A stretch of DNA of 64,000 bases from Alphaproteobacteria bacterium (GTDB lineage Bacteria; Pseudomonadota; Alphaproteobacteria; SP197): assembly GCA_964291415.2 (NCBI GenBank), contig OZ219918.1:800001-864000 (forward strand), read 5' to 3'. Each line of letters opens with the position of its first letter. Position 1 is the first letter of the stretch. The position numbers were made by a program, and so were the translations under genes. Below are positions 1 through 64,000 of the stretch, piece by piece. The notes beneath the pieces were generated by a model. It worked only from the letters and a program-made list of their open reading frames with translations. It had not been told where the DNA came from and made no database searches.

Positions 1-261
1 TGACATCAGCTCGCCGGATGTCAGCCCGAGAGCGGCCGGGCCGTGGCTTGCCACGGCCCGCACGACGTCGCGTTCGGTGATGATTCCGGGGCCGCCAGCC
101 TGGCCCTCGCGGTCGACCAGGACCGACGAGATGTGCCGATCGATCATCGTCGAGGCGGCATCGGCGAGCAGACAGCCGGGTTCAACGAATACGAGATCGC
201 CTGCCATGATATCGCGGACGCGAAAGCGCCACGGCCAGGTATCGACCTGATGGCGATTCAT
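1..261 (-). CDS. CBS-domain protein, N-terminal part, runs off the window; probably CBS/DUF294 putative nucleotidyltransferase
   Basis: Not in the ORF track. Manual translation from ATG at 261 gives MNRHQVDTWPWRFRVRDIMAGDLVFVEPGCLLADAASTMIDRHISSVLV...GIITERDVVRAVA, a CBS signature. ATGA overlap with the exonuclease stop. DUF294 identity is inferred from context only. Confidence 0.75.
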   Translation of the reverse strand, partial: MNRHQVDTWPWRFRVRDIMAGDLVFVEPGCLLADAASTMIDRHISSVLVDREGQAGGPGIITERDVVRAVASHGPAALGLTSGELMS

Positions 262-1613
262 GGAACGTGCCAGCCCAGGGATCGTTGCTCGGAACGGGTG
301 CGCCGCGCCCGCCTGGCAAAGGCGAGTGCGTCACCCAGCGTCACGACACCCTGGTCCTCGAGCAGCGGCACGATGCGCGTGAAGAGTTCGGCAGCGGAGA
401 GTGCGTCACCCAATGCCGTGTGCCGGCCACCGACGGCAACGCCGAAGTGCCGGCAGACGGCATCGAGATCCAGCAAATGCAGGTCAGGCTCAAGGACGGC
501 GACAAGGTGGCCGGTGTCCAGGGAGAAGGGGGTGGACCAGGACGTCGCGCAACGCCGGCTTTCAGCGGTCAGGATGGCGAGGTCGAAACCGATGTTGTGA
601 CCGATCACGACGCAGTTGCCGGAGATCTCTTCCAAGCAATCGAGACCGGTCCTGACTTCGGGCGCCCCCTCGACCATGGCGTTGTCGATGCCGTGAATGG
701 CCGTCGAGACCCGTGGAATGGGGGTTGCCGGATCGATCAGCATGTCGAGATTGGCATGGGCATAGATCCGGACGCCATGCGTCCTGACGGCGCCGATGGA
801 GACGATCCGGTCCCGTCGGGGATCGAGTCCGGTGGTTTCGCAATCGACGACGACGCCCGGGATCTCGGCAAGCGGCGTGGTTGCTTCGGGTGGAGCGGAC
901 GGCGGAAGACTGTCGTGGAGCGCCAGATCATGATCGAGTTCATGGCCGCCCCCATCACCGGGAGGCGCCTCGAGAATCATCACCCAGCCTCCGCGGTCGC
1001 CAAGGGCGGCGATACGTGCGGGGATGTTGCGACCGTCCACGGACCGGACGCTGGCGACCGGCTCCGGGTTGTCCGGCTCCGGAACGCTTTCGCGCGTGAT
1101 GGCGGCGAACACGCTTGTTCCCGGACTGAGTGCGTCGGCGGGAAAGATCTGCCTGGCGGCGTTGTTGACCAGGCTGACCAGTCCGGTGGGCGTGACGACC
1201 ACCACGCCGGTGGGGAGCGCCGCAAGGATCCCTGTCAGACGCTGTTCCGTCAGCTGGCGCTGGTCTTCCCGGGACGCAAGAACACTGTCAACGGTGCCCG
1301 CGAGCGCTTTCAGTTCGCGGTTGGTGACCATGCGGTCGGCGTGGTCGAAAAAGCGTTGTCCCTCCCCGCCGGCGAGCAGCAGGCTGCCGCGCAGCCGCTG
1401 GATGTCCCTCTTGTGTCCGCGGACAAGGGTCATGGCGGACCACAGGGCTCCTGCGGCAATGATGACTCCGGTTCCTATGGCAAGCGCGCGCAGGGCGAGG
1501 TGTTCCGGCCACGATGTCCACGCGGCGAGAAGCGCCAGCCACAGTACCGCACCCGCAGACGACACCAGGCACACGATCATGCCCTGCCAGTACCGTGTTT
1601 CCGGCTTCAGCAC
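258..1613 (-). CDS. Membrane-anchored 3'-5' exonuclease (2 TM + PAS-like + DEDDh/Pol III epsilon-like domain)
   Basis: Motifs VVVDCETTGLD, GHNIGFDL, RHTALGDA; two N-terminal hydrophobic helices; PAS-like ILAALPTGVVVVTPTGLVSLVNNAA. Confidence 0.85.
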   Translation of the reverse strand: MLKPETRYWQGMIVCLVSSAGAVLWLALLAAWTSWPEHLALRALAIGTGVIIAAGALWSAMTLVRGHKRDIQRLRGSLLLAGGEGQRFFDHADRMVTNRELKALAGTVDSVLASREDQRQLTEQRLTGILAALPTGVVVVTPTGLVSLVNNAARQIFPADALSPGTSVFAAITRESVPEPDNPEPVASVRSVDGRNIPARIAALGDRGGWVMILEAPPGDGGGHELDHDLALHDSLPPSAPPEATTPLAEIPGVVVDCETTGLDPRRDRIVSIGAVRTHGVRIYAHANLDMLIDPATPIPRVSTAIHGIDNAMVEGAPEVRTGLDCLEEISGNCVVIGHNIGFDLAILTAESRRCATSWSTPFSLDTGHLVAVLEPDLHLLDLDAVCRHFGVAVGGRHTALGDALSAAELFTRIVPLLEDQGVVTLGDALAFARRARRTRSEQRSLGWHVP

Positions 1614-2308
1614 CCGGTTTCTCCGCGCTCGGCGCGGGCTCTCCAGTCCTCGAGGAGCCCATGGCCATCCATGCGCCGGCGGACCTGCTCGCGGACATCG
1701 CGCCAGCGAAAGCGGATCGAATTGGTCACGATCTCTTGATCGAGTTCCCTGTACTCATCGATGACGGGTGCCAGGCGGACAAGATCGATCTCGCTGCCGA
1801 AGAAGGCTGTGCGCCCCTCGGCCGCCGCCTGCCAGTTCTCGAAGCGGGCCCGCCGGTCGAAGGCATCGAATGTCGCGCCGAGGTCATCGCGTTCCGGTTG
1901 ACCTGCCAGGCCCGCCAGGGCCGCGTTGCGAAAGGCGTGACTCGCCAGGGCCTGCAGGGTGCCGTCGTCGACGGCGGCCTGCCGGCCTGCCGTGGCCACG
2001 GAATAGACCGTGAGGTCGGAGAGACAGGAAAGGAAAACCTTGACCGACGCAATGCGGATCGAGGCGGAGAATACCTCGTCCTCGAACCAGGCCCTGAAGC
2101 TCGTGCCCATGCGGGCCTTGAGGTATCCGTGGAGTGATGTCTGTGCGATGTACGAGGACCTCGTGTGGACAAACTCCACCAGGCCGTCGACCGTCCCCAG
2201 TTTCGACCGGTCGAAACGAAGCTTCAGGATTCGGGGCAGATTCGGTGCCGGCGAGACCACGGTTGTCAACAGCCGCACCATTCCCTGTTGAAATCGTGAG
2301 AGCATCAT
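1607..2308 (-). CDS. Hypothetical protein (~233 aa)
   Basis: Protein-like ORF overlapping the exonuclease start; start moved to ATG 2308 because the longer ORF overlaps DUF4212. Confidence 0.7.
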   Translation of the reverse strand: MMLSRFQQGMVRLLTTVVSPAPNLPRILKLRFDRSKLGTVDGLVEFVHTRSSYIAQTSLHGYLKARMGTSFRAWFEDEVFSASIRIASVKVFLSCLSDLTVYSVATAGRQAAVDDGTLQALASHAFRNAALAGLAGQPERDDLGATFDAFDRRARFENWQAAAEGRTAFFGSEIDLVRLAPVIDEYRELDQEIVTNSIRFRWRDVREQVRRRMDGHGLLEDWRARAERGETGC

Positions 2309-2403
2309 CCATAATCCCGGTGGCCGTTTCAGATGCCCCTCCTGGCTATCGACACGCGCACCGGGGGCTGGCCTACGGCACCAACTGTTGAAGGAGGCGG
2401 CGA

Positions 2404-2658
2404 ATGTCGCAGGATAACAGAAGACTACACTGGGCCAAGACGTCCCGCCTGACCTACTGGGTGCTGGCGCTCTGGCTCCTGTTCGGATACGTGTTTCCGT
2501 TCTTTGCAAAGGATCTCGACGGCGGTTCGTTCCTGGGGTTCCCGCTCGGTTACTACATGATCGTTCAGGGGTCGCTCATCGTGTTCGTTCTGTTGATCGT
2601 TGGTCAAAACTTCCTGCAGGACCGCATCGATGAAGAGTGCGGCCTGAGCGACGAATGA
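2404..2658 (+). CDS. DUF4212 / sodium:solute symporter small subunit
   Basis: 84 aa, 2 TM, FLGFPLGYYMIVQGSLIVFV motif, RBS AAGGAGG, directly upstream of the SSS gene. Confidence 0.9.
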   Translation: MSQDNRRLHWAKTSRLTYWVLALWLLFGYVFPFFAKDLDGGSFLGFPLGYYMIVQGSLIVFVLLIVGQNFLQDRIDEECGLSDE

Positions 2659-2668
2659 GGAGGGTTCA

Positions 2669-4486
2669 ATGAGCGATCAATCACAAGGAACCCGTTTCGT
2701 CGACCGTCTGGGCAGGGTTTACGGAATCTACACGCTTGGATTCCTGGGTTTCTTTGCCCTGATGGCGATTGTCGAGCAGCTTGGCGCAAGCGCCCAGCTG
2801 ATCGGCATCCTCTTCCTCCTCTTCACCATCGCGATCTACGCCACGATCGGCTGGCTCTCGCGGACCATGCAGGTCGATGCCTACTACGTTGCCGGTCGGG
2901 AAGTCCCGGCGTTCTACAACGGCATGGCGACGGCCGCGGACTGGATGTCCGGCGCATCCTTCGTCGCCCTGGCGGGAGGCATCTACTTCGGTGGCTACCC
3001 CTATCTCGGGTTTGTCATCGGCTGGACGGGAGGTTACGTGCTCGTCAACGCCCTGATGGCGCCCTATCTCAGGAAGTTCGGCTGCTACACGGTGCCCGAC
3101 TTCATCGGCACCCGATACGGTGGCAACCTGGCACGGTTCTGCGCCGTGGTGGTGCTGGTGGTCGCGTCGTTCACCTACGTGACGGCACAGATCAACGCGA
3201 CCGGCACGATTGCCGCCAGGGCCCTTGCCATACCGTTCGAGTTTGGTGTGTGGTTCGGACTCCTGGGTATCCTGCTCTGTTCGATGCTGGGTGGCATGCG
3301 CGGCGTGACCTGGACACAGGTGGCGCAGTACATCGTCCTCATCATCGCCTATCTGGTGCCGGTGATCTGGATGTCGAATGCCCAGGGCTTCGGCATCATC
3401 CCTCACTTCACCTACGGCGACGCGACGATTCGCATTGCCGAACTCGAGGCCCAGTACGGACTCGAGGCGGCGGCCCAGGCCGTGGCCGGGCTGAGGGTCC
3501 TGACAACGCCCCACTTCGATCCGCAGGGTGGACTGGATTCCTGGAAGTTCGTGACCCTTGCCTTGTGCATGATGGCGGGCACGGCCTCCCTGCCGCACAT
3601 CCTCATGCGCTACTTCACGACGCCGTCAGTGCGTCAGGCGCGCAAGTCGGTGGGCTGGTCCCTGTTCTTCATCTTCCTGCTCTACTTCACGGCGCCGGCA
3701 CTGGCGACCCTGACCAAGCTCCAGCTTCTCGATCCGAATCTGGCAACGGCGGTGGTCGGCAAGGCGATTGACGACGTCGCGAATCTCGAGTGGATCAAGA
3801 ACTGGACCGAGGTCGGCATGCTGTCGGTCGTCGACCAGAACGGTGATGGCATCGTGCAGCTCAACGAGTTCTTCATGAGGCCCGACATCGTCGTGCTGGC
3901 GACACCGGAAATTGCCGGTCTGCCCTACGTGATTTCGGGACTCGTGGCAGCCGGTGGCATGGCGGCAGCGATGTCGACTGCCGACGGTCTGCTGCTGGCG
4001 ATGGCCAACGCACTGAGCCACGATCTCTACTACAAGATCATCGATCCCAAGGCCGACACGAAGCGTCGTCTGATTGTCGCCCGTGTCCTGCTGTTGGGTA
4101 TCGGTGCCCTTGCAGCCCTGATCGCATCTTTGCAGCTCACGGGCATTCTGGGAGCCGTGGCATGGGCCTTCTGCTTCGCCTGCTCGGGTCTGTTCTTCCC
4201 GCTGGTTCTGGGAATCTGGTGGAAACGCGCCAACAGACCGGGGGCAATTGCAGGCATGATTGCCGGCTTTGTGGCGGGGACGGTTTACCTCATCCACGTC
4301 TACAACGGCGGTGACCAGCTGTGGTCGATCGACCACCTCCGGTTCGGCATGATCGGCATGCCGGTCTCGCTGGTGGCGATGGTCGTGGTTTCACTGATCA
4401 CCGAAGCACCGGATGCCGAGATGCAGGCCATGGTGGATGAAACCCGCATTCCGACGGGTAAGCCGATCCTGGCCGAAACGCACTGA
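2669..4486 (+). CDS. Sodium:solute symporter (ActP/VC_2705-like)
   Basis: YYVAGR, NGMATAADWMSGASF, LPHILMRYFT, AAMSTADGLL motifs; many TM helices. Confidence 0.93.
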   Translation: MSDQSQGTRFVDRLGRVYGIYTLGFLGFFALMAIVEQLGASAQLIGILFLLFTIAIYATIGWLSRTMQVDAYYVAGREVPAFYNGMATAADWMSGASFVALAGGIYFGGYPYLGFVIGWTGGYVLVNALMAPYLRKFGCYTVPDFIGTRYGGNLARFCAVVVLVVASFTYVTAQINATGTIAARALAIPFEFGVWFGLLGILLCSMLGGMRGVTWTQVAQYIVLIIAYLVPVIWMSNAQGFGIIPHFTYGDATIRIAELEAQYGLEAAAQAVAGLRVLTTPHFDPQGGLDSWKFVTLALCMMAGTASLPHILMRYFTTPSVRQARKSVGWSLFFIFLLYFTAPALATLTKLQLLDPNLATAVVGKAIDDVANLEWIKNWTEVGMLSVVDQNGDGIVQLNEFFMRPDIVVLATPEIAGLPYVISGLVAAGGMAAAMSTADGLLLAMANALSHDLYYKIIDPKADTKRRLIVARVLLLGIGALAALIASLQLTGILGAVAWAFCFACSGLFFPLVLGIWWKRANRPGAIAGMIAGFVAGTVYLIHVYNGGDQLWSIDHLRFGMIGMPVSLVAMVVVSLITEAPDAEMQAMVDETRIPTGKPILAETH

Positions 4487-4511
4487 CGCATCGTTGAAGA
4501 CCCTTTTGTTC

Positions 4512-4543
4512 CAGGGGGGCGGACAGAGATGTCCGCCCCCCTG
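4512..4543 (+). terminator. Perfect 14-bp stem hairpin with GAGA loop after the symporter (terminator or mRNA stabiliser)
   Basis: CAGGGGGGCGGACA-GAGA-TGTCCGCCCCCCTG; no clear U-tract. Confidence 0.6.
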
Positions 4544-4575
4544 CCTGTTCATGACATCCTGGGAGCCGTAAACCG

Positions 4576-4947
4576 ATGACCAGCCTGGCGGCTGTTCTCC
4601 CCTGGTGGGTGGTGGGCCTCGACTACATCCTCGGCGCCATCATGTGGACGCTGATTGGCCGTGCGGCCATGAACATCTTTCTTCCCGTGACATCCGACTT
4701 CTTCTTCATGCGGGCGTTCGTCATGCTGACCGACCCGGTCCTGAGGGTTTTCCGGCCGGTGACGCCGGGATTTCTCATCGACCCGGTCGTGCCGCTGTTC
4801 GTGGCCTGGTTCTTTTTCCTGTTCCGCTTCTATGCCATGCCCTGGATTCTCGGGTATTCGGTGCTCGGCATGCTGTCCTTCCCCCTCGAGGGGGAGATCG
4901 CCGCCATCCTCTACGATCTCTTAGGTGGCGGACTCAGCGGTTCCTGA
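4576..4947 (+). CDS. YggT-like membrane protein
   Basis: Hydrophobic 123 aa with LTDPVLRVFRPVTP motif. Confidence 0.7.
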   Translation: MTSLAAVLPWWVVGLDYILGAIMWTLIGRAAMNIFLPVTSDFFFMRAFVMLTDPVLRVFRPVTPGFLIDPVVPLFVAWFFFLFRFYAMPWILGYSVLGMLSFPLEGEIAAILYDLLGGGLSGS

Positions 4948-4953
4948 AGAACC

Positions 4954-5514
4954 ATGGCCGAGGAGAATGCCCTGCGTGACGCGTTCATGGTCTGGCAGTG
5001 TCTCATCCGCCAGCACGCCATGCGCAGGGAGAACGGGCGTCCATCGAGCGCCATGACACCCCGTGTCGTCCTTGCCGGCGGAAGCGAGGCAGGTCACATC
5101 CGAACCGTCCTTCTCGAAAAGCAGCCGGCTGCCTCGGCGGCTCTCTTTCGCCAGACGGTCTCGGGAACCCACGATCCCCGGGAGCGATTCGAAAAGGGGT
5201 TGAAGCACCTGGCGGCAACCTATTTTCAGACTTCGCGGGAGTTCGAGCCGCGGCTCTTCGCCCAGTTCTCCCTGCAGTCACCGGGCGCGGCCGCCCTCGT
5301 TGCCGCGGGCAGCGCGACGCTCCACTTCGAGCAGTTCAGCCAGTCCTGGATCCTGCCATGCGAGGTTCAGGACCTGCCGGGCGACGATCCCTTTGCCACG
5401 ACGCTCTTCTGGCACAATGCCCTCTTCGCCCCGCCTCCCGCAGCGACACGGGCCCTTGCCTTCCTTCCCGACTGGCAAACAGCCACAGCCAATCCCCCGG
5501 TCGGGCGCGGTTGA
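4954..5514 (+). CDS. Hypothetical protein (186 aa)
   Basis: Starts 6 bp after the YggT-like gene, protein-like composition. Confidence 0.7.
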   Translation: MAEENALRDAFMVWQCLIRQHAMRRENGRPSSAMTPRVVLAGGSEAGHIRTVLLEKQPAASAALFRQTVSGTHDPRERFEKGLKHLAATYFQTSREFEPRLFAQFSLQSPGAAALVAAGSATLHFEQFSQSWILPCEVQDLPGDDPFATTLFWHNALFAPPPAATRALAFLPDWQTATANPPVGRG

Positions 5515-5861
5515 TGCGCCCTGGTGCTGGCTCCGTGATGCCGGTGCCTGGCATTGATCGGATCTGCAGAACCGCGCATTCGAACTCAAGGATGTCAAGC
5601 GACCGGATTGACTTCATGAACGCAATAGGTCGAAACCCGAGCCCTCCGCCCAACAATGGGAGTTCAATCGAAAACACTGAATCGCCTTCGCTCGCTCTTG
5701 GACAGATGAAGGTCCATCTAGTCCGCGACCAGAGGCTCAATACCTGACACGTCAACCCCGTTGGATGCCGCAGCAATGTCATCACATGATTGCATGTTCA
5801 TCCAGTATGTCGGGGTTGTGTTGAAGGCACGGGCACGGCGCAAGGCCGTGTCAGGTGTCAT

Positions 5862-7208
5862 GGTTGTGTCCCACCGCGTGGTGTAGGAGTTCTGGCTCCG
5901 CTGGAAGTTGTGGGTAACTGGCCCGCCGCAGCGACCAACGAGTCAGGCGGCGGGGGGCCAGTTATCCACAACGGCGGCCATCGCGGTTCCGGTTAAGGTT
6001 GGGTTTGCACAATCCACCTGACCGGAGGAGTACCACGATGACCACCAACGACATGATGACCCTGCAGGCCCTGTTGGAGAAGAGCTCTGACAGCGATCTT
6101 CTGCGCGAGATGATCGGTTCGCGGCCGGGCGCCTGATGGCCCTGGAAGTGGAGGGTCTGGGCGCCGCGCATGGCGAGCGCACACCGGAGCGGATCAACCA
6201 GAGAAACGGCTACCGCGACCGGTTGTGGGAGACCCGCGCGGGCACAGTGGAGCTGAAGATCCCGAAGTTGAGAAAGGGGAGCTACTTCCCCGGCTTCCTG
6301 GAGCCGCGGCGGACGGCGGAGAAGGCTCTGACGGCGGTGATGCCTACATCCAGGGCGTGTCGACGCCGGTTGATGACCTGGTGCAGGCCATGGGCATGAG
6401 CGGCAGAGCCAGGTCTCCCGGCTGTGCGGCGAGATCGACGACAAGATCGGCGGCTTCCTTGAGCGGCCCCTGGAGGGCACTGGTCATGCCACCTATGTGA
6501 AGGTCCGCGAGGCCGGGCGCATCGTCTCGGTCGCGGTGACCATCGCCGTGGCGGTCAACGACCAGGGCCGCCGCGAGGTCCTGGGCATGGCGGTCGGCGC
6601 CTCGGAGGCCGAGACCTTCTGGACCACTTCCTGCGTTCCTTGGCGCGCCGCGGGCTCCGGGGTGTCAAGCTGGTGATCTCCGACGACCACAAGGGTCTCA
6701 AGGCCGCGGTCACCCGCATCCTGCCACCTGGCAACATGCCGCGTGCACTTCACCCGCAACCTCTTGGCCCATGCCGGCAAGCAGGGCCGGGGCGATGCCT
6801 TCATCGCCACCGCCTTCGCCCAGAACAACGCCGCGGACGCCAAGTCCCAGTGGCGTCATCGACCAGCTCCGGCCCAAGGTGCGAAGGCTCATGGACAGGC
6901 CGAAGAGGATGTGCTGGGACCTTCCCCAGGGAGGTGAAGTTGCACTCCACGAATCCCCTCGAACGTCTCAACGCCGAGATCAAGCGCCGCACCAACGTCG
7001 TCGGCATCTTCCCCAACGAGAACGCCATCACCCGCCTGGTCGGCGCGATCCTTCTCGAGCAGAACGACGAATGGAGTGTCGGACGCCGATACATGACGCT
7101 GGAATCGATCGCTCCCGTGAGCGACAATATCAATCTCATGCTGCCCGCCGTGGCAGTTCGGATACCGAGCTGGACGCAGGCTCTTACACCACCCGGCGGG
7201 ACACGATC
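5862..7208 (+). mobile_element. IS256-family insertion sequence, decayed
   Basis: Imperfect terminal IRs (GGTTGTGTCCCACCGCGTGGTGTAGGAG vs revcomp GATCGTGTCCCGCCGGGTGGTGTAAGAG); 8-bp target duplication GGTGTCAT at 5854-5861 and 7209-7216. Confidence 0.92.
6038..7160 (+). pseudogene. IS256 transposase, multiply frameshifted
   Basis: Fragments in different frames: [30 protein letters not shown]; [18 protein letters not shown]; [24 protein letters not shown]. Confidence 0.92.
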
Positions 7209-7466
7209 GGTGTCATGCGGGTGACACCCTTCACAAGCCGTTCGATCCGCGTGCGAGGAACACCCAGATGGCGGGCAAGTGCAATCACTCCCATGTCCAG
7301 CGGATCGAGGTAGAGTTCCTTCAGAACCTTGCCGGGATGCATCGGTTCTTCAAGCGGGCTCATCCGTGGATCCGGTTGGTACGGAAAGGCCTGACTTCAT
7401 AACGCTGTTTCGTAGCCTGGTCAGCTTTCTTCGCGCCGGCCCTGGGTCCGAGGATGGCGTTGAGGA

Positions 7467-7868
7467 TCAGAACTTGCGGTAGGCGCGGTTGAGGTCGCGC
7501 ATGGGATGGCGATCCGACATCTGGAACTTGATCAGGAGTTCGCGGGCGATCATGTCGCGGTCCTGCTGGTTGTCCGGCAGATCCACGGATTCGGGAATGC
7601 GGATCCAGCCGTTCGCGTTGCGGTCGAAGACCGCTGCATGACCTTCCTCGTAGCCCATGTGGACATCCTCGAGCCAGTTGAGATCGTCCCAGCCCATGAG
7701 TTCGATGTAGGTCTTCAGGAACGGCGTCAACCGGTCATAGTCGGGAAGCAGGTTGACGTCGTAGCGATAGCCGATGTGCTGGCCGATCTCCTTCTCGCGG
7801 GAGGTGTCGAGGCCGTCCGAGGTGAGGAAGTAGTCGACGTCGGCCGTCTGGTCGGTTGTGTCTGTCAT
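7467..7868 (-). CDS. Hypothetical acidic protein (133 aa), last gene of the NMG-like operon
   Basis: ORF 19 bp downstream of the FMN subunit, same strand, protein-like. Confidence 0.75.
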   Translation of the reverse strand: MTDTTDQTADVDYFLTSDGLDTSREKEIGQHIGYRYDVNLLPDYDRLTPFLKTYIELMGWDDLNWLEDVHMGYEEGHAAVFDRNANGWIRIPESVDLPDNQQDRDMIARELLIKFQMSDRHPMRDLNRAYRKF

Positions 7869-7887
7869 CTCTCGTATCCTGCCCTCA

Positions 7888-9240
7888 TCAGAGGTGGTGG
7901 TAGTCATCGACGCCGACGGTGTGATTGGTCCCTGCCAGGGGGACGCCCGCCATGGCCGAAGCCTCCATGGTCAGTGCCGCCAGATCTTCCGGCTCGAGGC
8001 TGTGGACATTGGTCTTGCCGCAGGCCCGCGCCATCATCTGGCATTCGATGGTCAGTGTATGGAGGATGTTGTAGACGCGTTCGGCCGCATCGTCGGGGTT
8101 GAGGCGCTTGCGCAACTCCGGATCCTGGGTTGCGACGCCGACCGGGCAGCGGCCGGTATGGCAGTGGTAGCAGTATCCGGCGGGAACGCCGATGGTGCCC
8201 TCGAAGTCCGCCTCCGGGATGTCCTTGTTGCAGTTGAGAGCCATCATCGCGGTGGTCCCGATGGCGACCGCGTCGGCGCCGAGAGCGAGCGCCTTCGCCA
8301 GGTCACCGCCGTTTCTCACCGCGCCGGCGTAGATGAGCGTGATGTCGCCGCGCTTGCCGAGATCATCGATCGCCCGCCTGGCCTGACGTATGGCGGCGAT
8401 TCCGGGAATGCCGGTCTCCTCGGTGGCAAGGTGGGGGCCTGCCCCGGTCGAACCCTCCATGCCATCGATGTAGATGGAGTCGGGATCGCACTTCACGGCC
8501 ATGCGCACGTCATCGTAGACACGCGCCGCACCGAGCTTGAGCTGGATCGGGATCTGGTAATTCGTTGCCTCGCGAATCTCCTGGATCTTGAGGGCGAGGT
8601 CGTCGGGGCCCAGCCAGTCCGGGTGGCGCGCCGGCGAGCGCTGGTCGATACCCGCGGGCAGGGACCGCATCTCGGCCACCTGGTCGGTGACCTTCTGGCC
8701 CATGAGATGGCCGCCAAGGCCGACCTTGCAGCCCTGGCCGATGAAGAACTCGCAACCGTCGGCCAGCCGCAGGTGATGCGGATTGAAGCCGTAGCGGGAC
8801 TGGATGCACTGGTAGAACCACTTTTCCGAGTAGCGGCGTTCATCGGGGATCATGCCGCCTTCGCCGGAACACGTCGCCGTGCCCGCCATGGTGGCGCCGC
8901 GGGCGAGCGCGGTCTTCGCCTCGTAGCTCAGTGCACCGAAGCTCATGCCGGTGACATAGACTGGAATGTCGAGAACCAGAGGGCGTCCGGCGCGGGGACC
9001 GATCACGGTCTCGGTCTGGCACTTCTCGCGATACCCCTCGATCACGAAACGGGTGAGGGTGCCCGGAAGGAACGTGAGATCATCCCAGGTCGGGATCTTC
9101 TTGAAGAGCGCCATGCCGCGCATGCGGTAACGCCCCAGTTCGGCCTTGATGTGGATGTCGTCAACCACCCGCGGCGGGAACATGAAATTCTCGCCGAGGA
9201 TTTCCCTGTTGCGGCCACTGCCGTTCGTGTCTGCGGTCAT
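7888..9240 (-). CDS. FMN-binding glutamate synthase-family protein (N-methylglutamate synthase C / GlxD-like)
   Basis: MSFGALS, SGEGG, GQGCKVGLGGHL, HPDWLGPDDL, CYHCHTGRCPVGVATQDP. Confidence 0.9.
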   Translation of the reverse strand: MTADTNGSGRNREILGENFMFPPRVVDDIHIKAELGRYRMRGMALFKKIPTWDDLTFLPGTLTRFVIEGYREKCQTETVIGPRAGRPLVLDIPVYVTGMSFGALSYEAKTALARGATMAGTATCSGEGGMIPDERRYSEKWFYQCIQSRYGFNPHHLRLADGCEFFIGQGCKVGLGGHLMGQKVTDQVAEMRSLPAGIDQRSPARHPDWLGPDDLALKIQEIREATNYQIPIQLKLGAARVYDDVRMAVKCDPDSIYIDGMEGSTGAGPHLATEETGIPGIAAIRQARRAIDDLGKRGDITLIYAGAVRNGGDLAKALALGADAVAIGTTAMMALNCNKDIPEADFEGTIGVPAGYCYHCHTGRCPVGVATQDPELRKRLNPDDAAERVYNILHTLTIECQMMARACGKTNVHSLEPEDLAALTMEASAMAGVPLAGTNHTVGVDDYHHL

Positions 9241-9262
9241 TTTCTGGCTGTCTCCCACCGTC

Positions 9263-10108
9263 CTAGAGAACGATCTTCTTCTCTGCCGGTTCAAGATTGT
9301 CGTAGTTCCAGAGCTGCTTGCCGGCGACGATCTTGGTCATGTTCGCCACGCCGTTGGGTGCCTTGAGCCCATACATGCCGAGTTTGCGCTCGAGCCAGGC
9401 GCAGTCGAGATCGGACATGTCCCCCGGCACGGCATCGACACCGAGACTCTCGATCGTGCCTCCCACGAAGATTGTTCCGTCGTACATCGAGTCACCGAGG
9501 TTCTTGCCCGCGTCGCCAAGCACGATCATGCGGCCCCGCTGCATCATGAAGGCCGAGAAGGCGCCCGTCCGGCCACCGACGATGATGGTGCCGCCCTTCT
9601 GGTCGATGCCGGTCCGCGAACCAACGTCGCCCATGCAGACGAGATCGCCGCCGCGCATGGCCGCTCCGAAGGTCGAGCCGGCGTTCTTTTCGACGATCAC
9701 GGTGCCGGCCATCATGTTCTCGGCGCATGACCAGCCTACACGGCCGGTCACCCTGACATTGGGGCCGTCAATGAGTCCGACGCCAAAGTACCCGAGGCTA
9801 CCCTCGAAGATCAGGTTGAGCCGCTGCAGGATGCCCACGCCCAGGGAATGGCGGGCCTGGGGATTGCGGACAACGATGGAGCCGTAGCCCTCGGCCATCA
9901 GGTCACGGATCTTGCGGTTTACGTCCCGGGCATCCATGTCGATGGCATCGATGGTGGTACGCTTGTTGAAATCGACGTCAAACGCTTCCGGGTAGAGATG
10001 GTTCTCCTCTTCGCTGATGTCGAAGAACCTCTGCTGCGTGCGCCCGGTGAGCTGCTCGGTGTGCAGCCCCATGTCGTGGGAGCGCGCGGTCTCGTTCAGC
10101 TCTGCCAT
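9263..10108 (-). CDS. GXGXG-domain protein (N-methylglutamate synthase B / GlxC-like) with N-terminal extension
   Basis: GSLGYFG, GWSCAENMMAG, GAFSAFMMQRG, LGDSMYDG beta-helix repeats. Confidence 0.88.
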   Translation of the reverse strand: MAELNETARSHDMGLHTEQLTGRTQQRFFDISEEENHLYPEAFDVDFNKRTTIDAIDMDARDVNRKIRDLMAEGYGSIVVRNPQARHSLGVGILQRLNLIFEGSLGYFGVGLIDGPNVRVTGRVGWSCAENMMAGTVIVEKNAGSTFGAAMRGGDLVCMGDVGSRTGIDQKGGTIIVGGRTGAFSAFMMQRGRMIVLGDAGKNLGDSMYDGTIFVGGTIESLGVDAVPGDMSDLDCAWLERKLGMYGLKAPNGVANMTKIVAGKQLWNYDNLEPAEKKIVL

Positions 10109-11031
10109 ACCCGAACCTCCCGGTCGTAGGGATCGTGCGTGTCGATTTCGTGGGGCAGGACCTGGCGGATGGCGACCTCTTCGGAGGCCATGGCCACCAG
10201 ATCGTCGCTCTCGTAGAGCACCATGGGCTTGGCAGCCATGTCGTCCTTGGCCATGCCGAGCTTGTCCGACGTCGCCACGAGGTAGGTGAAGACTCCGTCG
10301 AACTCGTCGACCGACTGCACCATGGCCTCTTCCAGATCGACGCCTTCCTGCAGCTTGTCGGCGATGTAGACCGAGATGAGCTCGCTGTCGCAGCTCGACA
10401 TGAAGCGGAAGTCCTTGCGCTCGAGTTCCCGGCGCATGATCCAGTAGTTGGTGAGCTGGCCGTTATGCACCACGGCGATGTCGTTGTAGGGATAGGCCCA
10501 GTAGGGATGGGCGGAACGGATGTCGACATCCGATTCCGTGGCCATGCGGGTATGCCCGATTGCGTGGGTGCCATTGAAGCCCCTGAGCGCGTACTGGTCC
10601 GACACGGTCGATGCGTCGCCAAGATCCTTGATCAGCTCGAGTCGGCTGCCGAGAGAGAGGATCTCGGTGGAGGCCACGTCCTCGACGTAGTCGGCCACCT
10701 TGCGCATGTCGCCGCCATGCTTGATGCGGTAGCGGTAGGCGTACTCGGTGGCGTCGACGGTCTCGACCACCTCCACTCCGAGTTCGGCGAGACGGCGGTC
10801 GACTTCGGCCCGGCGGTCCCGTATCTCCTGGTGAATGTTGTAACCCTTCGCCGCGTCTTCCTGCTCGGCGACCTTGAAGCGCAGGACAAACTCGTCGTCG
10901 CGGGGCATGCCGTAGATGGCAAATCCCGTCGAGTCCGGTCCCCTGTGCTTGAGCGACTGCAACATGGAGGTCATCTCCGAACCGATGTCGGATGACCTGT
11001 TGCGGTGAATGATGCCTGCAATGCCACACAT
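10096..11031 (-). CDS. Class II glutamine amidotransferase (N-methylglutamate synthase A / GlxB-like)
   Basis: N-terminal MCGIAG, HRGPDS, GHTRMATES, VHNGQLTN. Confidence 0.9.
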   Translation of the reverse strand: MCGIAGIIHRNRSSDIGSEMTSMLQSLKHRGPDSTGFAIYGMPRDDEFVLRFKVAEQEDAAKGYNIHQEIRDRRAEVDRRLAELGVEVVETVDATEYAYRYRIKHGGDMRKVADYVEDVASTEILSLGSRLELIKDLGDASTVSDQYALRGFNGTHAIGHTRMATESDVDIRSAHPYWAYPYNDIAVVHNGQLTNYWIMRRELERKDFRFMSSCDSELISVYIADKLQEGVDLEEAMVQSVDEFDGVFTYLVATSDKLGMAKDDMAAKPMVLYESDDLVAMASEEVAIRQVLPHEIDTHDPYDREVRVWQS

Positions 11032-11101
11032 GCTTCGTTGTCTCCCCTTGCCTTCGGGCGACAGCGGGAGGTGCCCCGCTGCCGCACCGACAATCCGCCT
11101 G

Positions 11102-12574
11102 TCAGGGCAGGCAGTCCCAGTAGGTTTCCATGTCCCATTCGGTGACGGTGGCCATGAAGGTCTCCCACTCGTTGGTCTTGTAGTGCATGAAGACCTTGTA
11201 CATGTCGCCCGGCATCGATGACTTGATCACCTCGTCATTGCTCAGTCGATCGAGGGCGTCACCCAGCGACATCGGCAACTTCTTGACCAGCTTGCCCTCT
11301 TCCATGGCCTGGTAGATGTTGCGCTCCTCCGGCTCGCCGGGATCGAGGTCGTTGTCGATGCCGTCGTCGAATGCCTGCAGCAGAGCGCTGGCCATGAGGT
11401 AGGGGTTGACCATGGAGTCGACCGCCCGGTACTCGAAACGCCCCGGTGCCGAGACGCGCATGCCGGTGGTCCGGTTCTGGTATCCCCAGTCGGCAAACAC
11501 CGGAGCCCAGAAGCCCGTATCCCACAGGCGGCGATAGGAGTTGACCGTGGAGCAGCCGATGGCCGTCAGCGCCCCGAGATGCGCCATGATGCCGCCGATG
11601 GCCTTGAGGCCAACCTTGCCGGGCTTGCGCGGATCGGAACCGTCCGGAAGGAAGGTGTTGGTGCCGCCCTTGCGATAGGCGAAGTTCTCCAGCAAACCCG
11701 CCGGCTGGTCCTGGCCCAGGGTGTTGATCTCGTCGGCGCCGCCCGTCCACAGCGAAACATTGTGGTGGCACCCCGATGCCGAGACACCCATGAAGGGCTT
11801 CGACATGAAGCACGCCACGAGATTGTTCTCGCGCGCGACCTGGGCACAGATCTGCCGGTAGGTGGTGAGACGGTCGGCGGTGCGCAGGGCATCATCGAAC
11901 TGGAAGTTCAGCTCCAGCTGGCCCGGTGCGTCCTCGTGGTCGCCCTGGATCATGTCGAGGCCCATGGCGCGGCTGTACTCGATCGCCTTCATGAACACCG
12001 GGCGCAGACTCTCGAACTGGTCGATGTGGTAGCAGTTCGGCTTGGAGAATCCGCCGTCAGGCAGGCCGTCCTCGCCCTTCTTGAGCCACATCATCTCCGG
12101 CTCGGTGCCGTGGCGCAGATGCAGGCCGTCGTGCTTTTCCTGGAAGGCGTCGTGAATGCGCCTGAGGTTGCCGCGGCAGTCCCCGGTGAAGAAGGCGCCC
12201 GGATTGACGGGTTCCTCGCGGTTGCGGAAGCAGGTGCAGTAGACCCGCGCCACGCGCTTGTCCCAGGGCAGCTGCACGAATGTCTCGGGATCGGGAATGC
12301 CCACAAGCTCGGACGATTCCGGTCCGTAACCGATGTAGTTTCCGTAACGGTCGACATAGAGATTGGCGACCGAGCCGTAGACGAGCTGGAAGCCCCGCTC
12401 GGCAATGGTCTCCCAGTGATCGGCGGGCACGCCCTTGCCGACAATCCGCCCGGTCACGGAAATGAACTGGTAGTAGATGTAATCGATGTTCAGTTCATCG
12501 ATCTTCTCGCGCACCTGGCGCACCTTGTCGGCACGGCCTTCCTGTTCAACGTAACGTTCGATGTCCATCGGCAT
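11102..12574 (-). CDS. Glutamine synthetase-like gamma-glutamylamide synthetase (GmaS-like by context)
   Basis: GTEPE, HEDAPGQLE, FMSKP, SGCH, WGYQNR, RFEYR, NPYL motifs; adjacent to mgsABC-like genes. Confidence 0.85.
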   Translation of the reverse strand: MPMDIERYVEQEGRADKVRQVREKIDELNIDYIYYQFISVTGRIVGKGVPADHWETIAERGFQLVYGSVANLYVDRYGNYIGYGPESSELVGIPDPETFVQLPWDKRVARVYCTCFRNREEPVNPGAFFTGDCRGNLRRIHDAFQEKHDGLHLRHGTEPEMMWLKKGEDGLPDGGFSKPNCYHIDQFESLRPVFMKAIEYSRAMGLDMIQGDHEDAPGQLELNFQFDDALRTADRLTTYRQICAQVARENNLVACFMSKPFMGVSASGCHHNVSLWTGGADEINTLGQDQPAGLLENFAYRKGGTNTFLPDGSDPRKPGKVGLKAIGGIMAHLGALTAIGCSTVNSYRRLWDTGFWAPVFADWGYQNRTTGMRVSAPGRFEYRAVDSMVNPYLMASALLQAFDDGIDNDLDPGEPEERNIYQAMEEGKLVKKLPMSLGDALDRLSNDEVIKSSMPGDMYKVFMHYKTNEWETFMATVTEWDMETYWDCLP

Positions 12575-12647
12575 GGATCCTGCTCTCCCTTGCGCTCGGT
12601 TCTTTGGGTTGTCCTTCTCCCCTGGATTGCCAGGGCCGGTGGTCCTG

Positions 12648-13985
12648 TCAGCTCCACGGGAAGGGGCTGTTCGACACCGGATGCAGTTGTCCTTCGGCAT
12701 AGCGTGAAAAGCGGAACGGCTCGAGCAGTTCCATGGTCTCGCCAACACACTCGGCCGCCACGAGCTTGCCGACCCCTATCATCTTGTAGCCGTGATTGGA
12801 GTCGGCGATGATCTGGACATTCTCGCACATCGTATCGAAGACCGGGAAGCTGTCGGGCGTGAAACAGCCAAGGCCTCCCGACGGCTCCTTCTTCCAGTGC
12901 CTGATCTGCCCGGAGAAGCGCTCCTGGCAATGGGCCAGGGCCGAACACCACATGTGGGCGAACTCGTCGCCGACGATGAAGTCCGGCGAATCCGGGCCAT
13001 AGGGATCGAGCGCCACCTCGTTTACCGGTGTGGTGACCTCGTAGGGCATGGCGCCGCCCTGGATGCCGGCAAAGTTGAAGTCGGGCTTGTAGTAGATTCC
13101 CCACATCTCTTCGGTGATGACGGAGCCATCGATATCGGACTGGAGCGGGGCGTCGGTGTCGACGTGGATGACCGGCGGCATGGCGCCGTCGTTCGTCTTC
13201 TGCAGGTTCGGATCGACGCCGAGCGTTCCTTCCTCGAGGCACCAGTAGCGCCACATGTCGATGCCGTGGTGCATCGTGCCGTCCGCGCCCTTGATGGAGA
13301 CGCTCTCGGGGAGGTCGAGCATGGACCATAACTTGGAGACCCACGGTCCCACGGCCACCACGACCATGTCGGTGTCGATGACGCCGCGGTCCGTGACGAC
13401 AGCGCTCACCGCCTCGCCGGAGCGCTCGAAACCGGTGACGGCGCAGCCGGTGATGATGCGGACTCCCTCGCTTTCCGCCTTGGAAGCAAGCCCGTAGATG
13501 GACGCGGTGTTGTTGGCGTAGCCACCCCTCTTCTCGTGCAGCACCGAGGTGATGTTCTGTGCGCGCCAGTCGGAGAACATCGACTTCATGTACGTCATGC
13601 AGTCGTCCGCGCCCTCGATGAAGGCCGACTCGTAGCCGATCGCCTTCTGCTGCTGGTAGATCGTCGCGACGTCCCCATGCATGGACTCGCTGGAAATCTG
13701 CATGTAGCCGACCGGATGATAGCTGTAGGCTTCAGGGTCGCTTTCCCACACCTCGACCGACTGCGCCATGAGTTCGCGCATGGCCGGCTGGTAGTAGTTG
13801 TTGCGGACCACGCCACAGGCGATGCCGCTGGCGCCGGCGGCAATCCCCGTCTTGTCGAGAACGAGGATGTCCTCGCCACTGCCCCGTCCTCGCGCCTTCA
13901 GTTCCAGCGCCAGGTGGTAGGCCGTCGAAAGACCGTGAATACCGGCTCCGATGATGACATAGGGTGAGCTCTTCGGGAATGCCAT
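12648..13985 (-). CDS. FAD-dependent oxidoreductase, DAO/sarcosine oxidase beta-like
   Basis: IIGAGIHG Rossmann motif, GASGIACGVVRNNY, FTPDSFP, HGYK. Confidence 0.87.
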   Translation of the reverse strand: MAFPKSSPYVIIGAGIHGLSTAYHLALELKARGRGSGEDILVLDKTGIAAGASGIACGVVRNNYYQPAMRELMAQSVEVWESDPEAYSYHPVGYMQISSESMHGDVATIYQQQKAIGYESAFIEGADDCMTYMKSMFSDWRAQNITSVLHEKRGGYANNTASIYGLASKAESEGVRIITGCAVTGFERSGEAVSAVVTDRGVIDTDMVVVAVGPWVSKLWSMLDLPESVSIKGADGTMHHGIDMWRYWCLEEGTLGVDPNLQKTNDGAMPPVIHVDTDAPLQSDIDGSVITEEMWGIYYKPDFNFAGIQGGAMPYEVTTPVNEVALDPYGPDSPDFIVGDEFAHMWCSALAHCQERFSGQIRHWKKEPSGGLGCFTPDSFPVFDTMCENVQIIADSNHGYKMIGVGKLVAAECVGETMELLEPFRFSRYAEGQLHPVSNSPFPWS

Positions 13986-14071
13986 GCGGTGTTCGTCCCC
14001 TGTTGTTCGCAACTCCCGGCCTTGAGTGGACGGGAGGGAGAGTGCTTGACGATCGTTGACCCGCCAGTTAT

Positions 14072-14097
14072 ACCAATAATGAACCAATACAACCAAT
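14072..14097. promoter_or_regulatory. Three ACCAAT direct repeats in the divergent promoter, candidate GntR/FadR operator half-sites
   Basis: ACCAAT at 14072, 14083 and 14092 in an AT-rich patch between the oxidoreductase and the GntR gene. Confidence 0.5.
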
Positions 14098-14121
14098 CCC
14101 CAAAACCCTAGAACGCACGTC

Positions 14122-14838
14122 ATGCCGATGTCAAGACCAACGAAGAGCCCGGTCCGCGCGACGCCCCTTCCATTGCCGCGGGCAGGAACCGCGGTCGCCG
14201 TCGCCACCCGGCTGCGCGCGGCGATTGCCGACGGCATCTATGTCGATGGTGAACGCCTGCCTGCCGAACGTGCTCTCGCCGATGCCTTCTCCTGTTCGAG
14301 GACGACCGTTCGCGAAGCCTTGCGACAGCTCTGCGACGGCAACCTCGTCTCCCGCCGGGCGGGGAGCGGAACGTTCGTCACTTTCAGCCACGACGCCGAG
14401 AATCCCGATATCGCCGAAATCACCAGCCCTCTTGAGCTGATCGACGTGCGGATCGCCGTGGAACCGCACATGGTGCGTCTCGCCACGGTTCACGCCACCA
14501 TGCGCGATCTCGGCCGCATCGGCATAGCCCTTGACGCCCTCGAGTCGTCCGGCGAGCCCGAATCATTCACGCGCCAGGACCGCATCTTCCACCAGTCGAT
14601 TGCCGATGCCACCCACAATCCGCTGATGTGCTCCTTCTACCGGCGGATCAACCATGTTCGCGGACACCGCCAGTGGAACGCGATGAAGGACAAGGTACTG
14701 ACCGGTCAGGCGATGGAATCCTACAACCACGACCATCGCCAGCTCTTCGAGGCCCTGGCCGTGCGTGACGCCGATCGTGCCGCCGACATTGTCCTCAGTC
14801 ACCTGCAGACCGCGCGTCTGCAGCTGGTCGCCACCTGA
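14122..14838 (+). CDS. GntR/FadR-family regulator (FCD domain)
   Basis: RLPAERALADAFSCSRTTVREAL wHTH; FHQSIADATHNP. Confidence 0.92.
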   Translation: MPMSRPTKSPVRATPLPLPRAGTAVAVATRLRAAIADGIYVDGERLPAERALADAFSCSRTTVREALRQLCDGNLVSRRAGSGTFVTFSHDAENPDIAEITSPLELIDVRIAVEPHMVRLATVHATMRDLGRIGIALDALESSGEPESFTRQDRIFHQSIADATHNPLMCSFYRRINHVRGHRQWNAMKDKVLTGQAMESYNHDHRQLFEALAVRDADRAADIVLSHLQTARLQLVAT

Positions 14839-15202
14839 CGCCGCCGGGATCGCGCAGCCGCGTGATCTCGACCCCGGCAGCGCGTGCCTCGGTCACGGCA
14901 TCGGGCTTGACGGCACGCACGGTGACCACGCCGACATGCGGCAATTCCAGGCAGGCCGCCGCCAGGTCTTCGGCAAAGTCCTCGACCAGCTGAATGTGAC
15001 CACGATCGATGATGTCCCGTGCCCGCATCACGATATCCCGGTAGTCGACCGTGGTCTCGAGGCGCCCGGCCTTCCAGGGGTCTCCCTCGAGTTCGAGCGT
15101 GACATCGACGATGAGCGGTTGCCTGGCGGTTGCCTCGTGATCGAGGATGCCGATCGATGCCTCGAGTGCCAGGGCCTCGATGAAGACGCGCGTGCGGGTC
15201 AT
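14795..15202 (-). CDS. folB: Dihydroneopterin aldolase
   Basis: IGILDHE..RQPL, TVDY, LVEDFAE, KPDAV..A..GVEI. Confidence 0.88.
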   Translation of the reverse strand: MTRTRVFIEALALEASIGILDHEATARQPLIVDVTLELEGDPWKAGRLETTVDYRDIVMRARDIIDRGHIQLVEDFAEDLAAACLELPHVGVVTVRAVKPDAVTEARAAGVEITRLRDPGGVRWRPAADARSAGD

Positions 15203-15963
15203 GCCACGTCGGGCCCGAGCGGGTAGCCGCCTGGCGGATGTTGCCAGCCCAGTCGCTGGCCGCCGTCAAGATGGATGACCTGCCCCGTCACGGACGGCGC
15301 CTGGATGAGGAATCGCAGGGCATCGCAGACTTCGTCCGGGGATGTCCCGCGTCCCATGGGAAAGCCGGCCGTCCAGCGGACCATGGCGGCCTCATCGCTC
15401 TGGTGGTCCGGCAGGGCCATGCCCGGCGCAATTCCATTGACCCTGACAGCCGGGGCGAGTTCCAGGGCCCATGTTCGCGTCATCGCCTCGAGCGCCACCT
15501 TCGAGGCGGTGTAGGACATGTAGCGCGGCGTCGGATTTGTCACGCGCTGGTCAAGCATGTTGATGACGCAGCCTTGTGTCGAGCCAGGCAGCTGTTCGAA
15601 AAAGGCCCGGGTGAGCAGCATGGGCGCGACGAGGTTGGTGCTGATATTGGCATCGATGGTGTCGGGACCTGCGGTGCGCACGCTGTCATCGATGAAGACG
15701 GCCGCGCTGTTGACCAGCAGCGTCACGGGGCCGAGTTCTTCCATGGCCTCCCTCATCACCCTGGCCGGTGTCCGGCAATCGGCGAGATCGCCCCTGATCG
15801 CATGAGCCTTTCCGCCCCTGTCCATGATATCCCGGGCCTCGGCCTGCGCGTCGGCGAACGAATTCCGGGCAGCCAGGGCGACAGGCCATCCGTCGGCCGC
15901 CAGCGCCCTTGCCATGGCAAGACCGAGGCGCCGTCCGGCACCGGTGACAAGGGCGCACCCCAT
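15199..15963 (-). CDS. SDR oxidoreductase, pteridine reductase/FolM-like
   Basis: TGAGRRLG, YTASK, VNGIAPG; coupled to folB. Confidence 0.85.
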   Translation of the reverse strand: MGCALVTGAGRRLGLAMARALAADGWPVALAARNSFADAQAEARDIMDRGGKAHAIRGDLADCRTPARVMREAMEELGPVTLLVNSAAVFIDDSVRTAGPDTIDANISTNLVAPMLLTRAFFEQLPGSTQGCVINMLDQRVTNPTPRYMSYTASKVALEAMTRTWALELAPAVRVNGIAPGMALPDHQSDEAAMVRWTAGFPMGRGTSPDEVCDALRFLIQAPSVTGQVIHLDGGQRLGWQHPPGGYPLGPDVA

Positions 15964-15972
15964 GAGTTTCCC

Positions 15973-18084
15973 TCAAGGTCCCCTGCGCTTGCGCTGCCGC
16001 CGCCGTGGCTGACGAGCCATGGCGGTCTCGAGTGGAGCGTCGCGAAGTCCGAGGTCGATGGCCTCGAGGCGGCGGATCTCGTCGCGCAGGCGTGCGGCCT
16101 CCTCGAACTCCAGGTTGCTCGCCGCCTCGCGCATGCGCATGCGCAGGTCATCCATGCGTTCCTCGAACGTGTCGCTTGTGTCGAGGCTGTCGCCGGCGAC
16201 TCCGGTGTCGACAGTGACGTGGTCCGCGTCGGCCATGCTCTGGAGCGAGTCGGGGATGCCCTTGCGTATCGATTCGGGCGTGATGCCGTGTTCCACGTTC
16301 CACGCCATCTGCTTGTCGCGCCGGCGTTCGGTTTCGCCGATCGCCCGTTCCAGTGACTCGGTCATGTGGTCGGCATAGAGGATGACCCGCCCGTCCACGT
16401 TGCGTGCCGCCCGTCCGATGGTCTGGATGAGGGAGCGCTCGCTCCTCAGAAAGCCCTCCTTGTCGGCATCGAGAATGGCAACCAGTCCACATTCCGGAAT
16501 GTCGAGCCCCTCGCGCAGGAGATTGATGCCGACCAGGATATCGAAGGCGCCGAGGCGCAGGTCCCTGATGATCTCGATACGCTCGAGGGTGTCGATGTCG
16601 GAGTGGAGATAGCGCACCCGCAGCCCGGCTTCCGCCAGATACTCGGTCAGCGCCTCCGCCATGCGCTTGGTGAGCGTGGTCACGAGAACCCGATGACCCG
16701 CCGCGGTGACCTCGGCGCACTCGGCCATCAGGTCGTCGACCTGGGTTGTCACCGGACGCACGATGCACGGAGGATCGACGAGTCCCGTGGGGCGGATCAC
16801 CTGTTCGGCGAACACGCCTCCCGTTCTCTCGAGTTCCCAGGGCCCCGGTGTCGCCGACACGAAGATCGATTGCGGGCGCATCGCCTCCCACTCCTCGAAC
16901 TTGAGAGGGCGGTTGTCGACGCAGCTCGGCAGGCGGAAACCGTATTCGGCGAGCGTCGACTTGCGGTTGTAGTCCCCCTTGAACATGCCGCCGACCTGAG
17001 GCACCGCAACGTGGCTCTCATCGATGAAGATGATGGCGTTGTCCGGCAGGTACTCCATCAGGGTGGGGGGCGGCTCCCCGGGAGCGCGCCCCGTGAGGTA
17101 CCTGGAGTAGTTCTCGATGCCGGCGCACATGCCGGTCGCCTCCAGCATCTCCAGATCGAAGGTACAGCGCTGTTCCAGCCTCTCGGCCTCGAGGAACCGG
17201 CCGCGTTCACGAAAAAACTGCAGTCGTTCGCCAAGTTCCACGCGGATTGCCCCGACTGCCTGGTGCAGGGTCGGCTTGGGAACGATGTAGTGGCTGTTGG
17301 GATAGACGACGATCTGCTGCATTTCGCCGGCACGCTGTCCGGTGAGGGGATCGAACTCCTCGATGCTCTCGACTTCGTCGCCGAAGAGCGAGATGCGCCA
17401 GGCGCCGTCCTCGAGGTGGCTGGGAAAGACCTCGAGGGAATCGCCGCGCACCCGGAAGGCGCCTCGCTGGAAGGCGGTGTCGTTGCGGGTGTACTGCAGC
17501 TCGACGAGGCGGCGCATGATGGATTCCCGGCGATACTCCATGCCCTGCCTGAGGGACATCGTCATCGCCGAATAGCTTTCGACGTCACCGATGCCGTAGA
17601 TGCACGAGACGCTGGCAACGATGATGGTGTCGGGACGCTCCAGGATCGCCCGGGTTGCCGAGTGGCGCATGCGGTCGATCTGCTCGTTCCTGCTCGACTC
17701 CTTTTCGATGTAGGTGTCGGTCCGCGCCACGTAGGCTTCCGGCTGGTAATAGTCGTAGTAGGAGACGAAGTACTCGACGGCGTTGTCGGGAAAGAAGCTC
17801 CTGAACTCGCTGTAGAGCTGTGCCGCCAGGGTCTTGTTGGGTGCCAGCACCAGCGCCGGACGTCCCATGCGCTCGATCACCTGGGCCATGGTGTAGGTCT
17901 TGCCGGACCCGGTGACGCCGAGCAGCACCTGGTCGCGCTCCCCGGCAACGAGTCCGTCCACGAGTTCCCGGATCGCATCCGGTTGATCCCCCGCCGGCTC
18001 GAAATCCGCAACCAGGCGGAAGAGTGACGGCGTCACGGGAGCAAAGGGACTGTCTTGTTGAACGGGTGCCAGCGTCATGGGCAC
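15973..18084 (-). CDS. uvrB: Excinuclease ABC subunit B
   Basis: [33 protein letters not shown]-terminal UVR domain. Confidence 0.97.
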
Positions 18085-18222
18085 AACCTACACGAGGTCG
18101 ATGTGGCGTGACAGATCGCGCTTGCCTTCGGGGCCGTCGTTTCATGTGCCGAGTTTCAAAACGCTGCGGTTTTTGCTACCGACTTGCGGTGGCGGCATGT
18201 GACGGCGGAGGCTCTTGCACCG

Positions 18223-19305
<1,083 letters not shown>

Positions 19306-19448
19306 AGAAACTGTCAAGATGGTGGCAGGAACCGTCAATCGTCACCTCGGCTTCCACGCCATAATGGGCGAGGGGTTCAGCACCCTGCACGCTCCGACCG
19401 GCACTGCGCGCCACAACAGGGTCGGGCGAAGAACCCGGGAGGGAAGAC

Positions 19449-20600
19449 ATGGTGACGCCAGGCGGCCTTGAGACGAACATCATTTTCGGCCATCCGGAAC
19501 ACTGCGTGAACCAGATCGCGATGCGGTGCCTGAAGAACGGCGACCTCCTCGCGGTGTTCAACGAAGAGCGATATCCCTATCACCATGACAGCGGCCAGAC
19601 CCTGATCTCCCGATCGAAGGACGGCGGGAGGTCGTGGTCCGAGCCCAGGGTCGTGGTGCCGTGGACGGAGACCGAAGGCAACTGGGATTGCGGGATCTGC
19701 GAACTTCACGACGGAACCCTGATTGTGAACTTCACGGTTGCCGGCTTCTTCCGGCGCGGAGTGAGGCCCGAAGGTGTCTCCTGGGCGAGCCATCCCAGTG
19801 GCAGGGAATGGGGCGACTGGACCTGGTCCCGTCATACCCGGGGTTGTCTGGGCACCTACGTGGTGCGGTCCGGCGACGGCGGCGAGACCTGGTCGAGACC
19901 GATTCCCGTCAACATACGCCCGCTCAAGCACGGCGGCTGTCGACTGGGTTGCTGGCAACTCCCCGGCGGCGAACTCCTGCTTGGCCTCTATGGCCGCATT
20001 CGCGGCTACGAAGAGAGCGGCGAATACGAATCGACCCGGTCCGCGTTGATGCGATCCGATGATGGTGGATTCAACTGGGAGTACTTCTCGACGCTTGCCT
20101 TCGATCCCGCCAGCATCATCGACTACGAGGAACCGGCACTGCTTCGCCTGGACGACGGCCGGCTCGTCTGTTTCCTGAGGACACATAACCGGCCCAGCGA
20201 GGACGCAAGGAACATGGTCGTGGTCGTTTCCGACGACGACGGCTATACATGGTCAGCACCGAAGTGGACAAACATCTGGGGCTATCCGGCGGATGCCGTT
20301 GCGCTTCATGACGGGCGATACCTGTGCGTCTACGGATACCGGCGTCCGCCTTACGGGACCTTCGGATGTCTCTCCGAGGATGGGGTCACCTGGGACAAGA
20401 AGAACGAATTCATCATCAGGGAGGGCGGTGTTCCTGATCGTCCCGGCACCATAGACTGGAACAATCCAGGCGAGTTTCAGCACATCGGCTACCCGACGGT
20501 GGCACAGCTTCCCGATGGAACGGTCGTCGCCGCATACCACGAGTGGAACGACGCACCCATGCCCCTCCAGCACTGCCTCGCGACCCGCTTCACTCTCTGA
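19449..20600 (+). CDS. Asp-box (BNR) repeat sialidase-like protein, paralog 1
   Basis: SKDGGRSW, SGDGGETW, SDDGGFNW, SDDDGYTW, SEDGVTW; GYP near the C-terminus; no signal peptide. Confidence 0.85.
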   Translation: MVTPGGLETNIIFGHPEHCVNQIAMRCLKNGDLLAVFNEERYPYHHDSGQTLISRSKDGGRSWSEPRVVVPWTETEGNWDCGICELHDGTLIVNFTVAGFFRRGVRPEGVSWASHPSGREWGDWTWSRHTRGCLGTYVVRSGDGGETWSRPIPVNIRPLKHGGCRLGCWQLPGGELLLGLYGRIRGYEESGEYESTRSALMRSDDGGFNWEYFSTLAFDPASIIDYEEPALLRLDDGRLVCFLRTHNRPSEDARNMVVVVSDDDGYTWSAPKWTNIWGYPADAVALHDGRYLCVYGYRRPPYGTFGCLSEDGVTWDKKNEFIIREGGVPDRPGTIDWNNPGEFQHIGYPTVAQLPDGTVVAAYHEWNDAPMPLQHCLATRFTL

Positions 20601-20820
20601 AGGCGGCTGCGAGCCGACTTCACACGACCCCCGTGCCTTCGCCCCCTCTCCATGCGCGTGACCAGGCGTGTCCGACCTTGCTCCGCAGGCGTGGACGGAA
20701 GAGGTTTCTTCGCCCTATGCTGAACTGCTCATACCTGCCGTTTTGGCCTGCAATGATCGAGTCGGATGTGATCGCCGTCACAAGGAAGATGCGGCCCCGT
20801 GCAGGGTGCGGCCCAATCTG

Positions 20821-21864
20821 ATGGACCTGCCGGAACTGACCATTGCCTCGCAGTCCGACGGCAACCCCGACCGGGTATGCTTCGGGTTCCTCCTGCTCCC
20901 AGAGTTCCCACTCTACGGCCTGGTCCCGGCCATCGAGGCCCTGCGCATCGCAAATCAGAACAACGGAAGGAAGATCTACGACTGGCAGCTGATCTCCGAA
21001 TCAGGTGGACCGGTCAAAGCCGGAAACGGCGTGTCGCTGAATGTGGACACCACCATCACGAACGCCGGTTCGCTGCCTATCGTCCTGGTTTTCGGCGGCA
21101 ATCACCCGACGCGGCATCTGTCCAAGAAAGTGCTGAACTGGCTGCGCCGACTGGGCCGCCATGGCAGCGTCGTCGGAGGGATCGACACCGGGGCCTTCGC
21201 CCTGGCGGAAGCCGGCCTTCTGCAAGGGCGGCGCGCCACCTTGCACTGGGAATCGTTCTTCACGTTCAGGGAACTCTACCCTGACATCGAAGTGATCGAA
21301 CAACTCTACAGCATCGACCGCGGCCGCATCACCTGTGCGGGCGGTCACGCCACGCTCGACATGATGCTGGGCATCATCAGCGAGCTCAATGGCGCGGCCC
21401 TCGCGCAGGTCGTCGCCAACGCCTTCGTGGCCCACCGGCAACGCGACAGCGACGAGCCCCAGAGGCTGGATCCTTGGCCCCCGCACCAGGACGGCAAGTC
21501 GCCCCTGAACAGGGTGTTGCAGGGCATGGAAGAGAACATCCAGACTCCGCTGTCGGCCGGCGCCCTTGCCGATCGAGCGGGAGTCTCCGTTCGTGCCCTC
21601 AACCGCCTCGTTCACGAGAGCCTTGGCGATGCGCCGATGAGCTACTATCGCAAGGTGCGGCTGCAGGCTGCCCGCAGAATGCTGTTCTACAGCGATCTGG
21701 CGATTCGCGATGTTGCCTTCGCTTGCGGATTCGGCTCCCCGGAAGTGTTTTCACGGTGTTTCAAGGCCCACTTCGGTGTATCACCGCGCGAGTACCGGCG
21801 CCGGACAAGCAGCCACCAACTCGAGAGGTACCGGCCGGAGCTCCGGCAGGAATTGACGTTCTGA
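20821..21864 (+). CDS. GlxA/GbdR-type AraC regulator (DJ-1 + HTH)
   Basis: IEALRIAN, GIDTGAFALAEAGLL, ATLHW, ACGFGSPEVFSRCFK. Confidence 0.92.
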   Translation: MDLPELTIASQSDGNPDRVCFGFLLLPEFPLYGLVPAIEALRIANQNNGRKIYDWQLISESGGPVKAGNGVSLNVDTTITNAGSLPIVLVFGGNHPTRHLSKKVLNWLRRLGRHGSVVGGIDTGAFALAEAGLLQGRRATLHWESFFTFRELYPDIEVIEQLYSIDRGRITCAGGHATLDMMLGIISELNGAALAQVVANAFVAHRQRDSDEPQRLDPWPPHQDGKSPLNRVLQGMEENIQTPLSAGALADRAGVSVRALNRLVHESLGDAPMSYYRKVRLQAARRMLFYSDLAIRDVAFACGFGSPEVFSRCFKAHFGVSPREYRRRTSSHQLERYRPELRQELTF

Positions 21865-21963
21865 CGGACCTTCCGCGTTCCGGGTGTTTTCGCGAGGCGG
21901 GAAGACATCGTCGCTTCAGGCATGTCACCGGTGATCGTGTTCTGGACTGAACGGGAGAAAGCT

Positions 21964-22926
21964 GTGTCGGTCAGAGGTTTGAGAGAGGATCTTGAGGGTT
22001 GCTATGTCACCATTCCCACGCCATTTGCGGATACTCCCGGAATGGAAATCAACGAACCCGCGCTCAGGGAGCACGTCCGGTTCCTCGTCGATTCCGGGTT
22101 GAGCGGCGATTACGCCACGTTTCTTGCCGGCGGTGCGGCCGGCGACTTCTCGACCATGACTTTCGATGAACGTGTCCGCGTGGCAACGATCGTCGTCGAG
22201 GAAGTGGATGGAGCGGCACCGGTCGCGATGGGAGCCCAGACGACATCGACGCTCGAACTCGTGCGCCTTGCCAGGGCCGCCAAGGCGCTCGGTGCCCGGT
22301 TCATCCAGGTCTCATGCCCATTCTACTTCACCCATACCGAGGGCGATTTCGAGGACTATGTCCGCGCCGCTGCCGCTGCCGAGCCAGACCTTGGCATTAT
22401 TGTCTACAACACATTCTGGACCAGCCAGAATCTCTCCTTTGCGATGATCGAACGGTTGGCGGGGATTCCGAACATCGTCGGTCTCAAATGGGCGACCCCG
22501 CGCTCCGATTCGATGGAGTTCGAGAGCGTCGTCTCGACGTTTTCCGACCGATTCACCATCATCGACAACAACCTCCTGTTCTCGATGAGCGCGATGCCGG
22601 CACTCGGCGCCCGCGCCTTTGAGGTCCATCACTGCAACTTCTGGCCGGAGTGGGGTACCAGGCTGATCGATGCAGTCAACGCGTGCAACTACGCGGAAAT
22701 CGCCCGCATGCTCGTGGAGGAGGCGATGCCCTTCTACAAGCTCTGGGTCGAGATCGAGAATGACTACACCAGCGGTGACGGATACCTCGACAAGCTGTGC
22801 ATGGAGCTCGTCGGCCTTCCTTCAAGCCGCTGCCGTCCACCGACAAGGGATATCCGCGAGCTCTACAGGGACCGCTGCCACGCGATGATGAAGTCCATCG
22901 GGGTGCCACGGCTCGTTCAGGCATGA
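21964..22926 (+). CDS. DapA/N-acetylneuraminate lyase-family class I aldolase
   Basis: TIPTPF, GAAGDFSTMTFDER, IVYN, VGLK (Schiff-base Lys). Confidence 0.85.
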   Translation: MSVRGLREDLEGCYVTIPTPFADTPGMEINEPALREHVRFLVDSGLSGDYATFLAGGAAGDFSTMTFDERVRVATIVVEEVDGAAPVAMGAQTTSTLELVRLARAAKALGARFIQVSCPFYFTHTEGDFEDYVRAAAAAEPDLGIIVYNTFWTSQNLSFAMIERLAGIPNIVGLKWATPRSDSMEFESVVSTFSDRFTIIDNNLLFSMSAMPALGARAFEVHHCNFWPEWGTRLIDAVNACNYAEIARMLVEEAMPFYKLWVEIENDYTSGDGYLDKLCMELVGLPSSRCRPPTRDIRELYRDRCHAMMKSIGVPRLVQA

Positions 22927-22981
22927 CAGCCGGGCACGGTTCACAATTGCGCCGGCGCAACAGGCGGGAAGGGAGCAGACC

Positions 22982-24190
22982 GTGTCGCCGATCCGGAACC
23001 TGACGTACCACGATATCTTCCGACACCCGGAACATTGCGTGAACCAGATTGCGCAACGCACGCTCAGGAGCGGAGATATCCTGGCGGTCTTCAACGAGGA
23101 ACGGTTTCCGTTTCATCACGACAGCGGTCAGACCCTGATGACGCGATCCCGGGATGGAGGACTGACATGGTCCACACCTCGCATCATCGTTCCCTGGACT
23201 GCGACCCAGGGGAACTGGGATTGCGGCATCTGCGAGTTGGGCGACGGAACGCTGATCGTGAATTTCACGATGACGGGGTTCTTCAAGCGCGGAATGAAGG
23301 CCGAAAGCCCGTCATGGAGTTCCTTCCCGCTCACCGATGAATGGGGGGACTGGACCTGGTCTTTCAAGACCCAGGCATGGCTTGGCACATTCGTGATTCG
23401 CTCGAGGGACGGTGGCGACACATGGACCGAACCGATCCCCGTCAACATCCGCCCGATGAAACACGGCGGCTGCCGGCTCGGCGCCTGGGAACTGCCGGAC
23501 GGCGGCCTCATTCTGGCGCTCTACGGCCGGATGCGTGAGTACTCCGAGGATGGCACCGGCGAGACCAACCGCTGCTTCCTCGTTCGTTCCGACGATGGCG
23601 GCGACAACTGGGACTACTACGGTACGCTGGCCTATGATCCCAACAACATCATTGACTACGAGGAAGCCGGGATCGTTCGCCTGGACGACGGGCGCCTGGT
23701 GTCGTTCATGCGCACCCACCTGCAGCCCAGTCAGGACACCAAGTGCATGATCATGGTGGTCTCCGAGGATGACGGCTTCACGTGGTCGCAGCCGAAATGG
23801 ACCAGGATCTGGGGATATCCTCCCGAACTCATCCGGCTTCAGGACGGACGTTACCTGCTGGTCTACGGCTATCGCCGGCCGTCCTACGGAGTTCGCGGCA
23901 TCATTTCCGACAACGGGATTGACTGGGATGTGGCGAACGAGTTCGTGATCAGCGAAGGCGGTATTCCGGCGACCTCGCACGAGGCGAAGCCGTCCTCAAG
24001 CCGCGTCGTCCCGGCGGCGGGAATCTATGACGAGGGGGCGGTCAACTACTTCCACCCGGGCCTTTACCAGCACATCGGATACCCCACGGTGGCCCAGGCG
24101 GCCGATGGCACCGTGGTCTGTTCGTATCATGAGTGGAGCAGGGACGAGAGGCCTCTGCAAATCCTGAAGTGCGCACGGTTCGAAGTCTGA
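22982..24190 (+). CDS. Asp-box (BNR) repeat sialidase-like protein, paralog 2
   Basis: Same motifs as paralog 1 (HPEHCVNQIA, HHDSGQTL, GNWDCGI, KHGGCRLG, QHIGYPTVAQ). Confidence 0.85.
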   Translation: MSPIRNLTYHDIFRHPEHCVNQIAQRTLRSGDILAVFNEERFPFHHDSGQTLMTRSRDGGLTWSTPRIIVPWTATQGNWDCGICELGDGTLIVNFTMTGFFKRGMKAESPSWSSFPLTDEWGDWTWSFKTQAWLGTFVIRSRDGGDTWTEPIPVNIRPMKHGGCRLGAWELPDGGLILALYGRMREYSEDGTGETNRCFLVRSDDGGDNWDYYGTLAYDPNNIIDYEEAGIVRLDDGRLVSFMRTHLQPSQDTKCMIMVVSEDDGFTWSQPKWTRIWGYPPELIRLQDGRYLLVYGYRRPSYGVRGIISDNGIDWDVANEFVISEGGIPATSHEAKPSSSRVVPAAGIYDEGAVNYFHPGLYQHIGYPTVAQAADGTVVCSYHEWSRDERPLQILKCARFEV

Positions 24191-24223
24191 ACCGCTCCTG
24201 CGCCTGGCCCCGGAAACCGGACG

Positions 24224-25132
24224 ATGGATATCGCGGTCTGCATCGAACTTGATCGTGAGGAACGACGAAGGCTCGTCCGTGGTGTCGGGGACTGGCCGGT
24301 CACCTTCAGCCAGGCTGCGGAGCCCTGCACCGCGGCCATCATGTTCGGCAATCCGGTGCCCGATGTCGTTGCGGCGAATTCCGGTCTGCGGTGGCTGCAA
24401 CTTGAATCGGTCGGTTTCGGTGAATACGCCGGCCTCGACTGGTCGCGTTCCGGCCGATCGGTGCAGGTGACCAACCTCGCCGGGTTCTTTGCGGATCCGG
24501 TGGCAGAAACGGCCCTTGCCGGCATTCTCTCCCTGGGCCGGGGTGTTGATCGCCTTGTGGCGTTGCGCAAGCGTCGGGAGTGGGTGGGTGACCCGGTTCG
24601 TGGCGGCCTGCGATTGTTGCGTGGTTCGCATGTTGTCCTCTTCGGACGCGGGACGATCAACTCGCGGCTGGCGGAGCTCCTGAAACCGTTTCGCTGCCGC
24701 ATCACGATCTTCGGCCGCGACTGGACGCCCGATGCGCTCGACAACGCACTGTCGACGGCCGATGTCGTCGTGGCGACGGTGCCGCATACGCCCGAGACAA
24801 TCGGACTGTTTGACGCGGACCGCCTGTCACGCATCAAGTCGGGCGCGGTGTTCTGCAATCTGGGCCGGGGATCCCTCGTCGATGAAGAAGCCCTGGCGAC
24901 GGCGCTGGCGCACGAGCACCTGGGCGGCGCCGTGATCGACGTCACGCGCGACGAGCCACTGCCCCGAGGCCATGTGTTCTGGACGGCGCCCAACGTCATC
25001 CTTACCCAGCATTCGGGTGGAGGCAGCAGCGACGAGATTGACAGGAAGATCGACCACTTTCTCGAGAATCTCGCCCGGTTTCGCAGCGGAACGCCTCTCG
25101 TCGGCATGGTCGACTTCGAGCGGGGATACTGA
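24224..25132 (+). CDS. D-isomer-specific 2-hydroxyacid dehydrogenase
   Basis: NLGRG, DVTRDEP, TQHSGG catalytic Arg/Glu/His; degenerate Rossmann GRGTIN. Confidence 0.85.
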   Translation: MDIAVCIELDREERRRLVRGVGDWPVTFSQAAEPCTAAIMFGNPVPDVVAANSGLRWLQLESVGFGEYAGLDWSRSGRSVQVTNLAGFFADPVAETALAGILSLGRGVDRLVALRKRREWVGDPVRGGLRLLRGSHVVLFGRGTINSRLAELLKPFRCRITIFGRDWTPDALDNALSTADVVVATVPHTPETIGLFDADRLSRIKSGAVFCNLGRGSLVDEEALATALAHEHLGGAVIDVTRDEPLPRGHVFWTAPNVILTQHSGGGSSDEIDRKIDHFLENLARFRSGTPLVGMVDFERGY

Positions 25133-26329
25133 TGCCGCGAATCACGCATTGCCGTTGTCTGCTCCTCACATCGCCCTATGCCGATGCCGATGATCCCGAG
25201 ATCAAGGAGTGCTTTCCCAATGGTCCCAGGCGCACCATCGGAATGGTCGAGGTGACGCTCGAGAATGGCGTGACGGGACTCGGCGAGGGATACCTTGCGG
25301 TGTTCGCGCCGAAGGTCTTCCGGTCGATCGTCGAACTCTGCATCCCCCAGGTTCTGGGCAAGGACGCCTTCGACATCTCCGGCCGGGTTCGCGACCTGCG
25401 CTCGCTCTGCGATTACTGGTCGCTCCAGGGGGCCGCCCGCCATGTCATTTCCGCCTTCGAAATCGCGTTGCAGGACGCGAAGGGCAAGTCGCTGGGCAAG
25501 CCGGTCTATGATCTTCTCGGCGGTGCCAGGGCCGATGCGATCCGGATATACGGCTCCGGCGGTTGCTGCGATCGCAAGGATCAGTTTCTGCGCGAACTCG
25601 ACCTGCTCGAATCTCTCGGAATCTCCGCCTACAAGATCCGCGCGGTCAAGGGCGACATACGGCGTACCTGCTGGGTGCTCGACGAGGCCCGCCGGAGGGG
25701 TATCGAGGTGGGGGTCGACATGTGCCAGAATCTTGCCGACCCGCCCCAGGCGGTTGACGACGTCGTGGCCTATGTCGATGCGGTTCACGCCCGGACAGAC
25801 GCCAGGATGATCTTTGTCGAGGAAGCGCTGGGCCCGGAGTGTGTCGAAGAATACCGCGAACTGAAGGGCCCGTACGGACGTCCCGGTCTGTGGCGGCGAG
25901 ATCATCACCACGCCCTGGGACATGATCCGGCGCATCAACGACGACGTCTATGACTTTGTCCAGCCCGACGCCTCGGTGATTGGCGGCATCTCGGCGGTGA
26001 TGGATATCTTCCATGCCGCGCGCGAGAGAAAAACGGATGTCGTCGTCCATGCCTGGGGAGGAGCGGTGGCAATCATGGCGAGCTACCATGCGGCGTTTGC
26101 CGGTGGTGGCAGCCTCGTCGAGTACCCCATGCTGGACTTTCCGCTGGCGCGCGAGATGATGGGCGATGAGGGGCATATCCGGGACGGCCAGCTTCTTCGT
26201 TCCACCGCAGCCGGACTCGGGCTCACCCTGACTCCCGAGATGGAAGCGCGCTATCCCTTTGACGAGACGGCGGTCTATTCCTGTGCGTTGCTCGACTACG
26301 GCCCGCCACCCGACAGTTACTGGGAGTGA
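25132..26329 (+). pseudogene. Mandelate racemase/enolase-superfamily enzyme with a +1 frameshift (possibly a sequencing error)
   Basis: Removing one G at 25866-25868 joins ...EYRELK to ARTDVPVCGGEII and gives 398 aa; KIR, GVD, FVEE, GGE, VHAW motifs. Confidence 0.8.
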
Positions 26330-26348
26330 GCGGAACCCTTCCGCCGCA

Positions 26349-27785
26349 TCACAGCCGGATCGCCACGTTCTTGACCGCCAGGTAGTTTCGCACGCCCGCA
26401 AGGCCGCGCTCGCGACCGACTCCACTCTCCTTCATGCCTCCGGTTGGAGCCTGGACTCCGCCCATGAACCAACCGTTGATCCACACCGATCCGTGTTCGA
26501 GCTGTTGGGCCATGCCCAGCGCGCGGCTGATATCCCGGGTGTAGACCCCGGCAGCCAGCCCGTAACCCAGAGCGTTGGCGATCGCGACCGCCTGATCGGC
26601 ATCCCCGATGTCGACCACGACGCCGACCGGTCCGAAGACCTCCTCTCGGGCAATGGCCATGTCCGGGGACACGCGATCGAGCACGGTCGGCTCGATGAAG
26701 TAGCCGCGGTCCAGATGCTGCGGGCGGCCACCGCCCTGTCGTACGCGTCCGCCGGCCGCGACCCCGGCATCGATGTGACCGCGTACCCTGGCGTACTGCT
26801 CGCTGGAGATCACCGGTCCCAGGGAGGGGTTCTCCAGGCCGGGACCAATGGAGAGCGACGCCGCTCCGGCGCACAAGCGGTCGATGAATTCCTCGCGGAT
26901 TGCCGGTGCGAGGAGATAGCGCGAAGCCGAGGAACAGACCTGCCCGGTGTTGTCGAAGGACGCCAGGAGGGCGTCATCCACCGCCCGGTCAAGGTCGGCG
27001 TCCTCGAGGACGATCATCGGATTCTTGCCACCCAGCTCCAGCACGACCGGCGTGATGCCCTGTGCGGCGGCAGACATGATCCTGCGGCCGGTTTCGACTG
27101 ATCCGGTGAAGGTGATGCCGCGTACGAGAGGATGGCGCACGAGCGCTTCGCCGGCCTCCTCGCCAAGGCCGGTGACGATGTTGACGACCCCGTCCGGTAT
27201 CCCCGCCTGTTCGGCGAGCCTGGCGAAGGCGAGCGCCGACAGCGGCGACTGTTCGGCAGGTTTCAGAACACAGGTGCAGCCTGCCGCAAGCGCCGGGGCG
27301 AGTGAGCGGATCGCCATGCCCAGGGGAAAGTTCCAGGGCACGATATGGGCGGTCACGCCAAGCGGCTCCAGCATCGTGAAATCGACGACGTCGCGGCCGA
27401 GCGGCACCGTGATGCCCTCCATCTTGTCGGCCGCTCCCGCGTTGTAGCGCAGCGTTTCGACAACACCGTCGATGTCGCCACGGGAACCGTCGATCGGCTT
27501 GCCGGCATCGAGAGTTTCGAGCCGCGCGAGATTCTCGCGCTCGTTCTCGATCAGCCCGGCCAGCCGCTCAAGGATTCTGCCTCGGTCCGCCGGCGCGATG
27601 GCGGACCAGTCCCCGTGTTGCGCCCGGTGTGCCGCCTGAACGGCCGCGTCGACGTCCTCGCCCACGGAGCGCGCGAAACGCGCCAGAGGTTCTTCCGTTG
27701 CCGGATCGATGGTGTCGAGGAACGTTCCGGTGGCCGGAGCCACCGGTTTTCCGCCGATGTGATTCATGTGAACTGGGTCAACCAC
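26349..27785 (-). CDS. Aldehyde dehydrogenase
   Basis: PWNFP, FTGS, LELGGK, GQVCS, EEVFGP. Confidence 0.94.
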   Translation of the reverse strand: MVDPVHMNHIGGKPVAPATGTFLDTIDPATEEPLARFARSVGEDVDAAVQAAHRAQHGDWSAIAPADRGRILERLAGLIENERENLARLETLDAGKPIDGSRGDIDGVVETLRYNAGAADKMEGITVPLGRDVVDFTMLEPLGVTAHIVPWNFPLGMAIRSLAPALAAGCTCVLKPAEQSPLSALAFARLAEQAGIPDGVVNIVTGLGEEAGEALVRHPLVRGITFTGSVETGRRIMSAAAQGITPVVLELGGKNPMIVLEDADLDRAVDDALLASFDNTGQVCSSASRYLLAPAIREEFIDRLCAGAASLSIGPGLENPSLGPVISSEQYARVRGHIDAGVAAGGRVRQGGGRPQHLDRGYFIEPTVLDRVSPDMAIAREEVFGPVGVVVDIGDADQAVAIANALGYGLAAGVYTRDISRALGMAQQLEHGSVWINGWFMGGVQAPTGGMKESGVGRERGLAGVRNYLAVKNVAIRL

Positions 27786-28644
27786 GAAGCGCTCCGCTCG
27801 AAATTCCCTGGATGAAGTAGCGTTGAAGAATGAGGAAGACGAGCACGCTCGGGACGCACAGGACGGTCACCCCCGCCATCGACAGCGCGAAGCCTTCAAG
27901 CTGGGTGGCCGTACCGGATATCGGCGTGAATGCCGCAATGCCGACGGGCAGGGTCTTCATGTCCTCCTTGAAGACCGCCAGCAATGGCCACAGGAAGTTG
28001 TTCCAGTTGAGCACGAAGATGATGATTGTCGCGGCGATCAGCGGTGCCCGGGCCAGGGGCAACGCGATCTTCCAGAAAATCAACCCGTGTCCCGCACCAT
28101 CGATCCTCGCCGCGTCCTCAAGGTCTCGCGGAAAGGTCAGGAAGAACTGCCTGAAGATCAGGACGCTGAAGACGTTGCCGACCGACGGCAGGATCAGCGC
28201 CTGGTAGGTGTTCGCCCAACCCACCTTGATGATGCCGAGCAGCATCGGAACGGCGTAGACCTCGATCGGCACCATGAGCGAGGCGACATAGAGGAAGAAC
28301 AGCATGTGACGGCCGGGAAAATTCATCCGCGCCAGGGCGTATCCCGCCAGGGCTCCCGACATCACGCACAGGAATGTGGCGCTGACCGAGACGATGATGC
28401 TGTTGAGCGTCCAGCGCCAAACCGGGTACTTCGTGAAGATATCGACGTAGTTCTGGAAGGTGACGCGGTTTGGCAGCCATTCGATGTCCACGGTCATCAC
28501 GTCTCCCGGGTACTTCAGGGAGGTCGAGATCATCCAGACAAAGGGCATGACCCAGAGCGCGGCGATCGCCAGCCCGACGATCCACACGGGAATGTCGCCG
28601 GCGGCCATCCCGTATTCGCGTTTGAGGTATGCCAGGGGGTTCAT
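27778..28644 (-). CDS. Carbohydrate ABC transporter permease (MalG-like)
   Basis: LEDAARIDGA EAA loop, WNNFLWPL. Confidence 0.93.
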   Translation of the reverse strand: MNPLAYLKREYGMAAGDIPVWIVGLAIAALWVMPFVWMISTSLKYPGDVMTVDIEWLPNRVTFQNYVDIFTKYPVWRWTLNSIIVSVSATFLCVMSGALAGYALARMNFPGRHMLFFLYVASLMVPIEVYAVPMLLGIIKVGWANTYQALILPSVGNVFSVLIFRQFFLTFPRDLEDAARIDGAGHGLIFWKIALPLARAPLIAATIIIFVLNWNNFLWPLLAVFKEDMKTLPVGIAAFTPISGTATQLEGFALSMAGVTVLCVPSVLVFLILQRYFIQGISSGALRG

Positions 28645-29522
28645 GTGGACTGTTCCCGGATCAACCTGCGACTGAGGAAGGTCACGAGAAGAATCACGAC
28701 GAAGAGCATCATCGAGACGGCCGCGCCGAGCCCGAACTTCTGGTTGCGGATCGCCACGGTGTAGATCTCGAAGAGGACGGATGTGGACGATGAAGCCGGT
28801 CCACCACTCGTCATCACGTAGACCTGGCTGAAGATCCTCAGTGTCGCAATGAGCTGCAGGGTGATCACCATGCTCAGCACCGGGCGAAGCATGGGCAGGG
28901 TCACGTAGCGGAAGCGCTGCCAGCGTGTGGCGCCGTCGATCTCCGCGGCGTCGTACATGTCACCGGGAATGTCCTGCAGGCCCGCGAGAATCAGGACGAA
29001 AGCAAGACCCATGTCCCACCAGATCGAGGTGATGCCGACACCATAGAGGGACCAACTGGTGCTGGTGAGCCAGGGGATGTTGTCGATTCCCAGATACCCC
29101 AGGTAGTGATTGGCAATGCCGAACTGGGTGTCCAGGATCCAGACCCATACCAGTCCGATCACCGTTGCCGAGACCACATAGGGAGAAAAGAAACAGACCC
29201 GCGCCACAGACGACAGCGGCCACCGGTTGTTGACATAGAGTGCCGCCATGAGTCCGAGAACCAGCACTCCCGGCACGATGGTCAGGCCGTAGAGGAGAAT
29301 GTTCTGGAACGAAATGAGGATCTGGTCGTTTTCCAGCGCCTTCTGGTAGTTGTCCAGCCCGACGTACTTCGGCGGTCCGAAGATGCCCCATTTCATGAAA
29401 GACAGGTACGCGGCGAACAGGATCGGCGCGATGTTGAAGACCAGGAACGGAGCGGTGAAAACGGCGACGAAAGCGTAGGCGGCCCAATCGACCGGTGGTT
29501 TCTGGCTGCGGTAATTCAGCAT
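28641..29522 (-). CDS. Carbohydrate ABC transporter permease (MalF-like)
   Basis: YDAAEIDGA, RFRYVTLPML. Confidence 0.93.
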   Translation of the reverse strand: MLNYRSQKPPVDWAAYAFVAVFTAPFLVFNIAPILFAAYLSFMKWGIFGPPKYVGLDNYQKALENDQILISFQNILLYGLTIVPGVLVLGLMAALYVNNRWPLSSVARVCFFSPYVVSATVIGLVWVWILDTQFGIANHYLGYLGIDNIPWLTSTSWSLYGVGITSIWWDMGLAFVLILAGLQDIPGDMYDAAEIDGATRWQRFRYVTLPMLRPVLSMVITLQLIATLRIFSQVYVMTSGGPASSSTSVLFEIYTVAIRNQKFGLGAAVSMMLFVVILLVTFLSRRLIREQST

Positions 29523-29641
29523 GTCTCCACCCATGCCGCACGCGTCGTGCGCAAGGCCCCAATCAACAACGGGCGGGATGTCCCGGGTCTCCGCGGATTC
29601 AGCGCACGGCCAGACCGCGGAACTTGACCCGGGGTCTGTGG

Positions 29642-29665
29642 CCCGGGGGGCCGTAGCCCCCCGGG
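29642..29665 (-). other. Intercistronic hairpin after the binding-protein gene (likely mRNA stabiliser)
   Basis: CCCGGGGGGC-CGTA-GCCCCCCGGG, perfect 10-bp stem. Confidence 0.5.
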
Positions 29666-29672
29666 ATCACGT

Positions 29673-30989
29673 TCAGCCCTCTTCGAGGGCTTCGCCCCAG
29701 CCGTCCTGGAGCCGTGTCATGGCATCATCAATGGATGTCTGGCCGGCCCAGACGAGTTCCAGGGTCTTCGCCAGGAAGTTGCCACCGGAATAGATGTTGA
29801 AGTCCGCGCCGTTGATGATCGGAAAATCGGCAATGGCGGTCGCGAACTCGAGGCCGTCGACGAACGCCCCGCGCACATCCCAGGGGGCGCCCGCGGTCTT
29901 GTAGTCGCTGCGGCCGAGAATCGACTGCCTCGGAGACGCCCCGCGGCCCTCGGTGCACCACAGGAAGCTGTTGTCCGACAGCCACGTCACGGCGTCCATC
30001 GTCGCCTGGTAGCGCGAAGGATCGCTCTGAATGTAGAGCTCGAGGGCACCGCGCTCGAAGTAGGTCACGCGTTTCCCGCCGATGTTCGGAAACAGCTTGG
30101 TCACGAAGGGCAGCTCCTGCGCCAGGTAGCCGTTGATCGTCCATGGACCGGTCCAGAAGACGGAGCCCTGGCCGGTACCGAAGGCCTTGTAGCGGTCGGT
30201 GACATCGCGGGTTGATACCTTGTGCGTGTCGAACAGATCGAGCACCCATTGCATCGCCGCCTTGCCGGCGTCGGGATTCACGCAGACGGTCGAGAAATCG
30301 TCGCTGATGCGCTGAAAACCCATCTGCTCGGCAACAATGCCCCAGGTGACCGTTGGCTGCACACCCGACCCGGTCATCATGATGCCGGATCGCACGACCG
30401 TGTCGCCGTCCCGCTTGGTCATCGCCTTTGCCCACTCGATCAGACCGTCGCCGTCTTCGGGCCAGTCGTTGATGTCGAGTCCGGCCTCGGCCACATGAGC
30501 GGTGTTGACCTCGGGCTGGATCGACATCAGGTCAAGCGGGACCTGGAAGAGTTCGTCGCCGCCGTAGTTCGGGAACTTCGAGGCATTGATCGAGAACTCC
30601 GAAAAGTCCGACAAATCGAGTCCCGAATTGGCGGCAAGTTCGTTCAGAGGTACCAGAAGCCCGTCACGCACGAACGCCGGACGCGGATCCGTATTCCAGC
30701 CGAAGTCGGGGGCTTCGCCCGCCGCGGCGGAGGCCAGGACCTTGGTGGTGTAGTCATCCCAGTTGATGACCTCCATCCGGATCGAGACGCCCTTGTCCTT
30801 GTGCGCTTCGTTGAAGTTCTGGATCATCTGTGCCCAGACCTCTCCGTCCGAAGCCGCAAGCGGGCTCCAGTGAACAAGCTCAAGCGCGGCCGAAGCGCGG
30901 CGGATGAACGGCATGGGAAGGGCGCTCGCCAGGGCAAGTGAGCCACCCGTCTTGATGACCTTGCGGCGCGTTACTCCTGATTTCTTCAT
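29673..30989 (-). CDS. ABC transporter sugar-binding protein, Tat-exported
   Basis: TRRKVIK twin-arginine signal; family 1 SBP features (AGEAPD, GLLVPL, TGPW). Confidence 0.9.
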   Translation of the reverse strand: MKKSGVTRRKVIKTGGSLALASALPMPFIRRASAALELVHWSPLAASDGEVWAQMIQNFNEAHKDKGVSIRMEVINWDDYTTKVLASAAAGEAPDFGWNTDPRPAFVRDGLLVPLNELAANSGLDLSDFSEFSINASKFPNYGGDELFQVPLDLMSIQPEVNTAHVAEAGLDINDWPEDGDGLIEWAKAMTKRDGDTVVRSGIMMTGSGVQPTVTWGIVAEQMGFQRISDDFSTVCVNPDAGKAAMQWVLDLFDTHKVSTRDVTDRYKAFGTGQGSVFWTGPWTINGYLAQELPFVTKLFPNIGGKRVTYFERGALELYIQSDPSRYQATMDAVTWLSDNSFLWCTEGRGASPRQSILGRSDYKTAGAPWDVRGAFVDGLEFATAIADFPIINGADFNIYSGGNFLAKTLELVWAGQTSIDDAMTRLQDGWGEALEEG

Positions 30990-31111
30990 CGTTGTCCTCC
31001 TGGTCGTGTCGGTACCCGCACGCGGGAACCTGAATCTAGCGTGCGACCGTTCCCGCCGCACCAGTGGTCAATAGCATACTTCGACGCTGCCATACATTGA
31101 AGGTATCGACG

Positions 31112-31126
31112 TCCTGTCTGACAGGA
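31112..31126. promoter_or_regulatory. Palindromic operator candidate (GntR-type TGTCnGACA)
   Basis: TCCTGTC-T-GACAGGA in the divergent SBP/MOSC intergenic region. Confidence 0.5.
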
Positions 31127-31196
31127 TGCCGACATCGGTGGCGCGGGTATCGCACCGGGGTGATAGGATCGAAGCGCAAACGAGGGGGCACGATCC

Positions 31197-31988
31197 ATGA
31201 GCGTGATCGGAACGGTGGAGAGCCTGTGGCGCTATCCCGTCAAGAGCATGGCGGGCGAAGAACTGGAACGGGCCTGGCTGGGCTTTGCCGGCATCTACGG
31301 CGATCGGGTTGCCGTCTTCCGGAGCGATCAGGCAAGCCCCGGGTTTCCCTGGCTGACAGCGCGCGAACAGCGCCGCATGCTTCTCATGCGGCCGCGGTTC
31401 CGGGATCCCGTGGCCGCATCGCAGCCGCCCAACCTCGCGGATGCCCTGGCGGAAGCGCCGGGTCTCTCACCTCTCTATGCCGGCCACGAGGCCCTCATGA
31501 TCGATGTCGAACTTCCCGATGGCGAGGTGCTGGCGATCGACGATCCGGCGCTGCTGCACCGCCTCAGGCAACACCTCGGACGCGAACACCGCATCGACCT
31601 GTTGCGCTCCCAACGCGCCTTCACGGACTGCCGGCCGCTTTCCCTCATCTCGACGGCCACGGTGGCCGCCCTCTCGACAGAACTCGGCCGTTCCGTCGAC
31701 AAGCGGCGTTTCCGCGCGAACGTCTATCTCGAACTCGAACGCGAGGGTTCCGTTGCCGAGGACTCGTGGATCGGCCGACGCCTGAAGATCGGCGACAAGG
31801 TCGAAATCTCCATCCTCGAGAAGGATCCCCGCTGCGCCATGATCACACTCGACCCCGACTCGGCAGAGCGTGACCCGTCCATTCTCAACCACGTTCTGAA
31901 AGAACGCGCCGGCACCATGGGTGTCTACGCGGCCGTGCTGGTCGAGGGCATGCTGGAAGCCGGCGCGCCCGTCACGCTCGTCGACTGA
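31197..31988 (+). CDS. MOSC-domain protein
   Basis: RYPVKSM, GDR, RRFRANV, PRCAMIT. Confidence 0.9.
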   Translation: MSVIGTVESLWRYPVKSMAGEELERAWLGFAGIYGDRVAVFRSDQASPGFPWLTAREQRRMLLMRPRFRDPVAASQPPNLADALAEAPGLSPLYAGHEALMIDVELPDGEVLAIDDPALLHRLRQHLGREHRIDLLRSQRAFTDCRPLSLISTATVAALSTELGRSVDKRRFRANVYLELEREGSVAEDSWIGRRLKIGDKVEISILEKDPRCAMITLDPDSAERDPSILNHVLKERAGTMGVYAAVLVEGMLEAGAPVTLVD

Positions 31989-32060
31989 CCCCGCCCTCAC
32001 AAGGGTGGTGAGTGGTTCGTGCAGCGTGTCCCGGATGTTCACGGTTGCGTGGCTTGCTGG

Positions 32061-32270
32061 TCAGAGCGCCTTCCTTGTTCCCTCTTCATCTCGTCGGTGG
32101 AGCCAGTCAGGGACCAGGGCCAATCCAGGTATGCTCGCGGACACCGCCCGCCTCGAAGGCGTGAATGTCCGACCCACGATCAGCGGGCCCACCGCCAGCA
32201 TGAGACCGACAGTGATGGTGAGCAGCCCGGCAATCAAGACGACCGACAGACCCAGACTATCGGAGGCCAT
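32061..32270 (-). CDS. Possible small membrane protein
   Basis: 69 aa, one hydrophobic segment, starts 14 bp after the HAD gene. Confidence 0.3.
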   Translation of the reverse strand: MASDSLGLSVVLIAGLLTITVGLMLAVGPLIVGRTFTPSRRAVSASIPGLALVPDWLHRRDEEGTRKAL

Positions 32271-32284
32271 CTTTCCCCGGCGCT

Positions 32285-33058
32285 TCAGGCGGTGCGGCGC
32301 TGCAAGATCCAGTCGGCCGCCGCCGCCATGTCGTCGACAACGGCCGTCGGCGGTGGATCGACGGCGGTTTCGGCGCCATGGCGGTACTTTCCCGTTCTGA
32401 CCAGGATGCCGTGACCGAGACCCGCGGCCAGTGCGCCGGCGACATCCATCTCGGCGTCGTCGCCGACCATCGCCGCATGGGCCGCCGGACAGCCCGCGCT
32501 CCGTGTCGCAGCCGAGAAGAACGCCGCAGAGGGCTTGCCCAGGACAACTGCCCGGCGCCGCGTTGCGTATTCCAGGGCAGCGACGAATGCTCCGGCGTCG
32601 AGGCTCAGTTCGCCATCTTCGTCCTCGAAGGTCCGGTTGGTGGCGAGCGCAAGGAAATCGGCGCCGCCGGCGAGCGCGCGGAACGCCGCATTCATCGTGT
32701 CGTAGGTGAAGGCGCGACCCGCGTCGCCAACGATGACCGCAGCCCCCTTTTCCCCGCCGAGGCCGCGAAAATCGTCCTCCAGATCGGGATGGATCAGCAG
32801 ATGGAGCGACAGGCCGCGGCCTTCGAGCCAGGCGCGGGCGGCCGCCGCAGGTGTGAGGAGTTCGTCCTCGTCGACAGCAAGCCCGAGGGACCGGACGCGT
32901 TGGAGCAGCACGCGCCTCGAAGACCTCGTCGTGTTCGTCAGGAACCGCACCGGCAGGCCGGCCGCCCTGAGGCGCGCCACGGCATCCACCGCCCCCGGCA
33001 AGGCATGGTCGCCTTCATAGATCACGCCGGACAGATCAAGCAGGACGACGTCGATCAT
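32285..33058 (-). CDS. HAD-IIA hydrolase (LHPP/HDHD2-like)
   Basis: LLDLSGV, LTNTT, GKPS, MVGDD, VRTGKY. Confidence 0.9.
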   Translation of the reverse strand: MIDVVLLDLSGVIYEGDHALPGAVDAVARLRAAGLPVRFLTNTTRSSRRVLLQRVRSLGLAVDEDELLTPAAAARAWLEGRGLSLHLLIHPDLEDDFRGLGGEKGAAVIVGDAGRAFTYDTMNAAFRALAGGADFLALATNRTFEDEDGELSLDAGAFVAALEYATRRRAVVLGKPSAAFFSAATRSAGCPAAHAAMVGDDAEMDVAGALAAGLGHGILVRTGKYRHGAETAVDPPPTAVVDDMAAAADWILQRRTA

Positions 33059-33192
33059 GAATCGAGGATGCCAAGGCTTCCGGAGACAGTCAATTTGACA
33101 GGACGCGACGCTGAATCAGGCTGTTCCTGGCTGGTCTGTCGTCTGCCCGGGAGAGGAACGATGTGCGACGCGACCATGAGGGCATATCTGTG

Positions 33193-33379
33193 ATGCCTGG
33201 CCCGCTCGCCGTGCCGCTGCGGGCGGGTCTGCCGTTCAGCTTCGTCACTGGCGCTCTGGCCGATTCTCTTCGCCTTCGGCAACGCGGCAATTCTCAACAT
33301 GCTGCCGTCGCGCATCGTCCCGTTGATGACGAACTACCTGCTCTTGGCCATCCCGCTTTTCATCTTCATGGCCTGGGTC
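33193..33379 (+). pseudogene. TRAP transporter large permease (DctM) N-terminal remnant
   Basis: Two frames read GLPFSFVTGALA and NMLPSRIVPLMTNYLLLAIPLFIFMA. Confidence 0.6.
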
Positions 33380-33434
33380 CGGCACGGCTCTGCTTGAAGA
33401 TGGAGACCGACGACTGCGCCGCGATTCAAAAGGG

Positions 33435-34579
33435 TCAGGCCGACGCGATCTCGGCCATGGTCCTGATGAGCGGGGCGTAGAAGTCGGGATCGTAGGCGTC
33501 CTTGTCCTCCAGAACGCTGAAGTAGACGACGGCCGTGTCCGTGTCGGGGTTGGCGAGCGCGAACTGGCCGCCGTAGCCGCCGTGGCCGAGCCAGACCCCG
33601 TCAGTCATGGTCTGGCGGCTGTAGCGCATGAAGTCGCGTGGCTCGGCCATGGGCGGTCCCGGATCGCGCCTGGTGTCCTCGATGAAGGCGGCATCGCCCA
33701 CGCGACGGCCGTCGACACCCTCGCCGCCGCGCGCGAAGAGCAGGGTGAGGCGGGCGAGATCGCGCGCGGTGAGGCAGGCGCCACCGTCGATCAGCGCCAC
33801 GCCCTCGCGGTCGCAGGTGACGTGGTAGCAGCCTTCCAGGCCTGCGGCCTCGACGATCTCGATCAGCCATTCGCGGAGCGGCCTGCCGCTCGCCCGCTCG
33901 ATCAGCCAGGCCAGAGCGTCCGTGTTGGTCGACTTGTAGAGCATGGCGCCCGTGCGGTTCTCGAGATCGCCGCCGGTGACGGCGGCGACGAACTGCCGGA
34001 TGGTCTGCTCCTGCGTCCCTCCGGCGGCAGGCGCCAGCCCATGGCGGATTCCATGGCGAAACTTCCGGTGTGGGGGTCGGTATAGTCTTCCGCGTAATCG
34101 TTGGCGACGTTCATGTCGGCGGTGTCCCGCACGCTCGCCCCTGCATAGCCGCTGCCCAGCTCCGGCAGATAGCTTCCCATCGTGCGAGACATGTCGACCA
34201 GTCCGTCTGCGACCGCGCGGCCCAGCATGAGGTTGACGGCCATCTTCGTGATTGACTGGATCGAATGGGGACGGTCCGGCCCGAAGTCGGGCGCATAGGC
34301 CTCGTAGATCACGTGCTCGCCGCGCACGACAACGAAGGCGGAGAAGTGCGGCGCCTCGAGAATCTCTGCGACGCCGGGATGGCGGCGTATGGTCCAGTCG
34401 ATGCGCTTGTAGAGTGGCAGAACGCAAGGCGAGCGGAACGACAGGGCGTAGCGCGTGTGGGTGTGGAGACCGTGGAAGCCCCGCCTGCGCGTGTCGGGCT
34501 GGTTCCAGCGCGCCTTGTTGTCGCGCCCGGTGACGAGATCCGGATTGGGAATGCCCTGGATGGTCATGTCCGTGTCCAT
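33435..34579 (-). pseudogene. Beta-lactamase-family serine hydrolase (NylB-like) with a -1 frameshift (possibly a sequencing error)
   Basis: SITK, YKSTN, GHGGYGGQ; adding one base to the C run at 34017-34019 restores a 381-aa ORF. Confidence 0.8.
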
Positions 34580-34955
34580 TCCTCCGCCCATTCTGCATCC
34601 ACCATGCCAGATGCCGATGCCGGAGACCAGCGTGCGAGGCGGCGTTAAGCGATCGGCATGAGCGGCTGGATCGAAACGACTGCCAGCGAACGGCGTCGCT
34701 CAACTTCGCCAGACATGCCACATTGGTCAGGCAAACAGGATTGCGTGGATACCTGTGGCTGAACATTCAAGACAGGGATTGTCTGGTAGCCCGAACCGAG
34801 GTTGGCGGCAACATCCGGCTCGATGGTCACGCGATGCCGGCTGTCGTTCGCGGTGCTTGGCAACGCTCAGGCTCCTGATGTCCTTGCCCTGCACAGGCGG
34901 TCGGTCCCGCGGTCTCGGTCGACGCTATGATGGGCCAGCAAGGGAGGGTCTCGCG

Positions 34956-36005
34956 ATGGCGGGCGACATTCATCCTGACATGAACCATCTGCTCAGGGCC
35001 CGCGACGCCGCCGGCGCCAAGGGAGAGAGCGCCGAGGAACAGCGTCCCTTCGCTTCTGGACGTCCTACACCCGCGCGCTCAACGAGCGGCATCCCGACGA
35101 CATGGATGTGTGGGACGAGCGGGTCGAGACCCCGGAGCACGACTGGTACACCTCGTCAGGGCCCGCGACGCCGCCGGCGCCAAGGGAGAGAGCCCTCACT
35201 GACGACTTCGAGACCCCGGAGCACGCGGTCCCCGTCAGAATCTATCGACCCTCGTCAGAATCTATCGCGGCTGGCAGCGCGGCCGGCTCCCGCCATTGTC
35301 TACCTTCACGGTGGCGGATTCATGCTGGGCGACCTCGACAGTTCCGATACCATCGCCTGGGGTTTCGCCCAGGAAACCGGCGCGCTCGTGGTCTCGGTGG
35401 ACTACCGGCTCACGCCCGAGCATCCGTATCCGGCCGCCGTGAACGACAGCTGGAACACCCTGCTCTGGCTGCAGGCCGAAGCGGGGCGTCTGGGGATCGA
35501 TCCCCGGCGCATTGCCGTCGCCGGAGACAGCGCAGGCGGCAACCTGGGCGCCGTGATGGCGCTCAAGGCACGCGACACCGGTGCCGTCACGCTCGCCGGT
35601 GTCGCCATCATCTATCCAGCGACGGGTCTCGATCAGGACGCGCCAAGCTATCTGGAGCACGCCGACGGACCAGGCCTGACGCGCGACGGCACCATCAAGT
35701 ACCGCGATCTCTATCTCGCCGGGAACCACGACACCGATGACGCCTATGCGCGGCCGATCATGGCCGAAAGCCTCGCCGGTCTCGCCCCCTTCTGGGTCCA
35801 TTCCGCCGAGATCGATCCCATCCGCGACGATGGCCGTCTGTTCGCCGCCAGGATGGCGCGGGATGGCGGCGATGTGACCTACCGCGAGGCGCGCGGCATG
35901 ATCCATGGCTTCATGCGCGCCCGCATGCGGGGCGAGGCCGCACGTCGCGAATACGCGCTCATCTGTCGCTTCCTGCGCCATTGCCTCGGATGTGGCGACC
36001 ACTGA
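34956..36005 (+). CDS. HSL-family alpha/beta hydrolase with a scrambled N-terminal region
   Basis: HGGG, GDSAG, DPIRDDG, HGF; residues ~30-105 are read out of the ancestral frame because of insertions. Confidence 0.75.
   Translation: MAGDIHPDMNHLLRARDAAGAKGESAEEQRPFASGRPTPARSTSGIPTTWMCGTSGSRPRSTTGTPRQGPRRRRRQGREPSLTTSRPRSTRSPSESIDPRQNLSRLAARPAPAIVYLHGGGFMLGDLDSSDTIAWGFAQETGALVVSVDYRLTPEHPYPAAVNDSWNTLLWLQAEAGRLGIDPRRIAVAGDSAGGNLGAVMALKARDTGAVTLAGVAIIYPATGLDQDAPSYLEHADGPGLTRDGTIKYRDLYLAGNHDTDDAYARPIMAESLAGLAPFWVHSAEIDPIRDDGRLFAARMARDGGDVTYREARGMIHGFMRARMRGEAARREYALICRFLRHCLGCGDH
34993..35267 (+). repeat. Mosaic of three short exact duplications
   Basis: 38 bp (34993-35030 = 35156-35193), 18 bp (35124-35141 = 35208-35225), 15 bp (35233-35247 = 35253-35267). 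Confidence 0.9.
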
Positions 36006-36040
36006 TCCGATGTGGCGGGAGGTGTTCCGGAAGACGTTCT

Positions 36041-36215
36041 CTCAAGCCGCAGCGCCGGGATGCCTGCCACCAGACCATTGAGCAACGCGCCGGATGGGCC
36101 GCGGAACCCGCCAGGCCGGAACAGTCGATCAATGCCGATCAGGAAATCGGGCGTGACGTCCTTGAGACAGGAAGGGACCGGAGGGCATCCAGAACCAGGC
36201 GCGTTCCGCGTTCAT
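36041..36215 (-). pseudogene. Possible branched-chain amino acid ABC permease (LivM) remnant
   Basis: Only a short motif, LLNGLVAGIPALRL. Confidence 0.3.
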
Positions 36216-36358
36216 GAGGCTTGTGTGCAGCGTATCGTGTCCGGGGGTCGAACTGTGAACTGAACGTTCGCGGGCACAAGCCGCAATTCGCGGGGAACAA
36301 GCGGCGCCCGGGTCGAAGGGGTCACCGATTGCAGGGATGGTGTCCTTGACTGGCGGGA

Positions 36359-37633
36359 TCACAGGGGCTCAAGGCCGCACCAGTCGGCGATGAAGCGGGC
36401 GATTGCGCGGGTGACCTGGCGGCACGAGTCGAGACTGACCCTCTCGTCGAAGCCGTGAATGTTCTCGGCAAGAGGGCCGTAGACCAGTGCAGGGATGCCG
36501 GCGTAGAGACCGAAGAAACGGGCGTCGGTGGTGCCGGTGAGAGAACGTGTTTCAAGGTCTTTGCCGAAGACCTGCCTGTGGCTTTCGGCAAGCACGGCCT
36601 CGGCATCGCTTCCCTCTTCGAGAACGTACCCTTCCGCCTGGAATCCGTCCCACACGACCTCCGGGGGATTGTTGGCAAGAAATGCGTCGTCGCGGGCGGC
36701 CCGTGCGATGCAGTCCTCGACTTCGTCGCGGGCCCGAGCGAGATCGGTTCCGGGAAACACGCCCACTCTCATGTCGAAGCGGCACCATGCCGGGACGCTC
36801 GACGCCCAGTCTCCGCCCTCGATGCGGCCGACATTGAAATTGAGCGGGTGGGTCATGCCGGCATAGCGTTCGTGACCGGCAGCGTTCCACTTTTCCTCGA
36901 GCGCGTGGAGGGCGCCAACCAGCCGCCAGGCGGCCTCGATGGCATTGGCGCCGCTTCCGGCATAGGCAACATGAACGGGATGCCCGCGCACGTGGCACTG
37001 GAACCACATGACGCCGACCTGGGATCTCAGCAGGCCATGGCCCAGGGGTTCGGGGATGAGTGCGGCATCGGCGTGGTAGCCGCGCTGGCGACAGGCAAGC
37101 GCCCCGTTGCCCGTACTCTCCTCCTCGATCACGGCCTCGATGGTGACATCCGATGCCGGGCGAAAACCGGCACGCCTGATGGCATCGAGGGCGAAGAGTC
37201 CGCAGACCCAGCCCGCCTTCATGTCGCCGGCGCCACGGCCGTGCATCCAGCCATCCTTCACCACGGGCTCGAAGGGAGGTGTCGACCACATGTCGTGCGG
37301 CCCTTCGGGCACGACATCGATGTGGCCGTTGATGATCAGGGAGCGTCCACCGGGGGCGGGTCTGCGCATCGTGCCGACGCTGACCCAGGCGTCGTCGTAT
37401 CCGTCCAGTTTCGGCGAATATCCCGGCAGGTTGCGAATGTCCTCGTTTCTGATCTGCCAGCGGTCGACGGCAAATCCCCGTGCCGCCAGGGCGCGGGCGA
37501 TGAAATCCTGGGCGGTCGCCTCCCGTCCCCTCACGGAGGGCAGACGGACGAGGTCGCCGGTGAAGGCGACCTGTTCGTCAAAGCCCGCCTCGACGGCCGC
37601 ATCGAGCCGCGTTCCCGTATCGTTGTCGATCAT
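36359..37633 (-). CDS. M20 ArgE/DapE-family deacylase
   Basis: [24 protein letters not shown]. Confidence 0.92.
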
Positions 37634-39123
37634 GTGCTTTCTCCCGGCCTCTCCACGAGTGTGCGTCGCACCGCATCCTGCCAGCCCCGGTAGAGCCTGT
37701 CGGCCTCGGCGCGTTCCATGGCCGGCATGAAACGCCTGTCGCCCTGCCAGGAGTTGGCGAAGTTCTCCATGTCCGGCCATACGCCGGCCTGGTGTCCGGC
37801 AAGCCAGGCGACGCCGAGCGCGGTCGCCTCGACGTTCGCCATCCGGTCGACCGGCATGGCGAGGATGTCGGCAAGAAACTGCATGGCGATGTCGTTGGCG
37901 CTCATGCCGCCATCGACCCGCACGATTGCTTTGTCGCCAACGGATGTCTGGTCATCAAGCATGGCGCCGAGGAGATCGCGCACCTGGTAGGCGAGACTCT
38001 CGAGAGCGGCGCGCACCAGTTCGGCCCTGCCGCTCGCCCGGGTCAGTCCATGGATGGCGCCGCGGCATTCGGCATCCCACCAGGGCGCGCCGAGACCGGT
38101 GAAGGCCGGTACCAGGTAGGGCGTGTGAAGCGGATCGGCAGCATCGGCGAGTGCCGGGGTCTCACCGGCATCGGCGATGATGCCGAGGCCGTCGCGCAGC
38201 CATTGGACGACCGTACCGGCGTTGAAGATCGATCCTTCAAGCGCGAAGCAGCGTTCGCCGGCGAGCTGCCAGGCGACCGTCGTCAACAGCCGCCTCTGCG
38301 AGATCACCGGCTCGCTGCCGATGTTGAGAAGGGCAAAGCAGCCGGTCCCGCAGGTCACCTTCATCATCCCCGGCCGGAAGCAGGCCTGACCGATGGAAGC
38401 CGCCTGCTGGTCGCCGGCCACCCCGCGAATGGGGATGTTGCCGATCACCGAGGTGCCATAGTCGCCGGCGCAGTCCCGCACGTCGGCCAGCATGGATTCC
38501 GGCACCCCGAGAAGGCGGCAGAGATCGTCGTCCCAGCGCCCTTCGCGGATGTTGTAGAGCATGGTGCGCGAGGCATTGGTGGCGTCGGTGGCGTGGACCT
38601 CGCCGCCGGTCAGGTGCCACAGCAGGAAACTGTCGATGGTGCCGGCCAGGAGTTCGCCGCGCCCGGCGCGTTCCCTGGCGCCTTCGACGTGATCCAGAAT
38701 CCAGGCGATCTTGGTGCCCGAGAAATAGGGATCCGGCAGCAGGCCCGTGCGCTCGGCAATCATCGTGGCGTGACCTTCGGCGGCAAGGCGGCGGCACAGG
38801 CCGGAGGTTCTGCGGTCCTGCCAGACAATCGCCGGGGCGACCGGTCGGCCGGTGGCGCGATCCCAGACGACCACGGTCTCCCGCTGGTTGGTGATGCCCA
38901 TGGCGGCGATGGACGTGGAGGCGGCTCCGGACTCGGCCAGCACCGTGCGCAGGACCTCGATGCTGGTTGCGAGGATGTCGTCGGGATCCTGTTCAACCCA
39001 GCCGGGCTGCGGAAAGCATGACCTGGTCTCCGCACTTGCCTGGCACACGCCGCGCCGGTCGCCGTCGTGAAGAATGGCGCGACTCGATGTCGTGCTCTGG
39101 TCGAGTGCAACAATGAATGTCAC
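37630..39123 (-). CDS. glpK: Glycerol kinase
   Basis: [49 protein letters not shown]. Confidence 0.88.
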
Positions 39124-39205
39124 CCTTGCATGCCCCCCGCCATCTTCCGGGATGCTATCCCGGCCGACGGCACCCCGCCAATGAACATCCGGAGGCAAGA
39201 GGCCC

Positions 39206-41272
39206 ATGAGTCGTGATCCGCAGTACGACATCCTGTTCGAACCGGTGGCCATAGGACCGGTCACGGCACGCAATCGGTTCTATCAGGTGCCGCACTGCAA
39301 CGGCATGGGAACCCACTATCCCAGCGCCATGGCGGCCATGCGCGGCATGAAGGCCGAGGGCGGCTGGGCGGTGGTCTCCACGGAGGAGTGCGACTTCCAT
39401 CACACCGGAGACATCACGCCGGCCATCGAAGCCCGCCTGTGGACCCGCCAGGACATTCCGATCATGGCAAGAATGGTCGAAAGCGTGAAACGCCACGGTG
39501 CGCTGGCGGCATGTGAACTGGTCTATGGCGGCATGGCCGGTCACAATCGCCTGTCGCGCGAGGTGGCGATGGCGCCGGTTGCCATTCCCCTGCAGGACGG
39601 TGATCCGGGCCAGGCGCGAGCCATGGATCATTCCGACATCGCCCGGTTCCGCCATTGGCACCGTCAGGCCGTTCTCCGGGCAAGGGAAGCCGGTTTCGAC
39701 ATCGTCTATGTCTACGCCGGGCACAACCTGTGCCTGCTGCAGCACTTCCTGTCGCGCCGCTACAACACGCGGACCGACGAGTACGGTGGATCGATCGAAA
39801 ACCGGGTACGCCTGATTCGCGAGGTTCTCGAGGACACGAAGGAGGCGGTCGGCGATACCATGGGCGTTGCCCTGCGCCTGGCGGTCGATGAACTGGAAGG
39901 CGATGAAGGCATCACGTCGCAGGGTGACGGCCGCGCCGCGGTGGAGTTGCTGGCCGATCTGCCGGATCTCTGGGATGTCAACCTCAGCGAATGGGAAAAC
40001 GACAGCCAGACGGCCCGCTTTGCCGAAGAGGGGTTCCAGGAGGACCATACGTCCTGGGTCAAGCAGGTGACGGGCAAGCCGGTGGTTACGGTGGGCCGCT
40101 ACACGTCTGTCGACCGCATGGCGAGCCTGGTCAGGCGCGGCCTCACGGATTTCATCGGTGCCGCCCGGCCATCGATCGCCGATCCCTTCCTTCCGAGAAA
40201 GATCGAAGAGGGGCGCATCGACGACATCCGCGAATGCATCGGCTGCAACATCTGTGTTTCGGCGGACTTCATGTCCATGCCCATGCGCTGCACCCAGAAC
40301 CCGACCACGGGCGAGGAGTGGCGTCGCGGCTGGCACCCTGAAGAAGCCGCCCCCCGGGGCAGCGATTCAAGCGTTCTCGTGGTCGGTGGCGGGCCCGCCG
40401 GTCTCGAGGCGGCCCGAACGCTCGGGGAACGCGGCTACAAGGTGACGCTGGCCGAGGCCGGTGACGAACTTGGAGGCCACCTGAGGACGCTGACGCGGCT
40501 TCCGGGGCTTTCCAGCTGGATGAGGGTGCGCGACTGGAGAGTCGGCCAGCTGCACAAGCTCGCCAACGTCGACATCTACCCGGGAAGCGAACTCTCCGGC
40601 GACGACATCGAGGGGTTCGGTTTCGACCATGTCGCCATCGCCACCGGTTCGCTCTGGCGCCGGGACGGCGTGGGCCGTTCGCATCGTCGGCCGATCGATG
40701 GAGCGGGATCCGCCGGTGTGCTGTCCCCCGACGACGTCATGGCGGGTGTCGACCTCGCCGATCCGGTGGTCATCTTCGATGACGACCATTACTTCATGGC
40801 CGGCGTGCTCGCCGAGGTTGCCGTCTCTCAAGGTCGAAGGACGATCTACGTCACACCATCGGCCGACGTCGCTTCCTGGACCCATTTCACCATGGAGCAG
40901 GGACGGATCCAGGCGCGCCTCCTCTCGCTCGGCGTCGAACTCGTCCCGGGCCACGACCTGGCCGCCATCGGGAACGGAACGGTTGATGTCGCCTGTGTCT
41001 ACACCGGTCGCCGGCGTCAACTGGAGAGCGGATCGGTCGTTCTCGTCACCATGCGCGATCCGAAGGACGAGCTCGTGATCGCGCTCGCCGACGCCCCTCG
41101 GGAGGGTGTCGTCAGAAGTGTGACCGCCATCGGTGACTGCCTGGCGCCGGGACTTCTTGCAGCGGCCGTCTACAGCGGACACCGCTATGCCCGGGAACTC
41201 GACACGGACGTGCCTGTCGATTCGCCGCCGTTTCGCAGGGAAGTGGTGGAACTGTCCGGCGACTGGCCCTGA
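39206..41272 (+). CDS. Histamine/trimethylamine dehydrogenase-family flavoprotein
   Basis: [11 protein letters not shown] (cysteinyl-FMN Cys), ECIGCNIC-x11-C [4Fe-4S] motif, [19 protein letters not shown]. Confidence 0.9.
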
Positions 41273-41333
41273 TTCCTTGCGGTGGCCCGATCAAGCCACT
41301 ATCCATTCCGACTTGTCCCTCCCGGGTGCGCCG

Positions 41334-42487
41334 ATGGATTTTGCCCTTTCGCAAGAGCAGTCGATGATCGTCGACACGGTGCGCCGTTTTGTCGCCGAGG
41401 AACTCGTTCCCCACGAGGACGAGGTCGAACGCACCGACGACGTGCCGGCGGCCCTCATCCGGCAGATTCGCCAGCGGGCCATCGACAAGGGGCTCTATGC
41501 CATCAACATGCCGGCGGAACTCGGTGGCGGCGGACTCGATGCCCTTGCCGTGTCGCTGTGCGAGATCGAACTCGGTCACACGGCCTTTGCCCTGCAGTAT
41601 GCGGTGGCCCGTCCATCCAATATCCTGCGCGCCTGCACGGGCTGGCAGGTCTCCCGCTACCTGCTTCCGACCATTCGCGGCGAGCGTGTCGAGTGCCTGG
41701 CCATGACCGAACCCGGCGCCGGTTCCGACCTGCGCTCCATGACCACGCGGGCACGGCGCCAGGGAGAGGACTTCATCATCAATGGTACCAAGCATTTCAT
41801 CAGCTATGCGGATGTGGCCGACTATGTGGTGCTGTTCGCCAGGACGGGCGATGAAGGGGGCATCACCAGTTTTCTCGTCGACAAGGACACTCCCGGTTTC
41901 GAGGTGCGCCCCGGGGGCGAGAGCGTCTCGCACAGAGGCTTCCACCACGCCGAACTGGTGTTCACGGACTGTCGGGTTCACCAGCGGCACATCCTCGGGG
42001 AGGAACACCGGGGATTCGACGTGGCGCGCGAGTGGCTGGGCGCCACCAGGCTCACTGTCGCGGCGCAGTGCGTCGGCCGGGCCCGGCGGGTGCTCTCCAT
42101 GGCTGCCGGGTGGGCCGGTACGAGACGCCAGTTTGGCCGCACCATCGGCAGGTTCCAGGGAACCTCGTTCAAGCTTGCCGACATGCTGACCGAAATCGAG
42201 GCGGCGGAACTCCTGGTTCTGCGGGCAGCGGACCGGGAAGGGCGCGGTTGTGCCACCGACCGTGACTTCGCCATGGCGAAACTCTACGCCAGTGAAATGC
42301 TGGGCCGGGTGACGGACCACGCGGTGCAGATCTTTGGCGGCATGGGTCTCATGAAGGAGTTCGCTGTGGAGCGATTCTGGCGTGATGCCCGCATCGAGCG
42401 AATCTGGGATGGCACCAGCGAGATCCAGCGTCATATTCTCTCGCGCTCGCTGCTTCGCGAGCATGAAACATCACAAGGAGCAGGGTA

Positions 42488-42488
<1 letters not shown>
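41334..42488 (+). CDS. Acyl-CoA dehydrogenase
   Basis: AMTEPGAGSD, NGTKHFIS, RRQFG, QIFGGMG, IWDGTSEIQR. Confidence 0.93.
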
Positions 42489-44495
<2,007 letters not shown>

Positions 44496-44496
44496 C

Positions 44497-44653
44497 CGGT
44501 CCCTGTGCCTGCATCACCTTCACCACCTCAAAGGCCTGCGGTAGGCTGGTAATCGTCACAGCTTGCTGTGGCATCGGGGTGCTCCTTCTTGCGGTTGTCG
44601 TGAACCACACGGAGTACCCCACTCCTACCTGACACATAAATGCCTACGTCACC
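44497..44653 (-). mobile_element. Truncated IS end with the first ~25 codons of a probable IS256 transposase
   Basis: End GGTGACGTAGGCATTTATGTGTCA; hairpin GGGGTACTCC...GGAGCACCCC covering the RBS; ATG 44574 reads MPQQAVTITSLPQAFEVVKVMQAQG; family assignment is from memory. Confidence 0.5.
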
Positions 44654-44722
44654 CAGGGATCCCGACGCTTTCCTGACGTGTCGCATGACTGTAGGATCGG
44701 GGCACTCGATGGAGGGTGACGC

Positions 44723-45718
44723 ATGCTGATCAGGGTACCGCGCAGGTGGGAGATTGCGGAGAACCAGGTGACATCCGAAAGCCATTGGCTCGACCGTCGC
44801 CGCCTTGTGAAGGCCATTGCCGCCGGACCGGTGCTGGCGGCAGGATGGCCCGCCGTCGCTCCGGCAGCTTCCGATGTGGTGGAGCTGGCCCGCGAGCAGG
44901 CTTCAGGTGATCCCACCAGTGATCTCTATCCCGCGGTCGCCAATCCGGCCTTTGTCGATGCCGGGCGAGAGGTGACGGTGGAGGAGGAGAATCTCACCTA
45001 CAACAACTTCTATGAGTTCGGCAGTTTCAAGCAGATCTGGCAACGCGCCGCGGACCTCCCCCGCCGCCCCTGGTCGGTCACCATCGACGGCCTTGTCGAG
45101 GAACCCCGGACCATCGACATCGACACCCTGATCCGCTCGTTCAGCCTCGAGGAGAGGATTTACCGGCATCGCTGCGTGGAAGCGTGGTCCATGGTCGTGC
45201 CTTGGACGGGCTTCACCCTGCGCGATTTCGTCGAATTCGCCCGGCCACTCGGTTCGGCACGCTATGTCGTCATGCAGACCTTCCATGATCCCGATGTGGC
45301 TCCCGGCCAGGCGGGTTCGTGGTATCCCTGGCCCTACACGGAAGGTGTCACCATCGAGGAAGCAACCAACGACCTCGCCTTCATGGTGACCGGTGCCTAC
45401 GGGCAGCCCATGGCCAATCAGTTCGGCGTGCCACTGCGCCTCCACCTTCCCTGGAAGTACGGGTTCAAGTCCGTCAAGTCCATCGTCAGGGTGTCGTTCA
45501 CCGAGGAACGGCCGCTGACATTCTGGGAAGAGGTGGCGGGGAACGAGTACGGGTTCTGGGCCAATGTCAATCCCGAAGTGCCGCACCGGCGCTGGAGCCA
45601 GGCCATGGAACGCGTCCTCGGTACCGGAGACACCGTTCCCACCGAGATCTACAACGGCTATGGCGCCGAGGTGGCGTCTCTCTATGCCGGCCTGGAGGAC
45701 GAACCCCTCTTCATGTAG
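44723..45718 (+). CDS. msrP: Protein-methionine-sulfoxide reductase catalytic subunit
   Basis: Tat DRRRLVK, YNNFYEFG, HRCVEAWS, PWKYGFKS, HRRWSQA. Confidence 0.93.
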   Translation: MLIRVPRRWEIAENQVTSESHWLDRRRLVKAIAAGPVLAAGWPAVAPAASDVVELAREQASGDPTSDLYPAVANPAFVDAGREVTVEEENLTYNNFYEFGSFKQIWQRAADLPRRPWSVTIDGLVEEPRTIDIDTLIRSFSLEERIYRHRCVEAWSMVVPWTGFTLRDFVEFARPLGSARYVVMQTFHDPDVAPGQAGSWYPWPYTEGVTIEEATNDLAFMVTGAYGQPMANQFGVPLRLHLPWKYGFKSVKSIVRVSFTEERPLTFWEEVAGNEYGFWANVNPEVPHRRWSQAMERVLGTGDTVPTEIYNGYGAEVASLYAGLEDEPLFM

Positions 45719-45758
45719 CCGGTTCCATGAGCGGGCGTGTCCCGCCGGAATCAGTGGC

Positions 45759-46649
45759 TCAGGTGCGGTCCTGGCGGACCTTCTCGACGAGGAAATCGCG
45801 GAAGGCGGCGATTCGTGCCGATCCTCTCTGTTCTTCGGGATAGACGATGTGGGCTGTCAGAACGGGGAGGGGGGCCTCGATATCGATCCTGACCTGCCGG
45901 TCAGTGCTGCGCAGAACGTAGTCGGGAAGAATGGCGATACCCAGACCGCTTTCCACGGCGTTGCGCATGCCAAGGACCGAGTTGACCGTCAGGGCGGGAT
46001 GGCGCTGGGGCCTGTCGACCCCGAATGAGCGGGGCAGCCATGCCGGGTTGACGAGATCCCGCAAGGGACCGTTGTCGTACATGATGATGCGGTGTTTCTC
46101 GAGATCCTTGAGGGATGCCGGTGTTCCCCACGCCTTGAGGTAGAGCGGCGAAGCGTAGAAGTTGAAATGGATGGTCTTCAGGCGGCGCTGGATGAGATCC
46201 GGTTGAGTCGGCCGGAAGAGGCGAATGCCAACATCCGCCTCTCCCATGGAGAGATCGAGTTCGCCGTCGTCGATGAGGAGCGAGATCGAGATCTCCGGAT
46301 AGCGATCCATGAACTCGACGATTCTGGGCATCAGCCAGATCATCGCGAAGCCCGTCGTGGCGGTCACCGACAGGTGGCCGGCAGGCCGTTTCTTGCTGTC
46401 GGCGAGCTTGGACTCGACCATGGCGACCTTGCCGAACACCTCACGGGCCGTGGCATAGAGCAGGTCTCCCTGTTCGGTCACCAGGAGTCCGCGGGCATGG
46501 CGGTGAAACAGCTCGACGCCCAGTTCGTTCTCGAGGGCGGCAATCTGTCGGCTGATGGCCGATTGGCTCAGATTGAGCTGTCGGCCTGCCCTGGTGAAGC
46601 TGCCCGCTTCCGCCACATGGAAGAAGACCCGCAGGCGATCCCAGTCCAT
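45759..46649 (-). CDS. LysR-family regulator
   Basis: MDWDRLRVF..VAEAGSFT..LSQSAISRQI; downstream of trxB. Confidence 0.94.
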   Translation of the reverse strand: MDWDRLRVFFHVAEAGSFTRAGRQLNLSQSAISRQIAALENELGVELFHRHARGLLVTEQGDLLYATAREVFGKVAMVESKLADSKKRPAGHLSVTATTGFAMIWLMPRIVEFMDRYPEISISLLIDDGELDLSMGEADVGIRLFRPTQPDLIQRRLKTIHFNFYASPLYLKAWGTPASLKDLEKHRIIMYDNGPLRDLVNPAWLPRSFGVDRPQRHPALTVNSVLGMRNAVESGLGIAILPDYVLRSTDRQVRIDIEAPLPVLTAHIVYPEEQRGSARIAAFRDFLVEKVRQDRT

Positions 46650-46664
46650 CCCGGCCTCATCCGC

Positions 46665-47633
46665 CTACTCGGCAGCCTCACGACGGTCCGCCGCCAGATG
46701 GGCGAGGTACTTTTCCGCCTCCAGAGCTGCCATGCAGCCGGTGCCGGCCGCCGTGACCGCCTGGCGGTAGACCTTGTCCTGCACATCTCCGGCGGCGAAG
46801 ACACCGGGAATGGCCGTGGCCGTGCTGTCGGGCGCCGTTACGAGATAGCCCTCGTCATCCATGTCGAGAACCCCGGCGAAAATCCCGGTGTTGGGCCGGT
46901 GGCCGATGGCGATGAAGACTCCGTCGAGAACGAGGTCGTGTTCCTTGCCGGTGGCAACATTCCTCACCCTGGCGCCGGTCACGCCAGGTGGTTCACTGGT
47001 ACCCAGAACCTCGCTCAGCACGGTGTTCCACAGGATCTCGATACGTGGATGGCGGAACAGTCTCTCCTGCAGGATCCGCTCGGCGCGCAGTTCATCGCGC
47101 CGGTGGATCAACCGCACCCGGGCGGCCAGCTGGGCAAGATAGAGCGCCTCCTCGACGGCGGTGTTGCCCCCGCCGACGACACACACTTCCTTCTCCCTGA
47201 AGAAGAAGCCATCGCAGGTGGCGCAGGCCGAGACCCCGAATCCCTGAAACCGCGCCTCGCTCTCCAGACCCAGCCACTTGGCCTCGGCGCCGGTGGCGAT
47301 GATGACCGCATCTGCGGTGCGAATGTCCCCGGAGTCTCCTGCGACAACGAAGGGACGGCGGGAGAAATCGACCCCGGCGACAAGGTCATTGACCATTTCG
47401 GTGCCCACCGCACGGGCCTGGTCGGTCATCTGCTCCATCAGCCAGGGACCTTGCACGACATCCGCAAATCCCGGGTAGTTCTCGACGTCCGTGGTGATGG
47501 TCATCTGCCCGCCAGGCTGAATTCCGTGAAGCAGAACCGGTTCGAGACCAGCCCGGGCCGCATAGATGGCGGCCGTCAGGCCGGCAGGACCTGAACCCAT
47601 GATGAGCACCCTGGCGTGCTGGTGTTCCGGCAT
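46665..47633 (-). CDS. trxB: Thioredoxin reductase
   Basis: GSGPAG, CATCDG, GGGNTA, FAAGDV. Confidence 0.96.
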   Translation of the reverse strand: MPEHQHARVLIMGSGPAGLTAAIYAARAGLEPVLLHGIQPGGQMTITTDVENYPGFADVVQGPWLMEQMTDQARAVGTEMVNDLVAGVDFSRRPFVVAGDSGDIRTADAVIIATGAEAKWLGLESEARFQGFGVSACATCDGFFFREKEVCVVGGGNTAVEEALYLAQLAARVRLIHRRDELRAERILQERLFRHPRIEILWNTVLSEVLGTSEPPGVTGARVRNVATGKEHDLVLDGVFIAIGHRPNTGIFAGVLDMDDEGYLVTAPDSTATAIPGVFAAGDVQDKVYRQAVTAAGTGCMAALEAEKYLAHLAADRREAAE

Positions 47634-47770
47634 GGCGTTCCATCCGGGAATTGCGGTCACCGACAATCTAGTAAAGGGCGCCGCGGCGTGAAAGACATGA
47701 GGCAAAGATTGGGGTGGACAGTCTCATCCTCACCCTTGCCACGCACGCTGCAAGGGACAATATTACGGTC

Positions 47771-48124
47771 ATGGACGATTCGGACACCAAAGACGAAGGC
47801 TTCCGCACGGCAAGATTCTGCATCGGTGACGTTGTCAGGCACCGGCACTATCCGTTTCGCGGCGTGATCTACGATGTCGACCCGGTCTATGCCAACACCG
47901 AGGAATGGTGGCTCTCCATTCCCGAGGACGTGCGTCCCTCCAAGGATCAGCCGTTCTATCACCTGCTGGCCGAGAACGAGGAGTCTACGTATGTCGCCTA
48001 CGTCTCTGAACAGAACCTGGTGACAGACGAGAGCGGCCTGCCGGTATCGCACCCCCATGTGTCACTGATGTTCGCCGGTCCTAAGAACGGCCGCTACATT
48101 CCAACGGCGATCCAGGAAAACTGA
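47771..48124 (+). CDS. hspQ: Heat shock protein HspQ (YccV-like)
   Basis: FRGVIYDVDP, QPFYHLLAEN, AYVSEQNL. Confidence 0.92.
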   Translation: MDDSDTKDEGFRTARFCIGDVVRHRHYPFRGVIYDVDPVYANTEEWWLSIPEDVRPSKDQPFYHLLAENEESTYVAYVSEQNLVTDESGLPVSHPHVSLMFAGPKNGRYIPTAIQEN

Positions 48125-49070
48125 AACGCTGCCCCAGGCGATCCCTGATCCGTTGCGCCACCCAGGTGGCGTCATCGAGCACCACGGGTTGCCAGGAGGG
48201 ATCGAGCGCGCCGTCGAAGTTCCTTGCGTGCCCACCTCGCTTCAACGCCTCGTGAAATCGCGTGAACTTTGCCGAGCCTCCCGGCAGCGGAGCGATGTAC
48301 ACCGGCTTGCCGCTGATACAGGCTTCCGTGGCCATGTTCACGGAATCGGATGTCACGACGATGGCATCGGCGAGACCGAGCCAGCCTTCATAAGGATTGC
48401 TACCCCTGCCTTGCCAGGTGATGGAGCACGCCGGATCGAGTTCCTTCATCAGGGCGTCGGCGGCTTCCGGCGGGGTGCGCCGTGAGACTGTGACCATGAG
48501 CCCTCCCTGCAGCGCAGCAAGTCGCCGGCCGAGATCACGGGCGTCGGTGCGCGTGAACCGGTAGACCCGGTTGGGACCGCCGATGGCGGCAAGGATCAGG
48601 GGGCGCGGGAGGTGGGCGACCTCTCCCGCGTGGCGGCCGGCCGCTTCGTCAAGGGCGCATCGAGTCAGGCCGTGAAGCGAGCCGGTTGTGGCGATGACAT
48701 TGGCGCCCTTCACGCGGTCGTGACGGGGTGCAATGACGAGGTCGAAGTTGGCCGGGCTGATGGTGGGGTTCTGGATATGGATGGTGACGGTGCGGCCTCC
48801 GGACTTCCGGCGGATGGCGGCCGTCGGCGCCGCGGACTTGCGGCCGCTGGCGATCACCAGATGCGGCCAGGGAGGGCTGAGCCGATCCCCTCTTGGCGAC
48901 AGCGCGGACAGTGGCGCGGGCCAGAATGCAGGAGGAAGCGCCCTCCAGGGATGGCGGATGACGATCGTGCGGCGGTCGGGCTCGAGCCCGAGCCGCCTGG
49001 CAAGTCCGTCGCACTGGCGTACCAGGCCGGCAGCGCCGTCGGTCACGATCCAGGAACGAATGGCATTCAC
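48081..49070 (-). CDS. ELM1-family protein
   Basis: [38 protein letters not shown]. Confidence 0.88.
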
Positions 49071-52000
49071 CGAGCACTACCGGCGTAGGCCTGAAGCGGC
49101 TTCACATCGAGATCGCCGGCCTTGAGAGCGGCAATGGCCTCGATCACCGCCCGGGCCCCGGGAATCGTCGTGACGTACGGCACCTTCTTCATCAGGGCGG
49201 TGCGCCGCAGGCTGAAGCTGTCCGTGATCGACTTCGATCCCTCGGTGGTGTTGATCAGAAGATCGATGCTGTCGTTCTTGAGGGCATCGACAATGTGTGG
49301 CGATCCCTGGAGAACCTTGTTGATGCATTCGACCTTGAGGCCGGCCGCAGTCATCTCGCGCGCCGTGCCGCGGGTGGCGATGAGTTGAAATCCCATGTCG
49401 GCAAGCCGCCTGCCCAGCGTGACGGCGTGCGGCTTGTCGCGATCGCGCACCGAGATGAAGACACAGCCCCGGCAGGGAAGGGCGCCACCGGCCGCCAGTT
49501 GCGCCTTGGCAAACGCGTGTCCGAAATCGCCGTCGAGACCCATCACCTCGCCGGTTGATTTCATCTCCGGGCCCAGAATGACGTCCACTCCGGGAAATCG
49601 GGTGAAGGGGAACACCGCCTCCTTGATGGCGATGTGTGTGACCTCCGGCCGGCTGAGACGGAAAGATCCGAGAGACTCTCCTGCCATGACTCGTGCGGCA
49701 ATCTTGGCGATCGGAACGCCAATGGCCTTGGCGACGAAGGGAACGGTGCGGCTGGCGCGGGGGTTGACCTCCAGAACGAGGATCTTGCCTTCCTTCACGG
49801 CGAACTGGACGTTGATCAGTCCCACTGTTCCCAGTTCCAGCGCCAGGGCCTCTGTCTGCTTCGTCAGGCCTTCGATGATGTCTTCTCCCAGGGAGTAGGG
49901 AGGAAGCGAGCACGCCGAGTCGCCCGAATGGACTCCGGCCTCCTCGATATGTTCCATGATCCCGGCAACGAAGACATCCCTGCCGTCCGACAGTGCATCG
50001 ACATCCACTTCGACGGCATCCTGGAGAAAGCGATCGACCAGAATGGGGTGATCTCCCGATACGCTCACAGAGCGCTCCACGTAGACCGCCAGGGCATCAT
50101 CGTCGTGGACGATTTCCATGGCCCTTCCACCCAGCACGTAGCTCGGCCGCACGACGACGGGATAGCCGATACGCCCGGTGATCCGCAGGGCTTCGTCGAG
50201 CGACCGGCAGGTTCCGTTGGCCGGTTGCCTGAGGCCGAGATCATGAAGCAGGGCCTGGAAGCGCTTGCGGTCCTCCGCACGATCGATGGCGTCGGGCGAG
50301 GTGCCGATGATGGGAATGTTCTCCTCTTCGAGTGCCCGCGCCAAGCCGAGCGGTGTCTGGCCACCAAACTGGACGATGACGCCGATGAGGGTCCCCCTCG
50401 CCATTTCGGTGCGGGCGATCGCCACGACGTCCTCGACGGTCAACGGCTCGAAGTAGAGGCGGTCGGAGGTGTCGTAGTCCGTCGAGACGGTCTCGGGATT
50501 GCAGTTGACCATAATGGTCTCGATCCCGGCCTCCTTCAGACCGTAGCACGCGTGGACGCAGCAATAGTCGAACTCGATTCCCTGTCCGATCCGGTTGGGA
50601 CCGCCCCCAAGGATGATCACCTTCCTGTTGTCGCTGACGTCCGATTCGTCTTCCGCCGGGACGATGCCGTCGCCTTCGTAGCAGCCATACATGTAGGACG
50701 TGCTCGCCGGAAACTCGGCGGCACAGGTATCGATCCTCTTGAACACCGGCGTCACGGCGAGATGTTCCCGTCTGGCCCTGACGCCGCGTTCCGTCATTCC
50801 GGCGAGGGCAGCCAGCCGGCGGTCCGAGAACCCGAGTTTCTTGATTTCGAGGAACTCCCGCGCGTCTTCAGGGAGGCCATTCCTCGCCACCGTTGCCTCG
50901 GCCTCGACGATGCGGCGGATCTGGCCCAGGAACCAGGGGTCATAGCGGGTGATGTCGTGAATGGTGCCATCGTCGAGACCGCGACGCATCGCTTCGGCGA
51001 TGGCGAGCAGGCGGTCGGGAGAAGGACGCGCCAGACGGGCGACGATGCCGTCCTTCGACGTGTCGTCAAGGATCACCGGATCGAGGCCCGTGAGACCGGT
51101 TTCCATGGAGCGCAGCGCCTTTTGCAGAGCTTCCGGAAACGACCGGCCGATTGCCATCACCTCGCCAACGGACTTCATGGATGTGGTGAGCTCGGCCTGT
51201 GTCCCGGGAAACTTCTCGAAGGTGAAGCGCGGTATCTTGACGACGCAGTAGTCGATGGTCGGCTCGAAGCTCGCAGGCGTCACGCGCGTGATGTCGTTGC
51301 GCACCTCGTCGAGGGTGTAGCCGACGGCAAGTTTGGCGGCGACCTTGGCGATGGGAAATCCGGTCGCCTTCGAAGCCAGCGCCGACGACCGCGACACGCG
51401 CGGATTCATTTCAACCACGATCATGCGGCCGTCTGCCGGGTTGATGGCGAACTGGACGTTGGAGCCGCCGGTGTCGACACCGATCTCCCGCAGCACGGCG
51501 ATCGAGGCGTCGCGCATGACCTGGAACTCCTTGTCGGTCAGCGTCAGTGTCGGCGCCACAGTCACGCTGTCGCCGGTGTGGATTCCCATCGGATCGATAT
51601 TCTCGATGGAGCACACGATGATGCAGTTGTCGGCGCGGTCGCGCACGACCTCCATCTCGTATTCCTTCCAGCCAAGGATCGACTCTTCGATCAGGACCTC
51701 GCTGGTCGGGCTCGCCTCGAGTCCCCGGCGGACGATGTCCGAGAACTCCTCGCGGTTGTAGGCGATGCCGCCGCCTGTGCCGCCGAGCGTGAAGCTCGGT
51801 CGGATGATGGCGGGCAGTCCGACGTCCTCGAGGGCTTCAAAGGCCTGATCGAGCGAATGGGCGAGGACGCTGCGGGCGCATTCGAGGCCGATGCGGTTCA
51901 TCGCATCGCGGAAGAGCTCCCGGTCCTCGGCCTTGTCGATCGCCTCCCTGGAGGCGCCGATCAGTTCCGTGCCACAGGCATCGAGGACTCCCATGCGGGC

Positions 52001-52306
52001 GAGACTCAGCGCCGTGTTGAGGGCCGTCTGCCCCCCCATCGTCGGCAGCAGTGCGTCGGGGCGCTCCCTCTCGATGATGCGGGCGACGATCTCCGGAGTC
52101 ACCGGTTCGACGTATGTGGCGTCCGCCATCGCGGGGTCGGTCATGATGGTCGCCGGGTTCGAGTTGACCAGGATGACGCGGTATCCCTCGTCCTTGAGGG
52201 CCTTGACGGCCTGTGTGCCCGAATAATCGAACTCGCACGCCTGGCCGATGATGATCGGTCCGGCACCGATGATCAGGATTGACTCGATGTCAGTGCGCGC
52301 TGGCAT
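49067..52306 (-). CDS. carB: Carbamoyl-phosphate synthase large subunit
   Basis: [17 protein letters not shown], two ATP-grasp halves, MGS domain. Confidence 0.98.
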
Positions 52307-53453
52307 GGTTCTCCATGGCCTTGATGAAAGACCGGAAGAGGTAGCGGCTGTCCTGTGGTCCGGGACTCGCCTCGGGATGGTACTGGACGGAAAAGACGGG
52401 CTTTTCCCTGATCCTGAAGCCGGCCAGAGTACCGTCGAAGAGTGACACGTGGGTGATCACGGCATTGTCGGGGAGACTGTCGGGGTCGACGACAAATCCG
52501 TGGTTCTGGCAGGTGATCTCCACCCCGCCGGTTTCCAGGTTTCTCACAGGGTGGTTGGCGCCGCGGTGACCGTTCACCATCTTCAGTGTCCGCGCACCCA
52601 GCGCCAGTGCCAGCAGCTGGTGCCCCAGACAGATCCCGAAGACCGGTTTTCCCGTTTCCAGGAGATCGCGGATTATCGGCACCGCCCACGTTCCGGTGGC
52701 GGCGGGATCACCTGGCCCGTTGGAAAGAAAGATGCCATCGGGGCGATGGCGCATGATGTCGGCAATGGCGGAAGTCGCCGGCACGACAGTCACACGGCAG
52801 CCCAGGGAAACGAGGTGGCGCAGGATGTTCCGCTTGACCCCGTAGTCCACCGCGACGACATGGCGACGCGGCGACGGTCCGGCGGCATGGCCATGCTGGA
52901 GCGACCAGGTGCCCTCGGTCCAGGTATAGGTCTGCCGGCAGGTGACTTCGCGGGCGAGATCCATGCCTTCGAGTCCCGGCCAGGCGGCAAGTTCGCCGGC
53001 GAGCCCGGGGCAATCGATGGTGCCGTGATCGATGCCGGCCGTCTGGAACCCGCGAGATCGCACCAGCCGGGTCAGGCGGCGCGTGTCAATTCCGGTGATG
53101 CCGACGAGATTGTTGGCACGCAGCCATCCGTCAAAATGGCCGCTGGCGCGAAAGCTCGAGGGATCGGTAATCGCATCGCGGATCACGATACCGCGAGCCG
53201 CCGGTGTCTGCGCCTCGATATCCTCGCCGTTGGCGCCGGTGTTTCCGATATGGGGAAAGGTGAAGGTGATGATTTGCCCGGCGTACGAGGGATCCGTCAC
53301 GATCTCCTGATAGCCGGTCATTGCGGTATTGAAACACAGTTCGCCAATGGCACGCCCGGTGGCGCCGATTCCGTGACCCCAGAACACCGAACCATCCGCG
53401 AGCATGATGCACGCCGTGGCCCACGGCGGCGGCTGTGAAACGCATGGGGACAT
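52290..53453 (-). CDS. carA: Carbamoyl-phosphate synthase small subunit
   Basis: [34 protein letters not shown]. Confidence 0.97.
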
Positions 53454-53663
53454 GGAAACCGGCCAAGGAGTGACGTTGCCGGACTATAGGGATGCACGGT
53501 CGCGGGGTCAAGAGCCCAATGGGGAATAAACGTCCCATTATCATGCCGTTGGAATCTATCCACCGGCGTTGGATGGAGGCCGCGCGAGGGAAACGACTCG
53601 CCCTTGGCGGCAATCTGATGTAAGGCTCGGTCACGTTGCAACCAGGTGGTCAAGATCGGCGCG

Positions 53664-54122
53664 ATGTCCATCAGGCAGGAGATCTCGGGAGCGCTCAGAC
53701 AGGCGGTCAAGACCCAGGACCGGCTTGCGACGTCGACGTTGAGACTCGTCATCGCTGCCCTCAAGGATCACGAGATCGCGTCACGCGCCAACGGTGTCAG
53801 CCAAATGGTGAGCGACGAGCAGGCGATCGGCATTCTGGCCAAGATGGTGCGCCAGCGACGGGAGGCGGCCGAGCAGTTCCGCAAGGGAAACCGGACGGAC
53901 CTGGCGGACCGGGAGGAAGTGGAGATCTCAATCATCACACGTTTCATGCCGCGTCCGATGGACCCGGAAGAGCTGGCCCGTTGCGTTGACGCCGCCATCG
54001 TCGAGTGTGATGCCTTGAGCCTCAAGGACATGGGCCGGGTCATGGCCTTGCTCAAGACGTCCTATCCAGGACGCTTCGACGGCGCTGCCGCGAGCGCCCT
54101 GGTCAGGAAACGGCTCGGCTGA
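53664..54122 (+). CDS. GatB/YqeY-domain protein
   Basis: STLRLV, KDMGRVM; upstream of dnaG. Confidence 0.9.
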   Translation: MSIRQEISGALRQAVKTQDRLATSTLRLVIAALKDHEIASRANGVSQMVSDEQAIGILAKMVRQRREAAEQFRKGNRTDLADREEVEISIITRFMPRPMDPEELARCVDAAIVECDALSLKDMGRVMALLKTSYPGRFDGAAASALVRKRLG

Positions 54123-54130
54123 GGGGGGCC

Positions 54131-56005
54131 ATGGTGCTGTTCACCCCGGAATTCCTGGACGAGATCAGGGCGCGCATACTCCTGTCCGAGGTCATAGGAT
54201 CCAGCGTCCGTCTGGAGCGCCGTGGCAGCGAGTATGTCGGATTGTGTCCCTTCCATCAGGAAAAGTCCCCGTCCTTCACGGTCACGGATTCCAAGGGTTT
54301 CTATCATTGCTTCGGCTGCGGAGCGCACGGCGATGTCATCCGCTACGTGGTGGAAACCGAGAACCTCACGTTTCCCGAGGCAGTGGAGCGGCTTGCCGGA
54401 CGCGCCGGTCTCGCGATGCCCGAGCGCAGTCCGGAGCAGCGGGAGCGCTATCGCCGCGCCGCAACCCTCCACGATGTCCTGGAGGAGGCCAGCCGCTGGT
54501 TTGAGAGCCAGTTGGCCGGCAGCACCGGGAACCGGGCCCGCGCCTATCTTTCGGAACGCCGCGTCAGCGACGCCTCGCGCAAGCGGTTTCGTCTGGGATA
54601 CGCGCCGGACGAGCGCAATCGACTGATGCGTCATCTCGCCGGCAAGGGCATCTCGCGGGAACTGGTCATTGAGGCCGGTCTTGCCTACGTCGGCGACGGC
54701 GACCGCGAGCCGGTTGACCGCTTCCGTCACCGGTTGATCTTTCCCATCACCGACCGCAATGGCCGTGTCGCCGGATTTGGCGGCCGGGCCATGGGCCACC
54801 AGAGGGCCAAGTACCTCAATTCGCCGGAAACACCGGTCTTTCACAAGGGCCACCTGCTCTACGGCTTCACCGAAGCGCGCAAGCCGGCGCACGATGCCGG
54901 AACGGTCGTTGTCGTCGAGGGTTACATGGATGCCATCGCCCTCGTCCAGGCGGGAATTCAGCACGTCGTCGCTCCCCTCGGGACCGCGCTGACGGAGGGC
55001 CACCTCGCCCTGTTGTGGAAGCTGGCGGATGAACCCGTGCTGTGTTTCGACGGCGACACGGCGGGATACTCCGCTGCCTGCCGCGCCATGGAGAGGGCGT
55101 TGCCCGTTCTCAGGGCGGGCAAGTCCCTGCGTTTCGTGCTGCTTGCCGACGGCATGGATCCCGACGACATCGTCAGGGTGCGCGGCACCGCGTCCATGCG
55201 CGACCTGATCGACCGGGCGATTCCCCTGATGGACATGCTCTGGCAGAGCCGCACCCGGGGACGGGCACTGGAGACCCCCGAACGCCGCGCCGGACTGGAA
55301 AGGGAGTTGATGAGCGTGGTCGCATCGATCTCCGACAGGGCCGTCGGCCACTACTATCGCGGCGAGATCAGCCAGCGGCTGAAGGCCGCCTTCGGTCCGC
55401 CGCGATACAGGGGCGATCGTCTGCGGCCGGGAGAGCGCCGCCGACTCGACCGCCGGAGGAGGGAGTCATGGACATACCACCGCGGTGTGGAAATGGTCCC
55501 GGGCAGCGTTCCCGGTGGCGGTCCGGCGGGTGACGCCCGTCTCGCCGAAAGTGCGCTTGTCGCCATTCCCTTCCTCAATCCGGGTCTTCTCGAGAGGATT
55601 GCCGAGCCCCTCTCAGAGGTGTCCTTTCTCGATTCGCGCCACGAAAAGCTGCAACAGTGCCTCATCGGGGCCAGCGAGGTTGATGGAGACCTTGACAACC
55701 GGACGATATCTGACCACCTGACAGCGGCAGGTCTCGATGATCTGATGAAGGATGTGGTCCAGGCGGGAAGCCTCTCCGGCCTGGTCATGGAGTCGGTTGG
55801 CGAGGCGGAAGATCTGTGGCGCCACGTCCACGATCTTCACAGCTGCCGCAATGTCCTGGGTCAGGAGATTCGTGCCGAGGCTGACGCTTGGGAGAACGAT
55901 CCCACGGCGCAGGCCTGGCAGCGGCTGGTGGCCAAGATCGAGGAGAGAGAGGGCTGGCAGGACAGGGTTCTCGCCGATGATGATGACGTCGAGGAAACTG
56001 GATGA
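54131..56005 (+). CDS. dnaG: DNA primase
   Basis: CPFH...CFGC zinc finger, KYLNSPET, EGYMD, FDGD. Confidence 0.97.
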   Translation: MVLFTPEFLDEIRARILLSEVIGSSVRLERRGSEYVGLCPFHQEKSPSFTVTDSKGFYHCFGCGAHGDVIRYVVETENLTFPEAVERLAGRAGLAMPERSPEQRERYRRAATLHDVLEEASRWFESQLAGSTGNRARAYLSERRVSDASRKRFRLGYAPDERNRLMRHLAGKGISRELVIEAGLAYVGDGDREPVDRFRHRLIFPITDRNGRVAGFGGRAMGHQRAKYLNSPETPVFHKGHLLYGFTEARKPAHDAGTVVVVEGYMDAIALVQAGIQHVVAPLGTALTEGHLALLWKLADEPVLCFDGDTAGYSAACRAMERALPVLRAGKSLRFVLLADGMDPDDIVRVRGTASMRDLIDRAIPLMDMLWQSRTRGRALETPERRAGLERELMSVVASISDRAVGHYYRGEISQRLKAAFGPPRYRGDRLRPGERRRLDRRRRESWTYHRGVEMVPGSVPGGGPAGDARLAESALVAIPFLNPGLLERIAEPLSEVSFLDSRHEKLQQCLIGASEVDGDLDNRTISDHLTAAGLDDLMKDVVQAGSLSGLVMESVGEAEDLWRHVHDLHSCRNVLGQEIRAEADAWENDPTAQAWQRLVAKIEEREGWQDRVLADDDDVEETG

Positions 56006-56100
56006 TTCCCTGAAGACTTGTACATCGGCGTCATCCGGCCAGGGTGCCGGTTCGTGGTATACTGTGCCGTTTCGGATTCGCGGCTAAGGAGATTTCAGAC

Positions 56101-58014
<1,914 letters not shown>

Positions 58015-58025
58015 AGAGCGGCACC

Positions 58026-58102
58026 GGGCCCGTAGCTCAACTGGTCAGAGCCGGCCGCTCATAACGGTCTGGTTGCAGGTTCGAGTCCTGCCGGGCCCAC
58101 CA
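58026..58102 (+). tRNA. tRNA-Ile2 (anticodon CAT, lysidine type)
   Basis: Cloverleaf: GGGCCCG acceptor stem, anticodon loop CTCATAA, TTCGA T-loop, encoded CCA; sequence type and position after rpoD favour Ile2 over Met. Confidence 0.92.
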
Positions 58103-59513
58103 TCTTCCCCACGTCACGCCGATGTCCGGGAACCGCACCCCGAGCCAGCTGGGTGGTACACGCGGAAGCACGATGAACGTGGCGCAACACCCCTTGCCGT
58201 GGGAGTGCAACGAGAAGAACGGGATGTGGATGTCCTAGTCGAAGTGTCGACTCAGGAATCCTGCGATTTCGGTGAGGGACGCCTCGGCTTCCGGAATGCC
58301 TGGGTAGTACTCGAACACGTGCCACAGTCCTTCCCATACCCGCAACGTGGACTCGACACCGGACTCCCGCAGAACGCGATCCAGCCGCACACATCCGCTC
58401 AACATGAAATCGCGCGTGCCCGTGGTCAGCATGACGGGCGGAAAGCTGGCATCGAAAGGACCATTGATCGGCGAGAGTCCCGGGTCAGCCAGGTCAGCGC
58501 CGTCAGGAACAAGACAAGAATGAAAGAACTCCGCATCAGCGGCTCGCACAAAGGGATCCCGGTTTGCAAGGCCACTATCCCCAAAATCAGCCAGGTCCAC
58601 CGCAGGAGAAAGAAGGGCCAGCGCCCGGGGTTGAGGGCGATTGTCCGCCCGCAACCGATGTACAGCTGCGAGGGCCAGATTGCCACCGGCGGATTCGCCG
58701 CAAAGGCAGACACCGGGCGCATCCGCGAGGATCGATGCGATGACGTTGGTGCAAGCGTCAAGGGCGGCCGGGTACGGATACTCCGGAGCCAGAGGATACT
58801 CGGGAGCGATCACCCGTGCCCCCGTCTTCGCGGACAAACTTGCTGAGATCGGCAAATCTTCGAACGGACTGCCCAGCGCGAATCCACCGCCGAACAGATA
58901 CACGATCTGGCGATTCGAACGCCGCCGAGGCGGGTCAATCACCATGCACGCAACGTCCGAAATCACCCGTTCAGACAAGGTCACCCCGGTTTCCTTCACC
59001 GCAGCATTGCAGGCAGATTCGCAAGCCGCACGTGACGACTCGCGGATTTCGGAAACAGGCCTGCTCATGTCGCGGCCAGGTGTTTCTGCCGCTTGAGCTG
59101 CAAGCGCCCTGGCGGCCTCGCTGATCACGGCGACATTGTGCGGTTTCCTGGAACGTGGTTCCGTCATCCGGAGTTCTCCCCGCTATGCATCGCGATCCAG
59201 CAGCACGGACCCATTCAAGGTTTGTCACAGAGTGAGCGAATGTCCAGCACCGGAATGCCGGACCGACTCAATTCAATCCGGCGAAGCACACGTCGTCGAT
59301 CCTTGCACACAAGGAGGCGCCGGCCTCCCAGACCGTTGCGGAACAGGTGTTTCGAATGCAAACGCGCTTGGCGGGAGCCTTGTCGCGGCACGATCGCCCG
59401 CCCTTGTCAGGCGGGTCACAGGGGTGGTACATCTGCCCCGCTCGGTGCTGCAATAGGCCATTGAAATTGCGGGGTTCTTCAATTCGTCTTCGACGGTCCT
59501 GCCGGGCCCGCCA
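58103..59513. mobile_element. Integrase-less genomic islet integrated at tRNA-Ile2
   Basis: tRNA 3' end GTCCTGCCGGGCCCACCA (58085-58102) recurs as GTCCTGCCGGGCCCGCCA (59496-59513); GGGTGGTACA at both 58151 and 59422. Confidence 0.7.
58235..59167 (-). CDS. HSL-family alpha/beta hydrolase (esterase)
   Basis: FGGGF, GESAGG, WHVF. Confidence 0.9.
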   Translation of the reverse strand: MTEPRSRKPHNVAVISEAARALAAQAAETPGRDMSRPVSEIRESSRAACESACNAAVKETGVTLSERVISDVACMVIDPPRRRSNRQIVYLFGGGFALGSPFEDLPISASLSAKTGARVIAPEYPLAPEYPYPAALDACTNVIASILADAPGVCLCGESAGGNLALAAVHRLRADNRPQPRALALLSPAVDLADFGDSGLANRDPFVRAADAEFFHSCLVPDGADLADPGLSPINGPFDASFPPVMLTTGTRDFMLSGCVRLDRVLRESGVESTLRVWEGLWHVFEYYPGIPEAEASLTEIAGFLSRHFD

Positions 59514-59550
59514 GTCCACCCGTTCTTCCGGAGTTTCCCTCAACGCCATC

Positions 59551-60015
59551 ATGTCCGCCGACGAGGTCCGTGAACTTGCCGACATTGCCGCGCTCGAAGG
59601 CCTGGCAGCATATCTTGGCGACATCCTGGGACCGGGTGACGTCGTGCTGCTCGAGGGCCCTATCGGTGTCGGCAAGACCCGCCTCGTGAGCGCCTTCGTG
59701 GCGGCCCTTGGGTCGACCGATCAGGTGACAAGTCCGACCTACACACTGATGCATGTCTACGAAACGCCTCGCCTGCCGGTGCTGCATCTCGATGCCTATC
59801 GCCTGTCGGGGGTGCAGGAGTACCTCGACCTCGGTGCCGGGGACTTCGCCCACGACTCCATCACCATGGTGGAATGGGGTGACAGGATTGCCGACGCCCA
59901 CCCGGAACACCTCGGACTCGTTCTCGAGTTCGGTCAATCAGGCGATACGTCCCGTCGCTGCACCATCAGACGGCGTGGCCGGTCCTGGCCGCTGCCCGGC
60001 ACTCTCGCCCCGTGA
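59551..60015 (+). CDS. tsaE: t6A biosynthesis ATPase TsaE
   Basis: GPIGVGKT, VTSPTYTL, HLDAYRL, VEWG. Confidence 0.92.
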   Translation: MSADEVRELADIAALEGLAAYLGDILGPGDVVLLEGPIGVGKTRLVSAFVAALGSTDQVTSPTYTLMHVYETPRLPVLHLDAYRLSGVQEYLDLGAGDFAHDSITMVEWGDRIADAHPEHLGLVLEFGQSGDTSRRCTIRRRGRSWPLPGTLAP

Positions 60016-60653
60016 CCACGATTCTCTGCATCGAGACCGCGGCACCATCAATCATGGTGGCGTTCGGGGAGTCCGGCCAGGTCCTCTTCGAGGACAGGCC
60101 TGATGGCGGAAGGGTCGATGGACCCGTGTACCTTGCTGACGCGGTGCGCCGCGGTCTTGCCGGGACCGGTCTCCGCAAGGGCGACATTGGTGCCGTAGCC
60201 GTCGACCTCGGACCGGGGGGGCTCACCGCGACACGCGGTGGCGTGACCTTCGCCAACGCGCTGGCATGGGGGCTGGGGGCCCCCCTCATTCCACTTGACT
60301 ACTTCGATCTCGTCACGGCCGAGACACAGGCCACCTCCACGGTGGTCTGCATCAGGCCGACGACTGCTGGCCAGGGATTCTTCAGGGAAGGGGAGGGGCC
60401 GCTCATGGTCGATGATCTCGCCACGCTTTCCCGGCAATGCCGAGCCCGACCGGCGGACATTGTCCTGGCAGGCGTCGTCACGCCGGAGGTGACGGCACTC
60501 TTCCCGGGCAGCGGCATCGGCGCTGCAGAGGCCAGCGCCGCCACCATGGTGCGTTGCGCGGGCGAGGCCTTCGCCGCCGGGCAGCGCTCACTTGAACCCC
60601 TCGAGCCGCTGACCGCGGCCTCCCTTGCGGTCGGAGGCGATGACCGTGGTTGA
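60012..60653 (+). CDS. tsaB: TsaB-like protein, divergent
   Basis: ILCIET, IGAVAVDLGPGGLTATRGG (canonical GPGSFTGLRIG), context. Confidence 0.75.
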   Translation: MTTILCIETAAPSIMVAFGESGQVLFEDRPDGGRVDGPVYLADAVRRGLAGTGLRKGDIGAVAVDLGPGGLTATRGGVTFANALAWGLGAPLIPLDYFDLVTAETQATSTVVCIRPTTAGQGFFREGEGPLMVDDLATLSRQCRARPADIVLAGVVTPEVTALFPGSGIGAAEASAATMVRCAGEAFAAGQRSLEPLEPLTAASLAVGGDDRG

Positions 60654-61263
60654 CATCCTTGATGCTGGAGGGCGTGACACCGTGGAGAGGACACGCCGTG
60701 TCCTCGAAGCGGGCGGTGTTGTCGTCCTGCCGACGGATACGGTCTACGGTCTCGCCGTCAGTCCCGATCACGACGACGCCATCGATCGCCTGTTCGTTCT
60801 CAAGCAGCGTCCCCGGCAGAGAAACCTTCCGGTCATGGTGGACTCGCCCGGCAGCCTCGCTCCGTTGGGCGTCGCAATCGGCGAGGGAGCCCGCCGCCTG
60901 CTTGAATCGAACCTGATGCCGGGACCGCTGACAGTGGTCCTGGGATTCGGCCACGAGGGTCCCTGTTCGTGGCTGGAAGGACGCCATGAGGTGGCGGTCC
61001 GTATTCCTGCGGAGCCGTTCATGCTGAGTCTCCTCCAGGCCACGGGACCGTTGCTCGTTACCAGCGCCAATCTCCACGGTTTGCCGACGATGCAGACGGT
61101 GGCGGACATCCTCCTTCAGTTCACACGCGAACCGGCGCTGGCGGTTGACGGAGGGCCGCGCGAGAATGTGCCCTCCACCCTCGTCAACTGTGCCGTCGAC
61201 CCACCCGTCATCGAGCGCGAAGGCGTCGTCAGCCGTTCCAGGATCACGGAGATCCTGGAGTGA
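60640..61263 (+). CDS. tsaC: L-threonylcarbamoyladenylate synthase (YrdC domain only)
   Basis: PTDTVYGL, KQRP, PGPLT, VAVRIP, TSAN, PST. Confidence 0.9.
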   Translation: MTVVDILDAGGRDTVERTRRVLEAGGVVVLPTDTVYGLAVSPDHDDAIDRLFVLKQRPRQRNLPVMVDSPGSLAPLGVAIGEGARRLLESNLMPGPLTVVLGFGHEGPCSWLEGRHEVAVRIPAEPFMLSLLQATGPLLVTSANLHGLPTMQTVADILLQFTREPALAVDGGPRENVPSTLVNCAVDPPVIEREGVVSRSRITEILE

Positions 61264-62255
61264 GCGGAGACCTCATCCTGGGGATCGAATCCTCTTGCGA
61301 CGACACGGCCGTTGCCGTTGTCGACAGGGAGGGTCGGGTGCTGGCGTCCGGCGTGGCGCGCCAGGATGCCATCCACGCACCCTGGGGTGGTGTGTGGCCG
61401 GAACTTGCATCGCGCGCCCATGTGCGCGCCATCATTCCGGCCATTGACCAGGCGATGAGGGATGCACACGCATCGCCGGACCGGCTCGCCGCCATCGCCG
61501 TGACGCGCGGACCGGGCCTGATCGGTTCCCTCCTGGTGGGGCTCAACGCGGCGGCGGCACTCGCCATCGCCTGGGATGTTCCGGTGATCGGAGTCAACCA
61601 TCTCCGGGGCCACCTGCGCAGCGCCGATCTTGAGGGCGCCAGAGTGACGTTTCCGGCGACGATTCTGCTCGTTTCAGGGGGGCACACCTTTCTTGCCCAC
61701 ATGGCGGACCGCCGGAATGTGCGCGTTCTCGGGGCAACGCGCGATGATTCCGTTGGCGAGGCCTACGACAAGGTCGCCCGCCTCATGGGCATGGGGTTTC
61801 CGGGAGGGCCACTCATTGACCGCCTGGCGAAAGAGGGCCGACCCGTGATCGACCTGCCGCGGCCGATGATCCGCGAAGGCCTGGAGTTCTCCTTCTCGGG
61901 GCTGAAATCGGCCGTTGCCCGCACGCTCGAACGCTCACCTGCAACCGATCACGCGGACCTTGCCGCTTCCTTCGTCGACGTCGTCATCGACGTTCTCGTC
62001 ACCAAGTGCCGGCGTGCCCTCGACGCCGTTCCGGGCCGTTCCCTGGTGGTCGTCGGGGGGGTTGCCGCAAGCCCGCAGCTGCGCCACAGCATGGGCGAAC
62101 TTGCAGGCGATGCCGGAGTCGAGCTCTGTCTGCCGCCATTGAAGTGGTCGACGGACAATGGCGCCATGATCGCCCTGGCGGGCTGGGACTACCTTGATGC
62201 CGGAATCCGCCCGCTTCCCGCAGCCACGCCGCGCCTGCCGGTGACCGAGATGTAA
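61260..62255 (+). CDS. tsaD: tRNA threonylcarbamoyltransferase TsaD
   Basis: GIESSCDDT, GPGLIGSL, HLRGH, VSGGHT, GEAYDK, FSFSGLKS, TDNGAMIA. Confidence 0.92.
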   Translation: MSGDLILGIESSCDDTAVAVVDREGRVLASGVARQDAIHAPWGGVWPELASRAHVRAIIPAIDQAMRDAHASPDRLAAIAVTRGPGLIGSLLVGLNAAAALAIAWDVPVIGVNHLRGHLRSADLEGARVTFPATILLVSGGHTFLAHMADRRNVRVLGATRDDSVGEAYDKVARLMGMGFPGGPLIDRLAKEGRPVIDLPRPMIREGLEFSFSGLKSAVARTLERSPATDHADLAASFVDVVIDVLVTKCRRALDAVPGRSLVVVGGVAASPQLRHSMGELAGDAGVELCLPPLKWSTDNGAMIALAGWDYLDAGIRPLPAATPRLPVTEM

Positions 62256-62447
62256 CAGGTCGCCCGCCTCCGTGGGGTCATGTCCTCGCGGAATAGCCTT
62301 TTCCTGGAATGCGGGTTGACGACCGTTTCGGTCCTTCTCACCGGCCACCCGCATTCTGCGCCGCCACGCCAGGCGAGCCGCCCGGTTGGCGGACAAATTT
62401 CCGATGCACTACCATTCGAATCGAACCGGTCGACGGGGACGGGGTCA

Positions 62448-63290
62448 ATGGTCGCGCAAGTCAGGCGTCTGCCGGGCGATGCCGGTGTCGAGGACATCAT
62501 CGAGGCGGTGGACGCAGACGGCGTCGCAATCGTGAGGGATTTCGTTGCGGTGGAATGGCTCGAACGCTTCAACGCCGAGATCCAGCCCGCCGTCGACAAG
62601 GCGAGGCGATACGTCTTCGGCAACGAAGCGATCGACGAATTTCTGGGCGGTCGGACGGTTCGCCTGCACGGTCTGGTCGCCAAGGCGCCGAGCTTCGCCG
62701 AGCTCATGATCGACGCGCGATTGCTGGCCCTGATGGACCACTACCTGCTGCCGCACTGCTCCAGCTACCTCTTCAGCGCCGGCGAACTGATCGAGATCAG
62801 GGGAGGGGAGAACGCACAGCGCTTCCACATCGACGACGGCTCCTGGCCGGTCTGGCCACGGGTCGGCGCAAAGCTCCTGCAGATGAACATCATGCTCGCC
62901 GGCACGGATTTCACCGCAACGAACGGCGCAACGCTCGTCGTGCCCGGCAGCCACCTTTGGGAGGACGAGCGCGAGCCCGCCGCCGCCGAGATCGCGCAGG
63001 CGGCAATGCCGGCTGGCTCGGTCGCCGTCATTCGGGGCGACTGCACGCATGCCGGCGGCGCCAACACCGACGGCACCAGACGACGCGCCATCTCGTTCTC
63101 CTATTGCTTGGGGTGGCTGCGTCCCGTCGAAAACAGCTATCTCAACCTGCCGCTCGAGGTCGTGGCGCGCCTGCCCGTCCGTGTCCGCGAACTCCTGGGC
63201 TACGAGATCTACGACGGCTCCGGCCGGGAGAATTCCGGCTTCCTGGGCTACTACGAGATGGGAAGCCCGCGGGCCCTGTTCGAGACGTAG
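62448..63290 (+). CDS. Phytanoyl-CoA dioxygenase-family Fe(II)/2OG oxygenase
   Basis: QRFHIDD (HxD), NGATLVVPGSH, HAGGAN, GWLRPVEN. Confidence 0.9.
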   Translation: MVAQVRRLPGDAGVEDIIEAVDADGVAIVRDFVAVEWLERFNAEIQPAVDKARRYVFGNEAIDEFLGGRTVRLHGLVAKAPSFAELMIDARLLALMDHYLLPHCSSYLFSAGELIEIRGGENAQRFHIDDGSWPVWPRVGAKLLQMNIMLAGTDFTATNGATLVVPGSHLWEDEREPAAAEIAQAAMPAGSVAVIRGDCTHAGGANTDGTRRRAISFSYCLGWLRPVENSYLNLPLEVVARLPVRVRELLGYEIYDGSGRENSGFLGYYEMGSPRALFET

Positions 63291-63364
63291 GGCACTCCGG
63301 TTTTGCTCGCAAACCAGGAGCAGCGCGCAACAGGCGCATGAAACGAGGTTGGCGTTCATTGCTT

Positions 63365-63561
63365 TTGGTGCGCGAGAATGGAATCCCGGTCGAACTGCAG
63401 CCCGGTCGTCACGCCAACGACGAGATGTCTTCCTTCGACTTCCGCAATCCTTCGGGCTGGATGATCGAATACGGTTGGGGCGCCCGGCCCGCGACCCAAC
63501 AGTCCGAGAGGGGTGTTCCCGGGACATTCTCGATCATGCTCCCCAAGCAGCAAGCTTCTGA
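63365..63561 (+). pseudogene. Extradiol dioxygenase (VOC, BphC/HsaC-like) C-terminal remnant
   Basis: GRHANDEMSSFDFRNPSGWMIEYGWGAR with no N-terminal domain. Confidence 0.65.
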
Positions 63562-63647
63562 AGCCGGGTGGTCATGGCGACCACAATGCGGCCCGCTTCC
63601 TGCAGCCACACCGCACCTGCCGGGGACCGAGACGTAGCAGGCCGGAT

Positions 63648-64000
63648 TCAAGTGTGCTGCCTTATGAACTCCTTCATGAGACGGGCGACGTCGTCGGGGG
63701 CTTCGGTCAGGATGGCATGCTTGAGGCCGGGAAGGATGTGGAGCGATGAATGCGGGATGGTCGCGTGCATATAGTGGGCCATGCGGGCATTCGAACCGAG
63801 ATCGAGTTCCCCCGTCACGATCAGCGTGCGTGCCGTGATGTCGCGCAAGCGTTCGGCAAAGTCGGTCTCGGTGAGGACTCGGTAGGAGGCGGCATAGGCC
63901 GCCGGATCGTTCTGCTGGTTGGCCTCGGACTGACGGGCGATGATGCCAGGATGGCGCTGGATGAAGTCGTCAGTGAACCAGCGGCTGACGGAAGCCTCGA
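63648..64000 (-). CDS. Alpha/beta hydrolase (3-oxoadipate enol-lactonase-like), C-terminal part
   Basis: RWFTDDF, TLIVTGELD, LKHAILTEAP; 5' end lies outside the window. Confidence 0.8.
   Translation of the reverse strand, partial: EASVSRWFTDDFIQRHPGIIARQSEANQQNDPAAYAASYRVLTETDFAERLRDITARTLIVTGELDLGSNARMAHYMHATIPHSSLHILPGLKHAILTEAPDDVARLMKEFIRQHT

Follow-up and report, generated by a model that had tools for sequence, protein, structure and literature searches.

The stretch of DNA analysed here, referred to as the window, comprises 64,000 nucleotides of an alphaproteobacterial genome (contig OZ219918.1, positions 800,001 to 864,000), and open reading frames and family scans place the genes tsaE, tsaB, tsaC and tsaD at 59551-62255, all on one strand and with overlapping junctions. 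The product of tsaE (59551..60015, + strand), the ATPase subunit, lies above the cut-off of TIGR00150 (89.2 against 60.1 bits), scores 104.4 with PF02367 and has the P-loop GPIGVGKT in its translation. The second gene, tsaB (60012..60653, +), for the TsaD-like dimerisation subunit, scores 67.9 with TIGR03725, which is 1.4 bits under the cut-off of 69.3, and its match to PF00814 (36.5 against 24.8) covers residues 41-106 only; a tsaB sits between tsaE and tsaC in 64 of the 80 loci described below. A short single-domain form of tsaC without the SUA5 domain follows (60640..61263, +; a TTG at 60625 is the other possible start), with scores of 139.4 against 123.2 for TIGR00057, 138.3 for PF01300 and, for the E. 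coli-type model NF007919, 73.6, which is below the cut-off of 175. The threonylcarbamoyl transferase gene tsaD (61260..62255, +; TIGR03723 374.6 against an equivalog cut-off of 296.1 bits) belongs to a subfamily found in operons of the order E-B-C-D and ends with a TAA at 62253-62255. Read from the sequence, the tsaE/tsaB and tsaC/tsaD junctions are GTGA at 60012-60015 and 61260-61263, and tsaB and tsaC overlap by 14 bp (ATG at 60640, tsaB stop at 60651-60653). Neither rimI nor any other gene appears among the four in the reading frames of the locus. An earlier note, made from the sequence alone, had described four back-to-back tsa genes with these overlaps, and the reading frames, family scans and junction letters bear it out: the four genes form a single operon and are probably translationally coupled. 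A scan of 57900-63500 for consensus promoters and terminators, which is weakly informative in a genome of 64% G+C, gave no sites of either kind. GC3 is 74-77% in the tsa genes and 77-80% in dnaG and rpoD. A gene for a PhyH-family Fe(II)/2-oxoglutarate dioxygenase (62280..63290, +; PF05721 86.2 bits) starts 25 bp downstream of tsaD, and as it occupies this position in 5/12 close loci it is a variable neighbour outside the conserved block.

Upstream of the operon lies a tRNA gene with anticodon CAT (58026..58102, +), called tRNA-Met(CAT) by ARAGORN. The genome has three CAT tRNAs, of which this one has the same acceptor stem as tRNA-Ile(GAT), and by elimination it is probably tRNA-Ile2. An integration core is formed by its final 18 bases (58085-58102), and the earlier note had correctly picked out an att-like copy of this 3' end in front of tsaE: the copy, a direct repeat at 59496..59513 (+), matches in 17 of 18 positions and ends 37 bp 5' of tsaE. 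Allowing up to two mismatches, the 18-base end has two matches in the whole window, compared with 0.02 expected from shuffles. Between the tRNA and the repeat lies an insert of about 1.4 kb (58103..59495, no strand assigned), absent from the related loci L059, L064 and L080, the sole gene of which encodes a hormone-sensitive-lipase-type esterase (58235-59167, - strand; PF07859 146 bits); its GC3 is 64%, against 74-80% in neighbouring genes, and the list of reading frames holds none of integrase size within it. In the three loci without the insert the tRNA abuts tsaE at a spacing of about 38 bp, and an alignment (A1) matches the spacer 3' of the repeat copy with the tRNA-to-tsaE spacer of L059. 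The same pair of repeats flanks a 3.7-kb insert at L061. The esterase insert, and not the tsa operon, has the att-like repeat as its right-hand border.

The genome (4.44 Mb in 5 contigs, with an estimated completeness of 100% and an estimated contamination of 8.99%) yields one match each for PF01300, PF02367, TsaD and TsaB, and across its 4.44 Mb there is no second match over cut-off for PF01300, PF02367 or PF00814; tsaC is its sole member of COG0009. The second or back-up system that had been suggested thus has no first system to stand beside, there being no other TsaC/Sua5, TsaE, TsaD or TsaB; the earlier note had itself counted a sole set of tsa genes against its proposal, and a sole set is what the genome-wide family search found. 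The tsaEBCD block is the organism's only t6A machinery, neither spare nor repurposed.

The residues of the encoded proteins point in the same direction. The best solved matches of TsaD are the E. coli and Salmonella enzymes (266-268 bits). H114, H118 and D299 align to E. coli His111, His115 and Asp300, and in the alignment the protein is identical to E. coli TsaD at the S136-G-G-H139 loop, at S9 and C10 and at P82-G83-L84. According to the account of the E. coli enzyme in PMC7913687, these three groups respectively bind the metal, form the oxyanion loop (Ser-Gly-Gly together with His139) and line the threonine pocket, and the same source gives Asn272 as contacting the adenine N1 of TC-AMP or ATP. 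Compared with E. coli TsaD, this protein has Ser in place of Asn272, Arg of Glu113, Ser of Ala161 and Ser of Cys298. Position 272 is Ser in 98% of 59 operon-type TsaDs and Asn in 36/37 ordinary ones; this Ser is a signature of the subfamily, as far as the aligned proteins go, and not a loss peculiar to this tsaD. The other three are further near-invariant positions at which the operon type differs (E113R, A161S and C298S in E. coli numbering), and its fixed changes fall where ordinary TsaD is 97-100% conserved, so that some property of the operon-type enzyme may be altered. In TsaC the K-x-R and S-x-N motifs align with those of solved Sua5/YrdC proteins. A K-R-S-N tetrad separates TsaC from its paralogue YciO, which is without it, according to the relevant part of PMC4615747; the criterion is that paper's and the tetrad residues were picked from the present alignment. 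With the metal, oxyanion and threonine-pocket residues of TsaD and the TsaC motifs all kept, the suggestion of a paralogous system for another substrate loses ground. The operon is inferred to work by the known t6A mechanism, one established for the four families and carried over to these proteins through their conserved residues: TsaC would make threonylcarbamoyl-AMP from threonine, bicarbonate and ATP, and TsaD, with TsaB holding it and the ATPase TsaE resetting it, would transfer the threonylcarbamoyl moiety to A37 in tRNAs that read ANN codons.

A number of observations bear on how long the operon has occupied its present place. An adjacent short tsaC (51-90% identical) and tsaD (70-97%) were found in 19/22 genomes of the same genus, and the E-B-C-D order in all 12 close loci and in all 8 of the more distant genomes fetched; a shared order among close relatives had likewise been named beforehand as evidence against a second system. 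The tRNA(CAT) lies upstream of the operon in 8/12 close loci and in 7/8 of the more distant genomes, and dnaG-rpoD in 5 of these 8. The operon's place close behind dnaG-rpoD-tRNA(CAT) goes back to the ancestor of an uncultured alphaproteobacterial clade. A long Sua5-type reading frame is present in three genomes labelled as the same genus (G003, G008 and G018) and in the family's two other genera, all of which encode TsaE, TsaD, TsaB and Sua5 at separate sites; in G018 the sites are at 1.49, 1.71, 2.75 and 3.61 Mb. In a tree of RpoB, the gene for which is unlinked to the operon (reading frames chosen by phmmer, model LG+G4), the carriers form one clade with an SH-aLRT of 92, in favour of a single gain. 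A tree of DnaG+RpoD puts G018 and G008, which lack the operon, together with G020 and G022, which have it (99/99), and rejects carrier monophyly at a p-AU of 0.03, subject to a long-branch warning and the use of one outgroup, and a tree of RpoD only gives no resolution within the genus. Because the DnaG+RpoD tree nests non-carriers, a single gain followed by one loss of the native set is a tentative account.

The relationships of TsaD extend far beyond the family. Identity to this TsaD is 39-52% among ordinary alphaproteobacterial TsaDs and 55-68% among those of E-B-C-D operons in six phyla. Of the 80 loci that best match it, a selection that is consequently no measure of how common the type is, 64 have a compact E-B-C-D block and 5 the same order with a gap between B and C; they come from Actinomycetota, Bacteroidota, Acidobacteriota, Chloroflexota, one cyanobacterial MAG and other Alphaproteobacteria, the taxon labels of MAGs being those of their depositors. 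All 59 operon-type TsaDs fall into one clade (SH-aLRT 100) on a stem of 1.23 in trees that have no outgroup and were obtained by 'quick' searches with SH-aLRT support only, and G003 and G018 lie within the ordinary alphaproteobacterial clade (support 100). Forcing the TsaD of this genus together with ordinary alphaproteobacterial TsaD costs 56.2 lnL and is rejected at a p-AU of 0.0075, the grouping following taxonomy and the test having been made after the first TsaD tree was seen. The third sign that the earlier note had named against its proposal, branching with vertically inherited orthologues, is therefore not seen, TsaD lying outside the alphaproteobacterial clade, and the xenologous replacement that it had offered as one option gains from the TsaD identities, the support of 100 for the operon-type clade and the AU rejection. 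The base of that clade is a polytomy and points to no particular donor or direction of transfer.

In 9/10 carriers outside the genus the operon-type TsaD/TsaB pair is the only one, and TsaE was single-copy in 5/5 of those tested; Actinomadura scrupuli has the operon-type set and an ordinary TsaB-TsaD pair in one genome. The flanks of the block in seven lineages, a comparison that left out high-G+C actinobacterial flanks, share no neighbour and no mobile-element gene and differ in every lineage, and an integrase lies about 3 kb upstream of the block in Runella only. Ordinary alphaproteobacterial loci had tsaD alone within about 3.5 kb in 6/6 fetched, and ordinary actinobacterial loci had tsaE-tsaB, a gap and tsaD, without tsaC, in 10/10, in keeping with the background from which the earlier note had argued, namely that tsa genes are dispersed in Alphaproteobacteria and that Gram-positive clusters are without tsaC. 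Its picture of a self-contained, portable cassette stands as regards the four-gene unit, but its spread would have taken place on a deep evolutionary scale.

The reading that we consider probable is that this sole t6A set works by the known mechanism and that the whole block is foreign, acquired once by an ancestor in which the native scattered genes were then lost. The ancestor would have taken up the complete four-gene block horizontally, in one event, from an unrelated bacterium, the block being a rare type of E-B-C-D operon that has a TsaD subfamily to itself and occurs patchily over at least six phyla, and the four scattered native genes would have been lost after its arrival, a xenologous replacement. 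Such a replacement entails a gene tree at odds with taxonomy, sister lineages of the native type and no native copies, and all three are seen here. A broader proposal, for which we judge the chances to be about equal either way, is that this is a distinct, self-sufficient t6A module with a remodelled nucleotide pocket (Asn272Ser, Glu113Arg, Cys298Ser) that has spread horizontally across at least six phyla and repeatedly displaced native genes. Under this proposal the likely reason for the exchange of a whole set would be that TsaB, TsaD and TsaE work only with partners from close relatives, so that only a complete set could be exchanged.

The alternative without any transfer is that E-B-C-D with this type of TsaD goes back to an early bacterial state or to an ancient set of paralogues and has come down, through differential loss, in a few lineages, the majority having retained or evolved ordinary genes. 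The operon-type sequences do group largely by phylum, with 16/16 Actinomycetota in one clade (98) and the Acidobacteriota in another (100), both sets coexist in A. scrupuli, and the nesting of non-carriers in the DnaG+RpoD tree would fit long coexistence and differential loss within the genus. However, the type is rare in even draws: among 250 other Alphaproteobacteria only G007, G022, G178 (59%) and G214 (55%) had a TsaD above 52% identity, G007 and G022 being of the same genus and G178 and G214 also carrying E-B-C-D, and, the centre carrier aside, 80 Actinomycetota had none above 51% and 80 Bacteroidota none above 52%. Identity between phyla is also higher in the operon type than for ordinary TsaD (the ranges of 55-68% and 39-52% given above), alphaproteobacterial carriers occupy at least three separate places in the operon-type clade, one of them beside a Flavobacterium sequence, genes of the ordinary alphaproteobacterial kind are found in the sister lineages G003 and G018 and the flanking genes change from lineage to lineage, all of which makes descent without transfer unlikely. 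A second, back-up or repurposed carbamoyl-transfer system with a different amino acid, RNA or small molecule as its target could draw on the long stem of the TsaD subfamily (1.23 changes per site) and its fixed changes at conserved positions, including that at the adenine-N1 contact, on the dioxygenase gene that lies 3' of tsaD in this genome as well as in two further alphaproteobacterial lineages, and on the acceptance of hydroxynorvaline by E. coli TsaBD in vitro that is mentioned in part of PMC7913687. Such a system is nonetheless very unlikely, since with no other tsa gene in the genome the near-universal t6A function must come from this set, 9/10 other carriers are without a second TsaD/TsaB, every residue contacting threonine and metal in E. 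coli TsaD, as listed in that part of the source, is kept, and the dioxygenase is a neighbour in a minority of the close loci.

The earlier note had also placed the operon at a tRNA hotspot for integration, which would make it a passenger on a recently integrated genomic island, bounded at one end by the att-like copy. The 3' end of the tRNA is truly used for integration, inserts of 0, 1.4 and 3.7 kb being found in different relatives and closed by the same 18-base repeat, but the order is tRNA, repeat, tsaE, so that the pair of repeats encloses the esterase insert alone. Where the insert is missing the operon is still about 38 bp from the tRNA, as the old flank of the site; the arrangement persists in relatives with RpoD identities down to 59-67%, the GC3 of the operon equals that of its neighbours, and a tRNA gene lies within the fetched flanks in just 1/70 operon loci outside the genus. 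Mobility of the operon through this site is extremely improbable, and the repeat would be unrelated to the operon's origin, marking later small insertions between tRNA and tsaE. That the locus is an artefact of assembly or binning, as the contamination estimate of 8.99% might suggest, is scarcely conceivable when the operon shares a 1.3-Mb contig with dnaG and rpoD and many independent assemblies, including several single-contig chromosomes, show the same arrangement.

The modification t6A is among the few tRNA modifications present in all life, the bacterial enzymes that make it have been studied as antibiotic targets, and the genes are mostly handled as vertically inherited markers. With regard to its own locus the window holds ordinary housekeeping genes, and the att-like repeat is part of a small esterase insert. 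A foreign copy has seemingly taken the place of an entire essential four-protein system, and distant phyla have this block as their only set, which calls for caution in using TsaD or TsaC as phylogenetic markers, offers a natural test of which t6A subunits need co-evolution and brings to attention, for biochemistry, a TsaD subfamily with fixed changes in the shell of the active site. If the module has indeed spread as proposed, it would plainly depart from the rule against exchange of essential multi-subunit informational machinery and would help to explain the patchy distribution of TsaC versus Sua5, which reviews describe as enigmatic.

A literature search for xenologous replacement of t6A genes gave no match, and a word search of a 2022 review (PMC9654439) found no mention of operon, gene cluster, horizontal or lateral transfer, synteny or genomic context. 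The four families are those of E. coli YeaZ/YrdC/YgjD/YjeE and of the T. maritima TsaB2D2E2 complex, and the catalytic residues are kept here; the differences from the usual bacterial TsaB-TsaC-TsaD-TsaE system are the subfamily residues of TsaD given above and that the genes form one overlapping operon, compared with the scattered state of the 6/6 ordinary alphaproteobacterial loci. [quoted passage not shown] They are likened to the present block by gene content as described there and not by TsaD subfamily; that part of the paper concerns two actinobacteria, without a phylogeny or a claim of native-gene loss, whereas the type described here spans six phyla and serves as the sole set. The Gram-positive arrangement tsaE-tsaB-rimI-tsaD, as in the alr-groEL1 region of M. 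tuberculosis (PMC5335608), has tsaE, tsaB and tsaD in the same order and on one strand. The ordinary actinobacterial TsaD is 42-51% identical to this one and falls in another clade, and in the present operon it is tsaC that fills the gap between tsaB and tsaD, a gene missing from that cluster in 10/10 ordinary actinobacterial loci. The gene occupying the gap in those actinobacterial loci is presumably rimI.

The genes tsaE (59551-60015), tsaB (60012-60653), tsaC (60640, or 60625, to 61263) and tsaD (61260-62255) lie on the plus strand, after dnaG (54131-56005), rpoD (56044-58014), a tRNA gene with anticodon CAT (58026-58102) and a minus-strand esterase gene (58235-59167), and before a PhyH-family dioxygenase gene (62280-63290). 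The overlapping junctions described in the earlier note, GTGA at 60012 and 61260 and a 14-bp overlap at 60640-60653, were all read in the sequence. TsaE, TsaC and TsaD exceed their NCBIfam equivalog cut-offs (89.2 against 60.1, 139.4 against 123.2 and 374.6 against 296.1), and TsaB, at 67.9 against 69.3, is 1.4 bits short of its cut-off but passes Pfam PF00814. A search of the whole genome (4.44 Mb in five contigs, with estimates of 100% for completeness and 8.99% for contamination) found one TsaD, one TsaB, one Sua5/YrdC-family gene and one TsaE over the cut-off, all inside the operon, and with no tsa gene elsewhere the proposal of a second threonylcarbamoylation system falls away. Aligned to E. 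coli TsaD, the window's protein keeps the metal-binding residues His111, His115 and Asp300, the Ser136-Gly-Gly loop together with His139, and the threonine pocket of Ser9, Cys10 and Pro82-Gly83-Leu84, residues whose roles are described in the accessible part of PMC7913687. TsaC has the K-x-R and S-x-N motifs, the K-R-S-N tetrad being, in the accessible part of PMC4615747, what tells TsaC from its paralogue YciO. Judged by these residues the operon proteins look competent, and for the window's clade this is the housekeeping operon for t6A.

As had been pointed out, tsaE starts 37 bp past an att-like 18-base copy of the tRNA 3' end (59496-59513, identical at 17 of 18 positions), and the window contains two matches to this repeat where 0.02 would be expected. 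Three tRNA genes in the genome carry anticodon CAT, and because the acceptor stem of the window's copy is common to tRNA-Ile(GAT) and the remaining two resemble the elongator and the initiator, its designation as tRNA-Ile2 is reasonable by elimination. In three relatives (L059, L064 and L080) the tRNA is followed by tsaE within 22-38 bp without an esterase, and the window sequence from repeat copy to tsaE aligns to the stretch of L059 from tRNA end to tsaE; thus an esterase-only insert of approximately 1.4 kb went into the tRNA 3' end, duplicating 18 bases, and the tsa operon is its old right-hand flank. The esterase is present at 7 of the 12 close loci and has a GC3 of 64%, lower than that of the tsa genes (74-77%) or of dnaG and rpoD (77-80%). 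A 3.7-kb insert lies inside the same repeat pair in another relative (L061:511-4254), closed by the 18-base repeat at the same tRNA end, and a 46-base direct repeat within it (617-662 and 2930-2975, 78% identical) suggests a nested second insertion. The suggested tRNA integration hotspot is therefore real, in that inserts occur at the tRNA end, but it gives no information on the mobility of the operon. Since this is the sole tsa set, catalytic residues are kept and the repeat bounds the esterase insert, the headline of the earlier note, a second or repurposed threonylcarbamoylation system at an att site, was wrong.

In 19 of the 22 genomes labelled as the same genus, a short TsaC (51-90% identical) adjoins TsaD (70-97%). 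The order tsaE-tsaB-tsaC-tsaD (E-B-C-D) occurs at all 12 close loci, eight with tRNA(CAT) upstream and four with no tRNA within the 1.5-4.3 kb of upstream flank available, and in all eight more distant genomes, where RpoD identity goes down to 59-67%, tRNA(CAT) being upstream in seven and dnaG-rpoD in five. Different tsa genes are found in the other three genomes labelled as the same genus (G003, G008 and G018) and in the family's two other genera: a Sua5-type frame of 312-322 residues, 33-38% identical, and a TsaD 47-51% identical (the window TsaD as query retrieved no full TsaD from G008), with TsaE, TsaD, TsaB and Sua5 at separate sites (1.49, 1.71, 2.75 and 3.61 Mb in G018). Of 250 other Alphaproteobacteria drawn evenly, 244 gave a TsaD match at E <= 1e-30, and among the matches listed identity exceeded 52% in only four genomes: G178 (59%), G214 (55%) and, from the same genus, G007 and G022. 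The remaining matches listed start at 52% and go down to 39%. Both G178 and G214 also have E-B-C-D. The unpublished genomes G068 and G267 of this draw, and G278, G295 and G325 of the next, served only as rows in the tally of ordinary types. The block looks foreign to the class Alphaproteobacteria.

One option raised in the earlier note, xenologous replacement of the t6A genes, is well supported. In a TsaD tree (96 rows, quick search, LG+C20, SH-aLRT) all 59 TsaDs from such operons (operon-type) form one clade with support of 100 and a stem of 1.23 changes per site, within which the window's genus is one clade (support 99). Of the remaining, ordinary TsaDs, those of G003 and G018 are nested, with support of 100, among the alphaproteobacterial ones, and ordinary Actinomycetota and Bacteroidota form their own groups. 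Forcing the genus TsaD with ordinary alphaproteobacterial TsaD cost 56.2 log-likelihood units (p-AU 0.0075, 49-row subset), the group having been set by taxonomy and the test run after the first tree was seen. By score, the other proteins point the same way: TsaC gives 113-219 bits with TsaCs from operons in other phyla and 52-79 with Sua5 of class relatives, TsaB gives 29-62 bits against operon TsaBs and barely matches TsaB of family relatives, and TsaE, at 81-122 against 59-96 in the same comparison, discriminates little. The operon-type clade starts from a polytomy, so no donor can be named. A tree of RpoB, an unlinked gene, places the carriers of the operon in one clade (SH-aLRT 92), with G018 plus G008, and G023, outside, and fits a single gain in the genus. 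A tree of the operon-linked pair DnaG and RpoD groups G018 and G008 with carriers G020 and G022 (99/99), and carrier monophyly was rejected (p-AU 0.03) in a test that had a single outgroup and carried a warning of long branches. RpoB itself (G000:C4:1479026-1482241, outside the window, and loci L201-L212) is approximately 1570-1577 residues long in the window's genome and its nearer relatives and 1374-1419 residues in G018, G008, G020, G007, G022, G017 and G023; the family profile matches only from position ~245 onward, which suggests an insertion of some 200 residues near the N-terminus common to one subgroup of the genus.

A TsaD scan with one genome per species extended the block to distant phyla. 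Twelve of the best 80 loci belong to the clade of the window itself; outside that clade TsaD is 55-68% identical, and the carriers, labelled as in their records, include Pyrinomonadaceae (Acidobacteriota), Lewinella, Saprospiraceae, Runella and other Bacteroidota, many Actinomycetota (including Phytohabitans, Actinoplanes, Catenuloplanes, Labedaea, Actinomycetospora and Actinomadura), one Anaerolineales MAG, one cyanobacterial MAG and further alphaproteobacterial MAGs. Compact E-B-C-D was found at 64 loci, E-B and C-D separated by a gap at five, C-D only with sufficient upstream DNA at three and E-B-D without C at two, six being cut by a contig end. The block is sometimes incomplete, the Saprospiraceae MAG loci L087 and L124 having operon-type tsaE-tsaB-tsaD that lacks an intervening tsaC. 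In even draws from Actinomycetota and Bacteroidota (80 genomes each), TsaD identity stayed at or below 51% and 52%, respectively, apart from the carrier that served as centre, and the operon type is not the norm in either phylum; ordinary actinobacterial loci have tsaE-tsaB-gap-tsaD without tsaC (10/10) and ordinary Bacteroidota loci tsaD alone (10/10). Flanking genes differ in every lineage examined, and a tRNA lies in the flanks at only one of 70 loci outside the genus.

The operon's TsaD and TsaB are the only ones in nine of ten carriers tested outside the genus. TsaE is single copy in all five carriers tested for it, and additional COG0009 paralogues lie elsewhere in all five tested for these. 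The tenth of the carriers tested for TsaD and TsaB, Actinomadura scrupuli (L176, G045:C1:278193-280218; L098), has operon-type E-B-(gap)-C-D and a second, ordinary TsaB-TsaD pair, whose TsaD groups with ordinary actinobacterial TsaD, and may be a living example of a coexistence stage. Directly beside the operon, many carriers among the Actinomycetota have another Sua5/YrdC-family ORF, more distant (42-86 bits to the window TsaC), for example upstream of tsaE in L092, L104, L109 and L110 and downstream of tsaD in L095, L097, L111 and L118. The operon tsaC of Phytohabitans flavus (L103:5068-5992, G041:C1:6411308-6411824) is apparently split across three reading frames, possibly as a frameshifted pseudogene or through sequencing errors, and this genome has full-length COG0009 paralogues elsewhere, one just downstream on the opposite strand. 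Several unrelated carriers have an oxygenase gene immediately downstream of tsaD: PhyH in the window, TauD in two lineages of alphaproteobacterial MAGs, and in Runella a gene of the fatty-acid-hydroxylase family (besides the window, L081:6914-7906, L089:6852-7895 and L085:7022-7816). Only 5 of the 12 close relatives have the dioxygenase neighbour, so the adjacency may be coincidence.

Seventeen signature columns, at least 90% fixed in the 59 operon-type TsaDs with that residue in at most 10% of 37 ordinary ones, mark the subfamily. Among them, operon-type and ordinary residues are Ser (100%) and Ala (100%) at window position 164 (E. coli Ala161), Ser (98%) and Asn (97%) at 271 (Asn272), Ser (97%) and Cys (100%) at 297 (Cys298), Val and Gln (95%) at 239, and Arg and Glu (68%) at 116 (Glu113). 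In the E. coli complex, as far as the accessible part of PMC7913687 describes it, Asn272 touches adenine N1 and none of the changed residues contacts the threonine moiety. These differences suggest that operon-type TsaD is the same enzyme in a co-adapted form, some property of which may be altered.

In the literature outside subscription journals and supplements, including the accessible parts of PMC4615747 and PMC10484737 and, by word check, the review PMC9654439, no account was found of a wider distribution, a separate TsaD subfamily or displacement of native genes. According to the accessible part of Oberto 2013 (SyntTax, PMC3571937), four-gene clusters are too rare for routine synteny analysis to show; the paper gives Verrucosispora maris and Microlunatus phosphovorus as the bacteria that have them, with two or three rimN paralogues in those two clusters. 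It describes the cluster as better conserved than its surroundings and presumes that it spread by horizontal transfer. Compared with the window through that published description, both consist of the same four genes.
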